From Alphaproteobacteria bacterium (lineage in GTDB: Bacteria > Pseudomonadota > Alphaproteobacteria > UBA828), in assembly GCA_963667785.2 (NCBI GenBank), contig CAXXMU010000001.1, positions 288,001 to 352,000 on the forward strand: a stretch of DNA of 64,000 nt, written 5' to 3'. Within the stretch, counting starts at the first letter, position 1. Every line of letters begins with the position of its first letter. Under the pieces are notes generated by a model. It was not told where the DNA came from. It saw only the letters and a program-made list of their open reading frames with translations, and did not search any database. Position numbers and translations under genes: made by a program. Positions 1 to 64,000 of this stretch are shown one piece after another.

Positions 1-319
1 ACGGGCGCCGGGCGGGGCCGTGGTTGAGCCCCACGATGCCGCGCTCGTAGACCTCGCGGTGAACCGCCGCGTAGAGCGGATTGTGGCGGACCACCGAGCG
101 GGGGCGGCCGCCGTCGTCCAGCGTCTCCAGAACCGGCGGGGCGAAGCGGTTGGTGTAGTCGGCCTGCCCCTCGACCGTGGTCGCGGCCCAGGCGCCGAAG
201 TCGTCCAGGCGCTCGGCGTCCGCCTCGGTCAGCCACGGCGTGCTGCGGCGCAGCAGGGCCTGGAGATTCCGGTCCGCCCGGTAGTAGTTGCCGCCGTGAG
301 CGCCGTTCCTCTCGGTCAT
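1..319 (-). CDS. Acyl-CoA dehydrogenase, AidB-like (N-terminal part; runs off the window edge)
   Basis: Hand translation from ATG at 319: MTERNGAHGGNYYRADRNLQALL...NRFAPPVLETLDDGGRPRSVVRHNPLY. This resembles the AidB N-terminal pattern (N.y..D..L, P.L...D..G.....V..hP.Y). AGGAGG lies upstream. It is absent from the ORF track because it has no stop in the window. Confidence 0.7.
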   Translation of the reverse strand, partial: MTERNGAHGGNYYRADRNLQALLRRSTPWLTEADAERLDDFGAWAATTVEGQADYTNRFAPPVLETLDDGGRPRSVVRHNPLYAAVHREVYERGIVGLNHGPARRP

Positions 320-438
320 GCGCGCGCGACCTCCTGGTACGCAGGGGGCGCCTGCGGGGGTATAGTCCGCGATGTTACTCCGATTTGGCAGGCGCACGCC
401 CGGCCCGTGTGGCGCGGGCGTGCCGGGTGAGGCGGATC

Positions 439-1212
439 ATGGCGCGGCTGGCCGGCAAGGTGGCGATCGTGACCGGGGCGACCAGCGGGCTCGGCGCGGC
501 GGCGGCGGCGCGCATGGCCGGAGAAGGCGCGACGGTGCTGGTGACAGGGCGGGACGAAGGGCGCGGCTGCGCGGTTGCCGAGACCATCGCGGCTGCGGGC
601 GGCGAGGCCCGGTTCCAGCCGCTCGACGTGACCGACGAGGCCGCCTGGCAGGCGACGGTCGACGGCGTCATGGCGGCGCACGGCCGCCTCGACATCCTCT
701 TCAACAATGCCGGCACCACCCGTGCCGAGCCGATCGCCGAGGTGACGCTCGAGACCTGGCGGCGGATCATGGCGGTCAACGCCGACGGCGTCTTCCTCGG
801 CACGCGGAGCGCGATCCCCGCCATGCGGCGCTCGGGCGGCGGCTCCATCATCAACATGTCGTCGGTGCTCGGCCTGGTCGGCACGGCGCATCTCGCCGCC
901 TACACGGCGTCGAAGGGCGCGGTCCGCTACTTCACCAAGTGCGTGGCGCTCGAATGCGCCCGCGACGGCAGCGGCATCCGCGTCAACTCCATCCACCCCG
1001 CCTTCATCGCCACGCCGATGATGGACGAGACGGCGATCCGCATGTTCGGCGATGCCGAGGCCGGCTTCCGCGAGTTCGGCAAGCTGCACCCGGTGGGCCA
1101 TGTCGGCGAGCCCGACGACGTCGCCAACGGCGTGGTCTATCTGGCCTCGGACGAGGCGAAGTTCGTCACCGGCACCGAGCTGGTGATCGACGGCGGCTAC
1201 ACGGCGGAATAG
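439..1212 (+). CDS. Classical SDR oxidoreductase (hydroxysteroid/cyclopentanol dehydrogenase-like)
   Basis: TGATSGLG, NNAG, YTASK and IRVNSIHP motifs. Confidence 0.9.
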   Translation: MARLAGKVAIVTGATSGLGAAAAARMAGEGATVLVTGRDEGRGCAVAETIAAAGGEARFQPLDVTDEAAWQATVDGVMAAHGRLDILFNNAGTTRAEPIAEVTLETWRRIMAVNADGVFLGTRSAIPAMRRSGGGSIINMSSVLGLVGTAHLAAYTASKGAVRYFTKCVALECARDGSGIRVNSIHPAFIATPMMDETAIRMFGDAEAGFREFGKLHPVGHVGEPDDVANGVVYLASDEAKFVTGTELVIDGGYTAE

Positions 1213-1246
1213 GCGCGCTCGCGCGCCGCTAGCGGAGAGACGAGCC

Positions 1247-2029
1247 ATGGCGGACGACTTCAAGGTGTACTGGCAGCCGGGATGCTCGAGCTGCCTCAGG
1301 GCCAAGGAGTTCCTGGCCGCGCGCGGCATCGCCTACGAATCCATCAACGTTCGCGCGAAGCCGGAGGCGATGGAGGAGCTGGCCGCGCTCGGCGCGCAGT
1401 CGATCCCGGTGGTGGTCCAGGGGCGGCGCTTCGTCTTCGCCCAGGACCTGGGCGATCTCGCGCGTTTCGTCGGCGTCAGGCTGGAGCGGGAGCCGCTGCC
1501 GCCGGCGGAGCTGGTGCAACGGCTCGACCTGATCCTCGCGGCGACGCAGCGCTACCTCGGCCAGTTCCCGGCCGCGGCGCTTGAGGAGGGGCTGCCGGGG
1601 CGGGAGAGGACCATCCTCGACCTCGGCTACCACATCTTCGTGATTCCCGCGGCCTTCCTCGATGCCGCCCGCGGCGCCCGGCTCACCTTCGACTACTTCG
1701 AGCGCACGCCCGGCCCCGACATGCGGAGCGCCGCGCAGGTCTCGGCCTATGGCGAGACCGTGCGCCACGCGCTCCGGGAGTGGTGGGGCAAGGCCGATGC
1801 GGCGCGCCTCGGCACGCTCGACACCTATTACGGCATCCACCCGGCGGAGCGCGTGCTGGAGCGGACCGCGTGGCATGCGGCGCAGCACGCGCGCCAGCTC
1901 ATGGCGCTCCTGGAGCAGCGCGGCATCGCGCCCGACCGCGCTCTCGGCGAGGCCGAGCTCGACGGCCTGCCGCTGCCGGAAGGGGTGTACGACGACGAGG
2001 TCGCGCTCGAAGGCGCCGCCGGCGGCTGA
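1247..2029 (+). CDS. Glutaredoxin (NrdH-like) domain fused to a DinB-like helical domain
   Basis: N-terminal VYWQPGCSSC...SIPVV thioredoxin fold; C-terminal LGYHIF and WHAAQHARQL His motifs; GGAGA RBS. Confidence 0.7.
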   Translation: MADDFKVYWQPGCSSCLRAKEFLAARGIAYESINVRAKPEAMEELAALGAQSIPVVVQGRRFVFAQDLGDLARFVGVRLEREPLPPAELVQRLDLILAATQRYLGQFPAAALEEGLPGRERTILDLGYHIFVIPAAFLDAARGARLTFDYFERTPGPDMRSAAQVSAYGETVRHALREWWGKADAARLGTLDTYYGIHPAERVLERTAWHAAQHARQLMALLEQRGIAPDRALGEAELDGLPLPEGVYDDEVALEGAAGG

Positions 2030-2114
2030 GCGGCGCGCGCCGGCCGGCGAGGCACGGGCCCGACGGGTATCCCCGATCGCGACGTTTGACTGCGTTGTTG
2101 AGATGCCCATTTCA

Positions 2115-2209
2115 CGTCATGGCCGGGCTCGTCCCGGCCATCCACGTGTTTGCGTGGCGTTCGACAGGTCTGGCTCAGCGAGATGCCCGGATCAAGTCCG
2201 GGCATGACG
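2115..2209. repeat. REP-like double-hairpin intergenic element (alphaproteobacterial type)
   Basis: ATGGCCGGG-ctcgt-CCCGGCCAT and ATGCCCGGA-tcaag-TCCGGGCAT form perfect 9-bp stems. The outer ends CGTCATG...CATGACG are inverted. It lies between convergent genes. Confidence 0.8.
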
Positions 2210-2221
2210 AAGTAGAGTTCG

Positions 2222-2824
2222 CTACCAGCCGCCGGTTTCGAGCCAGCGGTCGATCTGCTCCAGCCGGTCGTGGCCCCAGAACATCTCGTCGCCGACGAAG
2301 ACGGTGGGCGAGCCGAAGACGCCGCGATCGAGCGCCTGATCGTTCTCGACGCGCAGCCGGTCCTTCACCGCCTGGTCCTGCAGCGCCGCCACCAGCGCAT
2401 CGCCGTCGACGCCGAGCGCCTGCGCCGCCTCGACCACGGTCTCGGGCCGGCTCAGGTCGCGGTTCCCGGTGAAGTAGCCGCGGTAGAGCGCCAGCGCGAG
2501 GTCGTGGGCGGCGCCCGCGTCGCTCTCCGCCAGCCAGTAGAAGGCGCGGCAGGCGGCGATGCTGTTGACCGGGAAGTTGTCGGGTACGCTGAAGGCGATG
2601 CCGTGAAGGCGGGCCGAGCGCAGCATGTCGTGGCGCGAGTAGGGCCCCTTCATCGGCTGGTCCACCAGCGGGCTGCCGCCGATCTTCTGGAAGACGGCGC
2701 CGAGCAGGAAGGGCCGCCACGCGACCGTGCGCCCGTGCCGTTCCGCAATGCCGTCGATGCGCTCGGCTGCGAGATAGCCGTAGGGCGAGGAGAAGTCGAA
2801 GTAGAAGTCGATGCTCTCGCTCAT
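2222..2824 (-). CDS. 2-hydroxychromene-2-carboxylate isomerase / GST-kappa (DsbA-like) family protein
   Basis: IDFYFDFSSPYGYL and GVFGSPT...FWGHDR motifs. True start is MSESIDF inside the longer 2222..3883 ORF. Confidence 0.9.
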   Translation of the reverse strand: MSESIDFYFDFSSPYGYLAAERIDGIAERHGRTVAWRPFLLGAVFQKIGGSPLVDQPMKGPYSRHDMLRSARLHGIAFSVPDNFPVNSIAACRAFYWLAESDAGAAHDLALALYRGYFTGNRDLSRPETVVEAAQALGVDGDALVAALQDQAVKDRLRVENDQALDRGVFGSPTVFVGDEMFWGHDRLEQIDRWLETGGW

Positions 2825-2829
2825 CGCCG

Positions 2830-3981
2830 TCACTCCCGCGCGAGCGCCCGGCTGATGACCAGCCGCTGGACGTCGCTCGTGCCCTCGTAGATCGTGCAGA
2901 CGCGCTGGTCGCGGTAGATGCGCTCCACCGGGAAGTCGCTCAGGTAGCCGTAGCCGCCGAGGGTCTGGATCGCCTTCGAGCAGACCCGCTCCGCCGTCTC
3001 CGAGGCGAAGAGCTTGGCCATGGAGGCTTCCTTCAGGCAGGGCTCGCCGGCATCGCGCAGCCGCGCCGCCTGCAGCGTCAGCAGGCGCGATGCCTCGATC
3101 TCCGTCGCCATGTCGGCGAGCCGGAAGCCCACCGCCTGATGCTCGATCAGCGGCTTGCCGAAGCTCTCCCGCTCCCTGGCATAGGCGAGCGCGGCCTCGT
3201 AGGCGGCCCGCATGGCGCCGGTCGCCTGGGCGGCGACGCCGATGCGCCCGCCCTCGAGGTTGCCGAGCGCGATGGCGTAGCCCTGGCCGGGCTCGCCCAG
3301 CATCAGGTCGGGGGTGAGGCGGACCTCCTCGAAGACGATCTGGCAGGTGTCGTGCGCCCGCTGGCCCATCTTTGTCTCGTGGCTCGCGACCCGGTAGCCG
3401 TCCGTATCGGTCGGCACCAGGAAGCAGCTGATCCCCTTCTTGCCGGCGTCCGGGTCGGTGACGGCGAAGACCATCGCGAGGTCCGCCCTGGAGCCGCTGG
3501 AGACGAACTGCTTGGTGCCGCTCAGGCGGTAGCCGTTGCCGTCCGGCACCGCGCGGGTGCGCAGGTTGGAGGCGTCCGAGCCCGCCTGCGGCTCGGTCAG
3601 GCAGAAGCAGCCGAGCATGTCGCCGCGCGCGAGCGGGCGCAGGAAGCGCTCCTTCTGCGCCTCCGAGCCGGCCTTGAGAATGCCCGCGCAGACGAGCGAG
3701 TTGTTGACGCTCATCGCCGTCGACGTGCCGACGTCGCCGGCCGCGATCTCCTCCATGGCGAGCGCGTAGGCCACGTGGTCGGCACCGGCTCCGTCCCATT
3801 CCGGCGGCACCAGCATGCCCATCAGCCCGAGCCTGCCCATGCGGGAGAGGAGGTCGTCGGGGTAGCCGCCCTCCAGGTCCCACCTGCCGGCATGGGGGGC
3901 GAGCTCGCCCTCGGCGAAGTCGCGCGCCATGTCGCGGACCATCCGCTGCTCGTCGCTGAGGAAGAGGCCGTTCCCTGCCAT
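2830..3981 (-). CDS. Acyl-CoA dehydrogenase (short/branched chain)
   Basis: CFCLTEPQAGSD, GGRIGVAAQA, LGGYGY and IYEGTSDVQR motifs. Confidence 0.93.
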   Translation of the reverse strand: MAGNGLFLSDEQRMVRDMARDFAEGELAPHAGRWDLEGGYPDDLLSRMGRLGLMGMLVPPEWDGAGADHVAYALAMEEIAAGDVGTSTAMSVNNSLVCAGILKAGSEAQKERFLRPLARGDMLGCFCLTEPQAGSDASNLRTRAVPDGNGYRLSGTKQFVSSGSRADLAMVFAVTDPDAGKKGISCFLVPTDTDGYRVASHETKMGQRAHDTCQIVFEEVRLTPDLMLGEPGQGYAIALGNLEGGRIGVAAQATGAMRAAYEAALAYARERESFGKPLIEHQAVGFRLADMATEIEASRLLTLQAARLRDAGEPCLKEASMAKLFASETAERVCSKAIQTLGGYGYLSDFPVERIYRDQRVCTIYEGTSDVQRLVISRALARE

Positions 3982-3992
3982 GGCGTCTGCTC

Positions 3993-4592
3993 TCAGAGCC
4001 GCTCGTAGGCGGCGTCGACCGGCGTGCAGGCGACGCCGTTGATGGGCAGGATGTCCTGCGGGCAGCAGGAGAACGCCAGCACGATGTCCATCTCCGCCCG
4101 CAGCACCACGTGGTCGCCGGGGCTGGAGACGGTGGGCTCGAAGGAGACCGAGCCGTCGGCGCCCACGGGGATGTTCATCCACATGTTCCAGGGGGACGGC
4201 GTCTCCGCCGACTTGAGCCCGATCGCCGCGAGGCCGGCGTGGAGATTGTCCTCGCAATTGTCGTGATCGTCGCCGGCGCCGAGCAGGATGTAGCGCCAGC
4301 GGTCACAGGCGGCGATCAGCGTGTCGTGGATGCCGGGCGAGGTGTCCTCCACGAGGGTGAGGATCGCGCGCCGCCTGTTGGTGACCATGGTATCGCCGGG
4401 CCGGGGGAAGATGCCGCCGATGGCGACGCGCGAATGCTCCATCGACATGAACTCGGTCATGTCGCCTGCATTGAAGGCCCAGGTATCCACCACCTGGGTG
4501 CCGTGGGTGTTGACGAGCTTGAGCGCCTCGCCCGCGCCGAGCCTGAGCGCGTGGCCGCTTCTCGCCGGTATCGTCTCGCGCCCGCCCGCCAT
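3993..4592 (-). CDS. Urea carboxylase-associated family protein (DUF1989)
   Basis: GTQVVDTWAF, HDTLIAACD, HDNCEDN and SCCPQD conserved Cys/His pattern. Confidence 0.85.
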   Translation of the reverse strand: MAGGRETIPARSGHALRLGAGEALKLVNTHGTQVVDTWAFNAGDMTEFMSMEHSRVAIGGIFPRPGDTMVTNRRRAILTLVEDTSPGIHDTLIAACDRWRYILLGAGDDHDNCEDNLHAGLAAIGLKSAETPSPWNMWMNIPVGADGSVSFEPTVSSPGDHVVLRAEMDIVLAFSCCPQDILPINGVACTPVDAAYERL

Positions 4593-4602
4593 GGCGGCGG
4601 CC

Positions 4603-5790
4603 CTAGTGCAGGCGCTCGACGGCGAGCGCCGTGGCCTCGCCGCCGCCGATGCAGAGCGCGGCCGCGCCCTTCTCAAGCCCGTACTTCTCGAGCGCGGCCA
4701 AGAGCGTGATGACGATGCGCGCGCCCGACGCGCCGACCGGATGGCCGAGCGCGCAGGCGCCCCCGTGCACGTTCACCTTCTTGTGGTCGAGGTCGAGATC
4801 GCGCATGGCCGCCATGGCGACCACGGCGAAGGCCTCGTTGATCTCGTAGAGGTCCACGTCGTCCGCGTCCCAGCCGATCTTCTCGAACAGCTTGCGGAGC
4901 GCCGGCCCCGGCGCGGTGGTGAACCAGGCCGGCGCCTGCGCGTGGGTGGCGTGGCCGTGAATGACGGCGACCGGCCTGAGCCCGCGTGCGTCGGCCTCGG
5001 AGCGGCGCATCAGCACCAGCGCCGCGCCGCCGTCCGAGATCGAGCTGGAATTGGCGGCGGTCACCGAGCCGTCCTTGGCGAAGGCGGGCCGGAGCGTCGG
5101 GATCTTGTCGAGGTCGGCCGTCAGCGGCTGCTCGTCCTGGGCGACCACCGTCTCTCCCTTGCGGTGCGTGACCGTGACCGGCGCGACCTCGCCGTCGAAG
5201 GAGCCGTCCTCGATCGCCGTCTTCGCGCGGGTGAGCGAGGTGATGGCGAACTCGTCCTGCTGCTCGCGGGTGAACTGGTAGGTGCGCGCCGTCTCCTCGG
5301 CGAAGTGGCCCATCAGCTTGCCCTTGTCGTAGGCGTCCTCCAGGCCGTCGAGGAACATGTGGTCCTGCACCTTGCCGTGGCCCATGCGGTAGCCGCCGCG
5401 GGCGCGATCCAGCAGGTAGGGCGCGTTGGTCATGCTCTCCATGCCGCCGGCGACGACGATGGCGCCGGAGCCGGCCGCGATCAGGTCGTGGGCGAACATC
5501 GCCGCCTTCATGCCGGAGCCGCACATCTTGTTGATGGTGGTGCAGCCGACATGGTCGGGGATGCCGGCGCCGATGGCGGCCTGGCGCGCCGGCGCCTGGC
5601 CCTGGCCGGCCGAGAGGATGTTGCCCATGATCACCTCGTCGACCTCGTGCGCCTCGACGCCCGCGCGGGAAAGCGCCGCCTCGATCGCCGCAGAGCCGAG
5701 CTCGGGCGCTCGGGCGTCCTTCAGCGCTCCCTGGAATCCGCCCATGGGCGTGCGCGCCATGCCGACGATGACGATCGGATCATCCATCAT
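4603..5790 (-). CDS. Acetyl-CoA C-acyltransferase (thiolase)
   Basis: NKMCGSG, NEAF, GHPVGASG and CIGGG catalytic motifs. Confidence 0.95.
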   Translation of the reverse strand: MMDDPIVIVGMARTPMGGFQGALKDARAPELGSAAIEAALSRAGVEAHEVDEVIMGNILSAGQGQAPARQAAIGAGIPDHVGCTTINKMCGSGMKAAMFAHDLIAAGSGAIVVAGGMESMTNAPYLLDRARGGYRMGHGKVQDHMFLDGLEDAYDKGKLMGHFAEETARTYQFTREQQDEFAITSLTRAKTAIEDGSFDGEVAPVTVTHRKGETVVAQDEQPLTADLDKIPTLRPAFAKDGSVTAANSSSISDGGAALVLMRRSEADARGLRPVAVIHGHATHAQAPAWFTTAPGPALRKLFEKIGWDADDVDLYEINEAFAVVAMAAMRDLDLDHKKVNVHGGACALGHPVGASGARIVITLLAALEKYGLEKGAAALCIGGGEATALAVERLH

Positions 5791-5887
5791 GTTCCGTGTT
5801 CTCCCGCGTTCCGTGGGCGCATGCTGCACCGCGGCACATTACATAGTCCCTGCCCTGGCGAATATCCAGCCCGCCCGGTGGCCCGCG

Positions 5888-7198
5888 TCAGACCTGGCCC
5901 TCGGCCGGCTTGTGGGTCAGCGCCACGCTGTTGGGCCTCCCCGGCAGGGAGAGCGCCGTCACCGCCGGCGGGGTACGTGCGACCACCTCGCCGCGGCGGA
6001 TCACCGCGAGCCGCGTCGCCCGCAGCCTGATCGCCTCCAGCGGGTCCGCGGCCTGGAGGACGACCATGTCGGCATGGCAGCCGGGCTCCAGCCCGTAGCC
6101 GTCCAGGTGCATGATCCTGGCGGGGTTCACCGTGATCGCGTCGAAGCAGGCCTTCACCTCGTCCGCCCCGAACATGCCCGCCACGTGCGAGCCCATGTGC
6201 GCGACCTCGAGCATGTCGGCGCTGCCATAGACGTACCACGGGTCCATCATGCAATCCTGGCCGAAGGCCAGCGTGATGCCGGCCTCCCTCAGCTCGGGCA
6301 CGCGCGTTATGCCGCGCCATTTCGGATAGCTGCCGTTGTTGTGTCCCCACGCCGCGATGTTGGTGAGCGGATTGGGAGTCACGCCGATCTCCGACTCCGC
6401 AATCAGCGGAATCAGCTTGCTGACGTAGTAGTTGTCCATGACGTGCATGGAGGCCAGGTGCGACGCCGTCACCCGCCCCTGGAGGCCGAGGCGGTGGGTC
6501 TCCCGGGAGAGCGTCTCGATGTGACGCGACATCGGGTCGTCGGTCTCGTCGCAGTGCATGTCGACGAGCAGCCCGCGCTCTGCGGCAATCTCCAACAGCT
6601 CGGTCACCGACGCGGTGCCGTCGGCCATCGTGCGCTCGAAGTGCGGAATGCCGCCGACCACCTCGACTCCCATGTCGAGCGCCCGCCGCAGGTGGTCCTG
6701 CGCGCCCGGGTAGCGGTAGTAGCCCATCTGCGGGAAGGCGATGAGCTGCAGGTCGATGTAGGGCGCGACCCGGCGCTTGACTTCGAGCAGCGCCTCCACG
6801 CCGGTCAGCCTCTCGTCGCAGACGTCGACATGGCTGCGAATCGCCTGGATTCCCTGGGCGATCGCCATGTCGCAATAGGTCATCGCCCGCTCGGCGACCG
6901 CCTCCGGAGTCAATTGGCGCTTCAGCTCGTCCCACAGATAGATGCCCTCGAAGAGGAGGCCGGACTGGTCGGGGCGCGGCAAGGCGTCGGTCAGAGGGCG
7001 CGCCAGCGTCGCATCCATGTGGAAGTGAGCGTCGATGAAGGGCGGCGTGACCAGCCGGTCCGTGGCGTCGATCTCCTGCCCGGCCTCGGCCTGCAGCGCG
7101 GGCTCCACGGCAACGATGCGCCCGTCCTGCACGCCGATGTCCACGCCGGCTCGTCCATCGGGCAGAGTGGCCCCGCGCACGATCAAGTCCATCGCCAT
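5888..7198 (-). CDS. Cytosine/creatinine deaminase-like amidohydrolase (bacterial CodA family)
   Basis: DAHFHMD, GGIPHFE, HCDETDDP, ASH and FGQDC metal-site motifs. Substrate not certain. Confidence 0.85.
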   Translation of the reverse strand: MAMDLIVRGATLPDGRAGVDIGVQDGRIVAVEPALQAEAGQEIDATDRLVTPPFIDAHFHMDATLARPLTDALPRPDQSGLLFEGIYLWDELKRQLTPEAVAERAMTYCDMAIAQGIQAIRSHVDVCDERLTGVEALLEVKRRVAPYIDLQLIAFPQMGYYRYPGAQDHLRRALDMGVEVVGGIPHFERTMADGTASVTELLEIAAERGLLVDMHCDETDDPMSRHIETLSRETHRLGLQGRVTASHLASMHVMDNYYVSKLIPLIAESEIGVTPNPLTNIAAWGHNNGSYPKWRGITRVPELREAGITLAFGQDCMMDPWYVYGSADMLEVAHMGSHVAGMFGADEVKACFDAITVNPARIMHLDGYGLEPGCHADMVVLQAADPLEAIRLRATRLAVIRRGEVVARTPPAVTALSLPGRPNSVALTHKPAEGQV

Positions 7199-7277
7199 GT
7201 CGTCTCTCCCGTTTCTGTTCCGGCCCGTTTCCGCTCTGCCCCGTCTCCCGCCTTGACGCGTAAAGTCCGGCGCCGCT

Positions 7278-8276
7278 CTACGCGTCGCGCCCCAGAAGGC
7301 GGCGGACGATGCGGCGCGCGGCGGCACCAGGCGTGAGCGTGCCTGCCGCGACCTCCGCTTCCAGCGCGTCCACCGCAGGCGCCAGCCGCTCGTCGGCGCG
7401 GAGCGTCGCCATCAGCGTGTCCTCGGCCTCGCGCCAGAGCCAGGCGCGCGCCTGCGCGGCCCGCTTCGCCTCCAGCGCGCCCGCCTGTGAGAGCGTCGCC
7501 CGGTGCCGCTCCACCGCGTTCGCGATCTCGTCGAGGCCGTGGCCCTCCAGCGACGAGCAGGCGATGACGCAGGGGGTCCACGGCCCCTCGCCGGCGTGGA
7601 GCGAGAGCGCGGCCTCGAAGTCCGCCGTGGCGTGGGCGGCAGGGCCCGCCAGCGCGCCGTCGGCCTTGGTGACGACGACGATGTCGGCGCGCTCCACGAC
7701 GCCGCGCTTGATCCCCTGCAGCTCGTCGCCGGCGCCCGGCTGCACCAGCAGCATGGTGAGGTCCACCATGTCGGCGACGGCGGCCTCGGACTGGCCGACG
7801 CCGACGGTCTCCACCATCACCAGGTCGAAGCCCGCCGCCTCGCAGGCGAGCATCACGTCGCGCGTGCGCCGTGCGACGCCGCCGAGCGTGCCGCCGGCGG
7901 GCGAGGCGCGGATGAAGCTCTGCTCGCTCCGGGCGAGCTCCGGCATGCGCGTCTTGTCGCCGAGGATCGAGCCGCCCGAGCGCGTGCTGGAGGGGTCGAT
8001 CGCGAGCACGGCAAGCCGGCGGCCGGCCGCGATCTGCCGGGTGCCGAAGGCCTCGATGAAGGTCGACTTGCCCACCCCCGGCGCGCCCGAGATGCCGAGC
8101 CTGACGGCCTTGCCGGAATGCGGCAGCAACGCCTGGAGCAGCGCCTCGGCCTCGGCGCGATCGGCCTCCCTGGTCGATTCGAGGAGGGTGATCGCCGCCG
8201 CGAGCGCCCGCCGGTCGCCCGCGAGAACCGCGTCGGCCGACGGCGCACGGTCGGCGGTGCCCTTGCTGCCCGTCAT
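7278..8276 (-). CDS. meaB: Methylmalonyl-CoA mutase-associated GTPase MeaB
   Basis: GAPGVGKST, DPSS..SGGSILGDKTRM, ETVGVGQSE and GDELQGIKRG motifs; near the mutase gene. Confidence 0.95.
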   Translation of the reverse strand: MTGSKGTADRAPSADAVLAGDRRALAAAITLLESTREADRAEAEALLQALLPHSGKAVRLGISGAPGVGKSTFIEAFGTRQIAAGRRLAVLAIDPSSTRSGGSILGDKTRMPELARSEQSFIRASPAGGTLGGVARRTRDVMLACEAAGFDLVMVETVGVGQSEAAVADMVDLTMLLVQPGAGDELQGIKRGVVERADIVVVTKADGALAGPAAHATADFEAALSLHAGEGPWTPCVIACSSLEGHGLDEIANAVERHRATLSQAGALEAKRAAQARAWLWREAEDTLMATLRADERLAPAVDALEAEVAAGTLTPGAAARRIVRRLLGRDA

Positions 8277-10168
8277 GGCGCGCTCTCGCCGCCGGGCAGG
8301 AGGGGCGCATCCTCCTCGCCGCGCACGTCCTCGTCGGCGAGCCGTTGCGCCAGCTCCTCGCGAAGCTCGGCGGTCTCCTGCTGGCGCCACCACATCTCGG
8401 CATAGCGGCCGTCGCGCACCAGGAGCTCCGCGTGGCGGCCGCGCTCGACGATGCGGCCTGCCTCCAGCACGAGGATCTGGTCGGCGTCGATGACGGTGGA
8501 GAGGCGGTGGGCGATCATCAGCGTGGAGCGGTCGCGGCTGACCTCCTTGAGGCTCGCCTGGATTTCCTTTTCGGTCTGCGAATCGAGGGCAGACGTTGCC
8601 TCGTCGAACAGCAGGATACGCGGATTCTTGAGGATGGTGCGCGCGATCGCGACCCGCTGCTTCTCGCCGCCCGAGAGCTTGAGGCCGCGCTCGCCGACCA
8701 GGCTCTCGTAGCCGTCGGGCAGCGTGGCGATGAAGTCGTGGATATGGGCGAGCCGCGCCGCTTCCTCAATCTCTTCCCTGCTCGCCTCGGGCCGGCCGTA
8801 GGCGATGTTGTAGTAGATCGTGTCGTTGAAGAGCACCGTGTCCTGGGGAACGATGCCGATGGCCGCGCGCAGGCTGTCCTGGCTGACCGTGCGCACGTCC
8901 TGGCCGTCGATCCTGACGTGGCCCGACTCGATGTCGTAGAAGCGGAAGAGGATGCGCGAGATGGTGGACTTGCCGGCGCCGCTCGCGCCGACGATGGCGG
9001 TGGTGGTGCCGGGCGCCACGCTGAACGAGATGCCGTCGAGGATGCCGCGCCGCTCCTCGTAGCGGAAGCGCACGTCGTCGAACTCGATGGCGCCGGCCGT
9101 CACCCGCAGCGGGGCGGCGTCCGGGGCATCCTCGATCTCGCGCTCCACCGACAGGATGCCGAACATCGACTCCATGTCGGTGAGCGACTGCTTGATCTCG
9201 CGATAGACGAAGCCGAGGAAGTTGAGCGGGATGTAGAGCTGCAGCAGGTAGGTGTTGACCAGCACGAAGTCGCCGATGGTCATGGTGCCGGCGGCGACCT
9301 CGTAGCCGGCCATGATGGTGATGCCGGTGAGCCCGGTGGCGATGATCACCCCCTGGCCGATGTTGAGCAGCGAGAGGCTGGTCTTGCTCTGCACCGCCGC
9401 TCGTTCGTATTGCCGGCGCGAGACGTCGAAGCGCTGCGCCTCGTGCATCTCGTTGCCGAAGTACTTGACCGTCTCGTAGTTGAGCAGGCTGTCGATGGCC
9501 TTGGTGTTCGCCTCGCTGTCCTTCTCGTTCATGCGCCGGCGGTACTTCAGCCGCCACTCGGTGACCGTCAGCGTGAAGGCGATGAAGGAACCGATGGTGA
9601 CGAAGGTTATCGCCGCGTAGGCGATGCCGTAGAGGAACCAGAGGATGCCGCAGACCATGGTGACCTCCACCAGGGTCGGCAGGATGTTGAACAGCATGAA
9701 GGTGAGCAGGAACTCGATCCCCTTGATGCCGCGCTCGATGGCGCGGCTGAGGCCCCCGGTGCGCCGCTCGATGTGGAAGCGGAGCGAGAGCCGGTGCAGG
9801 TGGTTGAAGACCTGCAGCGCCACGGTGCGGATCGCGCGCTCGCCCACCTTGGCGAAGACCGCGTCCCTGAGCTCGCCGAAGGCGACGGTGAGCACCCTGA
9901 GCGCGCCATAGGCGAGCAGGATCGCCACCGGCACCACGATGACCGCCGCGGTGTCATCCGAGAGGATGTCGACCGCATCCTTGTAGAGGATCGGCACATA
10001 GACGTTCGCCACCTTGGCGCCGACGAGGAGGAGCACCGCGAGCGCGACCCGGCCGCGCATCTCCAGCGAGCCGCGCGGCCAGAGATAGGGCAGCAGCGTG
10101 CGGATGGTGTGCAGGTGCGAGCGTTCCCCCGCATCCCGCACGCGGGCCTCGCGATCGAGAGAAACCAT
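8273..10168 (-). CDS. ABCB/Atm1-family ABC exporter (fused TMD-NBD)
   Basis: DSLLNYETVKYF, PLNFLGFVYREI, Walker A GASGAGKST, LSGGEKQR and DEATSALD. Confidence 0.93.
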   Translation of the reverse strand: MVSLDREARVRDAGERSHLHTIRTLLPYLWPRGSLEMRGRVALAVLLLVGAKVANVYVPILYKDAVDILSDDTAAVIVVPVAILLAYGALRVLTVAFGELRDAVFAKVGERAIRTVALQVFNHLHRLSLRFHIERRTGGLSRAIERGIKGIEFLLTFMLFNILPTLVEVTMVCGILWFLYGIAYAAITFVTIGSFIAFTLTVTEWRLKYRRRMNEKDSEANTKAIDSLLNYETVKYFGNEMHEAQRFDVSRRQYERAAVQSKTSLSLLNIGQGVIIATGLTGITIMAGYEVAAGTMTIGDFVLVNTYLLQLYIPLNFLGFVYREIKQSLTDMESMFGILSVEREIEDAPDAAPLRVTAGAIEFDDVRFRYEERRGILDGISFSVAPGTTTAIVGASGAGKSTISRILFRFYDIESGHVRIDGQDVRTVSQDSLRAAIGIVPQDTVLFNDTIYYNIAYGRPEASREEIEEAARLAHIHDFIATLPDGYESLVGERGLKLSGGEKQRVAIARTILKNPRILLFDEATSALDSQTEKEIQASLKEVSRDRSTLMIAHRLSTVIDADQILVLEAGRIVERGRHAELLVRDGRYAEMWWRQQETAELREELAQRLADEDVRGEEDAPLLPGGESAP

Positions 10169-10290
10169 GGGGCCGTGAGTCCGGTGGCTCGCCCCGCCGC
10201 CGGCGGGGCTCAGGGCGCGTCAGGCGCGTGTGTCACATAAGCACGATGCGGCGGCGGATCAAATGCCGCCGCCCGTTCGCCTGGCGCCGA

Positions 10291-12435
<2,145 letters not shown>

Positions 12436-12439
12436 GCGC

Positions 12440-13081
12440 TCACGCTCCCTCGCCGGCGCCGATCGCGTCCAGTCCCCAGGGGGTCCAGCCGTCCGCGCGG
12501 TCGCGCGCGAACAGCTCGATCCGGCGCGCGTCCGGGAACATCGCCTCGATGCGGTGGCGCACCTCGTCGGGCTTCCGCGAATGATTGCCGCGCTTCTCGC
12601 TCACGAGCTGGCGGACGTTGCGGGCGCCGCGCGGCGCCGGAATCCGCCCGTGCTTGAAGACGAGGCAGAGCTCGCACTGGCTGAGCGTATAGAAGCCAGG
12701 GTTGACGCGCTGCTTGTCCCAGACGAAGGCGACCGTGGCCCAGGCGAAGCCCCAGTGCTTGCCGAGCGCGATCGCCTGGTCGAGATGCGGGCTCGACGAC
12801 CACATGAAGAGCAGGCTGTCGCGCGCCCGGATGCGGGGGATGTCGAGCCCGGCGAGCGCCTCCAGCGTCACGGTGGGGTAGTGGCGCGCGGCCCCGCCGG
12901 TGTCCCCGCTGCCGGGCCCGGCGTGCTGAAGCTGCCCGCGATAGTCCCAGGGGGGATCGGCATAGATGATCTCGAACTGCGCCTTCGGCAGGGCGGGGAA
13001 TGCCGCCGCCTCGGCTGGCTGCGGAGTCCGCCGCTGCGCCGGCAGGGTAACGGGGGCCGCCCCCGGAAAGTGCCCGTCCAT
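12440..13081 (-). CDS. MT-A70 family N6-adenine methyltransferase
   Basis: IIYADPPW catalytic motif, LFMW, FVWDK, ELCL...G, HSRKP and RIELFAR...GW..WG. Start uncertain (13081 or 13102). Confidence 0.88.
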
Positions 13082-13220
13082 CGTCTCGCGCCCTTGCGCC
13101 AAAGGTAGACGGCAGAGGCCGCCTGCCGCAAGGCGCGTGGCGCTGCCGCTCGCCGCGTCGATTGAAGGGCGGGCGGGCCTTCGGCATCATGCGCCGACGG
13201 CGCGCACGCGGAGGCGACCC

Positions 13221-14843
13221 ATGCACGCGACCATGATGGACTACCCGCTCACCCTCGCCCACTACCTGGAGCGGGCGGGCACGCTGCTCGGCGATCGCGA
13301 GATCGTCACCCGCCTGCCGGACAGGTCGGTGCACCGCTACCGCTTCGGCGATTTCCACCGCCGCGCGCGGCAGCTCGCCTCGGCGCTGGCCCGCGCGGGG
13401 CTGAAGCGGGGCGAGCCGGTGGCCACCATGAAGTGGAACAACTATCCGCATCAGGAGGCCTATTTCGGCGTGGCCTGCGCCGGCGGCGTGCTGCATACCC
13501 TCAACTTCCGCCTTCACCCGAACGACATAGCCTACATCGCCAACCACGCCGGCGACCGCTTCGTGATCGTGGACGACGTGCTGCTCCCGCTCTTCGAGAA
13601 GGTCCGGCCGGAGATCGCGGCCGAGCGCGTGTTCGTGGTGGCGCTCTCGGGCGCGCCGGTGCCGGCGGGCTACGAGAGCTACGAGGACCTGCTCGGGACC
13701 GGCGACGCCGACGACGACCTGCCCCGGCCGGAGGAGGGCGATGCCTGCGGCGTCTGCTACACCTCGGGCACCACCGGCAGGCCCAAGGGCGTCGTCTACT
13801 CGCACCGCGCGATGGTGCTCCACACCATGGCGATGTGCATGACCGAGCCCTTCGGGCTGAGCCAGAACGACACGATCATGCCGGTGGTGCCGATGTTCCA
13901 CGCCAATGCCTGGGGCCTGCCCTACGGCGCCGTCGCGTCCGGCGCCCGCATCGTCCTGCCCGGCCCCCATCTCGACCCGGTGAGCCTGCTCGATCTCGCC
14001 GAGGCCGAGGGGGTCACGTTCGCCGCCGGCGTGCCGACGATCTGGAACGGAATCCTCCAGGCGCTCGACGCCGAGCCCGACCGCTGGTCGCTCGCTGCGG
14101 GGCTGCGGACCGCAGTCGGCGGCTCGGCTGCGAGCGAGGCGATGATCCGCGGCTTCGACCGCCACGGCGTCCGCACCATCCACGCCTGGGGCATGACCGA
14201 GACCACGCCGCTCGGCAGCGCCGCGGTCCTGAAGTCGTCCATGGAGGCGCTCGACGAGGACACGCGCTACGACTACCGGGCGAAGCAAGGTATCGCCATG
14301 CCCTTCGTCGACATGCGGCTGATGAACGACGCCGGCATGGTGCCCAGGGACGGCGAGACCATGGGCGAGCTGCAGGTGCGCGGGCCCTGGGTCGCCGCCG
14401 CCTATCACGAGTCGGACGAGCTCGCCGACAAGTGGACGGACGACGGCTGGCTGCGAACCGGCGACGTCGCCACCATCGACGCCGAAGGGTTCATGAAGAT
14501 CACCGACCGCACCAAGGACCTGATCAAGTCCGGCGGCGAGTGGATCAGCTCGGTCGATCTGGAGAACGCGCTCATGGGCCACGATGCCGTGAGCGAGGCT
14601 GCGGTCATCGCGGTCCGCCACGCGAAGTGGGAGGAGCGCCCGCTCGCCGTCGTCGTGCTGAAGGAAGGCGCACAGGCGGACGCGGATGCGCTGCAGGGCC
14701 ACCTCGCCGGCCGCTTCGCCAAGTGGTGGCTGCCGGACGACTATGTCTTCGTGGACGAGATCCCGCGCACGTCCACCGGCAAGTTCCTCAAGTCGGCGCT
14801 GCGCGAGCGCTACGAGGAGCGGCTGGTGGCCGGCGACGGCTGA
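13221..14843 (+). CDS. Medium/long-chain fatty acid-CoA ligase (AlkK/DmdB-like)
   Basis: YTSGTTGRPKG, PMFHANAWG, AWGMTE, GWLRTGD and DLIKSGGEWISS; GGAGG RBS. Confidence 0.93.
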   Translation: MHATMMDYPLTLAHYLERAGTLLGDREIVTRLPDRSVHRYRFGDFHRRARQLASALARAGLKRGEPVATMKWNNYPHQEAYFGVACAGGVLHTLNFRLHPNDIAYIANHAGDRFVIVDDVLLPLFEKVRPEIAAERVFVVALSGAPVPAGYESYEDLLGTGDADDDLPRPEEGDACGVCYTSGTTGRPKGVVYSHRAMVLHTMAMCMTEPFGLSQNDTIMPVVPMFHANAWGLPYGAVASGARIVLPGPHLDPVSLLDLAEAEGVTFAAGVPTIWNGILQALDAEPDRWSLAAGLRTAVGGSAASEAMIRGFDRHGVRTIHAWGMTETTPLGSAAVLKSSMEALDEDTRYDYRAKQGIAMPFVDMRLMNDAGMVPRDGETMGELQVRGPWVAAAYHESDELADKWTDDGWLRTGDVATIDAEGFMKITDRTKDLIKSGGEWISSVDLENALMGHDAVSEAAVIAVRHAKWEERPLAVVVLKEGAQADADALQGHLAGRFAKWWLPDDYVFVDEIPRTSTGKFLKSALRERYEERLVAGDG

Positions 14844-16591
14844 GGTTTCGGCGGCACGCGCGCGCCTTCCCGGCGCGCTGCTGTCGCGGCCTCGTCCACC
14901 TGCAGGGGGTCGCCCCGGAAAACCACGCCGAAGAGGCGCGCCGCCTCGTCCGCCGTGTAGTAGCCCCGCATCACGTCCCGCAGCACCAGCGCCGGGTCGC
15001 GCTCGCTCGCATTCCCGTAGCCGCCGCCGCCCGGCGTGGAGACGCGCACCGTGTCGCCGGGGCGGAGCGCGATCTCCTGGTCCTTGGAGAGATGCGGCGG
15101 CCGGTAGGACGTGCCGTCGGCGCGGATCACGTCCACGGTGTTGACCCCGCCGGGCTCGCCGCCCTGGGCGCCGTTCGGCCCGGTGCGGCCGTGGTCCATC
15201 ACCATCGAGGCGTTGGCGGCGCCCCGCCGGAGCGTGCACGCGTAGGTGACGCCGAAGCCGCCGCGCCAGCGGCCGGCCCCGCCCGAGCCCTCGTGCAGGG
15301 AATACTCCTGGAAGAGCACCGGGTACTTCTGCTCCATCACCTCGATGGGCTGCGACTTGGAGATGCCGATGGTCGAGCAGCCGTTGGTGAGCCCGTCGCC
15401 CGCCGGCGAGCCGCCGTAGCCGCCGCCGGTGAAGAGGTACATCACGAAATCCCGCGCCCGCGCGGGGTCGGTTCCGCCCACGGCGAAGTTGCCGGAGGTG
15501 CCGGCGGGCGCGGCGAAGAGGCGCTCGGGGATCGCCTGGGCCAGCGCGTCGAACACGGCCTCGGCGATGCGCTGGCTCACCTCCGCCGCGCAGCCCGAGA
15601 CCGGACGCGGGTACTCGGCATGGAGGAAGGTGCCTCGGGGCTCTTCGATGTGCAGCGGCTCGAACATGCCGGCGTTGATCGGCACGTCGGGGAAGACGTG
15701 GCGGATCGCGAGATAGATCGAGGACTTGGTGGTCGCCGCCACGCTGTTCATGGGGCCGGCGCAGGGCGGGCTCGAGCGCGCCATGTCGAAGTGGAGCTCG
15801 GTCCCCGCCACGCGCACCCGCATGTCGATGGTGAGCGGCTCGTTCACCACGCCGTCGGAATCGACCTGGGCGTGGCCGCGATAGGTGCCGTCGGGGATGG
15901 TCGCGATCTTGGCCCGCATCTGCTGCGCCGCGCGCCGGCGCATCTCGGCGATCACGTCCTCGACGAGCGCCGCGCCGTACTTGTCGAGCAGGGCCGTCAT
16001 CCGCCGCGCGCCCACCAGCAGCGCCGACGACTGGGCCTCGATGTCGCCGATGCGCTGCTCCGGCACGCGGATGTTGGAGAGGATGATGGAGAGGAGCTCC
16101 TCGTCGATCCTCCCCTCCTTGTAGAGCTTGACCGGCGGGAAGCGCAGGCCCTCCTGCACCACCTCGGTGGCGCGCGCCGAGAACCCGCCCGGCACCATGC
16201 CGCCGGTGTCCGGCCAGTGGCCTGTGTTGGAGAGCCAGGCGAAGTGCGCGCCCCGGTAGAAGAAGGGCATGGCGAAGCGCACGTCCATCAGGTGGGTGCC
16301 GCCGAGATAGGGGTCGTTGACGGCGAAGATGTCGCCCTCGCGCACGGTGGGCTTCGTGGCGATCAGATGCTCGGTCGAGAACTGCATCGTGCCGACGAAG
16401 ACCGGCAGCCCCAGCTCGCCCTGCGCGATGAGCTTGCCGTCCTCCTTCGCGTAGATGCCGTCCGAGCGGTCGAGTCCCTCGGAGATGACCGGGCTGAAGG
16501 CGGAGCGCACGAAGGCGAGGTCCATCTCGTTGCAGACCTGCTGCAGGCCGCTCTGCACCACGCCGAGGGTGATGGGATCGAGGCTGCTCAC
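14810..16591 (-). CDS. Hydantoinase B / 5-oxoprolinase family subunit
   Basis: LDPITL, RSAFSPVISE, NDPYLGGTHLMD, HWPDTGG.VPG, GGAGRWRGG and TPGGGGYG. GTG start overlaps the upstream stop (GTGA). Confidence 0.92.
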   Translation of the reverse strand: MSSLDPITLGVVQSGLQQVCNEMDLAFVRSAFSPVISEGLDRSDGIYAKEDGKLIAQGELGLPVFVGTMQFSTEHLIATKPTVREGDIFAVNDPYLGGTHLMDVRFAMPFFYRGAHFAWLSNTGHWPDTGGMVPGGFSARATEVVQEGLRFPPVKLYKEGRIDEELLSIILSNIRVPEQRIGDIEAQSSALLVGARRMTALLDKYGAALVEDVIAEMRRRAAQQMRAKIATIPDGTYRGHAQVDSDGVVNEPLTIDMRVRVAGTELHFDMARSSPPCAGPMNSVAATTKSSIYLAIRHVFPDVPINAGMFEPLHIEEPRGTFLHAEYPRPVSGCAAEVSQRIAEAVFDALAQAIPERLFAAPAGTSGNFAVGGTDPARARDFVMYLFTGGGYGGSPAGDGLTNGCSTIGISKSQPIEVMEQKYPVLFQEYSLHEGSGGAGRWRGGFGVTYACTLRRGAANASMVMDHGRTGPNGAQGGEPGGVNTVDVIRADGTSYRPPHLSKDQEIALRPGDTVRVSTPGGGGYGNASERDPALVLRDVMRGYYTADEAARLFGVVFRGDPLQVDEAATAARREGARVPPKPQPSPATSRSS

Positions 16592-18627
16592 GGGCCGATC
16601 TCCACGATCAGGTTGCCGATGGCATCGAGGGATGCCCGGTTGCCCGGCTCGACGACGCTGGTGCAGTCGGTCTGCTGGATGATCGCCGGACCCTCGAAGC
16701 CGGCGCCGGCAGGGAGCCGCTCGCGGTCGTAGACCGGCGTCTCCTGCCAGCCGGCGGGGAACCAGACGCGGCGGGAGCCGACCACCGCCTCGCCCAGGGT
16801 CGCGGCCTGGCGCGCGCCCGCGAGCGCCGCGAGCGGCACCGCGGGCCGGGCGCCGATCACGGCGGTGTGGAGGTTGACGAGCACCGGGCGGATCGTGTCG
16901 AGCGCGACGGCGAAGCGCTCCCAGTATGCCGCCTCGAAGGCCTGCTGCAGCGCCTCGCGCGTCGCGTCGGGTCGCTCCACGGGCACCGTCAGCAGGTGGG
17001 TCTGCCCCTCGAACTGCATGTCGGCGCTGTGGTGGCAGGCGATGGCGCCGACCGCGACGCCCTCGTCCGCGATGGCTGCGCGCCCCTGCGCCGCCTGGCG
17101 TTCGAGGATCGCGCGCACGCCCGCCACGTCGACGTCCGCCAGCGGCGCGTTCACCGTGTTCACGAAGTCGTGGCGGATGTCGGCGGTGATGCAGCCGACG
17201 GCGCTGGTGATCCCCGGCCGGGCCGGGATCATCACGCGCGGGATGCCGAGCTCGGCAGCAAGCGCTGCGGCGTGCATGGGGCCGGCGCCGCCGAAGGCGA
17301 ACAGCACGAAGTCGCGCGGGTCGTGGCCGCGCGCGAGCGTCGCCATGCGGATCGCGCCGGCCATGCGGTCGTTGGCGATGCGGATCACCGCGGCCGCAGC
17401 ACCCTCGGCATCGAGGCCGAGCGGGCCGCCGACGGTCTCCGCGAACACGGCCCGCACGGCGCCCGCCGCGACCGGGGAGTCCACCGCCAGCAGCGAGTCC
17501 GGATCGAGCCGGCCGAGGATCAGGTTGGCGTCGGTGAGCGTCGGCCGCGCGCCGCCCCGGCCGTAGCAGATCGGCCCCGGCTGGGCGCCGGCGCTCTCCG
17601 GCCCCACCTGGAGCAGGCCGGCCTCGTCGATCCGCGCGATGCTGCCGCCGCCGGCGCCGACCGTGTGCACGTCCACCATGGGGACGTGGATCGGCATGCC
17701 GTGCTCCAGCTCCATCTCGGCCGTGACCGCCGGCACGCCCTCCAGCACAAGGCCCACGTCGGCGCTGGTGCCGCCGGTGTCGAAGGTGATCAGGTCGCGG
17801 CACCCGGCGGCGCGGCCGATGGCGGCGGCGGCCATGACGCCCGAGGCGGGGCCGGAGAGCACGGTGTTGACGGCCTTCGCCGCGGCCGAGCGGGCGGAGA
17901 CGCTGCCGCCGTTGCCCTGGATCACCAGCAGCTCGCGCCCGTAGCCGCGCGCGCCCAGCTCGCTCTCGAGCTGGTCGAGATAGCGGTGCAGCAGCGGCTG
18001 GACGCAGGCGTTCACCGCCGCGGCGACGCCGCGCTCGTACTCGCGGAACTCGGAGAGGATCGCGTGGCCGGCGGTGACGTGGCCGCCGGGCCAGCACTCG
18101 CGGGCGATGGCGAGCGCGCGCTCCTCGTGCCGGGGGTTCTTGTAGCTGTGCAGGAAGTGGATCACCAGCGAATCGCAGCCGGCGGCCTCCAGCGTCGTCA
18201 GCGCGGCGCGCACCGCGTCCTCGTCCAGCGGCACCAGCACCTCACCGGCGGCGTCCATGCGCTCCGGCACCTCGATGCGCAGCTCGCGCGGGATCAACGG
18301 CGTGAAGCTGCCGATGAGTCCGTAGGCGTGGGGCCGCGTGCGCCGGCCGAGCTCGAGGATGTCGCGGAAGCCCTGCGTCGTGATCAGGCCGCAGCGGCTG
18401 AGCTTGCGCTCGAGCAGCGCGTTGGTGGTGACCGTGGTGCCGTGAACGATGGCGGCGATGTCGGCGAAGGAGGCGGCGGCCCGGTCGAGCGCCGCGAGCA
18501 CGCCCGCTGCCTGGTTCGCCGGCGTCGACGGCACCTTGGCCAGGCGCACGGCGCCGGTCTCGGGCTCCACGAGGATGAGATCGGTGAAGGTTCCGCCGAC
18601 ATCCACGCCGACGACCGCGCCGCTCAT
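16588..18627 (-). CDS. Hydantoinase A / 5-oxoprolinase family ATP-binding subunit
   Basis: GVDVGGTFTD, HGTTVTTNA, SGPASG, DTGGTSAD, GAGGGSIA and FGGAGPMHA. Confidence 0.93.
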   Translation of the reverse strand: MSGAVVGVDVGGTFTDLILVEPETGAVRLAKVPSTPANQAAGVLAALDRAAASFADIAAIVHGTTVTTNALLERKLSRCGLITTQGFRDILELGRRTRPHAYGLIGSFTPLIPRELRIEVPERMDAAGEVLVPLDEDAVRAALTTLEAAGCDSLVIHFLHSYKNPRHEERALAIARECWPGGHVTAGHAILSEFREYERGVAAAVNACVQPLLHRYLDQLESELGARGYGRELLVIQGNGGSVSARSAAAKAVNTVLSGPASGVMAAAAIGRAAGCRDLITFDTGGTSADVGLVLEGVPAVTAEMELEHGMPIHVPMVDVHTVGAGGGSIARIDEAGLLQVGPESAGAQPGPICYGRGGARPTLTDANLILGRLDPDSLLAVDSPVAAGAVRAVFAETVGGPLGLDAEGAAAAVIRIANDRMAGAIRMATLARGHDPRDFVLFAFGGAGPMHAAALAAELGIPRVMIPARPGITSAVGCITADIRHDFVNTVNAPLADVDVAGVRAILERQAAQGRAAIADEGVAVGAIACHHSADMQFEGQTHLLTVPVERPDATREALQQAFEAAYWERFAVALDTIRPVLVNLHTAVIGARPAVPLAALAGARQAATLGEAVVGSRRVWFPAGWQETPVYDRERLPAGAGFEGPAIIQQTDCTSVVEPGNRASLDAIGNLIVEIGP

Positions 18628-18634
18628 GAAACGC

Positions 18635-19510
18635 TCATGCGGCGACGGAGGCGCGGCCTGCGCCACCGGCGTCCGCCGGCGCGAGCGCGCGGGTCTCGCC
18701 CTGGAGCGCGAGGCGGGCCGTCTCGATGAGGCCGGCGCGCTGCATCGCCCGCGCCTCCGCAAGCCCGGCATCCAGCGCCGCCGCTACGGCATGGGCGGGG
18801 AGCGGTCCCACCGCGACAATAACCAGTTGCATGCCCAGGTCGCTGTCCTCGCGAAGCGACACGGCCGGCGCGCGCTCGATGGCCGGATGGTCGAGCGTGA
18901 TCGCGTTGGCGATCAGCGTCGCCGCGGCGTCCGCCGCAGCCGCCGTCCGCGCCAGCACCGTGACCGCATCGGCGATGCCGAGCGAGAGCGAGCGCCCGCG
19001 CCAGCCCGACGTCGCCATGCCCCGTGCGGGTGCGTCCGCGCCGAGAGTGATCCGCCCGTCGAGTCCCGGCCGGTCGGGGTCGTTCACCACGCCCGCGGCG
19101 AGCGCGGTTCCAGCCGTGAGATGCACGGCGATGTCGCCGCCGTTGTTGGCGTAGGCGCGCGAAAGGCGGCGCCCAGCCGTCATGGCGGCCAGCACCTCGT
19201 CGGCGACGGCGCCGGCGACTGCCGCCATGGGCGTGACGAAGCGCGCCCGATGGGGCCAGCAGGCGTCCACCATGCGCCGCGCCACCGGGCCGCGCGGTGC
19301 AGGCCGCGTCTCGCCGAGGGGGCGGCGCAGCAGGGCGAGCTCGGCCACCAGGTCGCCCAGGATCGCGGCGAAGCATTCGCCCGCCTGGCGGTAGGCGGCG
19401 CCCACCTCCGCCGCCTCACCGAAGGCCTCGGCCACGATGTCGATCGGCCCGTGCTGCAGGTGCAGCCTGCGGCCGTCGCCCAGCATCGCGATGCGGGCCG
19501 TGCCGCTCAT
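18635..19510 (-). CDS. UPF0280 family protein (ApbE-like)
   Basis: RLHLQHGPID, TPMAAVAGAVAD, NNGGDIA, ATSGWRGRSLSLGIADAV and ADAAAT. Confidence 0.87.
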   Translation of the reverse strand: MSGTARIAMLGDGRRLHLQHGPIDIVAEAFGEAAEVGAAYRQAGECFAAILGDLVAELALLRRPLGETRPAPRGPVARRMVDACWPHRARFVTPMAAVAGAVADEVLAAMTAGRRLSRAYANNGGDIAVHLTAGTALAAGVVNDPDRPGLDGRITLGADAPARGMATSGWRGRSLSLGIADAVTVLARTAAAADAAATLIANAITLDHPAIERAPAVSLREDSDLGMQLVIVAVGPLPAHAVAAALDAGLAEARAMQRAGLIETARLALQGETRALAPADAGGAGRASVAA

Positions 19511-20982
19511 CGCGGCCCGCGCTCCGGCAGCGGCCAGGGGTTCGCGGCGGGCCACGGCTCGGCCCTGTGGTCGGCATCCTCCAGCGCGTCCGCCAGCGGC
19601 ACGACGCGGTCGACGTGGCCGCCGAGGGCCGCGAACTCGGCCAGGCTGAGCGTGAACTCGATGGGGGCGACCAGCGCCGGCGTCGGCACGTAGCCGAAGG
19701 CATCGGCCGGCATGCGGGTCACGTCCACCATGAAGGTGATGCCGCCGCCGGGCCAGACGTGGACCGGCGCGCCGCCGGCGGTGACGCGGGTGAGCGCGTC
19801 CTTGATGGAGCGGGTGAGCCGCACCGGGTTCTCGGTGACGCCCGCGCGCAGGCTCCCGCCCGCGCCCGCCATGAAGAGCACGGTGCAGAGCGCGGGCTCG
19901 CAGTTCTCGGCGATGCGCTCCACCACGGTCTCGATCGCCGCCGGCATCGGCGCGGGCCGCGGCGTCAGCGTCTCGTCCAGCTCGAACCAGGCGGCGTCCT
20001 CGCCGGTGGTGGAGACCATGTGGAGCCTGAGCCCCGGCCACGCCTTCTTCGGGTCGATCCTCTCGATGATCTCCAGCGGATCGTCGATGTCGGTGGCGGC
20101 CCAGCCGCGCCCCTTGCGCGCCACCTGGAAGTAGCGCCCCGGCGTCGAGCGGCGACCCCGCACGCGGATTCCGCTGGGCGGCATGTCGAGGAAGCGCCCG
20201 GCCTGGTGCTCGGTGAGAACGCCGGTGATCTGGTCGTCGACCACGATCACCTCGTCGGCATGGCCGTGCCACTGGCGCGCGAACATGCCCATGGCGGCGG
20301 AGCCGCAGCCGGCCCGCATGCGCTCCTCGCGCTGGCCGTCCACCACCGGCGCCGCGCCCGCCTGGACGACGAGCTCCGCCCCGCCGTCCACCGTGAGCGT
20401 CGCCGGCTTGCCGTTGCAGAGGTCGAGCAGGGCGGCGCAGGTGACGGTGCCCTCGCGCTTGCTGCCGCCGGTGAAGTGCCGCACGCCGCCCAGCGAGAGC
20501 ATCTGCGAGCCGTACTCGGCCGTGGTGACGTGGCCGATGGGCTCGCCGTCGGCCCGCACCGAGGCCTGCTCGGGGCCGACGTGGCGGTCGGTGTCGATCT
20601 TCACCTTCACGCCGCAGTAGCTGAAGATTCCCTCCGAGACGACGGTCACCATGTCCACGCCCGCCGCTTCGCTCGCGATGATGAAGGGGGCGGGCTTGTA
20701 GTCGGGATAGGTGGTGCCGGAGCCGATGCCGGTCACGAAGCGCTCGCGCGGGGCGACCACGCCGCCGTCCCAGTCCTCCGCCCCGTCGAGGAAAGGCACC
20801 AGCGCGTCCGCACGCTCGGTGACGAGCAGCGGGTCCACGCGGGTCAGCGTGCCGCTGACATTGGCGTAGCGGTCGCAGGCGCCGACCTTGCCCTCGCGTA
20901 TGCGGCAGAGCACCGGGCAGGCGTCGCAGCGGATGATGGAGGCGCCGTCCCTGGCCGCGCGCCCAGCCTTCTGCTCGGTCAC
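19507..20982 (-). CDS. hnr: 6-hydroxynicotinate reductase-like Fe-S flavoprotein
   Basis: N-terminal CDACPVLC...GACDRYAN, GTTYPDYKPAPF, EGIFSYCG, EYGSQMLSLGG, RAGCGSA and GAGGSLRAG; adjacent to the Mo-hydroxylase and UPF0280 genes. Confidence 0.82.
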   Translation of the reverse strand: MTEQKAGRAARDGASIIRCDACPVLCRIREGKVGACDRYANVSGTLTRVDPLLVTERADALVPFLDGAEDWDGGVVAPRERFVTGIGSGTTYPDYKPAPFIIASEAAGVDMVTVVSEGIFSYCGVKVKIDTDRHVGPEQASVRADGEPIGHVTTAEYGSQMLSLGGVRHFTGGSKREGTVTCAALLDLCNGKPATLTVDGGAELVVQAGAAPVVDGQREERMRAGCGSAAMGMFARQWHGHADEVIVVDDQITGVLTEHQAGRFLDMPPSGIRVRGRRSTPGRYFQVARKGRGWAATDIDDPLEIIERIDPKKAWPGLRLHMVSTTGEDAAWFELDETLTPRPAPMPAAIETVVERIAENCEPALCTVLFMAGAGGSLRAGVTENPVRLTRSIKDALTRVTAGGAPVHVWPGGGITFMVDVTRMPADAFGYVPTPALVAPIEFTLSLAEFAALGGHVDRVVPLADALEDADHRAEPWPAANPWPLPERGPR

Positions 20983-23747
20983 GGGCCGGCCTCCCGCTCC
21001 CTGAGCGCCCGGCGCAGCCGGTGGGGCAGGGCGGGCACCCGGGTGACCCGCACGCCCGTGGCGTGGCGGATGGCGCCGAGGATGGCCGGCGCGGTCGGCA
21101 CCAGGCCCGGCTCGCCCACGCCCTTGGCGCCGAAGGGGCCGAGAGGCTCGGGGTCCTCGACGATGATGACCTCGATCTCCGGCACGTCGCCGATGGTCGG
21201 GATCAGATAGTCGTGCAGGTTCTCGGTCCGGCCCGGCAGATACTCCTCCATCAGCGCGAGCCCGATGCCCTGGGCGATCCCGCCCTCGATCTGGCCCTCC
21301 ACCTGGGTCGGGTTGATGGCGCGGCCGACATCGTGCGCGGCATGGATGCGGACGGGCGTCACGGTTCCGAGCTCGGTGTCCACGTCGACCACGGCGATCT
21401 GCGCGCCGAACGCGTAGGTCGCGTAGGGCTTGCCCTGGCCCTTGGCGTCGAGCGCGGTGGTCGGCGGGTCGAAGCGGCCCGTGCCCTCCAGCACCACGCC
21501 CGCCGCATCGGCCTTCAGCCGGCCGAGGTCGATCTCCGTCCGCCGCGCGCCGTCGCGTACCGTCACGCGCCCGGCCGCGAGCTCGATGCGTGCGCCGTCG
21601 CCGGCATTGGCCTCGCGCAGGATCGCCGCGCGCAGGGCGGCGCCGGCAAGCGCGGCCGCCTTGCCGGAGACGAAGGTCTGGCGCGAGGCGGAGGTCTTGC
21701 CGGCGTCCTCGGTCCAGTCGGTGTCGCCGATCACCTGGGCGATCCGGTCCGCCGCCACGCCGAGGGCATCGGCGCAGATCTGGGCGAGGATCGTGGTCGA
21801 GCCCTGGCCGATATCGACCGCGCCGTTGTAGAGGGTGAGCCGGCCCTCGCGGTCGAGGGCGACGCGCATCGAGGACGGGTTGCTGAGCGCGGTGTTGCCG
21901 ATGCCGTACCACATGCAGCCGATGCCGGCGCCGCGCCGCAGCGGGCCGCCCTGCCGGTTGGCCTGCGCGGCGTCCTCGAGCGCGCGCTGCCAGCGGGCCG
22001 CGAGCGCTTCCAGGCAGGGGGCGAGCCCGGCGCTCGCCTCCAGCACCTGGCCCGTCGCGGTCGCATCGCCGACACGGATCGCGTTCTTCAGGCGCATCTC
22101 CAGCCGGTCCATGCCGAGCCCGTCCGCGAGGTCGTCCATCAGCGCCTCGTGGGCGATGGCGGCCTGGGGCACGCCGAAGCCGCGGAAGGCACCGGCGGGC
22201 GGCCCGTTGGTATAGAAGGCCCGGCCGCGCGCCGAGACGTGAGGCACGGCGTAGGGGCCCGAAGCGTGGATTGGCACGCGGCTCGCCACGGTCGGCCCCC
22301 AGGAGGCGTAGGCGCCGGTGTCGAAGGTGGCATCGAACGCGACCGCCTGCAGCCTGCCGTCGGAATCGCAGCCGAAGCGCGCCTCGATCGCCGTGGGATG
22401 GCGCTTGGGGCTCGCCATCATGCTCTCGGGCCGCTCGTAGACGCAGGCGACCGGCTTGGCCGTGAGCCAGGCGGCGAGCGCCGTGAGCGGCTGGACCGAG
22501 ACGTCGAGCTTGCCGCCGAAGCCGCCGCCGCAGGCGCTCGGCACGATCCGCACTTGCGTGGGCGCGAGGCCCAGCACCTCGGCCGTCGAGTCCCGGTTCA
22601 TCACCGGCGTCTGGGTCGAGACGAAGAGCTCGACTCGCCCGCCTGCCCGCCTCGCCCAGCCGGCCTCGGGCTCGATGTAGGCGTGCTCGACGAACGCGGT
22701 CTCGAAGCGTCCCCCGGCCGTCACCGCCGCACCCGCCAGCGCTGCTTCCGCGTCCCCGCGCTCGACCCCGCCCTCGATCAGGCGGTTGCCCTCGGCGTCA
22801 TCGTGGACGAGCGGCGCGGCGGGCGCGCGGGCCTCGTCCAGGCCGTGCACGGCCGGCAGCGGCTCGTAGGCGATCGGCAGGTCCGCGTCGCGCAGCGCCG
22901 TCACCGCCTCGCGCGTGCCCACCAGCGCCGCGACGGGATCGCCCCGGTAGCGCACGAGACCCTCGGCCAGCACCGGCTGGTCCCGCAGGTCGGGGTAGAT
23001 GCCGACACGGTTGTAGGGCACGTCGGCGGCGGTAAGCACGCGCTCCACGCCGGGCCGGGCGGCGGCCACCGCCTCCAGGTCGCCGAGGGTGACTCGCGCC
23101 GAGTCATGAGGCGAGCGGACGATCCTGAGCCAGAGCGCGTCGGCCGGCACGGCGTCGGCGCCGTAGCGCTCGGCGCCGGTGAGCTTGGGCATGCCGTCCG
23201 GCTTCGGCATGCGGGCGCCGACGGCGGCGCCGGCAGGGGGTGCCGCGAGCGGCAGCGGGCCGTCGCCCGCCGCGTCCAGCACCGCCGCCACGATCTTGCG
23301 ATAGCCCGTGCAGCGGCAGAGGACGCCGCCGAGGCCGTCCATCACCTCCGCCGGGCGGGGGCGGGGAGAGGCGCGCAGCAGTTCCGTCGCGGCGATCAGC
23401 ATGCCGGGCGTGCACGCGCCGCATTGCGCCGCGCCGTGGCGCAGGAAGGCCCGCTGCAGGCGGTTCAGCCGGCCGTTCGCGGCAAGCCCTTCCACGGTGG
23501 TCACGTGGCGCCCTGCGGCCTGGGCCAACGACACCATGCAGCTACAGACCTGTTCGCCGTCGAGCAGCACCGTGCAGGCGCCGCAGTCGCCGGCGTTGCA
23601 GCCGACCTTGGTCCCGGTCAGGCCGAGATCGTCGCGCAGCGCATCGGCGAGGCGACGGAGCGGCGGCGCGGCGACGGCGACCTCGCGCCCGTTGACCGTG
23701 AACGCGGTGGTGCCGTCGCTCGCGGCGCACGTGCCGTTCCCGCTCAC
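20979..23747 (-). CDS. Xanthine-dehydrogenase-family Mo-hydroxylase, fused 2x[2Fe-2S] and molybdopterin domains (nicotinate dehydrogenase-like)
   Basis: GCNAGDCGAC, QCGACTPG, CRCTGY, HAYIEPE, GGGFGGK, FRGFG and GAKGVGEP; adjacent to hnr. Confidence 0.9.
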   Translation of the reverse strand: MSGNGTCAASDGTTAFTVNGREVAVAAPPLRRLADALRDDLGLTGTKVGCNAGDCGACTVLLDGEQVCSCMVSLAQAAGRHVTTVEGLAANGRLNRLQRAFLRHGAAQCGACTPGMLIAATELLRASPRPRPAEVMDGLGGVLCRCTGYRKIVAAVLDAAGDGPLPLAAPPAGAAVGARMPKPDGMPKLTGAERYGADAVPADALWLRIVRSPHDSARVTLGDLEAVAAARPGVERVLTAADVPYNRVGIYPDLRDQPVLAEGLVRYRGDPVAALVGTREAVTALRDADLPIAYEPLPAVHGLDEARAPAAPLVHDDAEGNRLIEGGVERGDAEAALAGAAVTAGGRFETAFVEHAYIEPEAGWARRAGGRVELFVSTQTPVMNRDSTAEVLGLAPTQVRIVPSACGGGFGGKLDVSVQPLTALAAWLTAKPVACVYERPESMMASPKRHPTAIEARFGCDSDGRLQAVAFDATFDTGAYASWGPTVASRVPIHASGPYAVPHVSARGRAFYTNGPPAGAFRGFGVPQAAIAHEALMDDLADGLGMDRLEMRLKNAIRVGDATATGQVLEASAGLAPCLEALAARWQRALEDAAQANRQGGPLRRGAGIGCMWYGIGNTALSNPSSMRVALDREGRLTLYNGAVDIGQGSTTILAQICADALGVAADRIAQVIGDTDWTEDAGKTSASRQTFVSGKAAALAGAALRAAILREANAGDGARIELAAGRVTVRDGARRTEIDLGRLKADAAGVVLEGTGRFDPPTTALDAKGQGKPYATYAFGAQIAVVDVDTELGTVTPVRIHAAHDVGRAINPTQVEGQIEGGIAQGIGLALMEEYLPGRTENLHDYLIPTIGDVPEIEVIIVEDPEPLGPFGAKGVGEPGLVPTAPAILGAIRHATGVRVTRVPALPHRLRRALREREAGP

Positions 23748-24589
23748 ATCATGCTCCCGAGCTCGGCGAGCGTGCGCGCCGTCAGCGTCCGTGCCGCATC
23801 GAGGCGATAGGCAGCGGAACCGCGCGCATCGTCGAGCGGCGCAAGCGGCGCCATGTGCGCGTCCGTCACGGCCCGGCCGAGCGATTCGTCGCAGTTGCGG
23901 CCGAGGAGCGCCTCCTCCAGCGCCGGCAGGCGGCGCGCCACCGGCGAGCAGGCGCCGACCGCGACCGCGGCGCGCACGATGCGGCCGTCCGCGTCCGTCT
24001 CCAGCGCCGCCGCCGCCATGACGATCGAGATCACCAGGTAGCGCCGGGCGCCGAGCTTGAGGAAGTGCCCGCGCGCCCGCTCCGCAGCGGGCCTGGGCAC
24101 GCGCACCGCCAGCATGAGCTGGTCCGGCGCGAGCGCCGTCTCGCGGTTGCCGCGGATGAAGGCGGCGAGCGGCATGGTCTCCCGCCGCTCGTGCGAGGCG
24201 AGCTCCACCTCGGCGCCGAGGCTGAGCAGCACCGGCACACCGTCGGCGGCGGGCGAGGCGTTGCAGAGATTGCCGCAGAGCGTGCCGGCGTTCTGCACCT
24301 GGCGGCCGCCGATCTCGAGCGCCGCCAGCTTGAGGCCGTCGAACCAGGGGGGCAGGTCGGCCCGGACGATATCGGTCCAGGTCGCGAGCGCAGGAATGCG
24401 CCAGTGGTCCGCGCGCTCCTCGATCGCGCGCATCGAGTCGAGCGCGGTGATGTCGAGGACGGGCTCGTCGAGCGGCTTGCCCACCCGCGCCGGGTAGAAG
24501 TCGGTGCCGCCGGCCAGCACCGTCAGCCGCCGGCTGCCGAGCGCCGCCAGCGCATCGTCGAGGGCGGTGGGACGCAGGTAGTCCGGCAT
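23744..24589 (-). CDS. FAD-binding subunit of xanthine-dehydrogenase-family enzyme
   Basis: LAGGTD, QVQNAGTLCGNLCNASPAAD and DDARGSAAYR. Confidence 0.9.
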   Translation of the reverse strand: MPDYLRPTALDDALAALGSRRLTVLAGGTDFYPARVGKPLDEPVLDITALDSMRAIEERADHWRIPALATWTDIVRADLPPWFDGLKLAALEIGGRQVQNAGTLCGNLCNASPAADGVPVLLSLGAEVELASHERRETMPLAAFIRGNRETALAPDQLMLAVRVPRPAAERARGHFLKLGARRYLVISIVMAAAALETDADGRIVRAAVAVGACSPVARRLPALEEALLGRNCDESLGRAVTDAHMAPLAPLDDARGSAAYRLDAARTLTARTLAELGSMM

Positions 24590-24685
24590 CACGGCAGCCT
24601 CATCTCGCTTTCCATGATACCGGAAATGCCGGCTCTCCACGCCCGGCGGCCGTATCCGGCCGGGGCGAGGCCCGGCGCGGCTGCG

Positions 24686-25321
24686 TCAGGCGCCGGGGTC
24701 GGGGAGGCGCGCCCCGTAGAGCCATGGCTGGGCGGCCCTCTGCCTCGCCTCGAAGGCGTCGATCTCGGCGGCCCTGGCGAGCGTGATGCCGATATCGTCG
24801 AGCCCGTTCAGCAGCCGGTGCTTGCGGAAGGGCTCGATCTCGAAGGCGACGGTCTCGCCGTTCGAGCGCGTGATGGTCTGGGCTTCCAGGTCCACCGCCA
24901 TCCGGCAGGTCTGCGCGTTGCCGGCGTCGGCCGTCAGCGTGTTCGTGTCATCCTCGGGCAGCGCGACGAGCAGGATGCCGTTCTTGACGCAGTTGTTGAA
25001 GAAGATGTCGGCGAAGCTCGGCGCGATCACGCAGCGGATGCCGAAGTCCTCGAGCGCCCAAGGCGCGTGCTCGCGGCTCGACCCGCAGCCGAAGTTCTGG
25101 CCGGCGACAAGGATGCAGGCCTCGTTCCAGGGCGCCCGGTTGAGGACGAAGTCCGGAACCGGGCGGTCCTCCATGTCGTAGCGGAAGTCGTGGAAGAGGC
25201 CCTTGCCGAGCCCGGCACGGCTGATCGCGGTGAGGTACTGCTTGGGGATGATCTGGTCGGTATCGACGTTGATCATCGGCAGCGCCGCCGCCGGGCCCGA
25301 GAGGGTCGTGAAGGTGCGCAT
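24686..25321 (-). CDS. leuD: 3-isopropylmalate dehydratase small subunit
   Basis: [22 protein letters not shown] and SFADIF. Confidence 0.96.
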
Positions 25322-25333
25322 GACGGGCCCTCC

Positions 25334-26752
<1,419 letters not shown>

Positions 26753-26781
26753 GGGCATCCTCCGGCGCCGGCGGCGCGCGG

Positions 26782-27198
26782 TCACTCGGTGGGCGCGGCC
26801 TCTTCGCTCGTCCGGGCAGCGGCCTTCCTGGCGCCGCGGTCGTCCCGCTTCTCGCGGATCCGCGCCGCCTTGCCGCGCAGGCCGCGCAGGTAGTAGAGCT
26901 TGGCGCGGCGCACCGCCCCCCGCTTCACCACCTCGATCTTCGCGATGCGCGGCGAATGGAGCGGGAAGACCCTCTCCACCCCCTCGCCGTAGGAGATCTT
27001 GCGGACCGTGAAGGAGGAGTTGAGGCTGCGGTTGCGCCGCGCGATGCAGACGCCCTCGAACACCTGCACCCGCTCGCGCGAGCCTTCCACCACCTTGACG
27101 TGGACGCGGAGGGTATCGCCGGGGGCGAACGAGGGGACCTCCCGCGCCTCCGTGAGCTTCTCCACGGCCTCGGCGTTCAACTGCTCGATCATGTTCAC
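26782..27198 (-). CDS. rplS: 50S ribosomal protein L19
   Basis: [23 protein letters not shown] and [13 protein letters not shown] start 7 nt after GAGGA. Confidence 0.97.
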
Positions 27199-27202
27199 GG
27201 CA

Positions 27203-27982
27203 CTATCCTCGCGTATCCTGGCGCGTCGCGCCTGTGGGCGCGCCCGCACAGCGCCGCGCCTGGTGACGCGCCCAGAGATCGGCGCGTCGCGTTCTGGTCA
27301 CCTGCTCCGCCTGCGCCCGCCGCCAGGCATCGACGGCGGCATGATCGCCGGAGAGGAGCACCTCCGGCACGGCCCGGCCCTCGAAGAGGCGCGGGCGGGT
27401 GTAGTGCGGATACTCCAGCAGGTCGTCCTCGAAGCTCTCCTCGACCAGCGAGGCGGGCCGGCCCACCACGCCGGGCAGCAGCCGCACGCAGGCGTCGATC
27501 ACCGCCATCGCCGCGATCTCCCCGCCCGAGAGCACGTAGTCGCCGACGCTGAGCTCGGCAACGCCACGGCCTTCCAGCACACGCTCGTCGACTCCCTCGA
27601 AACGGCCGCAGACCAGCAAGATGCCGGGGCCGTTCGCCAATTCCTTCACCCGGTCCTGAGCGAGCGGCGCACCGCGCGGCGAAAGCAGGAAGCGCGGCAC
27701 ATCGCCCGCCGCCGGCTGCACCGAATCGATGGCCGCTGCCAGGACATCGGCGCGCATGACCATGCCCGCCCCGCCGCCGAACGGGTGATCGTCGACGGTG
27801 CCGTGTTTATCGCGCGCGAAGCGGCGGATGTCCACCGTTTCCAGCCGCCAGAGGCCGGAATCCAGGCTGCGGCCCGCCAGCGCGGTGCCGAGAGGGCCGG
27901 GAAAGACCTCGGGAGAGAGCGTGAGCACATGAGCGCACCACGGCGCGCCCGTCCGTCCGCCCGCCTGCCCGCCTGCCGTCAC
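27203..27982 (-). CDS. trmD: tRNA (guanine37-N1)-methyltransferase
   Basis: [33 protein letters not shown] and EYPHYTRP. Confidence 0.97.
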
Positions 27983-28575
27983 GATCCCTCCTCCGCCGTG
28001 GTGGCGACCACCATGCGGCCAGCCTCGATGTCGACGGCCGGCACGTGCTCGCGCGTGAAGGGGACGAGGGTGGAGGGGCCGTTCGCCGGCTGAATCTCGA
28101 CGATCGGGCCGGCGCCGTGGTCGTGGATCGCGCTGACCCGACCGATCGCGTCGCCCGATGCGCTCTCCGCCCGCAGCCCGAGAAGGTCCACGTGGTAGTA
28201 CTCGTCGCCCTCGGTGGGCGGCAGCAGCGCGCGGGCGACGTGGAGGTCGGTCCCGCGCAGGGCGTCCGCCGCGTCGCGATCGTCCACGCCCTCGATCCGG
28301 GCGAGCAGCAGCCCCTTGACGTGCCCGGTGAGCGCGAGAGCGAAGCGCCGCGACCCGTCCGCGTCGGCGAGCGGGCCGTAGGCGGCGAGATCGTCCGGGT
28401 TCTGGGTGTGGCTGCGCACGCGAACGATGCCGCGCACGCCGTGGGCGCCGACGATGCGCCCGACGCAGACCGTCCGCGACCGCTCCGGCCCGGCCGGCTC
28501 CGGCGCGGCCGGGGTGGCCGTGGCGCCCGCGCCGGCCGCGGCCTCAGTCGCCGGCTTTCTCTTCCTCTCCGCCAT
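27979..28575 (-). CDS. rimM: 16S rRNA processing protein RimM
   Basis: [21 protein letters not shown] and EYYHVDLLG; position between rpsP and trmD. Confidence 0.93.
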
Positions 28576-29098
28576 CGTCTGCAGCGGCCTCGCCGGGTGC
28601 CGCCTCCTCGGCGGCTGCCTCTTCCGGAGTTGCCTCCTCGACGGCCGCCTCTTCCGGAGCGGCCTCCTCAGGCGCGGCCTCTTCAGGAGCGGCCTCCTCG
28701 GGCGCGGCCTCTTCAGGAGCAGCCTCCTCGGGAGCGGCTTCCTCGGCGGCGCTGGCTGCCGCCGCCTTTTCCGCCCGTGCCGCCTCGCGCTCCAGCGCCT
28801 TCGCCCTGGGCTGGCCCTTCTGGGGATTGTTGCGCTGCGCCGGCATCGGGATGATCTCGGCGGCGCCGAGGAAGCGGGCGACACGGTCGGACGGCAGCGC
28901 GCCGACGTCCAGCCAGTGGCGCACGCGCTCGACGTTGAGGCGCACGCGCTCAGGATGGTCCTTGGGCAGCATCGGGTCGTAGGTCCCCAGCCGCTCGAGG
29001 AAGCGGCCGTCGCGCGGGCTGCGGCTGTCGGCCACCACCACGCGGTAGAACGGGCGCTTCTTGGCGCCGGCACGGGACAGGCGAATCTTCAGTGCCAT
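28544..29098 (-). CDS. rpsP: 30S ribosomal protein S16 with long acidic C-terminal tail
   Basis: [33 protein letters not shown]. Confidence 0.97.
28580..28744 (-). repeat. 15-bp coding tandem repeat, about 11 units encoding (EEAAP)n in the S16 tail
   Basis: EEAAP x6 followed by [20 protein letters not shown] and GEAAA. Confidence 0.9.
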
Positions 29099-29150
29099 GG
29101 TCTCGTTACTCTCCTTGTCCGGGTGTGTCTGGTTGTATCTGGATGTTCGT

Positions 29151-30506
29151 TCAGCGGGGCGGCATCAGGCCGGGCATCCCGGCCCGCATGAGGCCCTTCT
29201 CGCCCAGTTTTCCGGCCCGCTTCATCATGATGTTCATCTGCTTGACCTGCTTGAGCAGGCGGTTCACGTCCTGCACGGAGGTGCCCGAGCCGCCGGCGAT
29301 GCGCCGCTTGCGCGAGCTGTTCAGCAGCTTCGGGTTGCGCCGTTCCAGCGGCGTCATCGAGTTGATGATGGCCTGCTGGCGGTCGAGCAGCGAGAGATCG
29401 AGGTTCGCCTCGGCGAGCTGGCGCTTGACCTTGCCGACGCCGGGCAGCATGCCGAGCAGGCCCTCCATGCCGCCCATCTTCCGCACCTGCTGAAGCTGCT
29501 GGGCGAGGTCGTTCATGTCGAACCCGCCCTTCTTCGCCTTGCGGACCAGCCGCTCGGCCTCCTCCTGCTCGATCGTCTCCTGCGCCTTCTCGACGAGCGA
29601 GACCACGTCGCCCATGCCGAGGATGCGCGACGCGATGCGGTCCGGGTGGAAGGGCTCGATGGCGTCGAGCTTCTCGCCCACGCCGATCAGCTTGATCGGG
29701 CAGCCGGTGACCGCGCGCATGCTGAGCGCCGCCCCACCGCGCCCGTCGCCGTCGACCCGGGTCAGCGCGATCCCGGTGAGGCCGATGCGCTCGTGGAACG
29801 CGCCGGCGACGTTGACCGCGTCCTGGCCGGTGAGCGCATCGGCGACCAGCAGGGTCTCGGCCGGCCCGGCGGCATCCCGCACCGCGGCGCACTCCGCCAT
29901 CAGGTCGTCGTCCACGTGCAGGCGGCCGGCGGTATCGAGCAGGACCACGTCATGGCCCTCCTGCGCGCCGGCCTTCATCGCCCGCCGCGCGATCGCCACC
30001 GCCCCCTGGCCGAACTCGATCGGCAGCACGTCCACCTCCGCCTGCATGCCGAGCACGGCGAGCTGCTCCATGGCCGCCGGCCGGCGGGTGTCGAGCGAGG
30101 CCATCAGCACGCGCTTCTTGTGACTCACGCGCAAGTAACGGCCGAGCTTGGCGGTGGTGGTGGTCTTGCCCGAGCCCTGGAGGCCGACCATGAGGACGGC
30201 GGCGGGCGGGCTGGCGGCGGCGATGGCGATCTCGGCGGTCTCGCCGCCCAGCATCTCGACCAGGTGATCGCTGACGATCTTGATGACCTGCTGGCCGGGC
30301 GCCACGCTCTTCAGCACGTCGGCGCCCACGGCCTTCTCGCGCACGCCGGCGACGAAGTCCTTGACCACCGGCAGCGCCACGTCGGCCTCGAGCAGGGCGA
30401 TGCGCACGTCGCGCAGCGCCGAATCCACGTCGGCCTCGCTCAGCGCGCCGCGCCGCGTCAGCGCCTCGAAGACCCCGCCTAGCCTACCGGACAGACTGTC
30501 GAACAC
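29151..30506 (-). CDS. ffh: Signal recognition particle protein
   Basis: [33 protein letters not shown] and the M-domain [14 protein letters not shown] start. Confidence 0.97.
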
Positions 30507-30533
30507 GTGCCGCTCCCGCCCCAACGGGCCTCG

Positions 30534-30562
30534 CGCCGGTGCGCGACACTCGCGGACCGGCG
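30534..30562 (-). promoter_or_regulatory. Hairpin in the ffh 5' leader (candidate ffh cis-regulatory RNA motif)
   Basis: Minus strand CGCCGGT-C-CGCGA-gtg-TCGCG-C-ACCGGCG stem-loop, 27 nt upstream of the ffh start. Confidence 0.45.
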
Positions 30563-30607
30563 TCCCTCCTCGAAGGGCAGCCTTTCGAACCCTCTCGAAA
30601 CGGGCGG

Positions 30608-30636
30608 ACCCTAAGCCCGCTCCCTCACCGGGTCAA
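30608..30636 (-). promoter_or_regulatory. Putative sigma70 promoter of the ffh-rpsP operon
   Basis: Minus strand TTGACC-N17-TAGGGT. Confidence 0.5.
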
Positions 30637-30664
30637 GGCGTCGTTCCGACAGCCTTGCCCCCTG

Positions 30665-31810
30665 TCAGCACTGGGCGCGGGCGTCGATCGGCCAGATGTC
30701 GACCAGCGTGTCGCCGCGCACGCAGTGATAGGCGTCGTAGAGGTTGAGCGTCCCGTAGCAGTGCGGCGTGAGGCATTCCAGCGCCTCGCCCACCTGCGGC
30801 ACCCGCGCGCCCGCCGGCACCGTGACGCGGCCCATGTCGTCGCCCACCAGCTCGTAGCGCGAGTCCGCTTCGGCGCCCGAGGTGACGCGGGGGGCGAGCT
30901 CCTCGCGCGCGAATTCCTTGATGCCGGCGTCGGTGACGGCGAACTCGTCCCGCGCGCTGATTACCGTGGTGCGCACGAAGAGCGCGGGCTCGAAGGGATG
31001 TGGGTTGTCCGGCTCGAAGGGCGTCTCGATGTAGTTCACGTCCATGAAGATGTAGCTGCCCGCCTGACACTCGGTGAAGAGGCCGGCGGCGGCGTCGATC
31101 GCATAGGTCCCGGTGCCGCCGCCGGAGACGATCTCCGGCGCGAGGCCCTCGGCGGCGAGGCGCTCGCACAACTCGGCGAGCGGCGCCGTGCAGCGCTCCT
31201 GCTCCGCGCGGCGGGCGGCGATGTCGGGTTCCCGCTGGAACGAGCCGTTGTAGCCCTGCACGCCTGCGTAGACCGCGCCGTCGGTCCCGGCGACGTGGCG
31301 CGCGAGCGCGACGGCGTCGTCGATCGATGCGAGGCCGGTGCGCCGGCCGCCGACCTCGAAGTCGACCAGCATGCGGAGCGGCCGGCCGGCCTCACGCGCC
31401 GCTGCGGCGAGCCGGCTGGCCACGGCCGCGTCGTCCACGGCGACCAGCAGCCCGTCGGCCCGGGCGTTGAGCCGGGCGAGGCGCTCGATCTTGGGCCCCG
31501 TCACCACCTGGGAGAAGAGCAGCACGCCGGGGATGCCGGCGTCGGCCATGACCTCCGCCTCCGCCAGCGTCGCGCAGCACTGGCCGAGAGCGCCGGCCGC
31601 GGCCTGGAGCTTCGCCACCGCCACCGACTTGTGGATCTTGGCGACCGGCCGGAGCCCGTGGCCGGCATCGGCGAGATAGCCGGCGAGATAGGCGATGTTG
31701 CGCTCCAGCCGGTCGAGGTCGAGCACCAGCGCCGGCGTCTCGAGCGCGGCGCGCGATCCGGACTGGTCGATCAGCGCCTGGTTGGGGCCAAGCTCTCCCG
31801 TGGGACTCAT
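30665..31810 (-). CDS. Fold-type III PLP enzyme (DSD1 / D-threonine aldolase-like), divergent
   Basis: LETPALVLDLD, RPVAKIHK (PLP Lys), RTG, SGGGTGT and ECQAGSYIFMD. Confidence 0.85.
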   Translation of the reverse strand: MSPTGELGPNQALIDQSGSRAALETPALVLDLDRLERNIAYLAGYLADAGHGLRPVAKIHKSVAVAKLQAAAGALGQCCATLAEAEVMADAGIPGVLLFSQVVTGPKIERLARLNARADGLLVAVDDAAVASRLAAAAREAGRPLRMLVDFEVGGRRTGLASIDDAVALARHVAGTDGAVYAGVQGYNGSFQREPDIAARRAEQERCTAPLAELCERLAAEGLAPEIVSGGGTGTYAIDAAAGLFTECQAGSYIFMDVNYIETPFEPDNPHPFEPALFVRTTVISARDEFAVTDAGIKEFAREELAPRVTSGAEADSRYELVGDDMGRVTVPAGARVPQVGEALECLTPHCYGTLNLYDAYHCVRGDTLVDIWPIDARAQC

Positions 31811-31980
31811 CGCCGCTCCCCGTGCTGCGTGCTGCGTCGTTCGTGGGCGCGCCATCGAATAGCAGGGCGCGTGCGCGGTCAAATCGCCGCCGGCCCAACT
31901 GGCGCCGCAGGCCCGGGGTCGATAGGATCGCCCGGCGCCTCAGGGCGCGACAGCGCATCGCACCAGCGGGGAGGAGAACC

Positions 31981-33165
31981 GTGCCGGGACCGCTCGACGG
32001 CTTTCGGGTGATCGACCTGACCACCATGGTCTCGGGCCCGTTCGCGACCATGATGCTGGGCGACCAGGGCGCGGACGTGATCAAGGTGGAGGCGCCCGGC
32101 GGCGGCGATCACGTGCGCACCGGCGGCAATCGCGCCGGCGGCCTCGCCACCCAGTTCATCAACACCAACAGGAACAAGCGCTCGATCGCCGTCGATCTCA
32201 AGCACCCGCGCGGGCGGGAGGTGGTGGGGCGCCTCGCCGCCGGTGCCGACGTCTTCATCCAGAACTTCCGGCCGGGCGTGGTCGATCGCCTCGGCGTCGG
32301 CGAGCCCGAGATCCGCGCGGCGAGCCCGCAGATCGTCTATGTCTCGATCAGCGGCTTCGGCGAGGCCGGCCCCTACGCCACGAAGCGCGTCTACGATCCC
32401 ATCATCCAGGCCGCGTCGGGCCTGGCCTCGGTCCAGGGCGGCTCGGACGATGCGCGCCCGCGCCTCATCCGCACCATCCTGCCGGACAAGCTCACCGCCG
32501 TGACCGCGGCCCAGGCGGTGACCGCGGCCCTGCTCGCCCGCGCGCGTAGCGGCGAGGGCCAGCACGTGCGCCTTTCCATGCTCGACGCGGTGGTGGCCTT
32601 CCTCTGGGCCTCGGACATGGGCGGGCATACCTTCGTCGATCAGCCTGCGGACGGGCAGCGGGCGGCGAGCTTCATCGACCTGATCTACGAGACGCGCGAC
32701 GGCTTCATGAGCGTCGCCGTGATGAGCGATCGCGAATGGCGCGGCCTCGCGCGCGCCGCGGAGCGACCGGAATGGCTGGAGGACGAGCGCTTCAAGACGC
32801 CTGCGCTCCGCGACGAGAACATCGACGAGCGGCTCGCGCTGACCCAGGAGGCGATCCGCACCCGCACCACCGCCGAATGGATGGAGCGGCTGGAAGCGGA
32901 AGACGTGCCCTGTGCGCCGGTGCTGACGCGCAGCCAGCTCGTCGAGCACCCGCAAGTCGCCGCCGGCGACACGCTCGTCGAGTACGACCACCCGGCAGCG
33001 GGCCGGCTGCGCCAGGCGGGGCCGGCGGCCAGCTTCGAGGCGACCCCGGCGACGGTGCGCCGTGGGGCGCCGCTGCTCGGCGAGCACACCGACGAGCTGC
33101 TGGGCGAGGCCGGGTTCTCCGCCGAGGGCATCGCCACGCTGCGCGGCGACGGCGTGGTCGCCTGA
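31981..33165 (+). CDS. Family III CoA transferase (CaiB/BaiF)
   Basis: GPLDGFRVIDL, GADVIKVE, NRNKRSI and NFRPG; GGAGGAG RBS before GTG. Confidence 0.92.
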   Translation: MPGPLDGFRVIDLTTMVSGPFATMMLGDQGADVIKVEAPGGGDHVRTGGNRAGGLATQFINTNRNKRSIAVDLKHPRGREVVGRLAAGADVFIQNFRPGVVDRLGVGEPEIRAASPQIVYVSISGFGEAGPYATKRVYDPIIQAASGLASVQGGSDDARPRLIRTILPDKLTAVTAAQAVTAALLARARSGEGQHVRLSMLDAVVAFLWASDMGGHTFVDQPADGQRAASFIDLIYETRDGFMSVAVMSDREWRGLARAAERPEWLEDERFKTPALRDENIDERLALTQEAIRTRTTAEWMERLEAEDVPCAPVLTRSQLVEHPQVAAGDTLVEYDHPAAGRLRQAGPAASFEATPATVRRGAPLLGEHTDELLGEAGFSAEGIATLRGDGVVA

Positions 33166-33172
33166 GCCGCCC

Positions 33173-34729
33173 GTGAGCTGGCAGGCGGAAGCCGACGAGC
33201 TCGCGGCCAAGCGGGCGCTCGCCGAGGCCCAGGGCGGCGCGGAGGCGGTGGCGCGTCAGCACGGCAAGGGGCGCCTCACCGTCCGCGAGCGGATCGCCGC
33301 CATGGTGGACGAGGGCACCTTCCGCGAGCTCGGCACTGCCGCCGGCGAGGCGGAGCGCGGCGAGGACGGCACGCTCACCGGCTTCACGCCAGCCAACTTC
33401 GTCCTCGGCTTCGGCAGGGTGGAGGGGCGCCGCTGCGTGGTCGGCGGCGAGGACTTCACGCTCGCCGGCGGCTCGCCCAACGAGGCGGGGCTGCGCAAGA
33501 GCGTCTACGCCGAACAGCTCGCCATCTCGCACCGGGTGCCGCTGATCCGCCTGCACGAGGGCGCCGGCGGCAGCGTCGGCGGCCCCGGCTCGAAGAAGAA
33601 GGCCGCGCCCTCCGGCGGGCCGGTCTACGCGCCGCCGCGCTTCCAGTCGGTGGGCGAGGCGATGGCGACGGTGCCGGTCTGCGCCGCAGCCCTCGGCCCG
33701 GTGGCGGGCCTGCCGGCCTCCCGCCTGGTGGCATCGCATTTCTCGGTCATGACCGAGAACGCCCAGGTGCTGGTCGCCGGGCCGGCGCTGGTCGCGCGCG
33801 CGCTCGGCAAGCGGCCGAGCAAGGAGGCGCTCGGCGGCCCCCAGGTGCATGCGCGGAACGGCGTGGTCGACAATCTGGCGCCGGACGAGGAGGCGGCCTT
33901 CGCCGAGATCCGGCGCTTCCTGAGCTATCTGCCGGCCAATGTCTGGGAGCCCCTGCCGCGCGGGCCCGGCGACGACCCGGCGGACCGGCACGCCGAGGAG
34001 CTGATCGCCATCGTGCCGCGCAACCGGCGCAAGCTCTACGACATGCGCCGCGTGATCGCGCTGGTGCTGGACGAGGGCTCGTTCTTCGAGATCGGCCGCC
34101 TCTACGGGCCCGGCCTGATCACGGGATTCGCCCGGCTTTCGGGCTACCCGGTCGGCGTGCTCGCTAACGACTGCTGGCACCTCGCCGGCGCCATGACCGC
34201 CGCCGGCGCGCAGAAGACGCGGCGCTTCGTCGAGCTCTGCGACAGCTTCCACATGCCCGTCGTCAGCCTGATCGACGAGCCGGGCTTCATGATCGGGACC
34301 GAGGCCGAGCAGGCCGGCACCATCCGCTTCGGCACGGCGGCGGTGCTGGCGGTGGCGGGATGCGCCGTGCCCTGGGCCTCGGTGATCGTGCGCAAGGCTC
34401 ACGGCGTCGCCGCCGCCGCCCACTTCGGTCCCGACGCCTTCGTGCTCGCCTGGCCGTCCGCCGAGATGGGCGCGCTGCCGGTGGAAGGCGGCGTCGCCGT
34501 CGCCTTCGGCCGCGCCATCGCCAAGGCCGACGACCCGGCGGCGGAGCGCGAGCGGCTGGAGGCGGAGATGCTGGCGCGCCAGTCGCCCGAGCCCCGCGCC
34601 GAGGCCTTCTCGATCCACGAGCTGATCGACCCGCGCGAGACCCGGCCCCTGCTCTGCGAGTGGATCGAGCGGGTCCAGCCGATGCTGCCCCCGCTCGCCG
34701 GGCCCCGGCGCTTCCCCGTGCGACCCTGA
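33173..34729 (+). CDS. Acyl-CoA carboxyltransferase (beta-subunit-like)
   Basis: GRLTVRERI, DFTLAGGS, LGGPQVH..NG and DEPGFMIG. Confidence 0.85.
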   Translation: MSWQAEADELAAKRALAEAQGGAEAVARQHGKGRLTVRERIAAMVDEGTFRELGTAAGEAERGEDGTLTGFTPANFVLGFGRVEGRRCVVGGEDFTLAGGSPNEAGLRKSVYAEQLAISHRVPLIRLHEGAGGSVGGPGSKKKAAPSGGPVYAPPRFQSVGEAMATVPVCAAALGPVAGLPASRLVASHFSVMTENAQVLVAGPALVARALGKRPSKEALGGPQVHARNGVVDNLAPDEEAAFAEIRRFLSYLPANVWEPLPRGPGDDPADRHAEELIAIVPRNRRKLYDMRRVIALVLDEGSFFEIGRLYGPGLITGFARLSGYPVGVLANDCWHLAGAMTAAGAQKTRRFVELCDSFHMPVVSLIDEPGFMIGTEAEQAGTIRFGTAAVLAVAGCAVPWASVIVRKAHGVAAAAHFGPDAFVLAWPSAEMGALPVEGGVAVAFGRAIAKADDPAAERERLEAEMLARQSPEPRAEAFSIHELIDPRETRPLLCEWIERVQPMLPPLAGPRRFPVRP

Positions 34730-34819
34730 CCGACCGCCCTTGACCGCCCTGTTGTGATGCCGGGTGGCGCTCGCTAGGGTCGCCGACCGGGGAGAGGAAA
34801 CACGAGCGGAGAGAAGGAC

Positions 34820-35356
34820 ATGGCGGAAGGGGAGCGCGGCTCCGAGACGCCGGCTTCGGGGCCGGTGCGCACGCTGGATCATGTCGGCATCTCGGTGCCG
34901 GACATCGACGCGGCCGTCGCCTGGTACCGCGACGTCCTCGGCTGCTACGTGCTGATGGAGCCGATCGAGGGCCATGCCGACGACAGCTATTTCGGGCAGA
35001 TCGTCGGCGACATCTTCGGCGCCGACTTCAAGGGCATGAAGATCGCCCACCTGGCGACCGCCGACGGCGTCGGCATCGAGCTCTTCGAGTTCCTCGCCAA
35101 CGCTCCGCAGGAGGAGCACTTCGCGTACTGGAAGACCGGCATCTTTCACATCTGCATCCTGGAGCCCGACATCGAGGGCCTGGCGAAGCGGATCGACGAG
35201 AGCGGCGGGCGCCAGCGCAGCAAGGTGTGGAAGCTCTGGCCGGACAAGCCCTACAAGGTCTGCTACTGCGAGGACCCGTGGGGCACGATCATCGAGGTCA
35301 GCTCCCACCCCTACGTCATGGCCTGGTCCAACTTCATCCCGCGGCACGGGGACTGA
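34820..35356 (+). CDS. VOC / glyoxalase family protein
   Basis: HVGISVPD, GIELFEF, GIFHICI and EDPWGTIIE metal ligands. Confidence 0.88.
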   Translation: MAEGERGSETPASGPVRTLDHVGISVPDIDAAVAWYRDVLGCYVLMEPIEGHADDSYFGQIVGDIFGADFKGMKIAHLATADGVGIELFEFLANAPQEEHFAYWKTGIFHICILEPDIEGLAKRIDESGGRQRSKVWKLWPDKPYKVCYCEDPWGTIIEVSSHPYVMAWSNFIPRHGD

Positions 35357-35393
35357 GCGTCCCGCCGTCCGTCGTGCGGGCTAGAGACGGGAC

Positions 35394-36557
35394 ATGACGG
35401 TCTCCCGGCTGCGCGCCATCCCCGGCATCGGCGTGGACCGCATGGGCGACGCGGCGGATGCGGCGCGCGATCCCGAGATGCTCCGCCTGGAGAATCTGGA
35501 CACCGACATCCCGCCGCCGCAGGCCGCCATCGACGCCACCCGCGCCGCCGCCGGCCGCGACGACGCCAACAGCTACCTGCCCTTCCTCGGAACGGACGCG
35601 CTGAGGCAGGCCGTGGTCGCGCGCCTCGCTGTGGACACCGGCGTCGCCTACGACTGGCGCGCGCAATGCGTGATCTCGGCGGGCGGCCTCTCCGGCATCC
35701 TCAATGCCCTGCTCGCCATGCTCGAGCCCGGCGACGAGGTCATCATCAGCGATCCCGCCTACGCCGGCCTCATCAACCGCATCCGCCTCGCCGGCGGCGT
35801 GCCGCGCCTGGTGCCGCTGCGGGTCGCAGACGGCGGCTGGCGCCTCGACCTGGATGCGCTGGCCGCGGCAGCGAGCGAACGCACGAAGGTCGTGCTCACC
35901 ATGAGCCCCTCCATGCCGAGCGGCGTCGTCCACACGGCTGCGGAATGGCGGGCGATCGCCGCCGTGGTGGATCGCACCGGCGCCTGGCTCCTGCACGACG
36001 CGGCGATGGAGCGGCTTCTCTTTGCGGGCGCGCCGGCGCTCAATCCGGCCCGCATGCCGGCGCTCGCCGAGCGGACGGTGACCGTCGGCAGCGTCTCCAA
36101 GGAATACCGGATGATCGGCTGGCGGGTCGGCTGGATCGCGGGGCCGGCGGAGATCATCAAGGACATCGGGCTGGTCAGCCTGACCAACGTGGTCTGCCAG
36201 GTGGGCATCGGCATGCCGGGGGCTGCGGCGGCACTCAGCGCGGAAGACGACGGAATCGCCGCGGCGGTCGCCGAATGGCAGGCGCGGCGGGACGTCATCC
36301 TCGCGGAACTGGCGGACCTGCCCGTGGTTCGCCCCGACGGCGGCTGGTCTCTGCTGATCGACACGGCGAGCCTCGGGATGGACCCGTCCGAGGCTTCCCG
36401 GCGCCTGTTCGAGAAGGGGAAGATCGCCGCGACGCCGATGACCGGCTGGGGCAGCGGGGAGATCGCCGGCCGCTACCTGCGCTTCGTCTTCGCCAACGAG
36501 CCCCGGGCGCGCCTCGCGGGCCTGCGCGAACGCGTCCGCGCCGCGTGGTCGGTCTGA
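35394..36557 (+). CDS. PLP-dependent aminotransferase class I/II
   Basis: GSVSKEYRMIGWRVGW, PGDEV and SPSMPSG. Confidence 0.88.
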   Translation: MTVSRLRAIPGIGVDRMGDAADAARDPEMLRLENLDTDIPPPQAAIDATRAAAGRDDANSYLPFLGTDALRQAVVARLAVDTGVAYDWRAQCVISAGGLSGILNALLAMLEPGDEVIISDPAYAGLINRIRLAGGVPRLVPLRVADGGWRLDLDALAAAASERTKVVLTMSPSMPSGVVHTAAEWRAIAAVVDRTGAWLLHDAAMERLLFAGAPALNPARMPALAERTVTVGSVSKEYRMIGWRVGWIAGPAEIIKDIGLVSLTNVVCQVGIGMPGAAAALSAEDDGIAAAVAEWQARRDVILAELADLPVVRPDGGWSLLIDTASLGMDPSEASRRLFEKGKIAATPMTGWGSGEIAGRYLRFVFANEPRARLAGLRERVRAAWSV

Positions 36558-36669
36558 AGGGACGCGCCCTCGTCCGGCGCATAACGGACTCGCGCCGCCC
36601 GGCCCCTGCGATATACTCCGCCCCCGGATTTCCGCCGCCCGCCCCGCAATCACCGAGACGCGCCCGTCG

Positions 36670-36951
36670 ATGAACGCGCTGGCCGACCTCATCCACGCCG
36701 TCTTCTCGATCTACATCTACCTGCTCATCGCGTCTGCGCTGATCAGCTGGCTGGTGGCGTTCAACGTGATCAACACGAGCAACCGCTTCGTGTACATGCT
36801 GCTGAGCTTCCTCCACCGCATCACGGAGCCGGCGCTGAGACCCATCCGGCGCATCATCCCCAACCTCGGCGGCATCGACATATCGCCGGTCATCCTGATC
36901 CTCATCCTCTACTTCGTCCGCGACCTCGTCGTGGACAACATCGTCCCTTGA
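36670..36951 (+). CDS. yggT: YggT family membrane protein
   Basis: SWL.AFNVIN and [22 protein letters not shown]. Confidence 0.92.
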
Positions 36952-37027
36952 TCCGCTGATCCGCCCGCCGGCGACGCGCCCGCGCGCTGCCGGAGCAGAC
37001 GAAGCCAGGCCTGAGCGAGGAACATCC

Positions 37028-37909
37028 ATGAGCGAGGCGGTCATCATCGACGGCAAGGCATTCGCGGCCGACTTGCGCGCCGATGTCGGGCGCAGGGCGG
37101 CGCTGCTGAAGGAGCGGCACGGGCTCGTGCCGGGGCTCTCGGTCGTGCTGGTGGGCGACGACCCGGCGAGCCACGTCTACGTCCGCAACAAGGGCAAGGC
37201 CACCGTCGCCGCCGGCATGGATTCGCAGGAGTACCGCCTGCCCGCGACCGCGAGCCATGCCGAGGTGCTGGAGACGGTCGAGAGGCTGAACGCGGACGAT
37301 TCCGTGCACGGCATCCTGGTCCAGCTCCCGCTGCCCGACCAGGTGGAGTCCGACGCGATCATCAACGCCATCGACCCGGACAAGGACGTCGACGGCTTCC
37401 ACACCACCAACGTGGGCCGGCTCACCACCGGGCAGGAGAGCCTGGTGCCGTGCACGCCGCTCGGCTGCATGCTGATGCTGCGCCACTTCGTGGGCGAGCT
37501 GAAGGGCAAGCGGGCGATGATCGTCGGCCGCTCCAACATCGTCGGCAAGCCGATGGCGGCGCTGCTGCTGCGCGAGCACTGCACCGTCACCATCGGCCAT
37601 TCGCGCACCCAGGACCTGCCCGGCGAGTGCCGCCGCGCCGATGTCCTCATCGCAGCCGTGGGGCGGGCGGAGATGATCCGCGGCGACTGGGTCAAGCCGG
37701 GCGCTGCGGTCATCGACGTCGGCATCAACCGGGTGCCGGCGGGCGAGAAGACCAGGCTGGTGGGCGACGTCTGCTTCGAGGAGGCGGTGGAGAACGCCGG
37801 CTGGATCACCCCGGTGCCGGGCGGCGTCGGGCCGATGACCATCGCGTGTCTCCTGAAGAACACGCTGAGCGCCGCCTGCCGGCGCCACGGGGTCGACGAG
37901 CCCGAATAG
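37028..37909 (+). CDS. folD: Methylenetetrahydrofolate dehydrogenase/cyclohydrolase
   Basis: [28 protein letters not shown] and [10 protein letters not shown]. Confidence 0.97.
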
Positions 37910-37924
37910 GTGAGCCGGGCGGGC

Positions 37925-38356
37925 TCAGAGCAGGCCGAGGTCGCGGAGCTCGGCCTCCATCTCGGGCGGGAAGGAGTCTTCCCGCGCCGTGACCGCGCCC
38001 ACCGGGCCGAGATCGCGCGGCGCTGACGTACCCTCCAGGTAGCGCCAGCCCTGGTGCGGGCGTCGGCGCACCGGATCGGTCGCGATCAGCTCCGGGTCCA
38101 GGACGATCGCGCACTTGGGCTTGCCGCCCGCCTCCGTCTCGTGCCGGTCGAGGGCCAGGATGCGCTGGCGCACCCGGATGCGGTGCCTGATGACCCAGTA
38201 CATGGAGCCGCCGTCGAGGATTTCGTCGGCGCGGCGCGGGCGGAAGCGGGTGACGTGGATCAGGCGGCCGGTGCGCCACAGCCGCTGCGCCTGAACCGAG
38301 CGCAGGTGGTCGACCCCCTCGATGCCGACGGCCAGCTTCAGCAGGTTGAGACTCAC
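37925..38356 (-). CDS. DUF1489 family protein
   Basis: LLKLAVG, TRFRPRR, GGSMYWVI and QGWRYL. Confidence 0.85.
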   Translation of the reverse strand: MSLNLLKLAVGIEGVDHLRSVQAQRLWRTGRLIHVTRFRPRRADEILDGGSMYWVIRHRIRVRQRILALDRHETEAGGKPKCAIVLDPELIATDPVRRRPHQGWRYLEGTSAPRDLGPVGAVTAREDSFPPEMEAELRDLGLL

Positions 38357-38357
38357 C

Positions 38358-39143
38358 TCACGCGCGCCATTTTGGCGCCCGCTTCTCGAGAAAGGCGGCG
38401 ATGCCCTCCCTGCCCTCGTCGGAGGCGCGGGCGGCGGCGATGCGGCGGGCGACGTCGTCGGCCAGCGCCTCGTCGATGGGCCGGCCGGAGACCGCGTCGA
38501 TCAGCGCCTTCGCCCGGCGGTGGGCGTCCGGCGAGCCCTGCAGCAGCATCGCCACGACCTCGGCGCCGCGGGCCGCGAGCGCCTCGGCGGGCAGGACCTC
38601 GTGCACCAGCCCGATCCGCCGGGCGTGCGCGGCATCGAAGCGCTCGCCGGTGAGCATGAGGCGGCGGGCGTGCGATTCGCCGACGGCCCGGATCACGTAG
38701 GGGCTGATCACGGCGGGAATCAGGCCGAGGCGTACTTCGGTCAGCGCGAAGGAGGCGCGCTCGGCCGCGAGCGCGATGTCGCAGGCGCTGACCAGCCCGA
38801 CGCCGCCGCCGTAGGCCGGCCCCTGCACCAGCGCCACGGTCGGCGTCGGCAGGCCCCCCAGCACTGTGAGAAGGCGCGCCAGCGCCCGGGCGTCGGCGAC
38901 GTTCTCTTCTCGTGTGAAGGCGGCGGCTCTCTTCATGTGGGCGAGATCGGCGCCGGCGCAGAAGGATTTTCCGCGCCCGGCGAGCACCACCACGCGCACG
39001 TCGTCGCGCGCCGCCACGTCCTCCAGCGTGCGCGTGAGCCGGGCGATCAGCGCGTCATCGAAGGCGTTGTGCGTCTCCGGCCGGTTCAGCGTGACCGTGG
39101 CGACCGCGCCGTCGACGGCGAGCAGGACGGTGTCGTCCGTCAC
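38358..39143 (-). CDS. Enoyl-CoA hydratase (methylglutaconyl-CoA hydratase, LiuC-like)
   Basis: LNRPETHNAF, FCAGADL, GGGVGL and EVRLGLIPAVISPY; follows the MCC beta subunit. Confidence 0.9.
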   Translation of the reverse strand: MTDDTVLLAVDGAVATVTLNRPETHNAFDDALIARLTRTLEDVAARDDVRVVVLAGRGKSFCAGADLAHMKRAAAFTREENVADARALARLLTVLGGLPTPTVALVQGPAYGGGVGLVSACDIALAAERASFALTEVRLGLIPAVISPYVIRAVGESHARRLMLTGERFDAAHARRIGLVHEVLPAEALAARGAEVVAMLLQGSPDAHRRAKALIDAVSGRPIDEALADDVARRIAAARASDEGREGIAAFLEKRAPKWRA

Positions 39144-39147
39144 GGCC

Positions 39148-40752
39148 CTACATCCGGAACACGCCGAAGCGCGTGGCCGCCGCCGGGCCGTGCGCGACGA
39201 TGCCGAGCGCGCGCGCCAGCACGTGGCGCGTCTCGGCCGGGTCGATCACGCCGTCGTGCCAGAGCCGGGCTGCGGCATAGTAGGGATTCCCCTGCTCCTC
39301 GTACTGGGAGAGGATCGGCGCTTTGAATTCGGCCTCCTCGGCCTCGCTCCAGTCGGCACCGTCCGCCTCCATGCGGTCGCGCCTGATGCGGGCCAGTACG
39401 CTCGCCGCCTGCTCGCCGCCCATCACCGAGATGCGCGCGTTCGGCCACATCCAGAGGAAGCGGGGGCCGAAGGCGCGGCCGCACATGCCGTAGTTCCCGG
39501 CGCCGAAGCTGCCGCCGATGATGACCGTGAGCTTGGGCACGGCCGCGCACGAGACCGCGGTGACGAGCTTGGCGCCGTCCTTGGCGATGCCGCCCTGCTC
39601 GTAGCGCTTGCCCACCATGAAGCCGACGATGTTCTGCAGGAAGAGCAGCGGGATGTCGCGCTGGCAGCAGAGCTCGATGAAGTGCGCGCCCTTGAGCGAG
39701 GATTCGGAGAAGAGGATGCCGTTGTTGGCGAGGATGCCGACGAGATGCCCGCCGATGCGGGCGAAGCCGGTCACCAGCGTGGCGCCGTAGCGGGCCTTGA
39801 ACTCGTCGAACTCGCTGCCGTCCGCGATGCGGGCGATGACCTCGCGCACGTTGAACATGGTCCGGAGCGACGGCGGCACGACGCCGTAGATCCCGGTGGG
39901 GTCGTGCACCGGGTCGGGCGCCGGGCGGGCGGGCGGTCCTGCCGGCGCGGCGCCGAGGCGGGCGACGATGGCGCGCGCCCGGCGGATGGCATCGGCGTCG
40001 TCCGCCGCCATGTGGTCGGCGACGCCGGAGAGCCTGGTGTGCACGTCGGCGCCGCCCAGCTCCTCGGCGCTCACCACCTCGCCGGTGGCCGCCTTCACCA
40101 GCGGCGGGCCGCCCAGGAAGATCGTGCCCTGCTCCTTGACGATGACGGTCTCGTCGGACATCGCCGGCACGTAGGCGCCGCCCGCCGTGCACGAGCCCAT
40201 CACCACCGCCACCTGGGCGATGCCCTTCGCCGACATGCGCGCCTGGTTGTAGAAGATGCGGCCGAAGTGCTCGCGGTCCGGGAACACCTCGTCCTGGTGC
40301 GGCAGGTTGGCGCCGCCGGAATCCACCAGATAGAGGCAGGGCAGGCGGTTCTGCTCGGCGATCTCCTGGGCGCGAATGTGCTTCTTGACGGTCAGCGGGT
40401 AGTAGGTGCCGCCCTTGACCGTCGCGTCGTTGGCGATCACCACGCACTCGCGCCCCGCGATGCGGCCGATGCCGGTGATGATGCCGGCGGCGGGCACGTC
40501 CGCGCCGTAGAGCCCGTCGGCGGCGAGCGCCGAGAGCTCCAGGAAGGGCGTGCCCTCGTCGAGCAGCGCCGCCACCCGCTCGCGCGGCAGCATCTTGCCG
40601 CGCGCCCGGTGCCGCTCTTGTGCCTGCGCCGGGCCGCCGGCGCGCACGCGGGCGTGGCGCTCGGCGAGGTCGTCCACCAGCGCCCGCATGGCGGCCTCGT
40701 TGGCCTTGAACTTGTCCGAGGCCGGATCGGCCGTCGAGCGCAGAACCTCCAT
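39148..40752 (-). CDS. Methylcrotonyl-CoA carboxylase carboxyltransferase subunit (LiuB-like)
   Basis: [41 protein letters not shown] and [10 protein letters not shown]. Confidence 0.93.
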
Positions 40753-40871
40753 CGCCTCTCCTCTGGGCGGCTCCGTCAAGGTACAGGTGCCCGGCGCCGA
40801 TGCAACAGCCCGCGGCGTTCGCATCGTGGACGCCTGTTATCATGTGCCATTGCCGACGGAGGGAGACCGCC

Positions 40872-41867
40872 ATGCGCCTGCCGACGCTTGCCCAGTTCCA
40901 GGACGCCGCCGCGTTCGTCCACGAGACTCTCGACCCCACGCCGCAGATCGCCTGGCCGCTGCTGGCGGCGCGGACCGGGGCCGAGGTCTGGGTCAAGCAC
41001 GAGAACCACACGCCCATCGGCGCCTTCAAGGTGCGGGGCGGCCTCGTCTTCATGGACGACCTGCGCCGGCACGGGCAGGTCGCGGGCGTCGTCGCCGCCA
41101 CCAGGGGCAATCACGGCCAGAGCATCGCCTTCTCCGCGTCCCGGCTCGGCCTCGCCGCGACGCTCGTCGTGCCGGAGGGCAACGCCGCCGGCAAGAACGC
41201 GGCGATGGCTGCGTTCGGCGGCGAGCTGGTGATACACGGCACGGACTTCGAGGAGGCCTTCGCGCACGCGGAAGCGCTGGCGGCGGAGCGCGGGCTGGCG
41301 ATGGTTCCCTCCTTCGACGAGCGCCTCATCCGGGGCGTCGGCACCTATGCGCTGGAGCTCTTCACCGCCGTGCCCGACCTCGATGCCGTCTACGTGCCGG
41401 TGGGGCTGGGGTCCGGCATCTGCGGGCTGATGGGGGTGCGTGACGCGCTCGGGCTCAAGACCGAGATCATCGGCGTCGTCGCCGAGGGCGCCAACTGCTA
41501 TGCGCTCAGCTACGAGGCGCGGCGGCCGGTCTCGATCAACCGGGCCACCACCGTCGTGGGCGACGGCATCGCCACCCGCGAGCCCTCGCCCGTAGCGCTG
41601 GAGGTGATCCTCGCCGGCTGCGCCCGCATCGTCAGCGTCTCCGACGACGAGATGCTCGATGCCATCGCCGCCTACCACGCCGATACCCACAACCTTGCCG
41701 AGGGCGCGGGCGCGTCGCCGCTGGCTGCGCTCATGCAGGAGCGCGCCGCCATGGCGGGCAAGAAGGTGGGGCTGATCCTCTCCGGCGGCAACGTGGACCC
41801 GGGCGTCTACGCCCGGGCGCTGGCGCGGCTCGACGCCGGCCCGGCTGCGCCTGTGGTGGTGCAGTAG
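40872..41867 (+). CDS. Threonine/serine dehydratase family PLP enzyme
   Basis: KHENHTPIGAFKVRGG, ATRGNHG, PVGLGSG and LSGGN. Confidence 0.9.
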   Translation: MRLPTLAQFQDAAAFVHETLDPTPQIAWPLLAARTGAEVWVKHENHTPIGAFKVRGGLVFMDDLRRHGQVAGVVAATRGNHGQSIAFSASRLGLAATLVVPEGNAAGKNAAMAAFGGELVIHGTDFEEAFAHAEALAAERGLAMVPSFDERLIRGVGTYALELFTAVPDLDAVYVPVGLGSGICGLMGVRDALGLKTEIIGVVAEGANCYALSYEARRPVSINRATTVVGDGIATREPSPVALEVILAGCARIVSVSDDEMLDAIAAYHADTHNLAEGAGASPLAALMQERAAMAGKKVGLILSGGNVDPGVYARALARLDAGPAAPVVVQ

Positions 41868-41873
41868 AGGGCC

Positions 41874-42107
41874 TAGAGCAAATTCTGACCAGACGGGGTC
41901 AGGTCCGGTTGTCGCACGCTCCCCCCGTTCGCGTGCAGTGCGGCTGAAGACTCCCCCACCTCACCCCGGCCCTCTCCGCCCCCAGGGGCGGAGAGGGAGA
42001 ACGAGCCGGCGCCGTCTACGTTCCCCCTCCGCCTTTGGGGGAGGGGGACAGGGGGAGGTGGGCGTCCTTCGGGCTGTCGCGATCTCGTTAGGTCGGGAAA
42101 CGCTCTA
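41874..42107. mobile_element. MITE-like element (TAGAGC...GCTCTA ends) with a nested palindromic repeat
   Basis: Left end TAGAGCaaattCtGACCagACG matches the reverse complement of the right end, TAGAGCgtttcCcGACCtaACG. An inner unit (about 41955-42062) has CCCACCTC...GAGGTGGG ends and a CCCTCTCCGCCCC-ca-GGGGCGGAGAGGG hairpin. Confidence 0.65.
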
Positions 42108-43160
42108 AGCCCGAGAGCGGCCGGGGAGGCGGTCCACCAGGCGGATGTAGAGGTTGCGCAGCTGGGCGGTAACCCCTTCCGGCACCGCGAGCACGAACAG
42201 CACCAGGATGACGCCGAGGATCAGGTTGACGTCGACGCTCTGCTGCGTGCCGAGCTCGATGGTCACGAAGCCGAGGATCATCGCGCCCACCAGCGGCCCC
42301 ACCAGGGTGCCGAGCCCGCCGACGACGACCCAGATGATGATCTGCGCGCTGAAGCCGAGGTCGAAGACGGTGGGGCTGACGTAGGAGTTCCAGTTGGCGT
42401 AGAGGACGCCCGCGAGCCCCGCCACCGCGCCGCCGATGCCGAAGGTCGCCATCTTGTAGAGCCGCGTGTCGTAGCCGAGCAGCTCGGCCCGGAGCTCGTT
42501 CTCGCGCACCGCCGCCACCGCGCGCCCGAAGCTGGAGTACATGGTGAGACGCAGCCCCACATAGACCAGCAGCAGGCAGATCCCGGTGATGAGGAACATG
42601 TCCTCGGGCCAGATCATGCGCATGGGATCGCCCGGCGTGTTGATGGGGGGAAGCGCCGGCATGCCGTTGAAGCCGCCGAGATGGGCGGTGCCGATGGTGT
42701 ACTCGTAGCCGGCCGTGTGGCCGAGGAACTTGTAGAAGATCAGCGACACCACGAGGGTGATGACCGCCACGTAGACGGTGCTGATGCGGCCGTAGAACAT
42801 GAAGTAGCCGAGGAAGAGGGCGAAGGCCGCGGGCACGGCCACGCCGGCGAAGAGCGCGGTCGTGCTGCCCCCCATGTTGATGGAGACGACGGCGTAGGTG
42901 TAGCCGCCGAGGCCGTAGAATGCGGCCTGGCCGAAGCTGAAGATGCCGCCGTAGCCCCAGACCCAGCCGAGGCTCATGGCGAGGATGCCGTAGGCCATGA
43001 AGAGCGTGAGCTGCAGCAGGATGAAGATGTCGGAGACCACCAGCGGCAGGATGCCGATGACGAGCGCGATCGCCACAACCAGCGCGATCGGCCCGGTGAG
43101 CGCCGGCGACAGCCGCCCGACCGTGATGCCGTCGGAATTGAAAGTGACGTTCAGAGCCAT
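42105..43160 (-). CDS. Urea/amide/branched-chain ABC permease (UrtC/LivM-like)
   Basis: WGYGGIFSFGQAAFYG, AVRENE.RAELLGY and GGLGTLVGP. Confidence 0.9.
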   Translation of the reverse strand: MALNVTFNSDGITVGRLSPALTGPIALVVAIALVIGILPLVVSDIFILLQLTLFMAYGILAMSLGWVWGYGGIFSFGQAAFYGLGGYTYAVVSINMGGSTTALFAGVAVPAAFALFLGYFMFYGRISTVYVAVITLVVSLIFYKFLGHTAGYEYTIGTAHLGGFNGMPALPPINTPGDPMRMIWPEDMFLITGICLLLVYVGLRLTMYSSFGRAVAAVRENELRAELLGYDTRLYKMATFGIGGAVAGLAGVLYANWNSYVSPTVFDLGFSAQIIIWVVVGGLGTLVGPLVGAMILGFVTIELGTQQSVDVNLILGVILVLFVLAVPEGVTAQLRNLYIRLVDRLPGRSRA

Positions 43161-44017
43161 CGGCGGAAGAACCGGCCGGTGATGCCCTGCGGCAGCAGGC
43201 GGAGCAGGATGACGGCGGCGATCAGCAGCGCGACGTCGCCCATGACCGGCGTCGTCAGGAAGGTGGTGACCTGGTTCACGGTGCCGAAGAGCGCGGCTGC
43301 AGACGAGGTGCCGGTGACGATCGCCTCGCCGCCGCCGATCACCGTGATGAACGCCTTGGCGATGAAGGTGACGCCCATGGTCGGCAGGAGCCCGCTCACC
43401 GGCGCGAGCGCTGCGCCCGCGAGCCCGGTCAGCGCCGCGCCGACGCCGAAGGTGATGGTGTAGACCCGCTGCGGGCTGATGCCGAGCGCGGACGCCATGT
43501 CGGCGTTCTGCATCGTGCCGCGGGCGATCAGGCCGGCGCGCGTGTAGCGCAGCACGGCGAAGATCACCGCGATCACGAGGACGCCGAGGAAGATGATGTA
43601 GAGCCTGTACTGGCTCTCGACGAACTCGCCGATCTCGAAGCTGCCGAGGGGGGAGACCACGCTCTCGGTCGCATTGCCGAAGATCGTCGTGATGATGCCG
43701 ATGAAGAGCAGCGAGAGCCCCCAGGTCGCGATCAGGGTGTCCATCATGCGGCCGTAGAGGAAGCGGACGATGAAGCGCTCGACGATGACGCCGACGAGGC
43801 CGACGAAGAGCGGCGCGATGACCAGCATCGACACCCAGAAGTTGATGCCCGCCTTGGTCGAGACGACGACCGCGTAAGCGCCGAGCATCAGGAACTCGCC
43901 GTGGGCCAGGTTGATGACCCGCATCATGCCGAAGATGACCGCCAGCCCCGCGCTGATGAGCGCGAGGCTGGCGACCGTGTAGCCGATCTGGACGGCGATG
44001 ATGCCGGCGAGGTCCAT
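43151..44017 (-). CDS. Urea/amide/branched-chain ABC permease (UrtB/LivH-like)
   Basis: GLAVIFGMMRVINLAHGEF and DTLIATWG. Confidence 0.9.
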   Translation of the reverse strand: MDLAGIIAVQIGYTVASLALISAGLAVIFGMMRVINLAHGEFLMLGAYAVVVSTKAGINFWVSMLVIAPLFVGLVGVIVERFIVRFLYGRMMDTLIATWGLSLLFIGIITTIFGNATESVVSPLGSFEIGEFVESQYRLYIIFLGVLVIAVIFAVLRYTRAGLIARGTMQNADMASALGISPQRVYTITFGVGAALTGLAGAALAPVSGLLPTMGVTFIAKAFITVIGGGEAIVTGTSSAAALFGTVNQVTTFLTTPVMGDVALLIAAVILLRLLPQGITGRFFRRWL

Positions 44018-44043
44018 GATCGGTAACTAAGGCTCGGTCGGGG

Positions 44044-45285
44044 TCAGTCGACCTCGATCCTGTACTGGGTCGCCTGATCCGGGTTGCTGATCAGGTCGCA
44101 GACCGTGGCGGTATCGTCGGGCGTCCTGTTCTCGGCCACCTCGACGATGTTGAAGTTGCCGCCGTTCAGCTCGGCAATCGCCGCGCTCATGATGGTGTGG
44201 TGGGTGGGCGGATCCATCGTCACCGTGCCGCCCGGCCCCTCGACCGAGATCCCGGTCTCCAGCGCCTCGATCACCGCCATGCGGTCGATGGTGCCGGCCT
44301 GCTCGACCGCCTTCTTCCACATGTTGACCGAGTTGTAGGTGCAGATCGCGAGCGTGCCGATCTCCGCCGCATCGGCGCCGTAGCGGGCGCGCCACTTCTC
44401 CAGGAACGCGTGGTTCGCCGGCGAGTCGATGCTCTGGAAGTAGTGGTAGGAGCACATGATGCCCTCGGATTCCTCGGCCGAGACGAAGGCGTTCTCCCAC
44501 GGCCCGAACACGGTGGAGGCCACCGGGATCTTGTCCTGCATGCCGGCCGCCGGCCACTGCCGGTAGAAGCCGATGTGGTTGCCGCCCACCAGCGCCGAGA
44601 CCACCAGGTCCGGGTCGGCCTGCTGGATCTTGGTGATGGTCGAGGCGAAGTCGCCGACATCGAGGGGGAAGAACTCCTCGGCGATCACCTCGCCGCCGAA
44701 GTCCTTCGCGTACTTCTTGATCCAGTCGGCGGTGATCTGGCCGTAGATGTAGTCGGCGGCGATGGTGTAGACGGTCTTCGCGCCGAACTTGTCCATCGCG
44801 TACTTCAGCAGCGGGCCGTTGATCTGGGCCGGCGTCTCCGCGTTGCAGAAGACCGTGCGGTCGCACACGCCGCCCTCGTAGAAGGTGCTGTAGAAGTAGA
44901 GCTTGCGGAAGCGGTCGAAGACCGGGCGAATGGACTCGCGGGACGCGCTGGTGATGCCGCCGAAGATCACGTCGGCCTTGTCGGCCGTCGCCAGCCGCTG
45001 CGCGTACTGCGAGTAGTTGGCCATCGTCGACTGGGCGTCGTACTCGATCAGCTCGAGCTGCTGCCCGAGCACGCCGCCGCCGGCGTTGATCTCGTCGACC
45101 GCGAACACGAGGGCGTCGGCCATCTCGTTGCCGTAGATGCCGATCACGCCGGTGCGGTCGTGCAGCCCGCCGACCCTGATGGTGTCGGCGCGGGCCGGCT
45201 TCACGATCACGGTCGGCACCGCGGCCACCGCCGCGCCGCCGATCCCGGCCGCCTTGAGGAACGTTCGGCGATTGACCTTGCTCAT
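44044..45285 (-). CDS. UrtA/AmiC-family substrate-binding protein with Tat signal
   Basis: NRRTFLK twin-arginine signal, DEINAGGG, TSASRE, FYEGG and DYIYG. Confidence 0.9.
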   Translation of the reverse strand: MSKVNRRTFLKAAGIGGAAVAAVPTVIVKPARADTIRVGGLHDRTGVIGIYGNEMADALVFAVDEINAGGGVLGQQLELIEYDAQSTMANYSQYAQRLATADKADVIFGGITSASRESIRPVFDRFRKLYFYSTFYEGGVCDRTVFCNAETPAQINGPLLKYAMDKFGAKTVYTIAADYIYGQITADWIKKYAKDFGGEVIAEEFFPLDVGDFASTITKIQQADPDLVVSALVGGNHIGFYRQWPAAGMQDKIPVASTVFGPWENAFVSAEESEGIMCSYHYFQSIDSPANHAFLEKWRARYGADAAEIGTLAICTYNSVNMWKKAVEQAGTIDRMAVIEALETGISVEGPGGTVTMDPPTHHTIMSAAIAELNGGNFNIVEVAENRTPDDTATVCDLISNPDQATQYRIEVD

Positions 45286-45451
45286 CGTTATCCTCCCTGT
45301 CTCGGTGCATCCTGCCGCCCGTGCCGGACGCGGCGCGGCCGGGCGCCGGCGTCCTCGCGCGGCGCAGTGGGAGCGATGGTAGCCACCTTGCCGCCGCGCC
45401 ACAATCGGCAGCCGCGCGGGCGACGCTCCCCCGCGGCGAGAGGCGGAATCG

Positions 45452-45489
45452 AACAAACGCTTGCCCGAACGCGCTCGGTCAGAAATTAT
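45452..45489 (+). promoter_or_regulatory. Candidate TetR operator palindromes overlapping a divergent promoter
   Basis: AACAAACGCTTGCC (45452-45465) and the near-perfect palindrome CCGAACGCGCTCGG (45465-45478); TTGCCC-N17-AATTAT just upstream of the tetR GTG. Confidence 0.4.
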
Positions 45490-45497
45490 CGTGAGCC

Positions 45498-46082
45498 GTG
45501 GCCACGTCCGACGCGAAACGCAGGGACAACCGGCGGGGGCGCATCCTCGATGCCGCCGCCGTGCAGTTCGCGCGCTCCGGCTACAGCGCCACCTCGGTCC
45601 GCGACATCGCCGCGGCCGCCGGAATCCTCCCCGGCTCGATGTACTACCACTTCGCGTCGAAGGAGGACCTGCTGGCGGCGGTCCACGAGACCGGAATCCG
45701 GCGGATCAAGGAGCGGGTGCTCGCGGCCGTCGAGACCGCGGACGACCCCTGGGGCAGGCTCGAGGCCGCCTGCGCCGCTCACGTCGAGACCCTGCACCAG
45801 AGCAAGGAGTACGGCTCGGTCATCGCCACCGAGTTCCCGCGCCGCCATTCGCCGAAGCTGCGCCAGCGCATGATCGAGGAGCGGGACGACTACGAGAACG
45901 TCTTCCGCCGGCTGATCGACGAGCTGCCGCTGCCGTCCGGCGTCAGCCGCAAGTATTTCCGCCTCGCGCTGATCGGCGCCATGGCCTGGTCGATCGCCTG
46001 GTACAGGCCGGGCGAGGATTCGGCGGAGGAGATCGCGCGCCAGATCGTCAACCTGTTCCGCCCGGTGGCCGCGCCGGGATGA
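45498..46082 (+). CDS. TetR/AcrR family regulator (KstR2-like)
   Basis: ILDAAA..F...GY.ATSVRDIA..AGILPGSMYYHF.SKE helix-turn-helix. Confidence 0.92.
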   Translation: MATSDAKRRDNRRGRILDAAAVQFARSGYSATSVRDIAAAAGILPGSMYYHFASKEDLLAAVHETGIRRIKERVLAAVETADDPWGRLEAACAAHVETLHQSKEYGSVIATEFPRRHSPKLRQRMIEERDDYENVFRRLIDELPLPSGVSRKYFRLALIGAMAWSIAWYRPGEDSAEEIARQIVNLFRPVAAPG

Positions 46083-46855
46083 GGCTCGAAGGCAAGGTCG
46101 CGGTAGTGACCGGGGCGGCCCGCGGCATCGGCGCCGCCTGCGCCCGGCGCTTCGCCGCCGAGGGGGCGGACGTGGTGCTCGCCGACATCCTGGAGGAGGA
46201 CGGCGAGGCGACGGCCGAGGCGATCCGCGCCGACGGCGGTGCCGCCGCCTTCCTCGCCTGCGATACCGGCGACGGCGAACAGGCGCGCGCGCTGGTCGAG
46301 CGCACGCTCTCGCGCCACGGGCGCATCGACGTGCTGGTGAACAACGCCGCCATCTTCACCGTCCAGGACTTCCTCGACGTGAGCGAGGAGGACTTCGACA
46401 GCGTGCTCAGGGTCAACCTGAAGGGCTACTTCCTGGTGGGGCAGGCCGCAGCGCGGGCGATGGCGGCGGCGGGCTCCGGCAGCATCATCAACATGTCCTC
46501 GGTCAACGGGGTGATGGCGATCGACACCATCGCGCCCTATGTCGTCAGCAAGGGCGGGGTCAACCAGCTCACCTCGGTGATGGCGCTGGCGCTGGCGCCC
46601 AAGGGCGTGCGCGTGAACGCGATCGGCCCGGGCACGATCCTGACCGAGTTGTCTGGTACGCTGCTGACCGACGAGGCGGCGCGGCGCCGCGTGCTCTCCC
46701 GCACGCCGATGGGCCGCATCGGCCGGCCGGAGGAGATCGCGGGCATCGCCGTCTTCCTGGCGAGCGAGGATTCGTCCTATGTCACGGGCCAGGTGATCTA
46801 CGCCGACGGCGGGCGCATGCGGCTCAACTACACCGTGCCGGTGGCGGAGGGGTAG
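46079..46855 (+). CDS. SDR oxidoreductase
   Basis: TGAARGIG, NNAA, YVVSK and VRVNAIGPG; ATGA overlap with tetR. Confidence 0.92.
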   Translation: MRLEGKVAVVTGAARGIGAACARRFAAEGADVVLADILEEDGEATAEAIRADGGAAAFLACDTGDGEQARALVERTLSRHGRIDVLVNNAAIFTVQDFLDVSEEDFDSVLRVNLKGYFLVGQAAARAMAAAGSGSIINMSSVNGVMAIDTIAPYVVSKGGVNQLTSVMALALAPKGVRVNAIGPGTILTELSGTLLTDEAARRRVLSRTPMGRIGRPEEIAGIAVFLASEDSSYVTGQVIYADGGRMRLNYTVPVAEG

Positions 46856-46899
46856 GGGACGGGCAGCCGTCCCTCCGGCGCAGGACAGGGAACGCAGCC

Positions 46900-47637
46900 A
46901 TGGCGGACGAGCGGAGGACGCTGATCCTCACCGGCGCGAGCCAGGGGATCGGACACGCGACGGTCAAGCGCTTCAGCGCGGCCGGCTGGCGGGTGATCAC
47001 CGCCTCGCGCCGGGCCTTCTCGGAGGATTGCCCCTGGGAGGCCGGGCCCGAGGACCATATCCGAATCGACCTCGCCGATCCCGAGGACGTGAAGCGCGGC
47101 ATCGAGGAGATGCGCGCCCGCCTCGACGGCGCGCCGCTGAGCGCGCTGGTCAACAATGCGGGGATCTCGCCCAAGAGCGGAGACGGCGCGCGCCTCGACA
47201 GCCTGAGCACCGATCTCGACCTCTGGCGGGAGGTCTTCCAGGTCAACTTCTACGCGCCGCTCGCGCTGGCGCGCGGCCTCTTCGAGGAGCTGAAGCAGGG
47301 CCAGGGCAGCGTCGTCAACGTGACCTCGATCGCGGGCGGCAGGGTGCACCGTTTCGCCGGCAGCGCCTACGCCACCTCCAAGGCGGCGCTGGCGGCGCTC
47401 ACGCGCGAGATGGCGGCGGACTTCGGCCCTCTCGGCATCCGCGTCAACGCCATCGCGCCGGGCGAGATCGACACGCCCATCCTCTCGCCGGGCAGCGACG
47501 ATCTGCTACCCGCCATTCCCATGGCCAGGCTGGGCAAGCCCTCCGAGGTGGCGTCGGCGATCTACTTCCTTTGCTCGGACACCGCCGCCTACATCACCGG
47601 CGGCGAGCTGCACGTGAACGGCGGCGAGCACGTCTGA
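46900..47637 (+). CDS. SDR oxidoreductase
   Basis: TGASQGIG, NNAG, YATSK and IRVNAIAPG. Confidence 0.92.
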   Translation: MADERRTLILTGASQGIGHATVKRFSAAGWRVITASRRAFSEDCPWEAGPEDHIRIDLADPEDVKRGIEEMRARLDGAPLSALVNNAGISPKSGDGARLDSLSTDLDLWREVFQVNFYAPLALARGLFEELKQGQGSVVNVTSIAGGRVHRFAGSAYATSKAALAALTREMAADFGPLGIRVNAIAPGEIDTPILSPGSDDLLPAIPMARLGKPSEVASAIYFLCSDTAAYITGGELHVNGGEHV

Positions 47638-47660
47638 ACCGGACGTGGCGCCCGAGAGTG

Positions 47661-47737
47661 TGGCGCGCCCGGCAGGATTCGAACCTGCGACCCCAAGCTT
47701 AGAAGGCTCGTGCTCTATCCCACTGAGCTACGGGCGC
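47661..47737 (-). tRNA. tRNA-Arg (anticodon TCT)
   Basis: Minus strand GCGCCCGTAGCTCAGTGGGATAGAGCACGAGCCTTCTAAGCTTGGGGTCGCAGGTTCGAATCCTGCCGGGCGCGCCA folds as a cloverleaf with loop CT-TCT-AA and an encoded CCA. Confidence 0.96.
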
Positions 47738-47820
47738 CCGTCGCCCGCCGTTCCTAGCACGATCGGCGCCAAATGTGACCGACCATCGGCGCGCCTGCCG
47801 CCGCGCTGCCGTCGGCCCGC

Positions 47821-49002
<1,182 letters not shown>

Positions 49003-49074
49003 GCGCGCCTCCCTTTCCGGCCCCGTCGTGAGCGGCGCGCATCATGCCACCAAAGCACGGTGTGCGGAACCTGA

Positions 49075-49482
<408 letters not shown>

Positions 49483-49551
49483 GCGCGCGAGCGCGCCGGC
49501 ACAGGCGTCGGGCGCGGCATGCGCAGACCGAGAGGCCGATGGAGCGGACAG

Positions 49552-50961
49552 ATGAGTGACAGCGACAGCGTCCTGGAGATGATCGAGAAGAACGAGGTCC
49601 AGTTCGTGGACTTCCGGTTCACCGACCCTCGCGGCAAGTGGCAGCACATGACCCAGGCGGTGCGCACCGTCGACGAGGAGGTGCTCGACGACGGCATCAT
49701 GTTCGACGGCTCCTCCATCGCCGGCTGGAAGGAGATCCACCAGTCCGACATGGTGCTCAAGCCGGACCCGGCGAGCGCGGTGATGGACCCGTTCTCGGCG
49801 CTGCCGCAGATGATCCTGACCTGCGACGTGATCGAGCCGTCGACCGGACAGGCCTACGACCGCTGCCCGCGCTGCGTGGCCAAGAAGGCGGAGATCTATC
49901 TCGCCTATTCCGGGCTGGGCGACACGGCCTTCTTCGGGCCGGAGGCGGAGTTCTTCGTCTTCGACGACGTGCGCTACAAGGTCTCGATGAACGAGACCTA
50001 CTACATGCTCGACCAGGAGGAGGGGCCCTACAACACGGGCCGCGCCTACGAGGAGGGCAATGTCGGGCACCGCCCGCCGACGAAGGGCGGCTACGTGCCG
50101 GTGCCGCCGATCGATTCGATGAACGACATGCGGGCCGAGATGGTCACTCACCTGGCGGGCATGGGCGTCAAGGTGGAGAAGCACCACCACGAGGTCGCGC
50201 CCAGCCAGAACGAGCTCGGGGTCGAGTTCGGCACCCTGCTCCAGGCCGCCGACCAGCTCCAGATCCAGAAGTACGTGGTGCAGATGACCGCGCACAGCTA
50301 CGGCAAGAGCGCGACCTACATGCCGAAGCCGGTCTTCGGCGACAACGGCTCCGGCATGCACGTGCACCAGTCGATCTGGAAGGACGGCAAGCCGCTGTTC
50401 GCGGGCGCCGGCTACGCCGACCTCTCGGACATGGCGCTCTACTATATCGGCGGGGTGATCCGCCATGCGCGGGCCATCAACGCCTTCACCAACCCGACGA
50501 CCAACAGCTACAAGCGGCTGGTGCCGGGCTACGAGGCGCCGGTGCTGCTGGCCTATTCGGCGCGCAACCGCTCCGCCTCGTGCCGCATTCCCTACGCGGC
50601 GAGCCCCAAGGGCAAGCGGGTCGAGGTGCGCTTCCCCGATCCCTCGGCCAACCCCTATCTCAGCTTCGCCGCGATGCTGATGGCGGGGATCGACGGCATC
50701 GAGAACAAGATCCATCCGGGCGACGCGATGGACAAGAACCTCTACGACCTGCCGCCCGAGGAGCTGAAGGACGTGCCGACGGTGTGCGGCAACCTGGGTC
50801 AGGCGCTGGACGCGCTCGACGCGGACCGCGACTTCCTGAAGAAGGGCGACGTCTTCACGGACGACCTGATCGACGGCTATCTCGAGCTCAAGCGGGAGGA
50901 GCAGACGGCCTTCCTGATGTCTCCGCATCCCATCGAGTTCGAGATGTACTACTCCGTCTGA
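49552..50961 (+). CDS. glnA: Type I glutamine synthetase
   Basis: [36 protein letters not shown] and the adenylylation motif [10 protein letters not shown]. Confidence 0.97.
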
Positions 50962-51033
50962 CCGGCCGGCGCGCGGGCTGGCGGGCGCAGGCCTGCCCGC
51001 GGCCCGCGGCCTGCGCCGGAGCGCTCGTCCGCC

Positions 51034-51225
51034 GTGCCGATCCAGATCGCCGTCGGCCTCGTATTCGGGGCGCTGCTGTTCTACCCCGCCTTGCGTATCT
51101 GCCGGCGTGCCGGGGTGCGCTGGCCGCTCGCGCTGGTGGTCTTCGTGCCCCTGGTCGGGCCTCTCGTCCTGCTGGCGCTGCTCGCCTTCATGATCTGGCC
51201 CAACGATCCCTACGGGAAGCGCTGA
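51034..51225 (+). CDS. Small membrane protein (hypothetical)
   Basis: Hydrophobic ORF with RICRRAG..W..ALVVFVPLV...LAFMIWP pattern, similar to the next ORF. Confidence 0.6.
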   Translation: MPIQIAVGLVFGALLFYPALRICRRAGVRWPLALVVFVPLVGPLVLLALLAFMIWPNDPYGKR

Positions 51226-51228
51226 GCC

Positions 51229-51595
51229 GTGATCGGCGTCCTGCAGTACCTCGCGGTCGTGGTCATCGCGATGTGGATGTTCTGGCGCATCTTCAACAAG
51301 GCCGGCCGCTCGCCCTGGTGGTCCCATCTCATGCTGATTCCCATCGTCGGCCTGTTCACGCCGATCCATATCGGGATGGGCCTTCTGCTCGGCGTGCCGC
51401 TGGCGATGATCTGGGTCTTCGCCTTCTCGCCCTGGCCCTCGATCGACAATCCGCCCCCGGTCTCCGACAGGCCGGGCTACGAGCCGCCCGCGCCCGAGCG
51501 CTTCAGGGGCCCGTTCAGATGGACCAGGCGGCCGGGCGCCCAGGGCGGCCGCAGGAGCCGGGGGGTCACCCGCGTGCGGGAAAGGAGACGCGACG

Positions 51596-51603
<8 letters not shown>
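51229..51603 (+). CDS. Small membrane protein (hypothetical)
   Basis: [23 protein letters not shown]...VFAFSPWP; stop overlaps the argG start. Confidence 0.65.
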
Positions 51604-52807
<1,204 letters not shown>

Positions 52808-52878
52808 GCCCGCCGCCGCGCGCGACAACCGGGCCGGCCGTGCTATGCTCGGCCGGCGGTGCAACGGGGGATGGAGCC

Positions 52879-53502
52879 ATGAGCGGGGCCGACTGGCACA
52901 TCAGGGGCGACTATTACGAGACCTGTAGCTGCGACTACCTCTGCCCCTGCATCTACACCAACATGACCGCGATGCCCACGGATGGCGTCTGCAAGGTGGC
53001 GATCGTGCTGGACATCGCCGAGGGACACTACGGCGAGGTGCGCCTCGACGGCGTCGCCTTCGTCACGGCGGCCATGGTGGCGGGGCCGATGGGCGACGGG
53101 AACTGGACCGTGGGGCTGATCATCGACGAGCGTGCGAGCGACGCGCAGGTCGATGCCATCGGCCGCATCTGCTCCGGCGACGAGGGCGGTCCGATGGCGC
53201 TGATGGCGCCGCTGATCGGCACCTTCGCCGGCGTCGAGCGGGCGCCGATCGCGATCGAGCGGCGGGCCATGGGCTTCTCGATCACCGCCGGCGATCTGCT
53301 CAGCCACGGGGCCGAGGGCGTGCCCAGCCTGCCCGATCCGTCCGAGACCATCATGATCGACAACACCGGCCACCCCGCCAACAAGCGCCTGCATCTCGCG
53401 CGCGGGACCCACAGCCACCTCAACGCCTTCGGCATCGACTGGAACGATGCGGCGGGCGGTCACAACGGCCACTACGCCCCGTTCGACTGGCGCCCGAACT
53501 GA
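52879..53502 (+). CDS. DUF1326 family putative metal-binding protein
   Basis: W.IRGDYYETCSCDYLCPC...C, GHYG.V.LDG, GNW and GGP. Confidence 0.82.
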   Translation: MSGADWHIRGDYYETCSCDYLCPCIYTNMTAMPTDGVCKVAIVLDIAEGHYGEVRLDGVAFVTAAMVAGPMGDGNWTVGLIIDERASDAQVDAIGRICSGDEGGPMALMAPLIGTFAGVERAPIAIERRAMGFSITAGDLLSHGAEGVPSLPDPSETIMIDNTGHPANKRLHLARGTHSHLNAFGIDWNDAAGGHNGHYAPFDWRPN

Positions 53503-53551
53503 TCGCACGCCCGCAGGCGCGCTCCCCTCACACCATGGCCGGCCCACGGCT

Positions 53552-54532
53552 CTAGACGATCCAGGCGGCCACATAGCCGGCCGCGCAGGCGCCGACCACC
53601 GCGATTGCCACATAGAGCACGAAAACCCGGATGCGGACGATCGAGGCGACCGCCACCGCGACGTAGAGGCTCACCGCGGCGCCGGAGATCATCAGCGCAA
53701 GGGCGGCGCCGAAGCTCATCCCCTTCTCCATCAGCCCGCGCACCAGGGGCAGGGCCGCGTAGCCGTCCAGGTACATCGGCGCGCCGACGATCGCGGCCAG
53801 CGGAATGGAGGCGCCCGCGTCGTCGCTGAAGAGCGAGGCCACCCACGTGTCGGGCACGAAGCGTTGCAGGAACACCTCGAGGACGAGCGCCAGGACCAGC
53901 CAGCGCAGAACCAGCCGGACGCTGCCCCAGACCTCCGGCCAGAAGCGGGCGCGTCGGACGTCGCAGCCGTACTGCTCCAGCAGGCCGGGGCGCATCAGGT
54001 GGTGAGCGGCGCCCCGATGGCCGGGCAGGGCCCAGGTGAGCGCGCCGGCGAACAAGCCGATCCCGAACGCGGCGACCGTCTTCGCGACGGCGAACGGGAC
54101 CCCGATGATGCCGGCGGTGATGACCAGCATGCTCGGGTCGGTGATTGGAGATGCGACCCAGAACGCCATGATGGGCGGGAGCGGCAGGCCGCGGCGCAGG
54201 AGGGTCGCAATGAGGGGAAGCACGCCGAGACCGCAGACCGGGGTGACTGTCCCGACGAAGCTCGCGATCACCACCGCGCGGGCCGGGCTGCCCGAGAGCC
54301 AGGCGAGCGCTCGGTCGGACCAGTTGCCGAGGGTCAGGGCACCGGCGAGAACGGCGGCGATCGCGACCACCGGCAACAGCGCGAGCAGATCCCAGCCCAG
54401 CGCGATCAGCATCCCGGTATCGGCTTCGGGCAGCAGCGAGCCCACGACGAGCAGGGACGCGGTTACGAGCCACGTCAGCGCCTCCGCGCTCGGGCGCTGG
54501 AATCGAAACGAGCGGACCGCGGTGAGTTTCAT
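53552..54532 (-). CDS. ArsP/DUF318 family permease
   Basis: Multi-TM protein with GTVTPVCGLGVLP, MAFWVASP and GAPMYLDGYAALP; coupled to arsR by an ATGA overlap. Confidence 0.82.
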   Translation of the reverse strand: MKLTAVRSFRFQRPSAEALTWLVTASLLVVGSLLPEADTGMLIALGWDLLALLPVVAIAAVLAGALTLGNWSDRALAWLSGSPARAVVIASFVGTVTPVCGLGVLPLIATLLRRGLPLPPIMAFWVASPITDPSMLVITAGIIGVPFAVAKTVAAFGIGLFAGALTWALPGHRGAAHHLMRPGLLEQYGCDVRRARFWPEVWGSVRLVLRWLVLALVLEVFLQRFVPDTWVASLFSDDAGASIPLAAIVGAPMYLDGYAALPLVRGLMEKGMSFGAALALMISGAAVSLYVAVAVASIVRIRVFVLYVAIAVVGACAAGYVAAWIV

Positions 54533-54912
54533 GGCGCCGGGTCCCCGAGAGCCGCCCGCGCGGCACGGGCCCTGGACGACGGCCGGGCATCGGCGCAGCA
54601 CTCCTCGAGCAGGAAGGCCGCGAGGGCCTCGAGGCGCGGGTAGGCGGCGCGGCTGATCACGGTGCGGCCGCGCCGCTCCTGCTCGACCAGTCCGCCCGCG
54701 GTGAGGAACCCGAGGTGGTGGGCAAGGGTGGAGGCCGGCAACCCGGAGCGGTCCTGGATCTCGCCGACCGAGAGCCCTTCGTCGCCGGCGCGCACGAGCA
54801 GGCGCAGCACCGTGAGCCTCGGTTCGGAGCCGCACGCGGCGAACGCCTGCGCTGCTTCTTCGAGTGCCGGGGCGGGCGCCGGAGGCGACGGATGGCGATA
54901 TTTGAAATCCAT
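54529..54912 (-). CDS. ArsR/SmtB family regulator with C-terminal CC pair
   Basis: RLTVLRLLVRAG..GLSVGEIQ...LPASTLAHHL...GLV.QERRGR and FLLEECC. Confidence 0.9.
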   Translation of the reverse strand: MDFKYRHPSPPAPAPALEEAAQAFAACGSEPRLTVLRLLVRAGDEGLSVGEIQDRSGLPASTLAHHLGFLTAGGLVEQERRGRTVISRAAYPRLEALAAFLLEECCADARPSSRARAARAALGDPAP

Positions 54913-54948
54913 AGAACTAGATATATAGTTATATAGCTCTGCCGTCAA
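54913..54948 (-). promoter_or_regulatory. AT-rich arsR promoter/operator, probably leaderless
   Basis: Minus strand TTGACG-N17-TATATC, then 7 nt to the ATG, with no SD. Imperfect inverted repeat ATCCA-tagaac-TAGAT spans the start codon. Confidence 0.55.
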
Positions 54949-55107
54949 CTGCCGGTGCACGGCGAACCGTGCGCGCTACGATTCACGCCGATGAGGAGCA
55001 CATTGAATGTGGATTCCGTCGGGTGGTCGTCGATCGAGCGCTCGACCCCTCTGCGCTGTCGCGCGCCTCCGTTACTCGTGCCACCTGCTTTCGTGCTCGC
55101 GCCTCTT

Positions 55108-55196
55108 CATGCGCCGCGCTCGCGACCTTTCAGGCGCGAGCGACCATGTACCGCGCTCGTGACTTTGCAGGCACGACCGACTCAGGCGCGAGTGAC
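55108..55196. repeat. 37-bp imperfect tandem repeat of hairpin-forming units (2 full + 1 partial)
   Basis: CATGCGCCGCGCTCGCGACCTTTCAGGCGCGAGCGAC, then CATGTACCGCGCTCGTGACTTTGCAGGCACGACCGAC, then TCAGGCGCGAGTGAC. Confidence 0.7.
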
Positions 55197-55328
55197 CCCG
55201 GACCATGGTGCGGTGCACGGCACGCGGTGCCGGTGACATGCTCGCGCCATGCAGCGCGTGAGAGAACGGGGCGGGGCAGACGGGGCGACGGGGCAGCCGC
55301 CCGGCGCCATCTCGCGGTCTCGGGATTC

Positions 55329-55445
55329 ATCCCGGATAACCCGCCCGATATCCCAGCGGAATCCCACCTTCTTCGGAGAATGTCCCGCGCGGAATCCCTT
55401 GCCATCCCGGCGAATCCCGGCAAAGGGGGGGCACTGCCGAATCCC
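55329..55445. repeat. Helically phased ATCCC (minus strand GGGAT) array
   Basis: ATCCC at 55329, 55350, 55361, 55394, 55404, 55414 and 55441; GTCCC at 55382. Confidence 0.7.
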
Positions 55446-55509
55446 ACTTTCGCCCCGCGTCCGGGTCCGGCGCGAGCACCCCGCCGCGGCCGCCGTTCGA
55501 CACCCCGCC

Positions 55510-55545
55510 GTGCCGCTTCGTGCCGCTTTGTGCCGGCTTGTGCCG
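55510..55545. repeat. Four GTGCCG boxes at exact 10-bp period
   Basis: GTGCCGcttc-GTGCCGcttt-GTGCCGgctt-GTGCCG. Confidence 0.85.
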
Positions 55546-55634
55546 CCCAAAACTAATTCGCGGGGTGTGTCACTTTGCGCCCCCGCCGCCCGGCCGCGCG
55601 TCGCGTCGGCCATGACCCTGGTGAGATGCGCGGG

Positions 55635-56135
55635 CTAGCGCTTCAGGCCGGCGAGGTCCCAGCCCACCTGGTTGTACATGTCCGGCGCATTCCAGAGCCC
55701 GCGCAGGTACTTGATCCTGCCCTGCTCGACGAAGCAGATCTGGGAGAACTGGCAGTCGAAGCGGCGCCCGGTGCCGGGCAGGCCGAAATAGTCCTTGGTG
55801 ATGGTGCCGCTCATCCAGCCCATGTCGCACACGACATCGCCCTGGACGCAGAACGCTTCGATGTAGAGCGAGAGGTCCGGCACCGCATCCAGCCAGCCGC
55901 CGCCGAATTCGCGGATCGCGGCGTGGCCCACAGCCGGCGGCAGGGTGATGTCGTGATAGACCCCGTCGTCCGCCATGACGGCGACGACCTCGTCGATGTC
56001 CTGGCGCGACCAGCCCCGGCACTGGCGCCAGAGGAGCGCCAGATTGTCCCGCTCGGCCTCGCTCAGGTCGCCAAAACTCTCGATCGGCTCGTCCAGCAGG
56101 TTTCGGTCGCTCATCAACCAGTCGCGCGTGTCCAT
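55635..56135 (-). CDS. NTF2/SnoaL-like domain protein
   Basis: W...DID.V...MADDGVYHD, G..AIR, AVPDL, GLPGTGRRF and GRI; AAGGGAG RBS. Confidence 0.8.
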   Translation of the reverse strand: MDTRDWLMSDRNLLDEPIESFGDLSEAERDNLALLWRQCRGWSRQDIDEVVAVMADDGVYHDITLPPAVGHAAIREFGGGWLDAVPDLSLYIEAFCVQGDVVCDMGWMSGTITKDYFGLPGTGRRFDCQFSQICFVEQGRIKYLRGLWNAPDMYNQVGWDLAGLKR

Positions 56136-56189
56136 GCGTCACTCCCTTATCCGCCCCGCCGTGCGGCCCGCCGGCCGGAGCGCGCCTTA

Positions 56190-56461
56190 CTAGCCCGTAT
56201 TTCTTACCACGGTCGCGGCCTGCGTCGCGTCCAGGCGTTCGATCCGCTAGGAGCGGGCCGAAAAGCGTATCAGGGAATACGGTTGAGGTCCGCGACGCCG
56301 CGGGCGGGCGCCTGGGCGCGACCCGAAGGGCGGCGCCCTCCGGCCGACAGGGTTCGTCAAGCCGCTTGCCCGATGTCCCCGCATCGCGCTGCGCGCCTTT
56401 CCTGCCCTGTCGGCCGGACAGCGCCGCGCAGACCAAGACCGTGGTAAGAAATGCGGGCCAG
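56190..56461. repeat. 35-bp imperfect inverted repeats flanking about 200 bp, with an internal perfect 14-bp inverted repeat
   Basis: Left arm CTAGCCCGTATTTCTTACCACGGTCGCGGCCTGCG (56190-56224); reverse complement of right arm CTGGCCCGCATTTCTTACCACGGTCTTGGTCTGCG (56427-56461). Inner pair TCCGGCCGACAGGG (56339-56352) and CCCTGTCGGCCGGA (56405-56418). Confidence 0.85.
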
Positions 56462-56564
56462 ACACGATATTCCGGGTCCCTGCACGGCGAATCGCCGCAT
56501 TGTACCGGGGGGTTGTCCGAAATAGGCTTGAGGCCGTGGTGCAGCGCCACAGGGAGGACGTCAC

Positions 56565-57443
56565 ATGATTACAATGAGAACCCGTGTGCTCCGACTATGC
56601 GCGGCCGCCGCGCTCGCCGGTGCGGCCTTCGGCGGCGTGCCGGCGGCGCAGGCGGAGGACGGCAACTGGTACATCGGGGCCACCATGCCCCTCATGTTCA
56701 TCGACGATTCAAAGGCGATCTCCGAGGGGAGCTTCACGCTGCCCGATCCAAGAACCGGGCAACCGGCGACGACCGACTATCGCGCGCAGGTCGAGACCTC
56801 GCACGACACGGGCTTCAAGCTGGGCGGCATGCTCGGCTACGAGTTCGGCGACGGCCTGCGCGTGGAGGGCGAGCTCTTCTTCGCCAGGGCCGACGTCAGC
56901 ACGCTGACTCACAGCAGCATCACGGTGCCCGCGCTCTCCCTCACCCTCCAGGACGAGGTCGCCATTCCCGTGACGGGCTCGGGCGAGCAGCTCGGCGCCA
57001 TGGTGAACGTCTGGTACGACATCGAGACCGACGACGCCTGGACCCCCTTCATCGGCGGCGGGCTGGGCCTGATCCGGATCGACCAGAGCGACCTGAAGTA
57101 CGACACCGGCGCGGTGGCCGGCGCGGTGGCGACGCACCTGAAGCTGCTCGGGGCCCAGCAGGCGGCCCTGGCGATGGGCCTGCCGCCGCCACAAGAGGTG
57201 GACCCGGTCCAGCTTCCGCCGGGGCTCGTGCCGTCGATCTCCTCGGCCGACACGGCGCTCGCCTGGCAGATCGGCATGGGCGTCGGCTACGCGCTGTCGG
57301 ATACCGCGACGCTCCAGTTCGGCTACCGCCTGCAGGCCCTCAACGGCCTGAACTTCAGGGGCAGCAACGCCATGGCGTCGGTGAACGCCGAGACCGACCT
57401 GCGGATCCACTTCCTCGAGATCGGCATCCGCCAGCGCTTCTGA
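56565..57443 (+). CDS. Outer-membrane beta-barrel protein (opacity/OmpA-like transmembrane family)
   Basis: Signal peptide ending AQA, GNWYIG, GYEFGDGLRVEGE, MVNVWYD, WTPFIGGGLG, AWQIGMGVGY and C-terminal GIRQRF. Confidence 0.88.
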   Translation: MITMRTRVLRLCAAAALAGAAFGGVPAAQAEDGNWYIGATMPLMFIDDSKAISEGSFTLPDPRTGQPATTDYRAQVETSHDTGFKLGGMLGYEFGDGLRVEGELFFARADVSTLTHSSITVPALSLTLQDEVAIPVTGSGEQLGAMVNVWYDIETDDAWTPFIGGGLGLIRIDQSDLKYDTGAVAGAVATHLKLLGAQQAALAMGLPPPQEVDPVQLPPGLVPSISSADTALAWQIGMGVGYALSDTATLQFGYRLQALNGLNFRGSNAMASVNAETDLRIHFLEIGIRQRF

Positions 57444-57497
57444 GGCGCCGCCGTCCGCCGGCGCGCGCCTTCCGCGCCGCGCCGTCACGGCTCGGGA

Positions 57498-58790
57498 CTA
57501 CGGCTCGGGATAGGCGTCGAAGGCGATGCCGATGCGCTCGCCCGGCCCCTCGAAGGGCAGGGTGCCGTGGAAGACGTACGACGGGAAGAGCAGCGCCGTG
57601 CCGGCACGCGGCGGGTGGCTGACGCAGCGGACCTCGCTGCCCTCGGGCAGGGCGTGGTCGGGCCGGCCGAACTCGAGCCAGCCGCTCCGGTCGCTGTCGT
57701 CGTTGGCGTCGCCGCTGCCGTCTCCGCCGACCTGTGCCGGCACCGCCACGTAGCAGACCCCGCTCAGCCACGCGCCCTCGTGGATGTGCGGCGGGTGCCG
57801 GCCGCCTTCCTTCAGGATCGAGGCGATGAGCGTGAGCCGGTAGCGGCGGGGGATGCGGGCGAGGAAGGGGCTCTCCGGCTCGGGCCAGAGCGTCTCCCGC
57901 CAGGCGTCGATGGCGGCACGCAGCGCGCGCTCCAGGTCGCGGACGGGCGCGCTCGGCGCGGCCAGCAGGTCCTGGGTCACCGCCCCGTTGCGGGTGACGC
58001 GGTTGGGCGGCTCCCAGACGAGGGAGGGCGCCTCGCGCACCGCCCGCGCCAGCGCCTCGTTGAAGGCCGCGCCGTCGCCATAGCCGGGCGGCGGGGCGAG
58101 CGAGACCCGGGTGACGAAGCGCTCGAAGTCGTAGAGGCGCAGCCCTGCCTCCCGATCGCCGCCGACCTGCTCGGCGAGCGCCCGGGTCGCCAGCGCGTTC
58201 TGGCAGAAGGGATCGAGGGCGAGCGCCGCGGCGCAGGCCTCCAGCGCACCCGCCACCGCGCCGAGGGCTAGGCGGGTCCGCGCCAGCCGGTAATGCGCCT
58301 GCAGGGCGCCTGCATCGAGGGCGATGGCGCGCAGATAGGCCGCCTCCGCCTCCGCCCAGGCGCCCGCCGCGCTCATGGCGTTGCCGAGATTGGTGTGGGC
58401 GTTGGCGTAGTCGGGCCGGAGCGAGACGGCGCGTTCCAGCGCGCCGCGGGCCTCGGCGGTGCGCCCGGTCTCGAGCAGGAGGAGGCCCAGGCTGTTGTGC
58501 GCCTCGGCGTATTCTGGCGCCGCCTCGGTCGCCTGGCGCAGCAGCACCGCCGCGTCCTCGAAGCGGCTGCAGCGATAGCGGGCGACGCCGGCATAGTGCA
58601 GCACGCTCGGATCGCCCGCGCCCTCGCCCGCCAGCAGCCGGGAGAGGAGCTGGTCCGCCCGCTGCGGCCTTCCCTCCTGCATGTGCCGCACCGCGCGGGC
58701 GAGCACGTCGGCCCGCCCGTCCTCCCGGCCCTTGCGCTTCGCGGTGCCGGCGCTGGCGGCCGAGTGCCGTCGTCTCGCTTGCCGGTTCAT
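57498..58790 (-). CDS. TPR-repeat protein with C-terminal putative 2OG-Fe(II) oxygenase domain
   Basis: TPRs (PEYAEAHNSLG, PDYANAHTNLG), then HPPHIH..AWLSGVCYV, LFPSYVFHGT.PF and RIGIAFD. Confidence 0.85.
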   Translation of the reverse strand: MNRQARRRHSAASAGTAKRKGREDGRADVLARAVRHMQEGRPQRADQLLSRLLAGEGAGDPSVLHYAGVARYRCSRFEDAAVLLRQATEAAPEYAEAHNSLGLLLLETGRTAEARGALERAVSLRPDYANAHTNLGNAMSAAGAWAEAEAAYLRAIALDAGALQAHYRLARTRLALGAVAGALEACAAALALDPFCQNALATRALAEQVGGDREAGLRLYDFERFVTRVSLAPPPGYGDGAAFNEALARAVREAPSLVWEPPNRVTRNGAVTQDLLAAPSAPVRDLERALRAAIDAWRETLWPEPESPFLARIPRRYRLTLIASILKEGGRHPPHIHEGAWLSGVCYVAVPAQVGGDGSGDANDDSDRSGWLEFGRPDHALPEGSEVRCVSHPPRAGTALLFPSYVFHGTLPFEGPGERIGIAFDAYPEP

Positions 58791-58896
58791 CCTGCCCGCC
58801 GCCGTCCCGTCCGGGCGACTGCGCGCCCCTCCGTCCGGCGCGGCGTCGCGGCCGCTGCGCCGGCCCCTGGGTCCTGCCCGTTTCGCCCGGCGGCGC

Positions 58897-59028
58897 TCAG
58901 CGGGCCGTCAGGCCCACGTTGATGAGCGGCGTTTCCAGGGCGGAGCCGAGAATGATCATCAGGGCCAGGAAGACCCAGAACACGTTGTCGGCGCAGAGCC
59001 GGAGGATGCGCTTCATCTGTGGGTTCAT
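58897..59028 (-). CDS. Putative 43-aa single-TM small protein
   Basis: MNPQMKRILRLCADNVFWVFLALMIILGSALETPLINVGLTAR; GGGGAG RBS 8 nt upstream; GC-rich third codon positions. Confidence 0.5.
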   Translation of the reverse strand: MNPQMKRILRLCADNVFWVFLALMIILGSALETPLINVGLTAR

Positions 59029-59148
59029 CGCCGCCGCTCCCCTGTCGCCGCCGGTGCCGGCAGGAGCCATGATTCCAAGTGCAGGGGCGGAACGCAACCG
59101 CCCGTCGCGATACTCCCGGGCAGGCCCAACCTAACAAATGACCGACAG

Positions 59149-59177
59149 TTGACACCGCTGCCGCGCGCGGGGAATAT
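59149..59177 (+). promoter_or_regulatory. Putative sigma70 promoter of the ABC operon
   Basis: Consensus TTGACA, then N17, then GAATAT. Confidence 0.4.
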
Positions 59178-59282
59178 CGCCGGCACGAATGCATAGGTTT
59201 GCCTTATCGTCGTGACGGCGGCGGCTTCCGCGTCGCCCGTCGCGGGTGAGGGCATCGGGAGAAACCAACGGAGGTCACTAAC

Positions 59283-60626
59283 ATGCGTGTCAACCGGCGT
59301 ACCATCCTCAAGGGCGCTCTCGCGGGGACGGCCGGCATCGCCGCCACGTTCCCCCACATCTACGTCAAGGACTTCGGCCAGGCCTGGGGCGCGAAGCCCT
59401 GGATCTACAACGACGAGCCGATCAAGGTCGGCATGCTGTGGTCGCAGACCGGCAACCTCTCGGTCGTCGAGAACGATTCCACCCAGGTCTCGCTCTACGC
59501 GGTCGACGAGATCAACGCGGCGGGCGGCATCGCCGGCAAGATGGTCGAGCCGGTGGTGGTCGACGCCAAGTCCGACATCAAGGTCTACTCGGAGAAGATC
59601 ACGCAGCTCATTCTCCGCGACCGCGTGGTCTCGGTGCACGGCAGCTACACCTCGGCGAGCCGGCGTGCGGTCATGCCGATCGTGATGAAGTGGGACCACC
59701 TCTACTACTACCCGACCTGCTACGAGGGCCGGGAGTGCATGCAGAACATCATCAACACCGGGCCGCTGGCCAACCAGCATTCCTTCGACCTGGTGCCGTT
59801 CATGGTGCAGAATTTCGGCCCCAAGACCTACCTGGTCGGCTCCAACTACATCTGGCCGAAAGAGTCCAACAAGAACGTCAAGGTCTGGCTGGAGCGGGCC
59901 GGCGGCGAGGTGCTGGGCGAGGACTACATCCCCCTCGGCGGTTCCGAGTTCGCGCCGGTCTTCAACAAGATCCGCCAGCAGCAGCCGGACTGGATCATGT
60001 CCACTGTCGTGGGCGATTCCGACATCGCCCTGCACCGGCAGTTCCTGCAGGAAGGCTTCAAGTCCGACAAGACGCCGATCGCATCGCTTACCACCGGTGA
60101 GATCGAGACCCGCGCCATGGGCAACGAGGCCGGCGCCGGTCACTTCCTGTCCGCGCCCTACTTCCAGACGCTGCAGAACCCGACCAACGAGAAGTTCGTT
60201 GAGGGCTATCTCTCGAGCCAGTATGGCGGCGGCGGCGTCACCCACTACAACATGGAAGAGACCTACCTCGGCATCTACGTGTGGAAGAAGGGTGTCGAGC
60301 GCGCTCTCGAGGAGACCGGCGGCGACTGGGAAGCCATCACGCCGCGCATGATCCGCGACGTCAGCGGCAACTGGCGCGACCAGGGCCCGGTGGGGCTCAC
60401 CGACGAGGAGAGCCCGGAGGGCAAGGTCTGGATCGATCCGGACAACTTCAACATCTGGCTCAAGCCCAAGATCGGCCAGTGCGGTGCGGACGGGCAGTTC
60501 ACCATCGTGCGCCAGGCCGACGACCACGTCGGGCCGGATCCCTTCGCGATCTATCCCGAGCGCGGCGTCTGCAAGGCCGACGGGCTGCACCGGCCCGACG
60601 GCTCGATCCAGAAGGACGTTCTGTAA
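59283..60626 (+). CDS. UrtA/AmiC-family substrate-binding protein with Tat signal
   Basis: NRRTILK, IKVGMLWSQTG, GSYTSASRR, YYPTCYEG and GSNYIWP.ESN; GGAGG RBS. Confidence 0.92.
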   Translation: MRVNRRTILKGALAGTAGIAATFPHIYVKDFGQAWGAKPWIYNDEPIKVGMLWSQTGNLSVVENDSTQVSLYAVDEINAAGGIAGKMVEPVVVDAKSDIKVYSEKITQLILRDRVVSVHGSYTSASRRAVMPIVMKWDHLYYYPTCYEGRECMQNIINTGPLANQHSFDLVPFMVQNFGPKTYLVGSNYIWPKESNKNVKVWLERAGGEVLGEDYIPLGGSEFAPVFNKIRQQQPDWIMSTVVGDSDIALHRQFLQEGFKSDKTPIASLTTGEIETRAMGNEAGAGHFLSAPYFQTLQNPTNEKFVEGYLSSQYGGGGVTHYNMEETYLGIYVWKKGVERALEETGGDWEAITPRMIRDVSGNWRDQGPVGLTDEESPEGKVWIDPDNFNIWLKPKIGQCGADGQFTIVRQADDHVGPDPFAIYPERGVCKADGLHRPDGSIQKDVL

Positions 60627-60650
60627 GGGGCCTGTTCGATCTGGTAGTGT

Positions 60651-60678
60651 CGGGGCGGAGGGCACATCCTCCGCCCCG
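60651..60678 (+). terminator. GC-rich intercistronic hairpin after the binding-protein gene (mRNA stabiliser or attenuator)
   Basis: CGGGGCGGAGG-gcacat-CCTCCGCCCCG 11-bp perfect stem; no U-tract, so not a classical intrinsic terminator. Confidence 0.45.
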
Positions 60679-60778
60679 CCGCTCCCCGGCGGGGGCGGCG
60701 GCCGGCTGACCTTTCGGGCACGCACCCGCGGGGCAGCGCCGGCAGGGCCGTGAGAGGGAGAGAGGCGGGACTCAGTTC

Positions 60779-61681
60779 ATGAGCGTCCACGATTTCTGGA
60801 CACCCTTCGCCGCTGAACCGTTCATTAATGCGCTGATCATCGGCCTCAGCCTGGCCAGCATCTGGCTGGTCGCGGCGCTGGGGCTCACCATCATCTACGG
60901 CACCATGGGCGTCATCAACATGGCCCATGGCGAGTTCATCATGCTGGGCGCCTACTTCACGTGGATCCTGCAGTATTTCGGCGGGTTCCCCTGGCTGCTC
61001 TGCCTGCCCGTCTCCTTCATCCTCGTCGGCTTCATCGGCTGGCTGGTCGAACGCGGGCTCATACGACACTTGTACGACCGACCATTGGACACGCTCCTCG
61101 CGACATGGGGCGTCTCCTTGGTCTTCATCCAGAGCATCCGGCTGATCTTCGGCGGCGAGCCGCAATACGTCGAGGTGCCCGACTGGCTGACCAGCGTGAT
61201 GACGATCGACTTCGTCCACGTGCCGTGGCTGAGGATCTTCATCTTCTTCGCGGCGCTGGCGCTGGTGGCCATGACCTGGGCGATCCTGTTCAAGACCAAT
61301 ATCGGCATCCAGGTTCGCGCGGTGATGCAGAACCCGCAGATGGCGGCGTCCTTCGGCATCAATTCGAGCCGGGTCTACGGCCTCACCTTCGCCTACGGGG
61401 CGGGCCTCGCGGGCATCTCCGGCTCCATGTTCGCGGGCCTCAAGACGATCTTTCCGGACATGGGGCTGGGCTACGTGGTCGAGGCCTTCCTCGTGGTGGT
61501 GACGGGCGGCGGCGAGCTCTTCGGCAGCCTGGCGACCGCCGGCATCATGGGCGAGATGTTCTCGATCTTCTCCTACTTCACCAACGACACGTTCGCCCGC
61601 TTCGTGCTGTTCATCCTGATCGTGATCTTCCTCAGGTTCCGGCCGCAGGGCATCTTCGCGCCCAGCATGGCGCGGCGCTAG
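60779..61681 (+). CDS. Urea/amide ABC permease UrtB-like
   Basis: GLTIIYGTMGVINMAHGEF and LYDRPLDTLLATWG. Confidence 0.92.
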   Translation: MSVHDFWTPFAAEPFINALIIGLSLASIWLVAALGLTIIYGTMGVINMAHGEFIMLGAYFTWILQYFGGFPWLLCLPVSFILVGFIGWLVERGLIRHLYDRPLDTLLATWGVSLVFIQSIRLIFGGEPQYVEVPDWLTSVMTIDFVHVPWLRIFIFFAALALVAMTWAILFKTNIGIQVRAVMQNPQMAASFGINSSRVYGLTFAYGAGLAGISGSMFAGLKTIFPDMGLGYVVEAFLVVVTGGGELFGSLATAGIMGEMFSIFSYFTNDTFARFVLFILIVIFLRFRPQGIFAPSMARR

Positions 61682-61697
61682 GAGCGGGGCGCACGTC

Positions 61698-62840
61698 ATG
61701 CTGTTGGAACGGTTGAGGCTGGAGCCGACGGCGCAGCGCCAGAACCTCTACCACGACAAGCGCGCGCAGTGGGCGATGTACGTCGTCGCCTTCGGCGCGC
61801 TCGCCACCATCCCGCTGTTCATGGGCGACGACCCCTTCGCCCTCAACCAGTTCGCGCGCTACGGCGTCTTCGGCATGCTGGCGCTCTCGGTCAGCCTGGT
61901 GTGGGGCTTCGGCGGCATCCTCAGCCTCGGCCAGGGGATCGCCTTCGGCATGGCGGCCTACGGCATGGGCGCCACCATGCAGATGCAGTACCAGGATCCG
62001 GAGTACGACCCGATCCCGAGCTTCATGCTGACCAACGAGCTCGAGAAGCTGCCGACGGTGTGGGAGCCGTTCTGGCATACCGAGGTCGGGCTGATCCTGG
62101 CGCTCGGAATCCCGACGCTCTTCTTCGTCATCTTCGGCATCCTGATGTTCCAGGCGCGGCTTGCCGGTGCGTTCGTCGCCATCATGACGCTCGCCATGCT
62201 CGGCGCCTGGTACAACATGGCCTACGACATGCAGCCGTTTACGGCGGGCTTCAACGGCATCTCGCCGCCCAACTCGTTCCAGGCGTTCGGCGTCGACGTC
62301 GACCCCTACAGCAGCATGATCTACTGGGTGGCGCTCGGCGTGCTCGCCGCACTCACCCTCGGAACCAAGGCGCTGCTCGCCAGCAAGTTCGGCACCATCA
62401 TCCAGGCGATACGAGACGACCCCGAACGAGCGCGCTTCCTCGGCTACAACGTCGCCTTCTACCAGGTGACGGTGTTCACGATCTCCGGCCTGATCGCGGC
62501 GATCGCGGGCATCGTCTGGGTGATGATCGTCCAGTACGTCTCGCCGACCTCGCTGGAGATCTTCTTCAGCATCACCATGGTGATCTGGGCGGCCGTCGGC
62601 GGCAGGCTCTCGCTCTTCGGCGCGATCTTCGGCGCGATCTTCATCAACACGATCCAGAGCTACGTGGGCGACGAGTTCCAGGCCGCCTGGTTCGTGATCC
62701 TCGGCACGATCTTCATCGTCGTCGTGCGATTCCTGCCGAAGGGGATCGCCGGCCTGTTCGAGATGATCGTCGGCCTCGTCCCCTATCGCGGCCGCGCGCC
62801 GGTCCAGCCGTCGCTCGGCCCGCGGCGGGCGTCGGACTAG
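61698..62840 (+). CDS. Urea/amide ABC permease UrtC-like
   Basis: WGFGGILSLGQG, AIRDD..RARFLGY and IWAAVGGR.SLFGA. Confidence 0.92.
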   Translation: MLLERLRLEPTAQRQNLYHDKRAQWAMYVVAFGALATIPLFMGDDPFALNQFARYGVFGMLALSVSLVWGFGGILSLGQGIAFGMAAYGMGATMQMQYQDPEYDPIPSFMLTNELEKLPTVWEPFWHTEVGLILALGIPTLFFVIFGILMFQARLAGAFVAIMTLAMLGAWYNMAYDMQPFTAGFNGISPPNSFQAFGVDVDPYSSMIYWVALGVLAALTLGTKALLASKFGTIIQAIRDDPERARFLGYNVAFYQVTVFTISGLIAAIAGIVWVMIVQYVSPTSLEIFFSITMVIWAAVGGRLSLFGAIFGAIFINTIQSYVGDEFQAAWFVILGTIFIVVVRFLPKGIAGLFEMIVGLVPYRGRAPVQPSLGPRRASD

Positions 62841-62846
62841 GAGGGC

Positions 62847-63608
62847 GTGGAGGTGGCTGCCATCCTGGAGGTCACGGACCTGACCAAGGCCTATGACGAG
62901 TACAAGGTCGTCGACGGCTTCAGCTTCCAGGTCGAGGAGGGCGAGCTGCGCTGCCTGCTCGGGCCCAACGGTGCCGGAAAGACCACGACGATGGACCTGA
63001 TCACCGGTCGCCAGAAGGTGACGGGTGGCAAGATCATGTTCCAGGGCCGCGACATCACGGGCCTGACGGAGCACCGGATCGTCAAGCACGGGATCGGCCG
63101 CAAGTTCCAGGTGCCGGCGGTGTTCAGGGACCTCACCGTGCGCGAGAACCTGCAGGTCGCCAACACGCAAAACACCAACCCCTTCATCAACATGATCACC
63201 TACCGCCAGCGGGCGGGGCGCGAGAGGCTCGGCGAGATCGCCGAGCTGGTCGGGCTGGAGGAGCGGCTGGACGAGCTCGGCGGCAACCTGAGCCACGGCG
63301 AGACCCAGTGGCTCGAGATCGGCATGGTGCTCACTCAGGATCCGAGGCTCCTGCTCATGGACGAGCCCACCGCCGGCATGACCGAGCAGGAGACCCACCG
63401 CACCTCCGAGATCTTCAACCGCCTCAAGGGAACGCACACGCTGGTCGTGGTCGAGCACGACATGGCCTTCGTGCGCGAGATCGCCGACATCATCACGCTC
63501 ATGCACCTGGGCAAGACCCTGGCGGAGGGCCCCATGCACGAGGTGGAAAACGATCCGAAGGTGCGCGAGGTCTATCTCGGCGCCGAGGGCATCAGCGATG
63601 CTGCTTGA
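62847..63608 (+). CDS. Urea/amide ABC ATPase UrtD-like
   Basis: GPNGAGKTT, GIGRKFQ.P, LSHGETQWLEIGM and DEPTAGMT. Confidence 0.92.
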   Translation: MEVAAILEVTDLTKAYDEYKVVDGFSFQVEEGELRCLLGPNGAGKTTTMDLITGRQKVTGGKIMFQGRDITGLTEHRIVKHGIGRKFQVPAVFRDLTVRENLQVANTQNTNPFINMITYRQRAGRERLGEIAELVGLEERLDELGGNLSHGETQWLEIGMVLTQDPRLLLMDEPTAGMTEQETHRTSEIFNRLKGTHTLVVVEHDMAFVREIADIITLMHLGKTLAEGPMHEVENDPKVREVYLGAEGISDAA

Positions 63609-64000
63609 GCTCGAAGGCGTCACTTCCTACTACGGGAAGACGCCGATCCTGCAGAACGTGAGCCTGGGCGTGCAGCACGGCCACTGCATGGCGGTGCTCG
63701 GGCGGAACGGAGTCGGCAAGACCACGCTGGTGCGCACCATCATGGGGCTGACCACGCGCATGACCGGCACGCTCAGGATCGCCGGCGAGGACGCGAGCAA
63801 CATGCCGACCCACCAGCGCTCCGAGATCGGCATGGGCTACATCCCGCAGGGACGCGGCATCCTGCCCAAGTTCTCGGTGCGCGAGAACATCCTGCTCGGG
63901 ACCTTCGCCCGCAACGACAAGCGGCGCAAGATCCCCGACATGTGCCTCGACCTCTTTCCCTATCTCGCCGAGAACCTGGACAAGCGGGCGGGGCAGCTCT
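63598..64000 (+). CDS. Urea/amide ABC ATPase UrtE-like (truncated by the window end)
   Basis: Hand translation MLLELEGVTSYYGKTPILQNVSL...GRNGVGKTTL...GMGYIPQGRGI. Confidence 0.88.
   Translation, partial: MLLELEGVTSYYGKTPILQNVSLGVQHGHCMAVLGRNGVGKTTLVRTIMGLTTRMTGTLRIAGEDASNMPTHQRSEIGMGYIPQGRGILPKFSVRENILLGTFARNDKRRKIPDMCLDLFPYLAENLDKRAGQL

Follow-up and report, generated by a model that had tools for sequence, protein, structure and literature searches.

The window analyzed here is a 64,000-nucleotide stretch of an alphaproteobacterial genome of the UBA828 lineage. On its minus strand, positions 14810-24589 hold six open reading frames, none of which contained an internal stop in an ORF check. 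From 5' to 3' along the operon, they encode the following products:

23744-24589, minus strand: FAD-binding subunit of a xanthine-dehydrogenase-family molybdenum hydroxylase, a putative nicotinate dehydrogenase (PF00941, PF03450)
20979-23747, minus strand: fused [2Fe-2S]/molybdopterin (FeS-Mo) subunit of the same hydroxylase, 922 aa (Fer2, Fer2_2, Ald_Xan_dh_C, MoCoBD_1, MoCoBD_2)
19507-20982, minus strand: homologue of 6-hydroxynicotinate reductase (Hnr), 491 aa (identity to named 6-hydroxynicotinate reductases)
18635-19510, minus strand: UPF0280 protein with an ApbE-like fold (NF003322, predicted structure)
16588-18627, minus strand: HyuA, ATP-binding (ASKHA) subunit of a putative ATP-dependent lactamase (Hydant_A_N, Hydantoinase_A, Hydant_A_C)
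14810-16591, minus strand: HyuB, metal-dependent hydrolytic subunit of the same putative lactamase (Hydantoinase_B, 533 bits)

The successive junctions are GTGA, GTGA, ATGA, a 7-nt gap, and GTGA, and the six genes are translationally coupled. Coordinates, strand, and junctions agree exactly with the preliminary description of six co-oriented genes joined by 4-nt overlaps or a 7-nt gap. Its claim that the operon lacks an enamidase also held, as Pfam and NCBIfam family assignment identified no amidohydrolase-fold protein among the six genes. The operon likewise contains no AA_synth protein, MarR gene, or linked transporter.

The FAD subunit matched PF00941 (FAD_binding_5) with 120 bits and PF03450 (CO_deh_flav_C) with 60 bits. 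Its gene runs from an ATG at 24589 to a stop at 23744 within the GTGA overlap with the next gene, and an upstream GTG at 24640 is a possible alternative start. In a PDB search, the FeS-Mo subunit matched chains L, M, and S of the Eubacterium barkeri nicotinate dehydrogenase (3HRD; 277, 227, and 132 bits, respectively), below its match to the aldehyde oxidoreductase of D. gigas (406 bits). The Hnr homologue, present in a single copy in the genome, had no above-threshold match in Pfam or NCBIfam, and it is 72-94% identical to proteins called 6-hydroxynicotinate reductase by NCBI or JGI and 38-45% identical to forms of ~510 aa. Its residues C19, C22, C26, and C36 were invariant among 17 diverse homologues. 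The UPF0280 protein scored 359.8 bits against NF003322 (cut-off, 290 bits). A Foldseek search with its structure model (pLDDT 92) retrieved DVU1097 (E = 4e-10) and the flavin transferases ApbE, Ftp, and FmnB (E = 1e-4 to 1e-3, probability about 1), and we propose that the protein may be a flavin transferase or may serve to mature Hnr. Among 80 Hnr loci from species other than that of the window, 62 have an orthologue of the FAD subunit upstream of Hnr, 68 have the FeS-Mo subunit next to Hnr, and in 73 Hnr is followed by UPF0280.

The core of FAD subunit, FeS-Mo subunit, Hnr, and UPF0280 is not new. It corresponds to the published proteobacterial nicotinate cluster, which normally carries an enamidase; extracts of Shettigar et al. 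2012 (PMC3511419) describe Hnr, a molybdenum hydroxylase, an ABC transporter, and two unknown proteins in Azorhizobium and Bradyrhizobiaceae (Azorhizobium caulinodans ORS571, Bradyrhizobium japonicum USDA110, Rhodopseudomonas palustris HaA2, and strain SG-6C). According to the same extracts, that cluster holds the first three nicotinate steps, including the amidohydrolase step. The operon in the window and this cluster have the same gene order for the molybdenum hydroxylase subunits, Hnr, and UPF0280, a conserved protein of unknown function, and for both we presume a route through the cyclic enamide 1,4,5,6-tetrahydro-6-oxonicotinate (THON). However, the operon has HyuA and HyuB rather than an enamidase, AA_synth protein, MarR gene, or linked transporter, and the word hydantoinase is absent from PMC3511419. 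The operon had been put forward as an undescribed variant; this does not apply to the core, and it stands for the form with HyuAB, since we found no published description of HyuAB replacing the enamidase in a nicotinate cluster. Hnr, FeS-Mo, and UPF0280 proteins from the 80 proteobacterial loci, enamidase-bearing ones included, are 50-75% identical to those of the window, a range that involves no direct comparison with the four published strains, all of which fall outside this sample.

The nicotinate fermentation cluster of Eubacterium barkeri was reportedly described by Alhapel et al. in 2006. The dehydrogenase of this organism consists of four split subunits, whereas FeS and Mo domains are fused in one protein in the window. 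The Hnr of the window is of the short form, lacking the two-ferredoxin-motif extension (double CxxCxxCxxxCP) that the ~510-aa forms have at the N-terminus, and neither B12 mutase nor dimethylmalate genes accompany the operon. In the E. barkeri system, nicotinate dehydrogenase and then 6-hydroxynicotinate reductase lead to THON (extracts of PMC3511419 and PMC7356986), which enamidase converts to ammonia and (S)-2-formylglutarate (extracts of PMC7356986). Ring opening in E. barkeri relies on an amidohydrolase-fold enamidase (PDB 2VUN), while in the window an ATP-dependent pair is predicted for it.

Known ATP-dependent lactamases include the caprolactamase CapAB of Pseudomonas jessenii (PDB 6YRA; PMC8453981), the 5-oxoprolinase/valerolactam-hydrolysing OplBA (extracts of PMC11033972), and N-methylhydantoinase (PDB 7HK5/9H03), and their substrates are lactams with rings of five to seven members, delta-lactams among them. 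HyuAB of the window resembles these enzymes in having two subunits, ASKHA ATP motifs in subunit A, and an Asp-His-Asp-His metal site in subunit B. The HyuA translation contains DVGGTFTD, DTGGT, and GAQPGP, ATP motifs as defined in PMC8453981, and the CapB metal tetrad D41/H99/D102/H124 corresponds in the alignment to D41, H100, D103, and H125 of HyuB. Among PDB proteins, HyuA scored 451 bits against N-methylhydantoinase (the top match), 394 against CapA, and 260 against acetone carboxylase, and HyuB scored 280 bits against CapB, 251 against N-methylhydantoinase, and 57-132 against carboxylases. At the sequence level, HyuA retains intact ATP motifs and HyuB an intact metal tetrad, and lactamases outscore carboxylases by a wide margin as matches of the pair. 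However, with 508 and 328 bits the pair stays well short of the equivalog cut-offs for caprolactamase (1000), and it forms an Hnr-linked clade of its own. A hand-read alignment suggests, with low confidence, that several hydrophobic residues of the CapB pocket (PMC8453981) are polar in HyuB.

The 4.09-Mb genome encodes 23 HyuB-like proteins, i.e., 22 paralogues besides the HyuB of the operon. With so many paralogues, it is not in itself unusual to find HyuAB genes close to some other gene, and the pair could be just one of many hydantoinases or oxoprolinases lying fortuitously beside unrelated Hnr genes. We consider such a coincidence very improbable, given the 4-nt overlaps and 7-nt gap that tie HyuAB to the upstream genes and the way that HyuB tracks Hnr within the genus: of the 17 Hnr-positive genomes, 16 have the same HyuB orthologue at a distance of 3-5 kb from Hnr, and none of the three Hnr-negative ones has it. 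In other species, 22 of the 80 loci likewise have HyuA/HyuB genes no more than 10 kb away from Hnr. Because the linkage holds across the genus and in these loci, the arrangement is not due to chance. In a tree of 42 rows, all 14 Hnr-linked HyuB proteins formed one clade (SH-aLRT 99), to which the HyuB of the window belongs and which spans many families of Alpha- and Betaproteobacteria.

The distribution of HyuAB is complementary to that of the enamidase. In Hnr neighborhoods, where the preliminary description had suggested looking for mutual exclusion, the two exclude each other: 22 of the 80 loci had HyuA/HyuB, 20 had an enamidase orthologue (E = 2e-111 to PDB 2VUN), and none had both, with neither found in the flanking DNA examined of the other 38 (relatives are included in the counts of loci and genomes, which are not independent samples). 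Five of the genomes with neither gene in the flanks were checked whole and had exactly one type each, three an enamidase only and two a close HyuB only. Among 20 HyuAB-type genomes, 16 had no enamidase homologue (E ≤ 1e-20), three had a 40-43% identical paralogue, and one had a 73% identical orthologue; among 20 enamidase-type genomes, 19 had no HyuB (E ≤ 1e-150), and the 61% identical copy in the remaining one fell within a sister paralogue clade. Exclusivity at the whole-genome level is nearly complete but not absolute, because genome G048 carries a HyuA-containing Hnr cluster together with a 73-75% identical enamidase orthologue elsewhere. In several loci (e.g., L016, L042, and L064), HyuA occupies the position after the last ABC ATPase gene, exactly the slot taken by the enamidase in others such as L027, L038, and L039.

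The only enamidase relative that we found in the genome of the window is a divergent paralogue, with a full-length match of 317 bits to 2VUN. Such a protein could conceivably act on THON, which we counted against the lactamase reading. If THON were opened by this paralogue or by an unrecognized hydrolase, HyuAB might serve another step, such as salvage or the opening of a further reduced 6-oxopiperidine-3-carboxylate or of a lactam formed as a side product. Counted in favor of this reading are the full-length paralogue itself and the uncharacterized AA_synth (PF06684) proteins that accompany the cluster in most other species. However, tblastn found no AA_synth in the genome of the window, and the 16 HyuAB-type genomes without any enamidase homologue have no such paralogue to call on. 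The metal motif of the paralogue is altered, reading QxH against HxH in 2VUN and in 22 of 22 enamidases of the cluster type. The paralogue adjoins an HpaB-like monooxygenase and a MarR gene, i.e., another context, and also occurs in the Hnr-negative relatives G017, G025, G027, and G028. Another step for HyuAB is thus unlikely. Since the linkage is conserved and only this divergent paralogue is present, the combination that would speak against the earlier lactamase proposal, a true enamidase elsewhere with unconserved linkage, does not occur here.

Marine invertebrates are rich in betaines such as trigonelline and homarine, and DNA nearly identical to that of the window occurs in sponge metagenomes. 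ATP-dependent lactamases are known for stable and for N-substituted lactams, and N-methylhydantoinase was the top PDB match of HyuA. HyuAB-type clusters might therefore degrade another pyridine carboxylate, e.g., trigonelline or homarine, whose reduced lactam resists the enamidase. Four observations make this quite improbable. HyuAB and enamidase types interleave in the Hnr tree, with at least six label changes among 43 labelled rows. The sister Hnr proteins of L025 and L052 (SH-aLRT 100) belong to otherwise syntenic clusters that end in HyuAB and enamidase, respectively. Both types share one family of periplasmic binding proteins (54-70% identical to one representative), and domain assignment found no demethylase or oxygenase among the six genes of the operon. 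Of the earlier interpretation, ATP-driven lactam opening by HyuAB is retained, in line with the mutual exclusion and the lack of a bona fide enamidase, and the N-methylated substrate found no support.

We therefore read the operon, with a probability of roughly 65%, as a stripped-down reductive nicotinate cluster of the Eubacterium barkeri/Azorhizobium type, in which a dedicated HyuA/HyuB lactamase subfamily would take the place of the enamidase. As predicted from homology and gene context, the FAD and FeS-Mo subunits would convert nicotinate to 6-hydroxynicotinate, and Hnr, probably matured by the ApbE-like UPF0280, would reduce the latter to THON. HyuA would then use ATP to turn the lactam oxygen into a phospho-lactim, as proposed for caprolactamase, and the metal site of HyuB would hydrolyse the activated lactam, opening the ring to 2-(aminomethylidene)glutarate, which would lose ammonia to give 2-formylglutarate. 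An ATP-consuming enzyme would here replace an ATP-independent one, a point that we also counted against the lactamase reading. No characterized member of the family has been reported to use a substrate like the one predicted here, a carboxylated cyclic enamide from the breakdown of vitamin B3. The alternation of HyuAB and enamidase across many genomes points to an undescribed way of carrying out a known step of the nicotinate pathway.

The six genes of the operon lie on the minus strand and meet, in order from the FAD subunit to HyuB, at the junctions GTGA, GTGA, ATGA, a 7-nt gap and GTGA.

Genes of the operon (window coordinates)
23744-24589, minus strand: FAD subunit, 281 aa from ATG (298 aa with the GTG at 24640)
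20979-23747, minus strand: FeS-Mo subunit, 922 aa
19507-20982, minus strand: homologue of 6-hydroxynicotinate reductase (Hnr), 491 aa
18635-19510, minus strand: UPF0280 protein, 291 aa
16588-18627, minus strand: HyuA, 679 aa
14810-16591, minus strand: HyuB, 593 aa

The families of five of the six proteins are backed by Pfam and NCBIfam, and the Hnr homologue has no curated-model match. The upstream side holds leuD, leuC, rplS, trmD, rimM and ffh, and the downstream side a convergent gene for an AMP-dependent ligase, followed by genes for an MT-A70 methyltransferase and methylmalonyl-CoA mutase. At their 3' ends, hyuB and the ligase gene overlap by 34 nt (14810-14843). Since the Pfam match of the ligase sets in at residue 110, translation probably begins later than annotated; the methyltransferase ORF overlaps the annotated 5' end of the ligase gene (12440-13102), and synteny of the ligase is confined to the genus (loci L002 and L004). 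No regulator, transporter or amidohydrolase belongs to the operon itself, and a signal scan of 14300-25400 stayed within the shuffled expectation, with a single terminator-like site and nothing resembling a promoter. The window (contig C1, 288001-352000) has a G+C content of ~70%, and the host genome comprises 4.09 Mb in 14 contigs; the closest public records are Rhodospirillales MAGs with an Hnr 93% identical. Sequence 96-100% identical to 14810-24589, in pieces of up to 2.1 kb, turns up in sponge metagenomes, in several runs that stem from more than one study, and the organism or its close kin are probably sponge-associated. The only RNA library with related sequence contained contigs of 145-272 nt at 90-95% identity, which may be DNA carry-over.

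The core of the operon is a cluster already known. Shettigar et al. (2012, PMC3511419) report a conserved nicotinate cluster from Azorhizobium caulinodans, Bradyrhizobium japonicum, Rhodopseudomonas palustris and strain SG-6C, and the Hnr of this Bradyrhizobiaceae cluster is 42% identical to the Eubacterium barkeri enzyme. The Mo-hydroxylase encoded in the window has a complete domain set (FAD, two [2Fe-2S], MoCo), and its summed score against the three chains of E. barkeri nicotinate dehydrogenase (PDB 3HRD; 636 bits) exceeds that of every other PDB entry, with NCBIfam equivalog cut-offs unreached. The window Hnr is 72-94% identical to many proteins named 6-hydroxynicotinate reductase by NCBI/JGI, these names being annotations and not assays. 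Relatives of ~510 aa, 38-45% identical, carry an extra N-terminal double CxxCxxCxxxCP; the window Hnr is without this double-ferredoxin motif. All 17 of the diverse homologues compared, the most distant at 32% identity, keep its cysteines C19, C22, C26 and C36.

The Hnr of E. barkeri contains two [4Fe-4S] clusters, one [2Fe-2S] cluster and a covalently bound flavin, the last reportedly described by Alhapel and colleagues in 2006. The UPF0280 protein scores above the cut-off of the PRK04334 equivalog NF003322 (359.8 vs 290 bits). Its structural model (pLDDT 92) matches DVU1097 and the flavin transferases ApbE, Ftp and FmnB (TM 0.4-0.58, probability ~1), so that an ApbE-like fold is confidently predicted. 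From this fold and the covalent flavin reported for E. barkeri Hnr, we reasonably infer a role of UPF0280 in the flavinylation of Hnr. Two database proteins of 751 and 782 aa (P0004 and P0007) cover Hnr at 92-94% identity and have an extra domain, PF27030; they may be fusions of Hnr with UPF0280 or the product of merged gene calls.

A pattern scan for Hnr with one genome per species gave 571 relatives, and the best 80 loci (numbered L, from other species) were kept. Since the scan was built on an alignment of closer homologues, these loci are restricted to the 65-94% Hnr clade, and anaerobe-type forms lie outside the sample. From these loci, 955 ORFs that passed a codon-position GC filter were clustered by BLAST, and representatives were scanned; the lower-GC locus L025 was annotated from its ORF listing instead. 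Among these best 80 of 571 loci, the FeS-Mo gene lay upstream of Hnr in 68 and the FAD gene in 62, and UPF0280 followed Hnr in 73, six of the seven misses being loci whose sequence stops at Hnr or shortly after it. Other recurrent members were MarR, a CoA-transferase III, one or two AA_synth proteins (PF06684), and a Peripla_BP_6 binding protein with a permease and two ATPases. A HyuA/HyuB pair or, in its place, an amidohydrolase of ~397 aa also recurred. The latter is orthologous to enamidase and matches PDB 2VUN over its full length (E 2.3e-111, 376 bits).

Several accessory genes were also observed. Two paralogous AA_synth proteins are present in L011, L015, L018, L025, L026, L031, L036, L038, L039, L043, L045, L052 and others; the second type usually adjoins the enamidase, and HyuAB-type loci mostly have the first type alone. 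AA_synth was not found in the window's genome by tblastn. In several marine loci (L020, 2129-4033; L025, 3229-6162; L052, 1021-2886; L067, 6788-7813) the Hnr cluster adjoins a two-subunit 2-oxoacid:ferredoxin oxidoreductase (POR/TPP_enzyme_C), which may supply Hnr with low-potential electrons in aerobes. A second Mo-hydroxylase large subunit is encoded in both L025 and L052. In the window's genome (G000), the cluster-linked ABC transporter has an orthologue away from the operon (contig C1, 782064-786755; locus L083); its binding protein shares 79% identity with the representative, and its neighbours are an amidase, a short-chain dehydrogenase and a luciferase-like monooxygenase.

The preliminary description had proposed that HyuAB takes the place of enamidase, and within Hnr neighbourhoods the two were indeed mutually exclusive: among the best 80 of 571 loci, and within the flanking sequence of each, 20 had enamidase, 22 had HyuA and/or HyuB, none had both and 38, many of them short contigs, had neither. 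The slot after the last ABC ATPase gene is occupied by HyuA in L016, L042, L064, L068, L073, L074, L077 and L078, and by enamidase in L027, L038 and L039. Elsewhere HyuAB directly follows UPF0280 (the window, L002-L004, L020, L037), follows AA_synth (L007 and genome G021) or comes before the FAD gene (L034, L069, L072, L075, L080), and it is co-oriented with the cluster in every case. HyuAB and enamidase are thus alternatives in equivalent cluster slots.

Across whole genomes the exclusivity was nearly but not entirely maintained. Read as a pattern and not as a statistic, the genomes being related and non-independent, 16 of the 20 HyuAB-type genomes had no enamidase homologue at E<=1e-20 and three had a 40-43% paralogue, and 19 of the 20 enamidase-type genomes had no HyuB at E<=1e-150, the remaining one (G061) having a 61% copy. 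The last HyuAB-type genome, G048, has a 73% enamidase orthologue on another contig, so that both enzymes are able to coexist. Five of the 38 genomes of the neither type were checked, and all five followed the exclusive pattern: in three, a cluster-type enamidase (64-85%) lay elsewhere in the genome and a close HyuB was absent, and two had a close HyuB (66% and 72%) and no enamidase. In the window's genus, Hnr was present in 17 of 20 other genomes. A HyuB orthologue (87-92%) lay 3-5 kb from Hnr in 16 of these 17, the exception being a genome 62% complete, and in none of the three Hnr-negative genomes.

The window's genome itself appears to be without a cluster-type enamidase. None of the six operon proteins has an Amidohydro domain, and the only amidohydrolase in the window (5888-7411) was rejected as the missing enzyme, being a cytosine deaminase homologue (E 5e-98). 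Enamidases associated with Hnr are 64-85% identical to one another, and tblastn with seven of them (the cluster representative and six further members) found no orthologue in the genome and a single locus at 37-41% identity, on contig C5 (436297-437478). This paralogue is a full-length homologue of 2VUN (317 bits), but its metal motif after strand 1 reads DSQVH, with Gln66, vs DTHVH in 2VUN and DSHVH in cluster-type proteins, of which 22 of 22 have HxH. It also deviates at 39 positions invariant among those 22 proteins. Its gene directly follows a MarR gene and a gene for an HpaB-like flavin monooxygenase, with a divergent isochorismatase-family gene nearby (region C5, 434000-437500, outside the window; locus L082, 6142-9482), and it is present in the Hnr-negative relatives G017, G025, G027 and G028 and was not found in the Hnr-positive G021 and G023. 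PMC7356986 shows that KpiC, an enamidase-like amidohydrolase encoded after a flavin monooxygenase, is a ring-cleaving dioxygenase of 4-hydroxypyridine catabolism; membership of the enamidase family therefore does not imply enamidase activity. On these grounds, the QxH paralogue is probably not a bona fide enamidase. It has 89-92% identity with copies from a different family of the order vs 76-79% with those of its own genus, and its region may be a cassette acquired by transfer that serves some other N-heterocycle. Contig C5 as a whole was rejected as foreign to the genome, given that its GC and tetranucleotide profile match those of C1 (correlation 0.9989).

The window pair has the sequence features expected of a putative ATP-dependent lactamase of the hydantoinase A/B, oxoprolinase and caprolactamase family. 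Scores are above the Pfam gathering values for HyuA (Hydant_A_N, 186 vs 25 bits; Hydantoinase_A, 300 vs 23) and for HyuB (Hydantoinase_B, 533 vs 27). PMC8453981 describes three ATP motifs in CapA of the Pseudomonas jessenii caprolactamase (phosphate-1 DxGGTxxD, phosphate-2 DxGGT and adenosine GxxPGP) and a metal tetrad in CapB (D41, H99, D102, H124) whose ligands were mutated. The HyuA translation (16588-18627) has all three motifs as DVGGTFTD, DTGGT and GAQPGP, and D41, H100, D103 and H125 of HyuB align with the CapB tetrad in a HMMER alignment to 6YRA_B. Both proteins are nearer to hydrolytic family members than to acetone and acetophenone carboxylases: HyuB scored 280 bits with CapB and 251 with N-methylhydantoinase vs 132 and 57 with the carboxylases, and HyuA scored 451 with N-methylhydantoinase and 394 with caprolactamase vs 338 and 260.

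Identity with caprolactamase itself was rejected, as the scores with NF050156 and NF050157 (507.7 and 328.5 bits) lie well below the cut-off of 1000 for each; the pair is a relative of caprolactamase, and its clade lies outside every NCBIfam model. About six hydrophobic pocket residues of CapB appear polar in the window HyuB, a hand-read difference to which we give little weight since the alignment is at ~30% identity. With 23 HyuB-like genes at >=85% query coverage, the genome has expanded its ATP-dependent lactamase/carboxylase pairs to an unusual extent. A second HyuAB pair, ~60% identical, lies at C1:1042001-1045720 and adjoins genes for a 2-hydroxyacid dehydrogenase and an EamA transporter.

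Phylogenetic trees were built by quick maximum-likelihood searches, with SH-aLRT as the only support measure. In the HyuB tree (42 sequences), all 14 Hnr-linked copies formed one clade (SH-aLRT 99), sister to five unlinked paralogues at ~60% that include the G061 copy and the C1:1042001-1045720 pair, indicating that the Hnr-linked pair is a dedicated orthogroup and not a random member of its family. In the Hnr tree (78 proteins, 43 of them labelled), the HyuAB and enamidase labels interleave, changing at least six times; strongly supported branches force two changes, and shuffled labels gave a mean of 14.4. L025, a HyuAB locus, and L052, an enamidase locus, have sister Hnr proteins (SH-aLRT 100) and share the gene order 2-oxoacid:ferredoxin oxidoreductase, FAD, FeS-Mo, Hnr, UPF0280, AA_synth, second Mo-hydroxylase subunit and AA_synth, followed by HyuAB in one and enamidase in the other. 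This interleaving and the binding-protein family common to both cluster types argue that both handle the same lactam. An N-methylated pyridine carboxylate such as trigonelline or homarine, previously put forward as a possible substrate, finds no support here, and the same two observations speak against it.

The predicted substrate is the lactam 1,4,5,6-tetrahydro-6-oxonicotinate (THON), which enamidase opens in the E. barkeri pathway. By homology and the published cluster, the Mo enzyme would hydroxylate nicotinate at C6, and Hnr would convert 6-hydroxynicotinate to THON. The later steps are modelled on the mechanisms proposed for CapAB (PMC8453981) and on the complementarity with enamidase: HyuA would phosphorylate the lactim tautomer at the cost of ATP, and the activated lactam would pass to HyuB, where a metal-bound water may open the ring. 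The resulting enamine would then tautomerise and hydrolyse to 2-formylglutarate and ammonium. We put at roughly 55% the probability that a distinct ATP-dependent lactamase clade is the THON hydrolase in a large part of the Alpha- and Betaproteobacteria that have Hnr, repeatedly swapped with enamidase as a cassette in the same slot. The pathway and the enzyme family are known; what would be new is the non-orthologous replacement and the predicted substrate. A full-text search, which covered few subscription journals, found no literature in which a hydantoinase/oxoprolinase-type enzyme is linked to Hnr, THON or hydroxynicotinate.

As 16 of 20 HyuAB-type genomes have no enamidase homologue, a standard reconstruction would call their nicotinate route incomplete, and the proposed role of HyuAB would fill this hole. 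It would also give the widespread hydantoinase/oxoprolinase annotation a concrete, testable physiological substrate, and enzymes of this kind are of practical interest where stable delta-lactams are to be hydrolysed mildly. If true, vitamin B3 catabolism would have its first example of a ring opened at the expense of ATP, and carboxylated enamides would become a new substrate class for the ATP-dependent lactamases, a family thereby extended to a cyclic enamide from the breakdown of a vitamin. The replacement would be a clean non-orthologous displacement, in which a single step is carried out by either a cheap hydrolase or an ATP-consuming machine, and it raises the tractable question of when irreversibility or affinity repays an ATP. 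Coupling to ATP may render the step irreversible and permit the scavenging of very low nicotinate, for example by sponge-associated bacteria.
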